This document shows positions 1 through 16,650 of a stretch of 16,650 nt of DNA, piece by piece (within the stretch, counting starts at the first letter, position 1; the number at the start of each line of letters is the position of its first letter). Both the position numbers and the translations under genes were made by a program. The notes below the pieces were generated by a model, which saw nothing but the letters and a program-made list of their open reading frames with translations, ran no database searches and was not told where the DNA came from. Origin of the DNA: a virus (taxonomy: Duplodnaviria; Heunggongvirae; Uroviricota; Caudoviricetes); IMG/VR virus record IMGVR_UViG_2737471869_000028, positions 1-16,650 of that record, one strand, 5' to 3'.

Positions 1-6894: not shown

Positions 6895-7278
6895 ATGACA
6901 CGCAGAACTCAGTTCAAAGGCAATTCTCGTTCTCGTCGTCGTGAGCGTTTAAAGGCAAAGGCATTAGCTAACGGCGTACTGGCCCGCGAAGAAGCAATAA
7001 GTTCAGAAGTATTACACCGCCCAACTCTAAGTAGAGCGCAGATTCAGGCTAAAGGTACTCACGAAACGCCTGATCGCATAGAAGACGCTAAGCCAATTAA
7101 GTTCATGGCACAGGACGTGATCTGGCAGCAGGAAGAATACAGACGCAATCTGGAGCGAGCGGCCATTGTGTACGCGAATGAGTTTGGACATAAGCAACCA
7201 GAAACTGGTGTATGTCTTCCAAATGTAGCTCTTTACGCGGCAGGCTACCGGAAATCCAAACAACTGACAGCAAGATGA
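6895..7278 (+). CDS. N: N-type antitermination protein (P22 gene 24-like), 128 aa from the internal ATG
   Basis: Arginine-rich motif near the N-terminus (MTRRTQFKGNSRSRRRERLKAKA); C-terminus PNVALYAAGYRKSKQLTAR parallels P22 N (PGVALYAAGHRKSKQITAR) as I recall it; ATG at 6895 has a strong CAGGAGG Shine-Dalgarno, whereas the track start at 6829 has none. Confidence 0.8.
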   Translation: MTRRTQFKGNSRSRRRERLKAKALANGVLAREEAISSEVLHRPTLSRAQIQAKGTHETPDRIEDAKPIKFMAQDVIWQQEEYRRNLERAAIVYANEFGHKQPETGVCLPNVALYAAGYRKSKQLTAR

Positions 7279-7336
7279 CTTGTGTTGGTCGCCAGAAAAT
7301 GAAATTAGGCAGCAAACCACTTATTTGAGGTGATAT

Positions 7337-7807
7337 ATGACAAAATCATGGAGCGTACCTTTTCCTGAATCAGAAACTGAACATGATGGAATGCCTGTTT
7401 TCTGGAGATTCCAGGCGACAGTTGAAGAAGATGGGATAAAAATATTCGCACTTCAATATATAGCTTTTCATCAGACAGAGCATTATGCATGGTTGGTTCC
7501 TGCGCATTGGATTGTTAATTTTAAACCAGCACCAAATCAGTGGTTACAGGAATGGAAACAAAGGAGAAATAGATATGCAATTAAGAAAGTAGCAAAAAAT
7601 GCAGAAAGATCTTTTGCATTCCCAACGAAGAAACTTGCCATTGAAAGTTTATTGCGCCGGAAGAAATACCATTTAATGAGAATCAAACAAGATTTGGCTG
7701 TTGTATCAACTCTTGTTGATGGTATGAAGAATATTGATACATCAACACCAGATATTGAATATAACTTTGGACACAACCAAGAAACAGAAAATTGGGTATT
7801 TTATTAG
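7337..7807 (+). CDS. Hypothetical protein (156 aa), AT-rich accessory gene immediately downstream of N
   Basis: ORF with GAGGTGA Shine-Dalgarno; no recognisable motif; occupies the ral/sieB-like position of the pL operon; composition looks AT-rich by eye. Confidence 0.5.
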   Translation: MTKSWSVPFPESETEHDGMPVFWRFQATVEEDGIKIFALQYIAFHQTEHYAWLVPAHWIVNFKPAPNQWLQEWKQRRNRYAIKKVAKNAERSFAFPTKKLAIESLLRRKKYHLMRIKQDLAVVSTLVDGMKNIDTSTPDIEYNFGHNQETENWVFY

Positions 7808-7911
7808 TACGAATAAGCACTGTGTATTCATTCCAACGAGTGAATACACGGAGCAATGTCGCTCGTAACTAAACAGGAGCCGACTTGTTCTGATTATTTG
7901 AAATCTTCTTT

Positions 7912-7936
7912 GCCCTCCAGTGTGAGGGCCTTTTTA
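7912..7936 (+). terminator. Rho-independent terminator (tL1-like) between the post-N gene and cIII
   Basis: Stem GCCCTC/GAGGGC (7912-7917 / 7924-7929) with 6-nt loop followed by CTTTTTAT. Confidence 0.5.
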
Positions 7937-8001
7937 TATGCATACCAATAACGCTTCACTCGAGGCGTTTTCGTTATGCAATCAAACAGAAGGAGCATCC
8001 T

Positions 8002-8172
8002 ATGCAACAGTTCGCTATTGCAGGGGCGGCATCGGTTCGCCCTTTCAACCCGATTTTATCGGTGCAGCATTCACGAAAAAACATTTTAACCGGAGCAGAC
8101 TTTAAACAACCAAGAATGAAAAGTTTGCTCGAAAAGCTTTGGGATATTTTGAAACAACAAGGCCGTCCATGA
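8002..8172 (+). CDS. cIII: CIII-like protein (FtsH-inhibitor family), 56 aa, below the ORF-track cutoff
   Basis: MQQFAIAGAA...SLLEKLWDILKQQGRP parallels lambda CIII (MQYAIAGWPVAG...RLIDILNQPGVP) as I recall it; AAGGAG Shine-Dalgarno 5 nt upstream of the ATG. Confidence 0.55.
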   Translation: MQQFAIAGAASVRPFNPILSVQHSRKNILTGADFKQPRMKSLLEKLWDILKQQGRP

Positions 8173-8276
8173 GTTTTACAGATAACTGGTCAGACGAAGA
8201 ATTCATTCGTCAGATGAACAAAATGCTCAATCAGCACAAAGAACAGGAGAAAGATGATGATTCTGACTCTGAATGA
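8169..8276 (+). CDS. Small ORF (35 aa) in the kil position
   Basis: ATGA overlap with the cIII-like stop (8169-8172); acidic C-terminus; weak ribosome binding site. Confidence 0.3.
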   Translation: MSFTDNWSDEEFIRQMNKMLNQHKEQEKDDDSDSE

Positions 8277-8565
8277 TAAGCGTGAAATATCGCAAATAAT
8301 CGCAAGTTTTACTGATGAAGATTACGAGCGAATCAACAGTGAAGTTGATCGCCTCTGCAAACGTTGCGACCCAATAAGCGAAATGCTTCGCTCATATAAA
8401 CCAGATGAACACACTAAGGACGCTATCGACTGGCTGGAAGATGATGACTGTAACTATCAGGAAAAAGCCGCTGAATGGTTCTGGGATGCAATAACCGAAA
8501 GAGTTAAGGCTGAATATGCCTTCGCAATATTCAAACGCAGACACATTTTTGGAGAAGCAGCATGA
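8254..8565 (+). CDS. Hypothetical protein (103 aa) upstream of recT
   Basis: ORF with AGGAGAAAG Shine-Dalgarno; its stop overlaps the recT start (ATGA at 8562-8565). Confidence 0.5.
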   Translation: MMILTLNDKREISQIIASFTDEDYERINSEVDRLCKRCDPISEMLRSYKPDEHTKDAIDWLEDDDCNYQEKAAEWFWDAITERVKAEYAFAIFKRRHIFGEAA

Positions 8566-9473
8566 GCAATATCGTTGAATTCGTTAAACAGCAAGAGCAG
8601 TTATTCTGCGGAGCATTGACTGAACAGACGGTGACATGGGCTAAGGAAAGCCAGTTTGCAATTCAGTATTTCCAGAAAAATGATTACCTGGCTAAAACAG
8701 CACTGGCAAATCCAACCAGCGCACAGAACGCCATCATCAATGTTGCGGCGATCGGCATCACCTTAAACCCGGCTAGCAAACTGGCTTATCTAGTTCCGCG
8801 CGACGGCATGGTGTGCCTTGATATCAGTTACATGGGATTGCTCCATATTGCAATGGAGTCTGGTGTTATCTCATGGGGTCAGGCAAAACTTGTTCATGCT
8901 AACGATACCTATGAGTCAAACGGGCTTGATAAAGCACCAACCCATAAATACAACGCCTTCGGTGATCGTGGTGATATCGTTGGCGTTTACTGCACAGTTA
9001 AGACGCCGGCAGGTGATTATCTAACGGAAGAGATGAGTCTGGCTGAAATTGAGGCTGTAAGGAAAACAAGCAAGGCAGCATTCAGCGATAAAGGACCATG
9101 GGTAAATCACTGGAATGAGATGGCGCGAAAGACGGTCGTAAAGCGTGCAAGCAAGTATTGGCCTAAGGCATCACGTCTTGATAGTGCTATTCACGTACTA
9201 AACGAAGAAGAAGGTGTATGGACTGAACCAGTTATGCCGCACAAATCAGAGGAAGATATCCGCGAAGATGAACGGAAACGCCAGCAGGAAATAACGGATA
9301 AAGCACAACTTCTTTGTGATGAAATGGCTCAGGCAGAAAACATGGATGATTTGAAGCGATATTTTGCAGAAGCATATCGCCTGACATCTGGAATGAAATT
9401 GCAGCAGAACATACAAGCCATTTACATAGAATGCAAAGCGAAACTGGAGGTTGCCAGTGAGCAAACTGTATGA
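8562..9473 (+). CDS. recT: RecT-family single-strand annealing protein
   Basis: 303 aa; GPWVNHWNEMARKTVVKRASKYWP matches the Rac RecT region GPWVTHWEEMAKKTAIRRLFKYLP as I recall it. Confidence 0.85.
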   Translation: MSNIVEFVKQQEQLFCGALTEQTVTWAKESQFAIQYFQKNDYLAKTALANPTSAQNAIINVAAIGITLNPASKLAYLVPRDGMVCLDISYMGLLHIAMESGVISWGQAKLVHANDTYESNGLDKAPTHKYNAFGDRGDIVGVYCTVKTPAGDYLTEEMSLAEIEAVRKTSKAAFSDKGPWVNHWNEMARKTVVKRASKYWPKASRLDSAIHVLNEEEGVWTEPVMPHKSEEDIREDERKRQQEITDKAQLLCDEMAQAENMDDLKRYFAEAYRLTSGMKLQQNIQAIYIECKAKLEVASEQTV

Positions 9474-9939
9474 AATAGCTAATGAATACGCAAAATTGAT
9501 GGATTCAGATTTAGAACCAGAGATGATTGCTGACACAATAGAAGGCATGGAAGGAGAATTTACCGATAAAATAGAGCAACTTCTTTCCGTCATTAAAAAT
9601 GAATCTGGTTATGCTGAACGCCTCAAGGAAGAGGCAAAGTCACTGAATGAGCGAGCCGCAGTAATTCAAAATAAGATTGACAGCATCAAATCATATATAG
9701 CGTCATCGCTTGAAATGGTTGGCAAGAAAAATATTCGAGCAGGTATTCACCAGGTAACAATCCGCAAACCGTCAGAAATTGTAGAAATCATCGACTCAAG
9801 CGCCCTTCCTCCTGAATACGTTGAGTTTGAAACGACAATTAAAGCCGACAAACTGGCAATCAAGCACCAACTAAAAGCAGGAATAAATATCCCAGGCGCT
9901 CAACTCAAGGTTGGGAAACCTTCACTTCTTATCAAATAA
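9457..9939 (+). CDS. Coiled-coil recombination-associated protein (Gp157-like / Gam-like), probable GTG start
   Basis: About 160 aa with a helical N-terminal half and beta-rich C-terminal half, the architecture of siphovirus Gp157-family proteins commonly found beside RecT; GGAGG Shine-Dalgarno 6 nt upstream of the GTG at 9457 (the track uses TTG at 9451). Confidence 0.4.
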   Translation: MSKLYEIANEYAKLMDSDLEPEMIADTIEGMEGEFTDKIEQLLSVIKNESGYAERLKEEAKSLNERAAVIQNKIDSIKSYIASSLEMVGKKNIRAGIHQVTIRKPSEIVEIIDSSALPPEYVEFETTIKADKLAIKHQLKAGINIPGAQLKVGKPSLLIK

Positions 9940-9950
9940 CGGTATCGCCT

Positions 9951-10265
9951 ATGAAAAAGACTCCATGGGAGAAATGGGAAGTCGATTTCTTGCGCGAAGT
10001 AGCGGCGACAATGCCAGTTGAAGTTATCGCTGAAAAACTGGAAAGGACTGAAAAAGCAGTAATGGCGAAAGCAACAAGGATTGGCGCTGACATTGTTAGC
10101 CGACTTCGTGGAAGACGATGGACAAGAGCCGAAGTATCACTTTTCGGTAAGTTCTCCGCGGAAGAAATAGCAATTGCAACCTGCCGCTCAATTTATTCAG
10201 TAAGAGCTATGCGATACAAGCTAAAAAAACTCGATGAAGAAAGAGCAGGCATACGAATAAATTAA
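9951..10265 (+). CDS. Hypothetical protein with two tandem helix-turn-helix-like repeats (104 aa)
   Basis: Internal repeat: W-x-x-W-EVDFL...EVIAEKLERTEKAV and W-TRAEVSLF...EIAIATCRSIYSV; basic C-terminus. Confidence 0.45.
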   Translation: MKKTPWEKWEVDFLREVAATMPVEVIAEKLERTEKAVMAKATRIGADIVSRLRGRRWTRAEVSLFGKFSAEEIAIATCRSIYSVRAMRYKLKKLDEERAGIRIN

Positions 10266-10281
10266 CATGGAGTAATTAACA

Positions 10282-10563
10282 ATGAAGCTAAACATCGACC
10301 TCGGAAAATACGTTATTACCGGAACCAAACACGATCTGATTCTTAGCGAAAGAGGAATTATCAAAGAAGGCGAGAATGCAGGGAAAGAAACACTAAGCCG
10401 TATCGGTTATTACAGCAAGTTTGAGCATCTGGTTAAAGAGTTATGCAACCGTGAAATCCTGTTATCTCAGGCGCAGACGCTACAGGATATTCAGCAGCAT
10501 ATCGAGACTTTAGGTGTGTCACTTAGCATGGCTATTGACCAGTTCGTGGAGAGTAAATCATGA
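10282..10563 (+). CDS. Hypothetical protein (93 aa)
   Basis: ORF with GGAG Shine-Dalgarno; its stop overlaps the next small ORF start (ATGA at 10560-10563). Confidence 0.45.
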
Positions 10564-10727
10564 GAGGACTTGCATACAATCCCGGCATTCTTCCGGCAGA
10601 AATGATTATTCGCCAGCGCGTAAAGCCAATGCCATCGAGAGAGGAATTGCTTAAGAGAAAGAGTTTCGGTTCTGTTAATGGCAACAAATATCTTAATGCG
10701 ATGTGGCGCAAAGGAGGCAACCAGTGA
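10560..10727 (+). CDS. Small ORF (55 aa), below the ORF-track cutoff
   Basis: Begins at the ATGA overlap with the previous gene and ends with a TGA overlapping the GTG start of the Ea22-like gene (GTGA at 10724-10727). Confidence 0.35.
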
Positions 10728-11413
10728 GCAAGATTGATTATCAGGCACTGCGTGCTAAGGCAGAAAAAGCAACGTGTGGCGAGTGGTCGCTCGAATATGG
10801 AGAGGGCCGATTTGATGGTGATGATGCGCTAATTCATCGCGAGGCTGCTGGATATATTCCCATTTGCAGAATTGAAGGAGCGCATCCTGAAAGCGGTTTC
10901 GATGAAGATTTCCAAATGGAACAGCAGGCCAATGCTGAATTCATCGCCGCAGCCAATCCAGCTACCGTCTTGGCGCTGCTGGATGAGCTGGAAAGAAACC
11001 AGCAATACATAAAACGCCGCGATCAGGAGAACGAGGAAATTGCGCTAACTGTAGGGAAGCTGCGTGTTGAGCTGGAAGCCGCAGAGAAGCGCAACGCAAA
11101 ATTACAAAGCGAGAATGCATACATCCGCAACCGGTTCAAAGAGCTGGACCTGTTAATCGGGAAAAACATTCTGGTCATGCAGGCTGCGATTATCGAATGG
11201 CAGGCAACTGGCGACGCTAAAAGCGGACTGGCATGGATTTATAACACACTGTTTGGCCCAGGCGAATTGCCGGACGAATCTGAGAAAGATGCTCAGGCCT
11301 ACTTTAATCGCAAATATGCACCGATTGACGAAAAGCTTATGGAGCTTCACAAGTGGTTTTGGGAACAAAGTGAAGCCGAGCGCGCCGCTGGCATTCGCAT
11401 CAAAGGAGAGTGA
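10724..11413 (+). CDS. Ead/Ea22-like protein, GTG start
   Basis: N-terminus [20 protein letters not shown] is the typical Ead/Ea22 start; AAGGAGG Shine-Dalgarno 6 nt upstream of the GTG at 10724; coiled-coil central region. Confidence 0.65.
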
Positions 11414-11414
11414 T

Positions 11415-11780
11415 ATGGCACTGACGAAAAAACAACGTGCAGAGCTGCGCATGAAGTTCGGCGGTCGCTGTGCTTATTGCGGCTGCGAACTTCGCGAAAA
11501 GTGGCATGCAGACCATGTAAAACCGGTCATTCGTTTTGCTGGAAATATGCTTCACCAGGAACGTGACGATATATCCAACATGGTTCCGGCATGCCACCCA
11601 TGCAATCTGCACAAGCATTGCAGTAGCCTGGAAGATTATCGGCGAATTATCAGTGATGGGCGTCGTGAATTCCTTGCGTCCGGGAAAGGCAAAGCGCTGG
11701 TTCGTATGGGATTGGTTGAAATGAAATCTGACCCGGTTGTGTTCTGGTTTGAAAAATATCAAGAAGGGGCTACGGCATGA
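11415..11780 (+). CDS. HNH endonuclease-family protein (122 aa from the internal ATG)
   Basis: CAYCGCEL...WHADHVKPV...NMVPACHPCNLHK gives the Cys-rich HNH motif; AAAGGAG Shine-Dalgarno before the ATG at 11415; the track ORF start at 11253 lies inside the Ea22-like gene. Confidence 0.75.
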   Translation: MALTKKQRAELRMKFGGRCAYCGCELREKWHADHVKPVIRFAGNMLHQERDDISNMVPACHPCNLHKHCSSLEDYRRIISDGRREFLASGKGKALVRMGLVEMKSDPVVFWFEKYQEGATA

Positions 11781-12463
11781 CCACTATTACCAAAGAACGC
11801 CTGCTGACAATCCAGCAGTGGCGCGAAACATATGGACTGGGTAGCAACGTTGTACTGCCAGCAGAAGAAGCGGAAGAACTGGCACGAATTGCGCTGGCAT
11901 CGCTGGAAGCGGAGCCTGTTGCTTATATTTTCAAACATCCGGCCGGGAAATTATTCTGGGCTTTAACAGATGAAAGCAATAAAGAGCAAGCGGACGTTAT
12001 TCCTGTTTATGCTGCCGCGCCTGCGTCGGTTGTGCCGGATAATGCATCAGAGCCTCTTGCTTATGCTTACAAAGAGCTTACGCCTGAGATTATGCGCAAC
12101 CATTTAGCTGTATTCGAGCGATATGGAATAGCCCCAAACGATAGCTCTACCACAATTCAGGCACTGCGAATCGCGCTGGATGGTATAGAGCGGAGCGACG
12201 CCATGCTTCATGGTGCCGAACCTGTAAGCCAAACTTACAAGTTTCCAGTTAATACACCTTGCCAAGATGCGCCAGCCCATATCTGGCTGCAAACAGCTGG
12301 AGTATGGCCAGAAGATGGCGAGTTGAGCGAATTAACGTGGTGCAGCCACAATCAGCACCATGATGACACGCTATATGTTCGAGCTGACTTGGTAAATGGC
12401 AATTCTCCGGTAACTCCGGATGGTTGGATAAGCTGTAGTGAGCGAATGCCAAAAGATGGTTAG
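11777..12463 (+). CDS. DUF551-family protein, N-terminal 228 aa, ending at an in-frame TAG that interrupts the DUF551 domain
   Basis: ATGA overlap with the HNH stop; the protein ends WISCSERMPKDG at the TAG (12461-12463), and the same frame continues to 12625 encoding the remainder of the DUF551 C-terminal signature. Confidence 0.55.
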   Translation: MTTITKERLLTIQQWRETYGLGSNVVLPAEEAEELARIALASLEAEPVAYIFKHPAGKLFWALTDESNKEQADVIPVYAAAPASVVPDNASEPLAYAYKELTPEIMRNHLAVFERYGIAPNDSSTTIQALRIALDGIERSDAMLHGAEPVSQTYKFPVNTPCQDAPAHIWLQTAGVWPEDGELSELTWCSHNQHHDDTLYVRADLVNGNSPVTPDGWISCSERMPKDG

Positions 12464-12624
12464 CACGTAATTATTTTATGTGATGGCGCATTCGTTCTTT
12501 ATGCGCAATATCGAGACAGTGAGTTTTTTGATGTTGTCCGCAATGGTGAGGAGTTCTTCGAAACGCAGAGCCGCAATGTAACCCACTGGGTGCCGCTACC
12601 GGAGCCACCGCAGGAGGTGAAGTG

Positions 12625-12909
12625 ATGGACTCCTTCGCGAAATATACGATTATTGACTGGATAACCTTCCTTCAGGTTTTGCTCATCTGGTTTTATATGG
12701 CTTACAGGAGTGGACAGTGGATTGTCAGTGTAGCCTGTAGCAAGGGATGGCGTTGGTGGAACAGAAAGAATAAAAAAGCACTGGCATTGGATTCGCTTTA
12801 CGAAGCATTCAATCTTAACAGTCTTCAGCCTGGTTCTGTCATTGTAGTCACCACTCAAAGCGGCATGACGATACAAATTCACAAGCCAAAGGAGGAAGGT
12901 CGTGGCTAA
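12625..12909 (+). CDS. Small membrane protein (94 aa)
   Basis: N-terminal hydrophobic helix (YTIIDWITFLQVLLIWFYMAY); the ATG at 12625 overlaps the TGA that closes the DUF551 reading frame. Confidence 0.45.
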   Translation: MDSFAKYTIIDWITFLQVLLIWFYMAYRSGQWIVSVACSKGWRWWNRKNKKALALDSLYEAFNLNSLQPGSVIVVTTQSGMTIQIHKPKEEGRG

Positions 12910-13012
12910 CCTGCAACTTGCCGTCAAAGGTGAATACTTCACAGATAGTTTCCCCCAAATTTGGGGAAAATCCCGAATGGCGCGGCTTACAGCAAGATAA
13001 GGCCTACATGAT

Positions 13013-13042
13013 TTGACAAATCCGCATTAACGGGGCTATATT
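13013..13042 (+). promoter_or_regulatory. Sigma70-type promoter upstream of the antirepressor gene
   Basis: TTGACA (13013-13018), 18-bp spacer, TATATT (13037-13042). Confidence 0.5.
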
Positions 13043-13256
13043 CCGCTTCATGGTGCTGAACACACCTTCGAAAGCGGAAACCGCACCCGTCAGTCATGCG
13101 GATTTTTTATGTCCATTTTTCAGATATGGTCGGGTAGCGCGTATACCGAAAAACAGCCGCAAGGCTAAGGATGCGGGCCGAACTTTCGACGGTGTTCAAG
13201 TACCTGACCACCCTGCTGAACACAGGGTAATCTGAACGAATCGAAAGGACATAAAA

Positions 13257-13880
13257 ATGACCAGTCAACTCATCCCCGTATTCAACGGCACTATCGCCAA
13301 CGAAACAGCCCTACTCTGCAATGCCCGCGATCTGCATGCTTTTTTAGGCGTGAAAAAGGTGTTTGCGGCATGGATTACAAATCGCATTTCAGAATACGAA
13401 TTCATTGAAAATCAAGACTATATTTTGCTTTCCAATTTGGGAAAGCAAACATCTGGTAGAGGCGGTCACAACCGCAAGGATTACCACCTCACCCTCGACA
13501 CAGCCAAAGAACTGGCGATGGTGGAGCGCAACGAAAAAGGCCGCCAGATACGCCGATACTTCATCGAGTGCGAGAAAAAACTTCGCAGCATGCAACCAGC
13601 GCAGCAATTCACAGACGAGGAAATCATCCTCCTTTGCTACATGCAGGTACAGATGGAGAATGCGCAGGACATCTGCAAACGCCTGTACCCGATAATGAAG
13701 GAACTTAACTCATCATACGCGAGTAAGCTGTATGACATTGCGTTTGAAACCTTCTATGCGGTGACGAAAAACAGAGATGTACTGCTCAGGGAGGCGACAC
13801 GACTTGACCAGACAAGCGCCGTTTTCGAACGGGCAAGACCAATGTTAAAAAGCCTTCGGGCGAGACAATTCGAATTTTAA
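13257..13880 (+). CDS. Antirepressor-like protein (AntA/Bro-N-type N-terminal domain)
   Basis: 207 aa; N-terminal region (LLCNARDLHAFLGVKKVFAAWITNRISEYEFIENQDYILL...TLDTAKELAM) has the pattern of phage antirepressor N-terminal domains; AAGGA Shine-Dalgarno; own promoter and terminator. Confidence 0.6.
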   Translation: MTSQLIPVFNGTIANETALLCNARDLHAFLGVKKVFAAWITNRISEYEFIENQDYILLSNLGKQTSGRGGHNRKDYHLTLDTAKELAMVERNEKGRQIRRYFIECEKKLRSMQPAQQFTDEEIILLCYMQVQMENAQDICKRLYPIMKELNSSYASKLYDIAFETFYAVTKNRDVLLREATRLDQTSAVFERARPMLKSLRARQFEF

Positions 13881-13884
13881 TCAT

Positions 13885-13908
13885 CAAAGGAGCTTCGGCT
13901 CCTTTTTT
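13885..13908 (+). terminator. Rho-independent terminator downstream of the antirepressor gene
   Basis: Stem AGGAGC/GCTCCT (13888-13893 / 13898-13903) with UUCG tetraloop, followed by TTTTT. Confidence 0.7.
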
Positions 13909-13965
13909 GTTGGAGAAAAATCAACCACTACTCGTTCCCTTGCGAGTAATTGCGGAGACTTTGCG

Positions 13966-16650: not shown

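Follow-up and report, generated by a model that had tools for sequence, protein, structure and literature searches.

The E. coli prophage analysed here carries, immediately behind its N antiterminator gene, the last 53 nt of a different N gene, of the phage 21 type, placed out of frame with the resident one. We hold it very probable that this remnant is a non-coding recombination scar, which has since spread as an exchange site, and that the 17-codon frame lying on it most likely has no functional product. The feature is of a known kind, in which the piece of a gene left at a mosaic joint appears to serve as a boundary sequence. Positions refer throughout to the window, i.e., the whole stretch of 16,650 nucleotides that was analysed, and those of the features at and around the joint are collected in Table 1.

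Table 1. Position, strand, and distinguishing marks of the features discussed in the text; coordinates are those of the window unless another record is named
Feature	Position	Strand	Remarks
nutL boxB hairpin GCGCTGACAAAGCGC	6751-6765	+	Exact match to a 15-mer 5' of P22 gene 24 (L222:346-360)
N antiterminator gene	6895-7278	+	127 aa; 933W/H-19B/BP-4795 type; Pfam PF25694 N_peptide, phrog_271
P22-type C-terminal tail segment of N (last 21 codons)	7213-7275	+	Delimited by megablast start point, alignment, and haplotypes
Recombination breakpoint	7275-7278	+	GTGA/ATGA microhomology; from alignments and junction variants
17-codon frame MTCVGRQKMKLGSKPLI (then stop)	7275-7328	+	ORF on the remnant, out of frame with N
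53-nt remnant of the 21-type N 3' end	7276-7328	+	Near-identity to in-frame 21-type N ends
Shine-Dalgarno GAGGTG and downstream ATG	7327-7339	+	Overlaps the TGA of the remnant
156-aa downstream gene, function unassigned	7337-7807	+	phrog_1636; follows intact 21-type N in vB_EcoP-611R6
Lambda att core GCTTTTTTATACTAA	15306-15320	-	Same as the lambda core
Decayed lambda copy of the remnant	NC_001416 ~34358-34394 (L004 ~359-395)	-	Upstream of orf28

The gene upstream of the remnant could be recognized as N from a profile score above the curated cut-off (Pfam N_peptide; E value, 1.6e-15; 57.9 bits against a cut-off of 27.9), together with the presence of a nut boxB upstream. Its product is 100% identical to the N protein of BP-4795 and 97.6% identical to that of 933W. 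The C-terminal end of the protein (...LPNVALYAAGYRKSKQLTAR, followed by the stop codon) closely resembles that of P22 gp24 (...LPGVALYAAGHRKSKQITAR, followed by the stop codon, as read from AB362338), the two agreeing at 17 of the last 20 positions, as expected from the original prediction that N ends like the P22 gene 24 protein. Different from P22 gene 24, however, the middle part of the resident N is of the 933W/H-19B type and longer, even though the arginine-rich motifs of the two proteins look similar by visual comparison. The likeness to P22 includes, besides the tail, nutL, since the boxB 15-mer, which we take to be P22 boxB-left, is identical in the two phages. The description of the region as a P22-like N/nut is thus appropriate for boxB and for the tail, but not for N overall, which is of the 933W/BP-4795 type, with P22-like sequence at its ends only. 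At the nucleotide level, the P22-type tail segment is common to N genes of the HK97 type and to those with a P22 body or a 21 body, and megablast matches to phages whose N bodies differ start at window position 7213.

The frame on the remnant opens where N closes, as had been predicted: its ATG (7275 to 7277) overlaps the TGA of N (7276 to 7278) in the tetranucleotide ATGA, the frame being -1 relative to N and starting at the last N codon. Of the 54 nt of the frame, 53 are shared with the stretch that ends the 21-type N of vB_EcoP-611R6 in frame, and 52 with the imm21 N of DE3; furthermore, the region from 7276 to 7339 aligns without gaps to the 3' end, the stop codon, and the ribosome-binding site of both these genes. 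With lambda N, instead, the identity is limited to 32 of 54 nt, from which it follows that the source of the remnant was of the 21 type and not of the lambda type. At the amino acid level, 15 to 16 of the 17 residues encoded by the remnant agree with the 21-type tail and 11 with the lambda tail; full-length lambda N is available as PDB entry 6GOV. When the lambda 54-mer was slid ungapped over both strands of the window, the top score coincided with the frame (next best, 28/54), and the same occurred with the lambda 17-aa tail over all six frames of the window (next best, 7/17). Judging from these comparisons, the similarity of the region from 7275 to 7328 to the 3' ends of 21/lambda N genes is, decisively, far beyond chance, contrary to the lack of nucleotide similarity that would have refuted the original prediction. 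Thus, the vestige of a lambda/21-type N end that had been suspected just after N could be recognized, and the close match claimed for it is found with the 21-type tail but not with the lambda tail.

The original prediction also held that the same ancestral tail appears twice, once in frame and once as a vestige, and this part is not supported, as BLASTP detects no similarity of the P22-type tail to that of the 21/lambda type. The only regions of the two kinds of protein that BLASTP aligns are the N-terminal arginine-rich ones, never the tails, and the alignments are weak (E = 0.012 to lambda and 49 to the 21-type N). The two are therefore alternative tails rather than two copies of one, and the copy on the remnant lies out of frame with a resident N whose own P22-type tail is unrelated to it. 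What the remnant does share, at the nucleotide level, is homology to the end of a gene that is intact elsewhere, which is a property of a scar.

Alignment of the N genes placed the breakpoint at 7275/7276, i.e., at the N stop codon. The similarity to the 21-type N is lost sharply to the left of 7276, where the window is unrelated to it, whereas to the right the two are identical. In many relatives the joint reads ...GCG AGG TGA CTT GTG, and the corresponding part of the 21-type N reads ...GGT GTG ACT TGT, so that the breakpoint falls inside a GTGA microhomology (P22-type ...AGG TGA versus 21-type ...GGT GTG ACT). The window features ATGA where many relatives feature GTGA, and its ATG derives from a synonymous change of AGG to AGA in N, the last codons of which are CGG AAA TCC AAA CAA CTG ACA GCA AGA TGA. 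Among the relatives, we could notice the junction variants AGATGA, AGGTGA, AAATGA, and AGATAA.

Both parental arrangements exist, and intact versions of either form are present in relatives. In vB_EcoP-611R6 (ON470589), an intact 21-type N of 99 aa, ending with ...GVTCVGRQKMKLGSKPLI and its stop codon, stands 8 nt ahead of the 156-aa gene that also occurs downstream of the remnant in the window. The N gene of Salmonella phage 146851_sal4, which has 85% nucleotide identity to the N gene of the window, ends with TAA without any remnant and is followed by sieB on the opposite strand; in P22, too, gene 24 is followed by sieB/esc with no remnant, different from the resident N. The sharp breakpoint, the unrelated sequence opposite to it, and the existence of both parental arrangements are further properties of a scar. 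We infer that an N gene with a P22-type tail and its own stop codon was joined by illegitimate recombination, at the 4-nt microhomology GTGA, to a genome bearing a 21-type N, and that the last 53 nt of the displaced 21-type gene were left behind. The lambdoid mosaic junctions with gene remnants, ascribed to illegitimate recombination followed by selection for function, show the same sharp breakpoint at a gene boundary and a microhomology of 2 to 4 nt; as in the joint described here, a piece of the displaced gene is kept and both parental arrangements are found in relatives. There is no essential difference between them and the present joint, the scar of which is unusually widespread and accompanied by sister scars of several lengths.

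The diffusion of the junction was examined with three pattern scans. The first scan of IMG/VR was anchored in the 21/lambda tail and fixed 15 nt of the block, which introduces an ascertainment bias; the second scan of IMG/VR was anchored in the P22-type tail only, with the remnant left unconstrained; and the third was run on species-representative genomes. Among 130 N genes with a P22-type tail, the remnant occurs at the identical junction in 47, to which 2 with a diverged 3' half are to be added, while 73 have no remnant and 8 have a longer remnant located 355 to 1032 nt further on, after inserted genes. The identical junction is found behind at least four N bodies (H-19B/933W type, HK97 type, P22 body in E. 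albertii, and 21 body), and the full tail-plus-remnant segment is present in 639 of 5426 complete E. coli genomes; the junction was absent from the other genera sampled (Pseudescherichia and Enterobacter). Because of its occurrence in so many genomes and behind different N bodies, the joint is not specific to this prophage: it is old, widely shared, and common in E. coli lambdoid prophages, and does not represent an event of the prophage analysed here.

The last 63 nt of the N genes with a P22-type tail (7213 to 7275 in the window and homologous positions in L007 to L219) were observed to be a diversity hot spot, with a pi of 0.06 to 0.095, almost all synonymous, versus 0.01 to 0.03 in the N body. 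Identical haplotypes of this tail are met whether or not the remnant follows, and the sequence 3' of the stop codon is of at least seven kinds. The sharing of haplotypes between N genes with and without the remnant indicates that exchange recurs at the N stop codon.

Scars of other lengths derive from the same 3' end. An HK022-type nun gene, identified from its C terminus and from the mEp235 annotation, precedes a terminator-like hairpin (CCCACTTCGGTGGGTTTTTT), beyond which lies a 31-codon remnant (...IYY[SR]KPRSEMGVTCVGRQKMKLGSKPLI) of the 21-type N 3' end, and the same arrangement of hairpin and 31-codon remnant is shown by a 107-aa gene in the N position. The longer scar linked to nun was observed at loci L011, L043, L071, L083, L084, L107, L118, and L124; in L011, nun lies about 150 nt before the block, and these nun genes end with ...HQRNPNKKWS and a stop codon. 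The nun C terminus ...NHAHQRNPNKKWS agrees with the residues N97 to S109 treated in PMC5386594.

Phage lambda itself presents a decayed copy between sieB and orf28 (...CTTTACTACCGCAA-TCCAC-TATTTAAGGTGATATATG), which corresponds to the long remnant with an internal deletion of 62 nt between the repeats GCAAGCCAC and GCAAACCAC. Decay is also visible in L153, where the copy is truncated at its 5' end, in L185, where the 3' half of the remnant is replaced by a lambda-like allele, and in L188, where TAA in place of TGA turns the first codon into GTA and leaves no start codon. The decay in these lineages, together with the lack of expression signals of its own, is again what characterizes a scar. 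A nested scar was observed in the IMG/VR contig L206, at about 100 nt before the block: two copies of the 3' end of the block with the ribosome-binding site (GGCAGCAAACCACTTATTTGAGGTGATATATG) stand about 90 nt apart, and a second, partial remnant is joined to the start of a gene of the MEEQAN type. Finally, in-frame hybrid N genes, in which a 21-type tail (RSEMGVTCVGRQKMKLGSKPLI) closes a body of the lambda type (...QIESNLQRIERKNQRTWYSKP), were observed in L016, L021, L022, and 22 other loci, and their presence in prophages indicates that, within functional N genes, crossovers also take place a short way upstream of the block.

Considered as a block, whether in frame or vestigial, the 53 nt are almost invariant in 113 loci, with both flanks variable. 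Upstream of the block we could distinguish at least five module classes, and downstream of it at least six unrelated genes, namely, an orf28-like gene (MEEEFE, 28 aa) and genes whose products begin with MTKSWS (156 aa), MSSIRL (207 aa), MEFHES (83 aa), MRVKTM (80 aa), and MEEQAN (149 aa). Five of these genes follow the block both in frame and as a remnant behind the P22-type tail, and the MEEQAN gene is found behind remnants only. Moreover, polymorphisms of the block, such as ATG/ATA/ATT at codon 9 and a diverged ...AGTAAGCTACTGTATGAG 3' allele, are common to the in-frame and the vestigial contexts. In these respects the block resembles a boundary sequence mediating module exchange, being a short conserved stretch between alternative, non-homologous modules, whose flanking modules reassort freely and whose polymorphisms are common to both contexts. 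To the left of the downstream gene, the block is the only homology between the remnant-bearing phages and those with a 21-type N, which, taken with the reassortment, would imply crossovers inside the 53 to 64 bp of the block.

The minimal homology for Red- or RecA-dependent recombination is about 30 bp (PMC2327257), a length which the block exceeds, and a gene of the RecT recombinase family is present in the prophage (8562 to 9473). In the modular theory, short conserved boundary sequences, or linkers, have been proposed to target homologous module exchange (PMC3233612, PMC2327257). As in the linker model, an island of near-identity of 53 to 64 bp separates non-homologous modules, and all the tested upstream and downstream combinations have been found; different from it, the linker is here no intergenic signal but the coding 3' end of one N allele, and is non-coding beside another. 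The scar, together with the adjacent ribosome-binding site, provides this island to phages otherwise unrelated at N and at the downstream genes, and we suggest that the island acts as a homologous crossover site at which N modules are reshuffled against downstream modules.

No expression signal was recognized on the remnant. No Shine-Dalgarno sequence before 7275 and no X XXY YYZ slippery heptamer in the last N codons could be found on reading the sequence by eye; the RNA fold of the region from 7240 to 7345 was no better than that of shuffled sequences (z = +0.44); and neither a promoter or terminator match nor an Rfam family match was found at the remnant. Two minus-strand ORFs (7027 to 7320 and 7305 to 7490), considered as candidate antisense genes, had no PHROG family match and were taken as spurious. 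As for diversity, the private changes in the 49 sampled remnants were a replacement of Leu with Ser, one of Gly with Asp, and a change of TGA to TAA that destroys the start, with no indels; three changes are too few for a selection test, and the copies are closely related and exchange alleles with in-frame copies. In four collinear sets, the pi of the remnant (0 to 0.02) is lower than that of the adjacent 63-nt N tail but equals the background of the N body and of the downstream gene (0.006 to 0.03). The lower pi compared to that of the N tail and the small number of mutations could be a hint of constraint; however, the diversity outlier is the N tail, not the remnant.

These data bear on the possibility that the 17-codon frame is translated by termination-reinitiation at ATGA/GTGA, either as a relay that brings ribosomes to the downstream Shine-Dalgarno sequence or as a micropeptide mimicking the 21/lambda-type N end. 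The perfect overlap of stop and start, the frame open in 48 of the 49 sampled remnants with its stop inside the downstream Shine-Dalgarno sequence, and the few private mutations would all fit such a mechanism; coupling of this kind occurs naturally where the 21-type N ends at that same Shine-Dalgarno sequence, a motif that is conserved behind in-frame N tails and annotated as a ribosome-binding site at the equivalent position in KU238070. Nevertheless, each of these features goes back to the in-frame ancestor, in which GTG is the Val codon of ...GVTCV: the overlap, which is ATGA in the window, GTGA in many relatives, and of the GTAA type in L188, is explained by the GTG ACT ancestry, and the identity of the first codon (ATG, GTG, or GTA) is set by synonymous changes in N. 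The missing upstream Shine-Dalgarno sequence, a remnant diversity that does not fall under the local background, and the replacements of Gly with Asp in one remnant and of Leu with Ser in another argue against translation as well. In addition, the downstream gene is kept in lambda and in L153 despite truncated copies, and these decayed copies indicate that the downstream gene can do without the block. Translation by reinitiation is on the whole improbable. If the remnant were under selection, either because reinitiation couples the downstream gene to N or because it frees a 21/lambda-type C-terminal peptide acting on RNA polymerase, this would explain why the block is intact behind many unrelated N-position genes, but we regard it as decidedly improbable.

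It is less probable still that the block has been kept as a cis-acting nucleic-acid element on which expression of the pL operon depends, be it for binding a protein, for processing the RNA, or for terminating or pausing transcription. An island of near-identity between variable flanks in more than 100 loci could be read in this sense; the in-frame block, however, simply codes for the N C terminus, most of the N genes with a P22-type tail lack the element behind them, and in lambda the greater part of it is deleted; moreover, its structure does not exceed that of shuffled controls, and neither a terminator or promoter nor an Rfam family was matched. A programmed -1 ribosomal frameshift, which would add the 21-type tail to some N molecules in a two-tailed protein and for which the -1 frame starting at the last N codon is suggestive, was rejected as having hardly any probability, given the absence of a slippery heptamer, the synonymous variation of the terminal codons (ACA GCA AGA / ACG GCG AGG / GCA AAA) with no conserved slip site, the lack of a stable downstream structure, and the N genes with the same tail that have no remnant (73/130). 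The reading of the remnant as a non-coding scar is therefore the one that we retain.

The window represents an E. coli prophage at att-lambda, with ybhC adjoining, and the lambda-type int, xis, and att that had been predicted were confirmed, Int and Xis being 99% identical to those of lambda (354 of 356 and 71 of 72 residues, respectively). It had been further proposed that the joint marks the splicing of an N/nut module into a lambda/21-like backbone, which does not agree with the data: int and xis are about 7 kb from a joint that recurs in hundreds of E. coli genomes (639/5426), and comparison of the whole window revealed many further mosaic breaks between N and int. Since the joint is ancient and shared and further breaks intervene, it tells nothing specific on a lambda/21 backbone tied to int/xis. 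In the immunity region, between cI (4241 to 4945) and N, we observed a HigB/RelE-type toxin gene (5082 to 5369, plus strand; Pfam PF09907, E value of 4.5e-30), overlapped by 4 nt by a gene for a 218-aa protein with a weak helix-turn-helix match (5366 to 6022, plus strand); the pair is a moron resembling a toxin-antitoxin system. A match to the Rfam family sRNA-Xcc1 (RF02221) was observed upstream of xis, in the early-left region, at 13128 to 13217 on the plus strand (64.3 bits versus a gathering threshold of 53; E value, 6.7e-10).

No annotation of the remnant was present in the records inspected (933W, ST2-8624, an Stx1 phage, and mEp235), and no mention of it was found in the literature searched, the scope of which left out the older primary papers on H-19B, 933W, HK022, and HK97, so that a prior description is possible. 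While the scar matters little for function, it is a clean example of how lambdoid mosaics arise and propagate, in which one illegitimate joint would have produced a scar and the scar, in turn, a portable patch of homology for the reassortment of N/nut (or nun) against early-left genes. With respect to annotation, no gene should be called at the 17-codon ORF, and identity around the N 3' end does not reveal how closely the modules on either side of it are related, be it in Stx prophages or in others of E. coli.

What the first reader, a model, noticed from the sequence alone, without database searches (positions are those of the whole stretch)
8254..9939. Recombination module: RecT flanked by two uncharacterised partners, no obvious exonuclease
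RecT (8562-9473) is translationally coupled to a 103-aa upstream protein and followed by a coiled-coil Gp157-like / Gam-like protein, but no lambda Exo- or RecE-type nuclease is recognisable in the window. The two flanking proteins are candidates for an end-protection or anti-RecBCD role, or the module may rely on a host nuclease.
Basis: partly seen in the sequence, partly recalled or inferred. Interest (0 to 1): 0.4.

Follow-up and report, generated by a model that had tools for sequence, protein, structure and literature searches.

The report
Exonuclease-free RecT module with Gam-like partners
This is the recombination module of a common lambda-like E. coli prophage, already catalogued in phage HK140: a DNA-annealing protein (RecT) flanked by two small proteins that probably shield DNA ends from the host nuclease RecBCD, one of which belongs to an unannotated family that looks like a distant cousin of lambda Gam.

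Summary
In the early-left operon of a lambdoid prophage, a 102-aa ORF (8257-8565) ends in an ATGA overlap with RecT (8562-9473). RecT overlaps a 160-aa Sipho_Gp157 protein (9457-9939) by 17 nt. No Exo, YqaJ or RecE-type nuclease is detectable in the window.

The module is about 97% identical to that of phage HK140 and lies full-length in 265 of 5426 complete E. coli genomes. Zheng et al. 2025 already describe the HK140 module as a RecT-type annealing protein plus a "MuGam"-type anti-RecBCD protein, with no nuclease. That part is known.

The new part concerns the 102-aa protein (phrog_3486, unnamed in Pfam, NCBIfam and PADLOC):
- It is always the first gene of the recombination module, in the lambda gam slot, and is coupled to whatever gene follows it.
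- Lambda Gam replaces it in phage Dewey.
- It is as acidic as Gam.
- It shares a collinear DDDxxYQExxAE motif with Gam.

I read it as a divergent Gam-like RecBCD inhibitor. RecT's C-terminal tail co-varies with Gp157, which suggests a RecT-Gp157 pair in which Gp157 takes the place of Exo. All functions are inferred from sequence.

The parts
8002..8172 (+). cIII-like gene (56 aa); marks the upstream border of the recombination module, as in lambda and P22
   Evidence: The same gene is annotated 'CIII anti-termination' in HK140. Relatives of the 102-aa gene are preceded by PF02061 Lambda_CIII genes. Its stop overlaps the ATG of the next ORF.
8169..8276 (+). 35-aa ORF (orf35) that overlaps both cIII and the 102-aa gene; function unknown, possibly a small accessory protein
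   Evidence: Matches phrog_17766 (5.1e-16) and the first 20 residues of phrog_2123 'recombinase'. Present in all 74 viral contigs that carry the 102-aa gene and absent from the two that carry lambda Gam instead. Its SDEEFI motif resembles P22 Arf, but it does not match Arf's PHROG.
8257..8565 (+). 102-aa acidic all-helical protein 'X' (phrog_3486); proposed divergent Gam-like RecBCD inhibitor. An alternative start at 8254 gives 103 aa.
8562..9473 (+). RecT-family single-strand annealing protein (303 aa): core about residues 1-225, and a C-terminal tail (226-303) specific to Gp157-linked RecTs
   Evidence: PF03837 2.9e-32, phrog_148 7.9e-92, TIGR00616 4e-23. The tail co-varies with the downstream partner.
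9457..9939 (+). Sipho_Gp157 protein (160 aa, GTG start): long coiled-coil helix plus a C-terminal beta domain; proposed MuGam-like DNA-end binder and RecT partner, sitting in the slot where related modules carry Exo
   Evidence: PF05565 2.4e-37 and phrog_253 5e-54. AF2 model pLDDT 84. 6 of 25 close homologues hit PF07352 weakly. Classed as MuGam in HK140 by PMC12315714.

Best explanation
This is an HK140-type recombination module of a lambdoid prophage. It is expressed from pL after N and cIII as one translationally coupled unit: orf35, X, RecT, Gp157.

RecT anneals single-stranded DNA; its family assignment is shown.

X is most likely a dimeric, acidic, DNA-mimicking protein of the lambda Gam fold. 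I infer that it blocks the DNA-end entry site of host RecBCD, which would protect rolling-circle tails and linear phage DNA.

Gp157 is most likely a coiled-coil dimer that binds DNA ends in the manner of Mu Gam. I infer that it contacts the RecT C-terminal tail, so it would occupy ends and deliver RecT there, taking the place that Exo or RecE holds in sister modules but without cutting DNA.

The single-stranded DNA that RecT needs would then come from replication forks and gaps, or from host nucleases other than RecBCD, such as RecJ with RecQ. This last step is speculative.
For: Module identity:
- About 97% nucleotide identity to phages HK140, mEpX1, Gally and Kapi1; full-length in 265 of 5426 E. 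coli genomes.
- Zheng et al. 2025 list HK140 as SAP-4 plus MuGam, with no nuclease and no SSB.
- In the HK140 stretches I read (record 22245-40710, from int through the early and lysis genes), no exonuclease is annotated.

X as Gam-like:
1. In 13 independent contexts, down to 24% identity, X is the first gene of the Rec module, usually just after cIII or kil, and its stop overlaps the next start.
2. The next genes differ: RecT+Gp157, RecT+Exo/YqaJ, DUF3799+RecT, DUF3799+phrog_11517, phrog_21613+YqaJ. X is therefore not tied to one partner, which fits a host-directed role.
3. X-RecT-Exo in ENT47670 and Midgardsormr38 mirrors lambda gam-bet-exo and phi80 gamL-rec-exo.
4. Lambda Gam replaces X upstream of the same RecT-Gp157 in phage Dewey and in 2 of 80 viral contigs.
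6. The profile comparison scores 21.8 (P 0.0016) on TKxAIxxLxDDDxxYQExxAE, and 0 of 150 shuffles reach it. Controls score lower: RacC 7.8, Abc2 9.8, Abc1 9.2.
7. Acidity matches that of Gam.
8. SEN22 carries X at 95% identity. Zheng et al. class it as lacking an anti-RecBCD gene, yet it has zero Chi sites, as inhibitor-bearing phages tend to.

Gp157:
- PHROG label and weak recurrent PF07352 hits.
- In Firmicutes phages, Mu gam and sipho_gp157 are alternative genes in the same position beside nuclease-less erf or sak4 modules (PMC8093625).

RecT-Gp157 pairing:
- RecT cores are 49-68% identical between Gp157-linked and Exo-linked modules, but the tails are only 13-21% identical.
- Tails of Gp157-linked RecTs stay 46-95% identical.
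- In L006 the core is 98% identical while the tail (69%) and Gp157 (65%) diverge together.
Against: - No experiment exists.
- X gives no significant HMMER hit to Gam, and the hhalign probability is only 16%.
- Two anti-RecBCD proteins in one module would look redundant.
- Tail and Gp157 co-variation could reflect physical linkage of adjacent DNA rather than protein contact.
Confidence: 0.55

Rival explanations
1. X is a recombination accessory, not a RecBCD inhibitor. It could be a small cofactor, chaperone or regulator of the phage annealing and exonuclease proteins, in the way P22 Arf or Abc1 help Erf.
For: X is always translationally coupled to the next recombination gene, and its conserved C-terminal codons form that gene's ribosome-binding site. 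It has no significant sequence match to any known inhibitor. P22 has small helper genes in the same region.
Against: X occurs with at least five different downstream partner combinations, including modules with no recognised RecT. SEN22 carries X at 95% identity, which is hard to reconcile with a partner-specific cofactor. Lambda Gam, not a cofactor, is what replaces it. The fold and motif similarity to Gam would be left unexplained.
Confidence: 0.2
2. X is an acidic DNA mimic aimed at another host system, such as a restriction enzyme or another defence nuclease. Its place beside RecT would be a matter of operon history.
For: Median pI 4.65 and net charge -9. Lambdoid early-left operons carry anti-restriction genes such as ral. 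DNA mimics of quite different targets can look alike.
Against: The adjacency and stop-start overlap with recombination genes hold down to 24% identity. The specific top structural hit and the shared motif are with Gam, not with Ocr or ArdA-type mimics. No PADLOC match.
Confidence: 0.1
3. Gp157 is not a MuGam-like end binder. It could be a non-catalytic adaptor that recruits a host nuclease or helicase, or simply scaffolds RecT filaments, so that resection is outsourced rather than ends being protected.
For: My direct comparisons with Mu Gam were not significant. Gp157 sits exactly where Exo sits in sister modules, and RecT's tail co-varies with it. Foldseek finds Gp157-like parts inside some phage PD-(D/E)XK and YqaJ-type exonucleases.
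Against: Recurrent weak PF07352 hits. Positional equivalence with Mu gam in Firmicutes phages. Independent classification as MuGam-like by PHROGs and by Zheng et al.. The two readings are not mutually exclusive.
Confidence: 0.25
4. The module is a decayed remnant that has lost its exonuclease and no longer works.
For: It sits in a prophage, and sister modules with the same X and a related RecT core do carry Exo.
Against: The same gene set occurs in isolated, plaque-forming phages: HK140, mEpX1, Gally, Kapi1 and Louie. All ORFs are intact and overlap in a coupled arrangement. 74 of 80 viral contigs keep the identical arrangement. It recurs at 34-65% protein identity in other genera. Zheng et al. 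count 84 of 246 lambdoid Rec modules without a nuclease.
Confidence: 0.04

Closest known systems
Phage HK140 Rec module (SAP-4 + MuGam, no nuclease, no SSB; Zheng, Casjens, Davidson, Amundsen, Smith 2025, Genome Res, PMC12315714)
   Same: The DNA is essentially the same: about 97% identity over the module, with the same gene order cIII, 102-aa ORF, RecT, Gp157, D5-like regulator.
   Different: The paper counts only the Gp157-type gene as anti-RecBCD and does not assign the 102-aa gene (HK140 gp42). Here that gene is proposed as a second, Gam-like inhibitor.
Lambda Red (gam-bet-exo) and phi80 gamL-rec-exo
   Same: Same operon position and order: a small acidic protein first, then the annealing protein. 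The phi80 RecT core is 60% identical to the window's. X-RecT-Exo versions exist in ENT47670 and Midgardsormr38.
   Different: The window has Gp157 where Exo would be. X matches neither PF06064 (lambda Gam) nor NF033500 (GamL). Phi80 GamL shares lambda Gam's N-terminal helix (hhalign 90%), whereas X shares only a C-terminal motif.
P22 recombination module (arf-erf-abc1-abc2)
   Same: An annealing protein with small partners aimed at RecBCD and no phage exonuclease; same place after c3 and kil.
   Different: The annealing protein is of another family (Erf). Abc2 modifies RecBCD rather than blocking it. X and Gp157 show no similarity to Abc1, Abc2 or Arf.
Mu Gam / Ku end-binding proteins (PF07352)
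   Same: Similar size and layout (a long N-terminal helix, then a beta-rich C-terminal part). Weak PF07352 hits in 6 of 25 Gp157 homologues. Same neighbourhood role beside nuclease-less annealing proteins in Firmicutes phages.
   Different: The window protein itself gives no PF07352 hit at E <= 10, so it is far below Pfam's threshold. Mu Gam belongs to phrog_491 and Gp157 to phrog_253. No Ku-like hit in my fold searches.

Membership tests
RecT family (PF03837 / TIGR00616) | Significant match to the family profile over the annealing core | tested here: met
   PF03837 E 2.9e-32, residues 31-217, above the cut-off. TIGR00616 82.4 bits against a cut-off of 52.65.
Sipho_Gp157 (PF05565) | Full-length match to the profile | tested here: met
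   E 2.4e-37, profile positions 1-162 of 162, 128.9 bits against a cut-off of 28.6.
Mu Gam / Ku (PF07352) | Sequence match to the Phage_Mu_Gam profile | tested here: not met
   The window protein has no hit at E <= 10. Six of 25 close homologues hit only weakly, best E 0.0034. hhalign against a 53-sequence Mu Gam alignment gives probability 0.4%.
Mu Gam / Ku (PF07352) | Ku-like fold of the core | tested here: inconclusive
Mu Gam / Ku (PF07352) | Binds double-stranded DNA ends and blocks RecBCD | not testable with these tools
   Needs gel-shift and nuclease-protection assays.
Lambda Gam (PF06064) | Sequence match to the Gam profile | tested here: not met
   No Pfam hit for X or any of 37 family members. 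hhalign probability is 16%, P 0.0016, over 28 columns only.
Lambda Gam (PF06064) | Gam fold: long N-terminal helix plus three helices | tested here: inconclusive
Lambda Gam (PF06064) | Strongly acidic surface (DNA mimic) | tested here: met
   X family median pI 4.65 and net charge -9; Gam 4.65 and -10. This shows composition only; the surface pattern was not examined.
Lambda Gam (PF06064) | First gene of the Rec module, after cIII/kil | tested here: met
   13 contexts. Lambda Gam occupies the same slot in Dewey.
Lambda Gam (PF06064) | Binds and inhibits RecBCD | not testable with these tools
   Needs biochemical or genetic assays.
phi80 GamL (NF033500, phrog_1050) | Match to the GamL model | tested here: not met
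   X has no NCBIfam hit, whereas phi80 GamL hits NF033500 at 4e-44. hhalign of X against GamL gives probability 4.5%.
P22 Abc2 / Abc1 / Arf | Sequence similarity | tested here: not met
   hhalign scores are 9.8, 9.2 and 16.3, with probability at most 3.4%.
Lambda Exo/YqaJ (PF09588) or RecE/DUF3799 (PF12684) partner nuclease | A gene of either family in the module or elsewhere in the window | tested here: not met
   No such hit among 20 window ORFs scanned. Relatives of the module do carry them.

The most novel reading that the evidence does not exclude
phrog_3486 is a third, so far unrecognised sequence family of Gam-fold RecBCD inhibitors. Gp157 is a non-nucleolytic replacement for Exo that binds DNA ends and hands them to RecT through a co-evolving RecT tail. 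The HK140-type module would then be a natural recombination system that works without any dedicated phage exonuclease.
Probability: 0.3. Interest if true: 0.6.

Novelty: new member of a known kind. Interest (0 to 1): 0.38.

Why it matters
If the 102-aa family inhibits RecBCD, three things follow.
- Published counts of which lambdoid phages carry an anti-RecBCD gene would need revising. SEN22, for example, is now scored as lacking one.
- It would add a new small inhibitor to the set that defence systems sensing RecBCD status respond to: retron Ec48 (from my own knowledge) and, from the papers found here, OLD and Gabija.
- It would point to a compact nuclease-free RecT set for recombineering.

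The RecT-tail/Gp157 co-variation gives a concrete, testable handle on how annealing proteins are matched to their partners. The module itself is common and already catalogued, so the overall finding is a modest refinement rather than a surprise.

Tried and rejected
- HMMER profile searches of X against PDB sequences and Pfam found nothing credible.
- NCBIfam and PADLOC gave nothing for X.
- X is not related to Rac RacC, which sits upstream of recE: hhalign score 7.8. It is also not related to P22 Abc1, Abc2, Kil or C3.
- tblastn of X against the phage collection does not reach phi80 GamL.
- The search for related loci with the wide X alignment failed for lack of conserved stretches. With the narrow alignment, the genome scan gave a single locus.
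- Gp157 fold searches were uninformative because the long helix dominates them.
- The Gp157 viral-contig scan returned only contigs at least 96% identical, so it served as a survey of arrangements and not for profile building.
- The supplementary tables of Zheng et al. are not held, so I could not see how they assigned MuGam to HK140.
- Chi count in the window is 0 against 0.35 expected, which is uninformative at this length.
- I considered the HNH endonuclease at 11415-11780 as the missing nuclease and set it aside. It lies three genes away near the int end, where Zheng et al. do not count such genes as Rec module members.
Full report
**Setting**

The window is one arm of a lambdoid prophage.
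- The integrase (14162-15232) and excisionase (13966-14184) lie next to a chromosomal pectinesterase-like gene that starts at 15367.
- A cI-type repressor (4241-4945) reads on the + strand.
- cro, cII, O and a DnaB-type helicase read on the - strand.
- The finding lies in the early-left operon, downstream of an N-like antiterminator: 6829-7278, PF25694 E 2.1e-15.

**The observation**

RecT (8562-9473) is a clear family member: PF03837 E 2.9e-32 and phrog_148 E 7.9e-92.

The upstream ORF ends with its TGA inside the sequence gcATGAgc, which holds the RecT start, so the two genes overlap by four bases. Its homologues start at the second ATG, which gives 102 aa (8257-8565).

The downstream gene is a full-length Sipho_Gp157 (PF05565, E 2.4e-37). 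Its homologues are all about 160 aa and begin MSKLYEIA. That fits the GTG at 9457 behind a GGAGG, and gives a 17-base overlap with RecT.

I scanned 20 of the larger window ORFs with Pfam, 10 of them also with PHROGs. None is an Exo/YqaJ, RecE/DUF3799 or other exonuclease. The only nuclease is an HNH endonuclease at 11415-11780. No terminator-like site interrupts the + strand between 7970 and 9940.

**How common it is, and what is published**

The region is about 97% identical to phages HK140, mEpX1, Gally, Kapi1, Louie and others. The 1.9-kb core is present at full length in 265 of 5426 complete E. coli genomes. RefSeq annotates it there as recombinase RecT, siphovirus Gp157 family protein and hypothetical proteins.

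Zheng, Casjens, Davidson, Amundsen and Smith (2025, PMC12315714) analysed the recombination modules of 325 lambdoid phages.
- They cite HK140 as a case where a RecT-type annealing protein (their SAP-4) works with no phage nuclease, no SSB and a MuGam-type anti-RecBCD protein.
- They note that 84 of 246 modules lack a nuclease.

The nuclease-free RecT module and the reading of its Gp157 gene as Mu-Gam-like are therefore already in the literature. In the HK140 stretches I read (record 22245-40710, from int through the early and lysis genes), no exonuclease is annotated. NinB and RusA are present.

**The 102-aa protein (X): family and gene context**

X belongs to phrog_3486, of unknown function. 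It has no Pfam, NCBIfam or PADLOC family. An exhaustive profile search found 54 representatives at 50% identity, nearly all about 100 aa.

I looked at the gene context of members from 95% down to 24% identity. In every case X is the first gene of the recombination cluster, usually right after cIII or kil, and its stop codon overlaps the next start by one or four bases. The genes that follow differ:

| Downstream genes | Where seen |
|---|---|
| RecT + Gp157 | window, locus of P0160, Enterobacter L006 |
| RecT + Exo/YqaJ | loci of P0172 and P0174, phages ENT47670 and Midgardsormr38 |
| DUF3799 (RecE-like) + RecT | loci of P0183 and P0187 |
| DUF3799 + phrog_11517 | SEN22 (X at 95% identity) |
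| phrog_21613 + YqaJ | locus of P0178 |

Three conclusions follow.
- X does not stand in for the exonuclease, because it often accompanies one.
- X is not tied to a particular partner.
- X sits where lambda has gam and phi80 has gamL.

In phage Dewey, and in 2 of 80 viral contigs that carry a near-identical Gp157, lambda Gam occupies the slot in place of X. In 74 of the 80 contigs the slot holds X.

**The 102-aa protein (X): resemblance to lambda Gam**

- An AlphaFold model of X (5 sequences, pLDDT 75) is all-helical, with helices at 5-16, 20-36, 39-46, 51-62 and 65-96.
- A profile comparison of the 37-sequence X alignment with 120 Gam sequences aligns X residues 52-79 with Gam residues 57-84 on a shared TKxAIxxLxDDDxxYQExxAE motif. 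The score is 21.8 and P is 0.0016.
- None of 150 column-shuffled Gam alignments reached that score (mean 11.2, maximum 20.1).
- Unrelated neighbours scored 7.8 (RacC), 9.8 (Abc2) and 9.2 (Abc1).
- The relaxed alignment is collinear along the whole length and also pairs LNDKRE with VQDRIE in the first helix.
- Median pI and net charge are 4.65 and -9 for X, against 4.65 and -10 for Gam.

Gam is a dimeric DNA mimic whose acidic side chains copy the phosphate backbone and whose N-terminal helix plugs the RecB channel (PMC5218532). Phi80 GamL, which Zheng et al. accept as a Gam-fold protein of different sequence, shares only the N-terminal helix with lambda Gam (hhalign 90% over 34 residues). X shares the C-terminal part.

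I conclude that X is probably a divergent Gam-like RecBCD inhibitor. The caveats are that the sequence signal is weak, the model is of medium confidence, and nothing has been tested.

One consistent detail: Zheng et al. score SEN22 as having no anti-RecBCD gene, yet it has zero Chi sites, the pattern they associate with inhibitor-bearing phages. SEN22 carries X at 95% identity.

**Gp157**

The model (25 sequences, pLDDT 84) has a short helix, a 68-residue helix and a small beta-rich C-terminal domain.

My own tests of a link to Mu Gam were weak.
- Mu Gam falls in phrog_491, not phrog_253.
- hhalign against a 53-sequence Mu Gam alignment gave a collinear alignment, but with probability 0.4%.
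- Foldseek on viral models returned Gp157 relatives and unnamed proteins.

Three things favour the link.
- Six of 25 close homologues give weak PF07352 hits (best E 0.0034). This is the most frequent family after Gp157 itself.
- PHROGs and Zheng et al. both label it Mu-Gam-like.
- In Firmicutes phages, Mu gam, sipho_gp157, DUF1351 and DUF2483 are alternative genes in the same place beside erf-ssb or sak4 modules. The authors take this to imply analogous function (PMC8093625).

**RecT and Gp157 as a pair**

I aligned 14 RecT proteins from the loci collected here and split them at residue 225.
- Exo-linked RecTs (phi80, ENT47670, Midgardsormr38, L008) have cores 49-68% identical to the window's but tails only 13-21% identical. 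Their tails resemble each other.
- Gp157-linked RecTs keep the window's tail type (46-95% identity).
- In Enterobacter L006 the core is 98% identical, while the tail (69%) and Gp157 (65%) have diverged together.

The mosaic joint thus falls inside recT, at the core/tail border, not between genes. This fits a tail that contacts the downstream partner, as Zheng et al. suspected when they wrote of shuffled partner-interaction domains. It suggests that Gp157 is RecT's partner in the way Exo or RecE is in sister modules. Physical linkage of adjacent DNA is an alternative reason for the pattern.

**Proposed mechanism**

After induction or infection, N-antiterminated transcription from pL expresses cIII, orf35, X, RecT and Gp157 as a coupled set (shown from the sequence).
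1. X blocks the RecBCD end-entry site (inferred).
2. Gp157 dimers bind DNA ends and recruit RecT through its tail (inferred).
3. RecT anneals single strands exposed at forks and gaps, or by host nucleases other than RecBCD (speculative).

The closest functional precedent for an annealing protein with RecBCD-directed helpers and no phage nuclease is P22 (arf-erf-abc1-abc2), although none of its helper proteins is related to X or Gp157.

**Verdict**

- The module as a whole is a known, common type.
- The modest new element is that an unannotated family, phrog_3486, is a good candidate for a third Gam-type inhibitor, and that RecT's tail and Gp157 look like a matched pair.
- Interest is moderate to low unless experiments confirm these two points.

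Noticed in passing
window 5082-6423 (+), terminator-like hairpin 6432-6451: A three-gene cassette sits between cI and N. It holds a HigB-like toxin (PF09907; PADLOC PD-Lambda-2_A, 2.5e-42), a 218-aa HTH protein matching only the first 125 of 402 positions of PD-Lambda-2_B, and a 134-aa protein matching PD-T4-9_C (3.2e-11), the third gene of that three-gene system. It looks like a hybrid toxin-antitoxin-chaperone type defence system carried in the rexAB position.
   Followed up: partly
window 8169-8276 (+): A 35-aa ORF overlaps both cIII and the 102-aa gene. It is present in all 74 viral contigs that have the 102-aa gene and absent where lambda Gam replaces it. It matches phrog_17766 and the start of phrog_2123 'recombinase'. 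Its SDEEFI motif recalls P22 Arf. Small overlapping ORFs also precede distant family members.
   Followed up: partly
window 8544-8569 and the matching junctions in L006-L018: The conserved C-terminal E-(A/V)-A of the 102-aa family is encoded by GAGGTGGC(A/G)TGA or similar. This doubles as the Shine-Dalgarno sequence and overlapping start of whichever gene follows. Part of the protein's apparent conservation is therefore a translational-coupling signal.
   Followed up: yes
Foldseek hits of the Gp157 model: Several phage nucleases align with part of Gp157: a PD-(D/E)XK protein of Tsukamurella phage TIN4 (398 aa, E 4e-3) and, more weakly (E 0.2-0.7), a RecB-like exonuclease of Arthrobacter phage KellEzio and COG5377/YqaJ-type proteins. 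This hints that a Gp157-like module is fused to exonucleases in some phages.
   Followed up: no
L018 (Salmonella phage SEN22) 3498-5196: SEN22 carries the 102-aa gene at 95% identity, directly coupled to a RecE-like exonuclease and a phrog_11517 protein. Zheng et al. list SEN22 as a prototype with no anti-RecBCD gene, no annealing protein and zero Chi sites.
   Followed up: partly
window 11415-11780 (+): An HNH endonuclease (PF01844 6.6e-07, phrog_2118 3.2e-56) lies between an Ead/Ea22 gene and a DUF551 gene, three genes downstream of Gp157. The longest ORF (from 11253) overlaps the Ea22 gene, so the real start is probably the ATG at 11415.
   Followed up: partly
window 7337-7807 (+): A 156-aa protein just after N has no Pfam family but is a full-length member of phrog_1636 (2.7e-112), of unknown function. 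It is also present in phage Dewey.
   Followed up: no
window 7912-7969 (+): Two terminator-like hairpins in tandem (7912-7929 and 7950-7969) lie just upstream of cIII. They resemble the tL1-type terminators that N antitermination reads through in phi80 and lambda.
   Followed up: no

Follow-up and report, generated by a model that had tools for sequence, protein, structure and literature searches.

A premature amber codon within the DUF551 domain of an Escherichia coli lambdoid prophage gene is most probably an inherited nonsense allele

An in-frame TAG that interrupts a phage gene, with the reading frame intact beyond it, may reflect gene decay, a sequencing error or a stop codon that is read through. 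The locus described here raises this question for a gene of the DUF551 family. The window, that is, the whole stretch of 16,650 nucleotides that was analysed, was identified by whole-window searches as part of a lambdoid prophage in E. coli, adjoining ybhC on the att-lambda side. It was similar piece by piece to Stx-converting phages and to HK106-, mEp506- and lambda-like phages, and E. coli chromosomes also matched the window up to and including ybhC. The plus-strand genes begin at about position 4241 with cI (Peptidase_S24), followed by a defence-like insert of three genes and by N. After N, the plus strand carries RecT, a Gp157-like gene, DUF5405, DUF2737, Ead/Ea22, an HNH endonuclease gene and the DUF551 gene, and then DUF4752, an AntA-like antirepressor, xis, int and ybhC. 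This gene order (cI, N, RecT, Ead/Ea22 and HNH, continuing to xis, int and ybhC) indicates that the DUF551 gene is a member of the N-antiterminated pL operon and belongs to its exo-xis 'ea' accessory region, between the recombination genes and xis/int.

All the features considered below lie on the plus strand. The upstream HNH endonuclease gene (11415..11780; Pfam HNH, 29.8 bits; phrog_2118, 192 bits; gene call in locus L005) ends in a TGA that overlaps the ATG of the DUF551 gene (ATGA at 11777-11780). From this ATG, direct reading and translation gave 228 sense codons ending in ...WISCSERMPKDG, followed by the amber codon TAG at 12461-12463 as codon 229. The truncated ORF (11777..12463) thus consists of a variable N-terminal leader, a conserved central module and the first 12-13 residues of DUF551, which are those just given. 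Past the TAG, the frame continued for 53 further sense codons (HVIILCDGAFVLYAQYRDSEFFDVVRNGEEFFETQSRNVTHWVPLPEPPQEVK; 12464..12625 with the stop codon), encoding the whole DUF551 beta-strand core and the HW(M/V)PLPEPP signature. It closed with the TGA at 12623-12625, which overlaps the ATG at 12625-12627 of the DUF4752 gene (12625..12909; Pfam DUF4752, 121 bits) in the form TGATG (12623-12627). The Shine-Dalgarno sequence of the DUF4752 gene, AGGAGGT at 12612..12618, was read directly 6 nt before the ATG at 12625 and sits within the PQEV codons of the DUF551 tail. The reading therefore agrees with the original prediction, made from the letters of the sequence, that the ORF halts at this TAG, that its frame stays open to 12625 and that the closing TGA overlaps the start of the next gene. 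The prediction had also held that the frame contains neither ATG nor GTG after the TAG. This was correct in that no canonical start is present near the TAG, but a GTG occurs in frame at 12590-12592, as the Val codon of HWVPLP; because it is 11 codons from the end of the frame, it is irrelevant for re-initiation.

The open frame itself is only weakly surprising, since the chance of 53 consecutive sense codons is (61/64)^53, or about 0.08. The sequence was therefore judged by its match to the DUF551 profile (PF04448), which has 68 positions and a Pfam gathering threshold of 22 bits. The tail alone matched positions 16-68 with 38.9 bits (E=1.6e-9), and the head alone matched only positions 1-12, with 19.2 bits, which is below the cut-off. 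The read-through product, in which the TAG is translated as Gln, matched positions 1-68 of 68 in one stretch with 71 bits (E=1.5e-19), through its residues 216-279 (12422..12613), with the TAG inside the match. The stop therefore falls within the DUF551 domain, and it is the profile match, not the length of the open frame, that is the decisive evidence for an interrupted domain; the earlier proposal that the downstream frame encodes the rest of DUF551 was borne out. The read-through product, of 282 aa, would read MPKDG-Q-HVIILCDGAFVLYAQYR across codon 229. It passes the family threshold and the encoded 228-aa product fails it, although the NCBI name of the latter is 'DUF551 domain-containing protein' despite its 19.2 bits.

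In the AlphaFold model of an intact homologue (P0001), the DUF551 core was formed by five beta strands at residues 229-273 (pLDDT 63-80), and the N-terminal 222 residues were modelled with low confidence (pLDDT below 50). When the domain alone was modelled from the window's own tail, four beta strands were obtained (pLDDT 75). According to these models, the truncation would remove every predicted DUF551 beta strand together with the HWMPLPEPP signature, all of which lie past codon 229; a recent nonsense pseudogene is expected to lose such a conserved structural part, and DUF551 function is presumably lost in the truncated product. DUF551 is a portable C-terminal domain of unknown function that occurs in Ea22 variant V2 of Stx phages, in YfdS of CPS-53 and in dATP/dGTP pyrophosphohydrolase fusions (PMC10834534, PMC4776307). 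No sequence relative of DUF551 was found in the PDB, and PADLOC gave no match. Foldseek with the domain model returned no match at E<0.001, the best hit being a small beta-barrel of Tudor/chromo-like type (E about 1, TM about 0.48), and the PHROGs matches were all listed as of unknown function. A small beta-barrel adaptor that binds protein or nucleic acid would be a reasonable guess for the domain.

The ancestral state of the interrupted codon was examined in homologous loci. Codon 229 was CAG (Gln) in 9/9 loci aligned codon by codon, whereas it is TAG in the window, and Gln was also found at this position in the intact proteins P0001-P0004 and P0006. The nearest of these, P0001 and P0002 (284 aa, 96% identical over the full length), read ...SERMPDDGQHVIILCDGAFVLYAQYRDGEFFDVVRNGEEFFETQSRNVTHWMPLPEPPQEV... 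in this region. The identical local junction CCAAAAGATGGTCAGCACG was present in loci L009 and L010. A pattern search that allowed C or T at the first codon position recovered CCAAAAGATGGT-CAG-CACG, the intact K-D-G-Q junction, from one viral (IMG/VR) contig and one metagenome contig. The presence of CAG in all nine close intact homologues points to a single C-to-T transition, CAG to TAG, as the event; intact homologues thus carry, one step away from the stop, the sense codon expected of a recent nonsense pseudogene. Deamination at a Dcm hot spot was rejected as the cause of the transition, as the ancestral context GGTCAGC is unlike CCWGG. Searches of a 15-billion-protein collection, of species-representative genomes and of complete E. 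coli genomes did not recover the exact CAG parent of this mosaic. Alignment with intact homologues, which had been suggested as a check, showed that they continue past this position with Gln. The possibility that homologues naturally end here and that the downstream frame is unlike DUF551 thus fails on both points, the second through the Pfam match of the tail.

The allele was then located in public data. The public protein collection contains the exact 228-aa truncated product from 37 contigs, in 46 index blocks and under several independent NCBI accessions. On 33 contigs, NCBI assemblies annotated the tail as a separate, adjacent CDS of 51 aa that starts at an ATT (12470) translated as Met, and the head and tail CDSs bore consecutive accession numbers. 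Two loci were 100% identical to the window over long distances, namely L005 (GCA_023641965.1) across 10.9 kb and L018 (GCA_012267355.1) across 13.3 kb. In L018 no protein is recorded for the DUF551 interval, which suggests that some annotations may already treat it as a pseudogene. The tract that carries the TAG was present in 0/5,426 complete RefSeq E. coli genomes, among which the best full-length identity was 97.5%, and in no phage record. The amber allele is rare.

A second truncated protein, P0125, was 250 aa long and had a different N-terminal leader with the same ...MPKDG end. Its partner is a 53-aa tail (P0138), in which the Met of HWMPLPEPP is retained and the last residues are NRG. 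Its loci, L013 (a Logan assembly) and L014 (GCA_012160245.1), represent 7 contigs, and their early region differs from that of the window, with sieB, ral, cIII, kil, Rad52, SSB and Abc2. Positions 11893-12564 of the window were 100% identical to L014 over 672 bp, TAG included; L013 belongs to the same locus. Both flanks of this tract diverge, with five mismatches in 15 bp on the left and five in 43 bp on the right, and homology ends beyond. An identical tract between diverging flanks indicates that the amber allele arose once and then moved between prophages by homologous recombination, as judged from these alignments, and a separate origin of the TAG in the second background was rejected on the same grounds. 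As the allele has persisted after its transfer to a second prophage, any selection against it is at least not strong.

The gene family is modular in other respects, with which the single-origin and recombination reading is consistent. One protein (P0005) joined the exact head of the window to a different DUF551 core, the two having crossed over within the conserved WISCSERMP codons, and two others (P0104 and P0098) carried an unrelated C-terminal domain in place of DUF551 after ...PDGW.

Taken together, we consider it highly probable that the TAG is an inherited amber nonsense allele and reflects the ordinary, recent decay of a dispensable accessory gene of the pL operon. Of the alternatives that the original prediction had left side by side, it is the recent nonsense pseudogene that gained support, from the CAG of the homologues, the inheritance of the allele and the cut through the domain.

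The explanation that survives best beside it is that the gene functions by amber read-through, either by means of a supE-like suppressor tRNA-Gln(CUA), encoded by the host or elsewhere in the prophage, or by basal near-cognate read-through at a TAG that serves as an expression attenuator. We regard this as improbable. A supE or near-cognate tRNA-Gln would restore Gln at the TAG; the ancestral residue is indeed the one that supE inserts, and the downstream frame is fully intact in both TAG-bearing backgrounds. That 53-codon tail bears no second disabling mutation in either background, which fits functional read-through and is equally expected if the mutation is recent. Many bacterial in-frame stops have been argued not to be pseudogenes (Belinky et al., PMC7918605), and stop-codon read-through in E. 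coli reporters amounts to 0.4-2% (PMC10959953). A basal level of this order should yield no more than a trace of full-length protein, and clinical isolates read through less than laboratory strains (PMC10959953).

A source of suppression was sought within the sequence examined, which comprised the window and 7.5 kb to its left on the identical contig L018. The window contained no tRNA, and the 7.5 kb contained only tRNA-Asn(GTT) and tRNA-Thr(TGT), between Q and the holin gene, so a phage-borne suppressor tRNA was rejected for this interval. (Locus L017 was discarded as a leftward extension of the window; it is a different prophage, 98.8% identical, that diverges at window position 945.) TAG is the genuine terminator of a gene at 7337-7807 in the same operon, and a scan with TAG as a sense codon found no other coding-strand gene split by TAG, leaving the DUF551 gene as the sole case. 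Among the 26 ORFs, TGA was used as the stop 16 times, TAA 8 times and TAG 2 times. TAG avoidance with several in-frame TAGs, as recoding would entail, was thus not observed, and the scan and the stop-codon usage together rule out phage-wide TAG recoding.

The stop itself also lacked the features of a programmed one. It was not conserved among homologues, being confined to one identical 672-bp haplotype in two backgrounds and absent from 5,426 complete E. coli genomes, and all other homologues examined have CAG. No stimulatory RNA structure was detected 3' of the stop: fold z-scores were -0.87 (12464-12563), -0.03 (12464-12610) and -1.77 (12440-12520), none of them significant against shuffled controls. 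The sequence 3' of the stop is identical in intact CAG homologues, and Rfam gave nothing at the stop site. In addition, a conserved Met of the tail has become Val in the window lineage, as described below. Scans for tRNAs, stop usage and RNA folds therefore gave amber suppression no positive support within the sequence examined.

A narrower form of this idea is that the amber is a tolerated or even selected attenuator, yielding mostly the 228-aa isoform and a trace of the full-length protein with Gln, and fit enough to spread by recombination between unrelated prophages; this we hold to be quite unlikely. Even less credit can be given to a functional split, in which the 228-aa head acts alone and the tail is translated from the non-canonical ATT at 12470, giving two polypeptides. 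NCBI calls both halves CDSs on 33-37 contigs, and the N-terminal and central modules, which are naturally joined to other C-terminal domains in P0104 and P0098, may act by themselves. Against this, no canonical in-frame start lies near the TAG, no Shine-Dalgarno-like sequence precedes the ATT (the upstream sequence is caaaagatggttagcacgta), and the 51-aa CDS would miss the conserved WISCSERMP part of the domain. The identical sequence in L018, moreover, carries no protein record here, which suggests that the 51-aa CDS call is a homology-driven annotation artefact. Finally, a sequencing or assembly error, in favour of which there is nothing beyond the general prior that single-base errors happen, can for practical purposes be excluded, as the allele is a substitution rather than a homopolymer indel and recurs in several independent assemblies (GCA_023641965.1, GCA_012267355.1 and GCA_012160245.1) as well as in Logan assemblies built from separate sequencing runs; in all, it was seen on 37 plus 7 contigs, which represent two prophage backbones.

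With an inherited nonsense allele as the preferred explanation, the course of events may be pictured as follows. A C-to-T transition would have turned codon 229, CAG (Gln), into TAG in a modular early accessory gene. Ribosomes would then stop at 12463 and release a 228-residue product with the N-terminal and central modules, leaving the tail untranslated save for rare read-through. The DUF4752 gene would probably still be translated, since its own strong Shine-Dalgarno sequence AGGAGGT should make its translation independent of ribosomes crossing the DUF551 frame, and N antitermination should blunt Rho-dependent polarity. The pL operon is repressed in the lysogen, and the 'ea' region of lambda is dispensable for phage growth. 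Because the operon is silent in the lysogen and the region is non-essential, the allele may be effectively neutral, and such near-neutrality would explain its persistence. Homologous recombination would then have carried a copy of it to at least one further backbone. The amber allele would thus represent an early step in the decay of a prophage accessory gene.

The state of the tail and of related loci was inspected for signs of decay. Compared with nine comparator loci, the tail had two changes private to the window lineage, and no further stops or indels. The first, ATG to GTG at 12590 (codon 12590..12592), replaces Met272 by Val; the comparators have ATG in 8/9 and ATA in 1/9 cases. Met272 of HWMPLPEPP is at least 90% conserved, and thus nearly invariant, in an alignment of 63 sequences (A2). 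The second is a synonymous change, CCG to CCA, at 12605-12607. The replacement of Met272 may indicate that constraint on the orphaned tail has relaxed, two events being too few to carry more than that. The mobilome is the gene category in which in-frame stops are commonest (Belinky et al. 2021, PMC7918605). Annotations of the homologues in other E. coli frequently show frameshifts or partial genes: one locus (L004) has a frameshift within the DUF551 domain that gives two overlapping CDSs, and four others (L002, L006, L015 and L016) contain partial DUF551-family pseudogenes.

The allele is of a known kind. Classical amber mutations of phages change CAG to TAG and are suppressed by the supE (glnV) tRNA-Gln(CUA). 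The allele resembles them in being a one-step change at a Gln codon that truncates the product; in a supE host, the wild-type residue would be regained exactly. It differs in being a natural allele of wild E. coli prophages, in a non-essential gene, with no suppressor in the sequence examined and with an ancestral GGTCAGC that is not a Dcm CCWGG hot spot. Stop codons are recoded or read through in other phages, as with TAG-to-Gln in crAss-like and Lak phages and with the extension of the Q-beta coat protein. An in-frame TAG where homologues have Gln, with an open frame downstream, is common to those systems and to this locus. Here, however, the DUF551 gene is the only one affected, and another gene of the operon ends at a true TAG stop. 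Neither a suppressor tRNA nor a stimulatory structure was found in the sequence examined, homologues do not share the stop, and the host, E. coli, uses the standard code.

Compared with portable-domain proteins such as Ea22 V2 and YfdS, the read-through product likewise has a complete C-terminal DUF551 (71 bits). The gene also occupies the exo-xis/ea position beside the Ead/Ea22 gene and shows the mosaic behaviour described for this region (PMC10834534), but the encoded head falls below the family threshold and its domain is split by the stop. The closest parallel to the preferred explanation is prophage gene decay (Belinky et al. 2021, PMC7918605, and Bobay, Touchon and Rocha 2014, cited therein). 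As in that process, an accessory gene carries an in-frame stop, the site is polymorphic for TAG and CAG, and homologous loci are frameshifted or partial. The difference is that the allele can be traced to one 672-bp haplotype in two backbones, which is a small detail and not a new principle.

This stop-bearing haplotype in two prophage backbones is the only mildly instructive feature of the locus. The allele itself can already be found in public annotation, where it appears as two neighbouring 'DUF551' CDSs, and the significance of the result lies mainly there: many NCBI assemblies call both halves 'DUF551 domain-containing protein', and a single pseudogene interrupted by a stop would be a better annotation. 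If read-through were true after all, the gene would be one more example of a functional in-frame stop in bacteria, a class that is itself debated. As an inherited nonsense allele, it would provide a small, clean example of a neutral mutation that persists in a silent prophage operon and hitch-hikes between prophages by recombination at conserved module boundaries.

Homologues of the DUF551 gene were frequently damaged by routes other than the amber codon that interrupts it here (loci L004, L002, L006, L015 and L016). In E. coli UTME-3 (L004, 1501–2347), a frameshift within the DUF551 domain gave rise to two annotated, overlapping CDSs. The other loci, L002, L006, L015 and L016, carried partial or frameshifted pseudogenes as well as internal duplications of the central module, a kind of duplication exemplified by a further homologous locus (L001) and the relative protein P0098. 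In P0098 and a second relative, P0104, the N-terminal and central modules were kept and DUF551 was swapped for an unrelated C-terminal domain (VMVPKEPTQAMIKAW...), with the swap point located directly after the codons for ...PDGW (window 12419–12430). This swap point marks a second boundary between modules, lying a few codons 5' of the crossover in the conserved WISCSERMP codons.

The orphaned DUF551 tail has been annotated publicly as a separate forward-strand CDS of 51 aa (window 12470–12625, corresponding to 6694–6849 of the identical contig L005), which is named 'DUF551 domain-containing protein' and begins at a non-canonical ATT. No Shine-Dalgarno sequence was found for this ATT start (window 12470), and in L018, an assembly of identical sequence, no protein is recorded across the whole interval. 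The separate tail CDS is probably a homology-driven annotation artefact. At the end of the tail, the PEPPQEV codons (12599–12625, forward strand), which are conserved at the C-terminal end in DUF551 genes, include the Shine-Dalgarno sequence AGGAGGT (12612–12618) for whichever gene comes next. This embedded signal may partly account for the conservation of the 12599–12625 DNA and for its role as a boundary of recombination between modules.

On its upstream side, the DUF551 gene adjoins, with a translational overlap, a forward-strand HNH endonuclease gene (11415–11780, 121 aa). Because only the C-terminal part of phrog_2118 was matched (positions 161–275 of 301), the HNH protein may represent either a short version or a homing-type nuclease truncated at its N terminus. 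Further downstream, a full-length match to the sRNA-Xcc1 model (Rfam RF02221; 13128–13217, forward strand) scored 64.3 bits, the gathering score being 53, and was flanked by a near-consensus sigma-70 promoter-like site (13013–13042, TTGACA-18-TATATT) and an AntA/P22_AR_C antirepressor-like gene (13257–13880). In L018, the same prophage carries tRNA-Asn(GTT) and tRNA-Thr(TGT) genes (L018 18683–18838) about 5.4 kb to the left of where the window begins, with the antiterminator gene Q on one side of the pair and the holin gene on the other.

Three overlapping forward-strand genes lie between cI and N (5082–6423), the position occupied by rexAB in lambda. The product of the first is a HigB-like toxin (104 bits in Pfam), which matched PD-Lambda-2_A in PADLOC (141 bits). 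The second encodes a 218-aa HTH protein whose PADLOC match to PD-Lambda-2_B (169 bits) was limited to profile positions 3–125 of 402, and the B component is possibly shortened. The third product (134 aa) matched PD-T4-9_C (PADLOC, 41.6 bits). The trio is likely to be an anti-phage defence or toxin-antitoxin module encoded by the prophage.

What the first reader, a model, noticed from the sequence alone, without database searches (positions are those of the whole stretch)
13013..13256. Structured leader of the antirepressor gene: two hairpins with identical CUGAACA loops and compensatory stems, plus a possible attenuator
A near-consensus promoter (TTGACA-18-TATATT) drives a roughly 210-nt leader ahead of the antirepressor gene. 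An 11-nt exact repeat TGCTGAACACA occurs twice (13054-13064 and 13214-13224). Each copy is embedded in an inverted repeat whose arms differ in sequence but stay complementary (GGUG/CACC versus CCCUG/CAGGG), so stem pairing is conserved around an identical 7-nt loop. That pattern fits an RNA hairpin recognised through its loop better than a DNA operator. The first hairpin is followed by a weak stem (CCGCA…UGCGG) and a U6 run at 13104-13109 that could end a short leader transcript. The second hairpin sits 17 nt upstream of the ant Shine-Dalgarno, and a degenerate third copy (CTGAACG) lies at 13232-13238. This looks like a cis-regulatory RNA switch controlling antirepressor expression, which I do not recognise as a described element.
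Basis: seen in the sequence. Interest (0 to 1): 0.6.

Follow-up and report, generated by a model that had tools for sequence, protein, structure and literature searches.

The report
c4-like antisense RNA guarding antirepressor
The two look-alike hairpins are target sites for a small antisense RNA encoded between them, so this is a variant of the phage P1 "c4" RNA switch that most likely keeps a prophage's antirepressor gene silent.

Summary
TGCTGAACACA occurs exactly twice (13054-64, 13214-24; 0.01 expected by chance), each copy in a hairpin loop, downstream of an 11/12 sigma-70 promoter. It matches Rfam sRNA-Xcc1 (RF02221) at 64.3 bits against a gathering score of 53.

Its linker GUGUUCA (a') is complementary to the repeated loops. 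Its hairpin-2 loop CUUUCGA (b') is complementary to a second repeat, UCGAAAG, found at 13068-74 and at 13241-47, where it overlaps the ant Shine-Dalgarno. P1 c4 has the same a1 b1, RNA, a2 b2 layout.

In 49 distinct related modules with 29 different b1 7-mers:
- b1 is complementary to the RNA's loop in 47.
- b1 recurs before the start codon in 42.
- Mismatched pairings reach only 1.5-4%.

The hairpin plus U6 is a conserved terminator with stem covariation, and it resembles the P1 c4 leader. The downstream genes are almost always antirepressors.

Verdict: a c4/immI-type antisense module built on a different RNA scaffold. The searched literature on sRNA-Xcc1 does not give that scaffold this role. 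It is a new variant of a known kind. Repression by Shine-Dalgarno occlusion is inferred, not shown.

The parts
13013..13042 (+). Sigma-70 promoter: TTGACA, 18-nt spacer, TATATT. The likely transcription start is near 13049.
   Evidence: 11 of 12 matches and the only hit in 12850-13350. TTGACA-type promoters sit at the same position in related loci. The start site is inferred.
13052..13066 (+). Hairpin 1 (GGUG/CACC), which displays target site a1 (UGAACAC, 13057-13063) in its 7-nt loop.
   Evidence: a1 is complementary to the sRNA linker at 13192-13198 (I5). a1 lies in a hairpin loop in 103 of 119 modules, with 33 different arm pairs.
13068..13074 (+). Target site b1 (UCGAAAG), directly followed by an invariant CGG.
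   Evidence: I2 and D2. The 7-mer before that CGG is complementary to the sRNA hairpin-2 loop in 47 of 49 distinct modules, against 2.65% of non-cognate pairings.
13081..13108 (+). Leader terminator: stem CCGCA/UGCGG (13081-85 with 13097-101), an 11-nt conserved loop CCCGUCAGUCA, then A and U6 (13103-13108).
   Evidence: The stem covaries: the fifth pair is A-U, U-A or G.U, and whole stems are swapped to CCAAC/GUUGG, UCAC/GUGA and, in Xanthomonas, CCCACC/GGUGGG. All are followed by a U-run. The element resembles the P1 c4 leader: local alignment score 34 against 17.6 +/- 3.4 for shuffles. The simple terminator scan missed it because its loop exceeds 8 nt. Function is not tested.
13104..13125 (+). 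Post-terminator segment, predicted to pair in cis with the ant translation-initiation region at 13230-13257.
   Evidence: I1, I6, I7.: -19.3 kcal/mol, z = -6.4. Enterobacterial relatives show compensatory variants: AUGUCC/GGACAU, GUGUCC/GGACAC and ACGUCC/GGACGU. The helix is not seen in Pasteurellaceae modules.
13128..13213 (+). c4-like small RNA of the sRNA-Xcc1 family. Closing stem 13128-36 with 13201-09. Hairpin 1 at 13140-75. Hairpin 2 stem 13177-80 with 13190-93. b' is CUUUCGA (13183-89, in the loop). a' is GUGUUCA (13192-98, linker). The 3' tail is ACCC (13210-13).
   Evidence: RF02221, 64.3 bits against a gathering score of 53, E = 7e-10; across 52 distinct homologues 99.1% of cells are paired, all 13 pairs show compensatory changes and many are G.U, so the + strand is the RNA; the + strand folds at z = -2.3 and the - strand at z = -0.8. 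The single-sequence MFE draws hairpin 2 differently, so the covariation-supported consensus is used here.
13210..13228 (+). Hairpin 2 (ACCCUG/CAGGGU), formed by the sRNA 3' tail and the following sequence. Its loop carries a second a-site (a2, UGAACAC, 13217-13223).
   Evidence: I9. The tail hairpin is present in 121 of 129 modules, but an a-site copy lies inside it in only 50.
13232..13238 (+). Degenerate proximal a-site (CUGAACG), next to b2.
   Evidence: A linear a-site a few nt upstream of b2 is the arrangement in all lineages, including those whose tail-hairpin loop has no a-site.
13241..13249 (+). Target site b2 (UCGAAAG, 13241-47), overlapping the ant Shine-Dalgarno AAGGA (13245-49).
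   Evidence: I8, D2. The b1 7-mer recurs within 30 nt before the start codon in 42 of 49 distinct modules, against 3.85% non-cognate. In genomic members with b2, most sites end 3-13 nt before the start codon.
13257..13880 (+). ant, the antirepressor gene (207 aa).
   Evidence: Pfam AntA (1.7e-26) plus P22_AR_C (1.7e-09). The genes downstream of 50 distinct viral modules are antirepressor types.

Best explanation
The 210-nt ant leader is an RNA-based immunity module of the P1 c4/immI type, built on an sRNA-Xcc1-family scaffold.

**Layout, as the sequence shows it**
A strong promoter (13013-42) is followed by:
- hairpin 1, with a1 in its loop;
- b1;
- a terminator hairpin with U6;
- an 86-nt structured RNA (13128-13213);
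- the RNA's tail hairpin, with a second a-site;
- a degenerate a-site;
- b2 overlapping the ant Shine-Dalgarno;
- ant.

**Shown**
- The RNA's hairpin-2 loop (b', CUUUCGA) and 3' linker (a', GUGUUCA) are complementary to the flanking b and a sites.
- These partners co-vary across dozens of specificity variants.

**Inferred, by analogy with P1 c4**
1. Some transcripts read through the terminator.
2. The structured RNA is cut out. Its GGU start, acceptor-like closing stem and ACCC tail fit RNase P processing as in c4.
3. The RNA accumulates and pairs with a2/b2 on ant mRNA, its own or that of an incoming phage of the same specificity.
4. This blocks the ribosome-binding site, so no antirepressor is made and the prophage repressor stays active.

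**Role of the upstream a1/b1 copy**
It sits on a leader that can terminate after about 60 nt. It either lets the RNA feed back on termination, as P4 CI does with seqA, or makes the short leader a decoy that titrates the RNA, as IsrK does in Gifsy-1. Which of the two applies is not resolved.
For: **The RNA**
- It is an Rfam RF02221 hit above the gathering score.
- Its structure is supported by covariation on the + strand.

**Complementarity in the window**
-, I2, I5, I8 and I9.
- The RNA seed pairs with a1/b1 at -24.5 kcal/mol and with a2/b2 at -16.8 kcal/mol.

**Three-way covariation**
- By eye in 6 loci.
- Alignment-free: among 43 specificity types (36 loop variants, 27 linker variants), the loop complement of at least 6 nt is found both upstream and downstream in 33 of 43 cognate cases, against 3.9% of non-cognate cases.
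- Position-defined: 47 of 49 and 42 of 49, against 2.65% and 3.85%.
- Duplex energies: cognate -24.8 against -15.7 kcal/mol upstream, and -18.2 against -12.5 kcal/mol downstream.

**Same layout in the P1 record**
- The order is promoter, a1, b1, c4, a2, b2, with b2 at the icd ribosome-binding site. a' lies in the linker and b' in the hairpin-2 loop.
- The P1 leader terminator is similar in sequence.

**Same genomic role**
- In Stx phages one ant gene is preceded by isrK plus C4, and the next ant gene by this leader plus sRNA-Xcc1.
- Downstream genes of 50 viral modules carry P22_AR, Bro-N, Rha, ORF6N, AntA or KilA-N domains.

**Literature**
- c4 is processed by RNase P at a GGW start, its b' occludes the ribosome-binding site, and its a' gives specificity (PMC5320573).
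- In the Xanthomonas type member, sRNA-Xcc1 is a stable RNA of about 88 nt with mapped ends (PMC2996969).
Against: - There are no expression, processing or reporter data for this locus. The direction of regulation is inferred.
- The Rfam C4, isrK and c4-a1b1 models do not match the window even at E <= 10, so kinship with c4 rests on topology, context and leader similarity.
- In 21 of 53 genomic family members the upstream b1 is present but no b2 is found. SD occlusion is therefore not the universal action of the family, and the leader-RNA pairing may be the primary one.
- A conserved cis helix (13104-25 with 13230-57) could sequester the ant ribosome-binding site on its own, so the RNA's contribution is unclear.
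- The window's single-sequence MFE draws hairpin 2 differently from the consensus.
- There is no icd-like upstream ORF as in P1.
Confidence: 0.75

Rival explanations
1. Attenuation-first model, as in P4. The RNA's main target is the leader. Pairing with a1/b1 just upstream of the terminator (13081-13108) shifts the nascent leader towards the terminator fold. The RNA then limits its own synthesis and ant transcription. Pairing at the SD is a secondary layer.
For: - The upstream sites are the most conserved partners: b1 of at least 6 nt is found in 50 of 53 genomic modules, against b2 in 29 of 53.
- The upstream duplex is stronger than the downstream one: -24.5 against -16.8 kcal/mol in the window, and -24.8 against -18.2 kcal/mol on average.
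- b1 abuts an invariant CGG that, in the leader MFE, pairs with the terminator's 5' arm (GCGG-AAA-CCGC) instead of the terminator forming.
- P4 CI RNA works through seqA and seqC to cause termination (PMC4825925 discussion).
Against: - The CGG and CCG columns show no covariation, because they are invariant.
- In Xanthomonas-type leaders the terminator 5' arm (CCCACC) cannot pair with GCGG.
- In the window and most phage modules, b2 overlaps the SD precisely and co-varies, which is hard to explain if translation were not a target.
Confidence: 0.3
2. Decoy or activator model, as for IsrK. Most transcripts stop at U6. The resulting 60-nt leader RNA carries a1 and b1 and acts in trans as a sponge for the antisense RNA, or remodels the long transcript. 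It thereby switches ant on when the promoter fires strongly.
For: - In Gifsy-1 the short terminated leader IsrK activates translation of the downstream antirepressor-like gene anrP in trans. A processed C4/CI-like RNA (STnc1160) lies between them (PMC4825925).
- In the window, the whole RNA pairs with the whole leader at -56.1 kcal/mol, against -34.3 +/- 4.3 for shuffled leaders.
- The leader site has higher predicted affinity than the SD site.
Against: - The Rfam isrK and c4-a1b1 models do not match this leader.
- The extended complementarity is weaker in other lineages: median z = -2.5, and only 11 of 37 fall below -3.
- No expression data exist.
- This model is compatible with the best explanation rather than exclusive of it.
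Confidence: 0.25
3. The two hairpins are binding sites for a phage or host protein that recognises the CUGAACA loop, in the manner of boxB/N or a coat-protein operator. The leader is a protein-controlled cis switch.
For: - Two hairpins have identical loops and different stems.
- The CCCUG stem loosely resembles lambdoid boxB. That resemblance is from my own recollection and was not tested.
Against: - The loop sequence changes in step with the linker of the adjacent RNA across 27 linker variants, while the neighbouring genes vary freely.
- In Pasteurellaceae modules the second hairpin's loop carries no such site.
- No protein gene is consistently linked to the module apart from ant itself, which belongs to at least six different domain families.
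Confidence: 0.04
4. DNA-level reading. The direct and inverted 7-mers are operator half-sites for a DNA-binding repressor, and co-variation reflects co-evolution with that protein.
For: The same 7-mers occur as direct and inverted repeats around a promoter-proximal region.
Against: - The inverted copies always fall in the loop and linker of a structured RNA whose helices keep pairing through G.U pairs. Those would be A.C mismatches on the other strand.
- One copy always overlaps the SD, and another always lies in an RNA hairpin loop.
- The sites lie 15-230 nt downstream of the promoter rather than over it.
Confidence: 0.02
5. The leader encodes a small protein (ORF 13050-13235, 61 aa), and its translation controls ant.
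For: An ATG-initiated ORF is listed at 13050-13235.
Against: - The ATG is not conserved. Close relatives read CAAGG or CTCAGG at that position.
- No SD precedes it.
- The frame runs through the terminator and the structured RNA.
Confidence: 0.01

Closest known systems
P1/P7 c4 antisense RNA and the immI operon (c4-icd-ant)
   Same: - Same order on one transcript: promoter, a1, b1, structured RNA of about 80 nt, a2, b2, antirepressor.
- a' lies in the 3' linker and b' in the hairpin-2 loop.
- b2 overlaps the ribosome-binding site of the first ORF.
- The RNA starts GGU and has an acceptor-like closing stem followed by RCC.
- The leader terminator and the following GUGUCC are similar in sequence.
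- Specificity is hypervariable, as between P1 and P7.
   Different: - The RNA scaffold differs: a 9-bp rather than a 17-bp closing stem, and a long hairpin 1 with an internal loop.
- The Rfam C4 model does not match it.
- There is no icd-like ORF, so b2 covers ant's own SD.
- An extra a-site sits in a tail hairpin.
- No C1 operator is known at the promoter.
- The host is a lambdoid prophage, not P1.
Rfam sRNA-Xcc1 (RF02221), first described in Xanthomonas campestris
   Same: The window RNA is a member by score: 64.3 bits against a gathering score of 53. The family type member is a stable RNA of about 88 nt (PMC2996969).
   Different: - The published descriptions I could search treat it as a trans-acting, virulence-linked or even cross-kingdom sRNA.
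- None of them describes flanking cognate target sites or a c4-like role.
- Xanthomonadaceae members, some of them upstream of symE, keep a1/b1 but lack b2.
Gifsy-1 isrK-STnc1160-anrP locus (Rfam isrK plus C4)
   Same: A promoter-proximal leader ends at an intrinsic terminator. Read-through yields a processed structured RNA and then an antirepressor-like gene. Leader and downstream RNA are complementary (PMC4825925). In Stx phages this module and the present one sit in tandem before successive ant genes.
   Different: - The isrK and C4 models do not match the window.
- Gifsy-1 uses an upstream ORF (orf45) and translational coupling, which are absent here.
- The demonstrated effect of short IsrK is activation. 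Here the direction of control is unknown.
Phage-plasmid P4 immunity (seqA-CI RNA-seqC)
   Same: A processed RNA from the leader pairs with complementary sequences upstream and downstream of itself on the same transcript (as summarised in PMC4825925).
   Different: P4 acts by premature transcription termination and controls replication genes, not an antirepressor. No sequence or model match was tested here.

Membership tests
Rfam sRNA-Xcc1 (RF02221) | Covariance-model score at or above the curated gathering score of 53 bits | tested here: met
   64.3 bits, E = 6.7e-10, full-length match to model positions 1-87 at 13128-13217 on the + strand. Homologues score 69-86 bits.
Rfam sRNA-Xcc1 (RF02221) | Three-helix fold (closing stem, hairpin 1, hairpin 2) kept by compensatory changes | tested here: met
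   99.1% of cells are paired, against 30-54% in the slid controls, and 13 of 13 pairs show changes on both sides. The alignment was fitted to the model, which favours the structure.
Rfam C4 antisense RNA (RF01695) | Match to the C4 covariance model | tested here: not met
   No C4 match in 12950-13350 even at E <= 10. The same search method finds C4 at 67-77 bits upstream of other ant genes in L002-L005.
Rfam isrK (RF01394) and c4-a1b1 (RF03163) leaders | Match of the promoter-proximal leader to either model | tested here: not met
   No match at E <= 10. Only the terminator part resembles the P1 leader.
P1-type immI antisense control (functional class) | Two RNA segments (a', b') complementary to paired sites both upstream (a1, b1) and downstream (a2, b2) of the RNA on the same strand | tested here: met
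   (I2, I5, I8, I9). The P1 layout comes from its record.
P1-type immI antisense control (functional class) | Specificity segments and their targets change together between immunity types | tested here: met
   33 of 43 cognate against 3.9% non-cognate. 47 of 49 and 42 of 49 against 2.65% and 3.85%. Energies.
P1-type immI antisense control (functional class) | The downstream b site overlaps the ribosome-binding site of the first regulated ORF | tested here: met
   b2 at 13241-47 overlaps the SD at 13245-49, and the ATG is at 13257. Most b2 sites end 3-13 nt before the start codon in genomic members.
P1-type immI antisense control (functional class) | The regulated gene is an antirepressor | tested here: met
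   AntA plus P22_AR_C. Antirepressor-type domains are found downstream of the viral modules.
P1-type immI antisense control (functional class) | A small upstream ORF (icd) translationally coupled to ant | tested here: not met
   Only 43 nt separate the end of the RNA (13213) from the ant ATG (13257), and there is no ORF between them.
P1-type immI antisense control (functional class) | The RNA is excised from the operon transcript by RNase P and represses translation | not testable with these tools
   Only consistent features are seen: a GGU start, an acceptor-like stem and an ACCC tail.

The most novel reading that the evidence does not exclude
The whole sRNA-Xcc1 family may not be a set of free-standing virulence sRNAs. 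It may instead be a second, widespread scaffold for c4-like, self-targeting immunity RNAs. On this reading each copy carries a private 7+7-nt address that is matched by sites in its own leader and usually at the SD of the next gene. That gene is an antirepressor of many families, or sometimes the SymE toxin. The universal interaction would be RNA with leader, next to a conserved terminator, so the core mechanism would be RNA-controlled attenuation and SD occlusion an add-on. This would re-assign an Rfam family's function. It would also define a programmable, hypervariable RNA lock on prophage induction across Proteobacteria.
Probability: 0.45. Interest if true: 0.6.

Novelty: new variant of a known kind. 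Interest (0 to 1): 0.45.

Why it matters
**For prophage biology**
- Antirepressors decide whether prophages, including Shiga-toxin phages, stay silent. The module is present in 126 of 5,426 complete E. coli genomes by near-identity search.
- It recurs in Stx-converting phages.
- It is not annotated in the one RefSeq copy I inspected.

**For the RNA family**
- Recognising it as an RNA lock with a readable address lets one predict which prophages are co-immune at the ant level.
- The searched sRNA-Xcc1 papers list only genome-wide or plant target predictions. A concrete nearby target now gives that family a testable function.

**For experiments**
- The many natural specificity variants are a ready-made set of compensatory mutants for studying loop-linker antisense recognition.

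Tried and rejected
- **RNAalifold on the leader.** A MAFFT alignment of 49 leaders gave only an invariant CGG:CCG pairing, because the hairpin-1 loops differ in length. I replaced it with per-sequence checks.
- **G.U versus A.C counts in site flanks.** I counted these in 9-nt windows around the a and b sites as a strand and RNA test. A.C exceeded G.U (96 against 54). This reflects conserved unpaired flanks and says nothing about pairing. The strand was settled from the RNA's own helices.
- **Extended leader-RNA complementarity.** It is strong in the window (-56 kcal/mol) but only moderate across lineages (median z = -2.5), so I do not treat it as a family feature.
- **Antiterminator idea (GCGG-AAA-CCGC against the terminator).** The window MFE supports it, but it is not general, because Xanthomonas-type stems cannot form it. 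I kept it only as part of a rival.
- **Expression evidence in the STEC vesicle paper.** That paper only lists presence in genomes.
- **Chen et al. 2011 on sRNA-Xcc1.** The paper is not held in the library.
- **Leader ORF 13050-13235.** Rejected because its ATG is not conserved.
- **blastn with an isrK-C4 module.** P1 was not among the records listed. I took the P1 record directly instead.
Full report
**1. The observation**

- TGCTGAACACA occurs at 13054-13064 and 13214-13224 and nowhere else in the window. The expected count is 0.01, and none of 200 shuffles gave two matches.
- Each copy sits in a hairpin with a CUGAACA loop. Hairpin 1 is GGUG/CACC (13052-13066). Hairpin 2 is ACCCUG/CAGGGU (13210-13228).
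- The promoter TTGACA-18-TATATT (13013-13042) matches 11 of 12 positions and is the only promoter-like site in the region.

- a second exact direct repeat, TCGAAAG, at 13068-13074 and 13241-13247;
- inverted copies of both repeats lying side by side at 13183-13189 (CTTTCGA) and 13192-13198 (GTGTTCA).

**2. What lies between the hairpins**

A scan of the whole window against Rfam gave one match above a curated threshold. It is sRNA-Xcc1 (RF02221) at 13128-13217 on the + strand, with 64.3 bits against a gathering score of 53 (confirmed).

The model's fold is a closing stem, a long hairpin 1, a short hairpin 2 and a single-stranded linker back to the closing stem. In that fold CUUUCGA lies in the loop of hairpin 2, and GUGUUCA lies in the linker. 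The two exposed segments of a structured RNA are therefore complementary to the two repeats that flank it. The downstream copy of UCGAAAG overlaps the ant Shine-Dalgarno (AAGGA at 13245-13249; ATG at 13257).

**3. Comparison with phage P1**

This is the layout of the P1 immI operon. The annotated P1 record places the following in order:
- promoter P1c4;
- a1 (48255-61);
- b1 (48269-76);
- the 77-nt c4 RNA (48343-48419);
- a2 (48423-29);
- b2 (48452-59);
- icd, then ant.

Reading the P1 sequence shows that a' (CTGTCAA) is the linker and b' (TCACTAAC) is the hairpin-2 loop. It also shows that b2 lies at the icd ribosome-binding site. I therefore use the P1 names for the window:

| Element | Sequence | Coordinates |
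|---|---|---|
| a' | GUGUUCA | 13192-98 |
| b' | CUUUCGA | 13183-89 |
| a1 | UGAACAC | 13057-63 |
| b1 | UCGAAAG | 13068-74 |
| a2 | UGAACAC | 13217-23 |
| a2, degenerate copy | CUGAACG | 13232-38 |
| b2 | UCGAAAG | 13241-47 |

The P1 leader between b1 and c4 (GCGGACAACCGCAGATTTCCGATATTGCGGTATTTTTGTGTCC) also resembles the window's GCGGAAACCGCACCCGTCAGTCATGCGGATTTTTTATGTCC. The local alignment score is 34, against 17.6 +/- 3.4 for shuffles, and the best of 500 shuffles scored 32.

**4. Comparative evidence**

*Sampling.* Close and distant relatives of the leader occur in Stx-converting and other lambdoid phages and in Aggregatibacter phage Aaphi23. All carry an sRNA-Xcc1 match about 40 nt upstream of an ant or Rha gene. 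A pattern scan of viral contigs and a covariance model built here gave 83 RNA copies, 52 of them distinct.

*The RNA structure.* The fold is strongly supported. 99.1% of cells are paired, against 30-54% when partners are slid. All 13 modelled pairs show changes on both sides. There are many G.U pairs and almost no A.C, which fixes the + strand as the RNA.

*Partners change together.* For example:

| Locus | b' | b1 and b2 |
|---|---|---|
| Window | CUUUCGA | UCGAAAG |
| L001 | CUUUGCA | UGCAAAG |
| L002 | CUUGUAU | AUACAAG |
| Nil2 type (L003-L005) | CUACUUG | CAAGUAG |
| Aaphi23 (L006) | CUGUUUG | CAAACAG |

*Alignment-free test.* There are 43 specificity types, with 36 loop variants and 27 linker variants. 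A loop complement of at least 6 nt occurs both upstream and downstream in 33 of 43 cognate cases. The figure is 3.9% when RNAs are paired with other modules' flanks.

*Position-defined test.* Here b1 is simply the 7 nt before the invariant CGG. Among 49 distinct modules with 29 different 7-mers:
- b1 is complementary to the hairpin-2 loop in 47;
- b1 recurs within 30 nt of the start codon in 42;
- non-cognate pairings reach 2.65% and 3.85%.

*Duplex energies* agree with this:

| Target region | Cognate (kcal/mol) | Non-cognate (kcal/mol) |
|---|---|---|
| Upstream | -24.8 | -15.7 |
| Downstream | -18.2 | -12.5 |

**5.

*Hairpin 1* presents a1 in its loop. This holds in 103 of 119 modules, with 33 different arm pairs.

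*Hairpin 2* is formed by the RNA's own 3' tail (ACCC) and the following bases. It is present in 121 of 129 modules, but only 50 carry an a-site in its loop. The proximal, linear a-site next to b2 is the general one. The identical loops are thus two copies of one antisense target. The different stems are unrelated to each other.

*The stem plus U6* is a conserved terminator-like hairpin.
- Its fifth pair varies: A-U, U-A or G.U.
- Whole stems are replaced by CCAAC/GUUGG, UCAC/GUGA or CCCACC/GGUGGG, always followed by a U-run.
- Its loop keeps CCCGUCAG for reasons I cannot explain.

**6. An extra layer in the enterobacterial lineage**

The segment just after the terminator (13104-13125) is complementary to the ant initiation region (13230-13257) (I1, I6, I7). 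The predicted duplex is -19.3 kcal/mol with z = -6.4. Relatives show compensatory variants: AUGUCC/GGACAU, GUGUCC/GGACAC and ACGUCC/GGACGU. Pasteurellaceae modules lack this helix. In read-through transcripts the ant ribosome-binding site is therefore probably also sequestered in cis, with b2 lying partly in an internal loop of that helix.

**7. Context**

- The regulated gene has AntA and P22_AR_C domains.
- An excisionase, a lambda-type integrase and a host pectinesterase-like gene follow it, so this is one end of a lambdoid prophage.
- The genes downstream of 50 distinct viral modules carry P22_AR_N/C, Bro-N, Rha, ORF6N/C, AntA, KilA-N or ANT domains.
- In Stx phages L002-L005, an isrK plus C4 module (with c4-a1b1 in L003) precedes one ant gene, and the present module precedes the next one. 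The two RNA scaffolds thus occupy equivalent positions.

**8. Breadth, and a caveat on mechanism**

A scan of one genome per species found the RNA in Xanthomonas, Rhodanobacter, Pseudomonas, Bartonella, Neisseria, Desulfovibrio and others.
- Among 53 modules with full flanks, b1 of at least 6 nt is present in 50, but b2 in only 29.
- 21 modules, mostly from Xanthomonadaceae, have b1 and no b2.
- Three of the 51 downstream genes scanned encode SymE toxin.

The pairing of RNA with its own leader is therefore the universal feature. SD occlusion is common in phage ant modules but not universal. This keeps a P4-like attenuation role and an IsrK-like decoy role alive for a1/b1. In Gifsy-1 the short terminated leader IsrK activates translation of the downstream antirepressor-like gene, and a processed C4/CI-like RNA lies between them (PMC4825925).

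**9. Mechanism and confidence**

*Shown here:* the parts, their complementarity, their co-variation, the RNA fold, the terminator's conservation and the gene context.

*Inferred by analogy with c4* (RNase P cut at a GGW start, b' occluding the ribosome-binding site; PMC5320573):
1. The RNA is excised.
2. It accumulates.
3. It blocks ant translation at b2, in cis and in trans.

I put 0.75 on this overall. I am about 0.9 confident that this is a cognate antisense module, and less confident about the direction and main level of control.

**10. What is known, and novelty**

The kind of system is known from P1/P7 c4, P4 CI and Gifsy-1 isrK.
- The RNA is a member of an existing Rfam family. It fails the C4, isrK and c4-a1b1 models.
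- The papers I could search describe sRNA-Xcc1 as a virulence-linked trans-acting sRNA. They note only that it sits upstream of symE or of an ORF6N gene.
- None of those papers describes flanking cognate sites or a c4-like role. The original 2011 paper could not be read.
- A RefSeq copy of the identical locus has no RNA feature.

I therefore class it as a new variant of a known kind, of moderate interest.

Noticed in passing
window 12953-12966: A perfect 14-nt palindrome, CCCCAAATTTGGGG, lies just after the DUF4752 ORF (12622-12909) and 47 nt upstream of the ant-leader -35 box. No U-run follows it on either strand. It could be a protein-binding site or a structural element.
   Followed up: no
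window 13966-16650: Excisionase (13966-14184), a lambda-type integrase (14162-15232), then a pectinesterase-like host gene (from 15367). The window spans one end of a lambdoid prophage, and the ant module is the last cargo before xis-int.
   Followed up: partly
L002-L005, locus positions about 480-790 and 1500-1750: Stx-converting phages carry two tandem RNA-guarded ant genes. The first is preceded by isrK plus C4 (plus c4-a1b1 in L003), the second by the leader plus sRNA-Xcc1. In the L004 C4 module, the loop and linker are likewise complementary to sites in isrK and at the SD.
   Followed up: partly
L043, L092, L053, L054, L078, L124, L031, L077: Single viral contigs hold two sRNA-Xcc1 modules with different a'/b' addresses. 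This suggests several independently locked antirepressor genes per phage.
   Followed up: no
window 13086-13093 and the equivalent position in all leaders: The terminator loop keeps CCCGUCAG even where the stem is replaced. Xanthomonas has UCCGUCAAAC and P1 has UCCGAU. The CGG after b1 (13075-77) is invariant. RNAalifold pairs CGG with CCG in 48 of 49 leaders, without covariation. The reason for this conservation is unexplained.
   Followed up: partly
L134, L160, L165, L182, L185, L207 and others (21 of 53 genomic modules): These modules are mostly from Xanthomonadaceae, and three of the genes downstream of the genomic modules encode SymE toxin. They keep a 7-8-nt b1 in the leader that co-varies with the RNA loop, but have no b2 within 110 nt downstream.
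   Followed up: partly
window 13018-13027 and 13096-13105: The promoter spacer AAATCCGCAT is 10 of 10 complementary to the terminator 3' arm plus the start of the U-run (I3). It lies upstream of the likely transcription start, so it is probably not in the RNA. It may be a coincidence or a remnant of a duplication.
   Followed up: no
L126 (NZ_CP148507.1 3382521-3385170): An E. coli chromosome carries a 100% identical copy of 13013-13262. Its RefSeq annotation lists only the antA/AntB CDS there and no RNA feature.
   Followed up: yes
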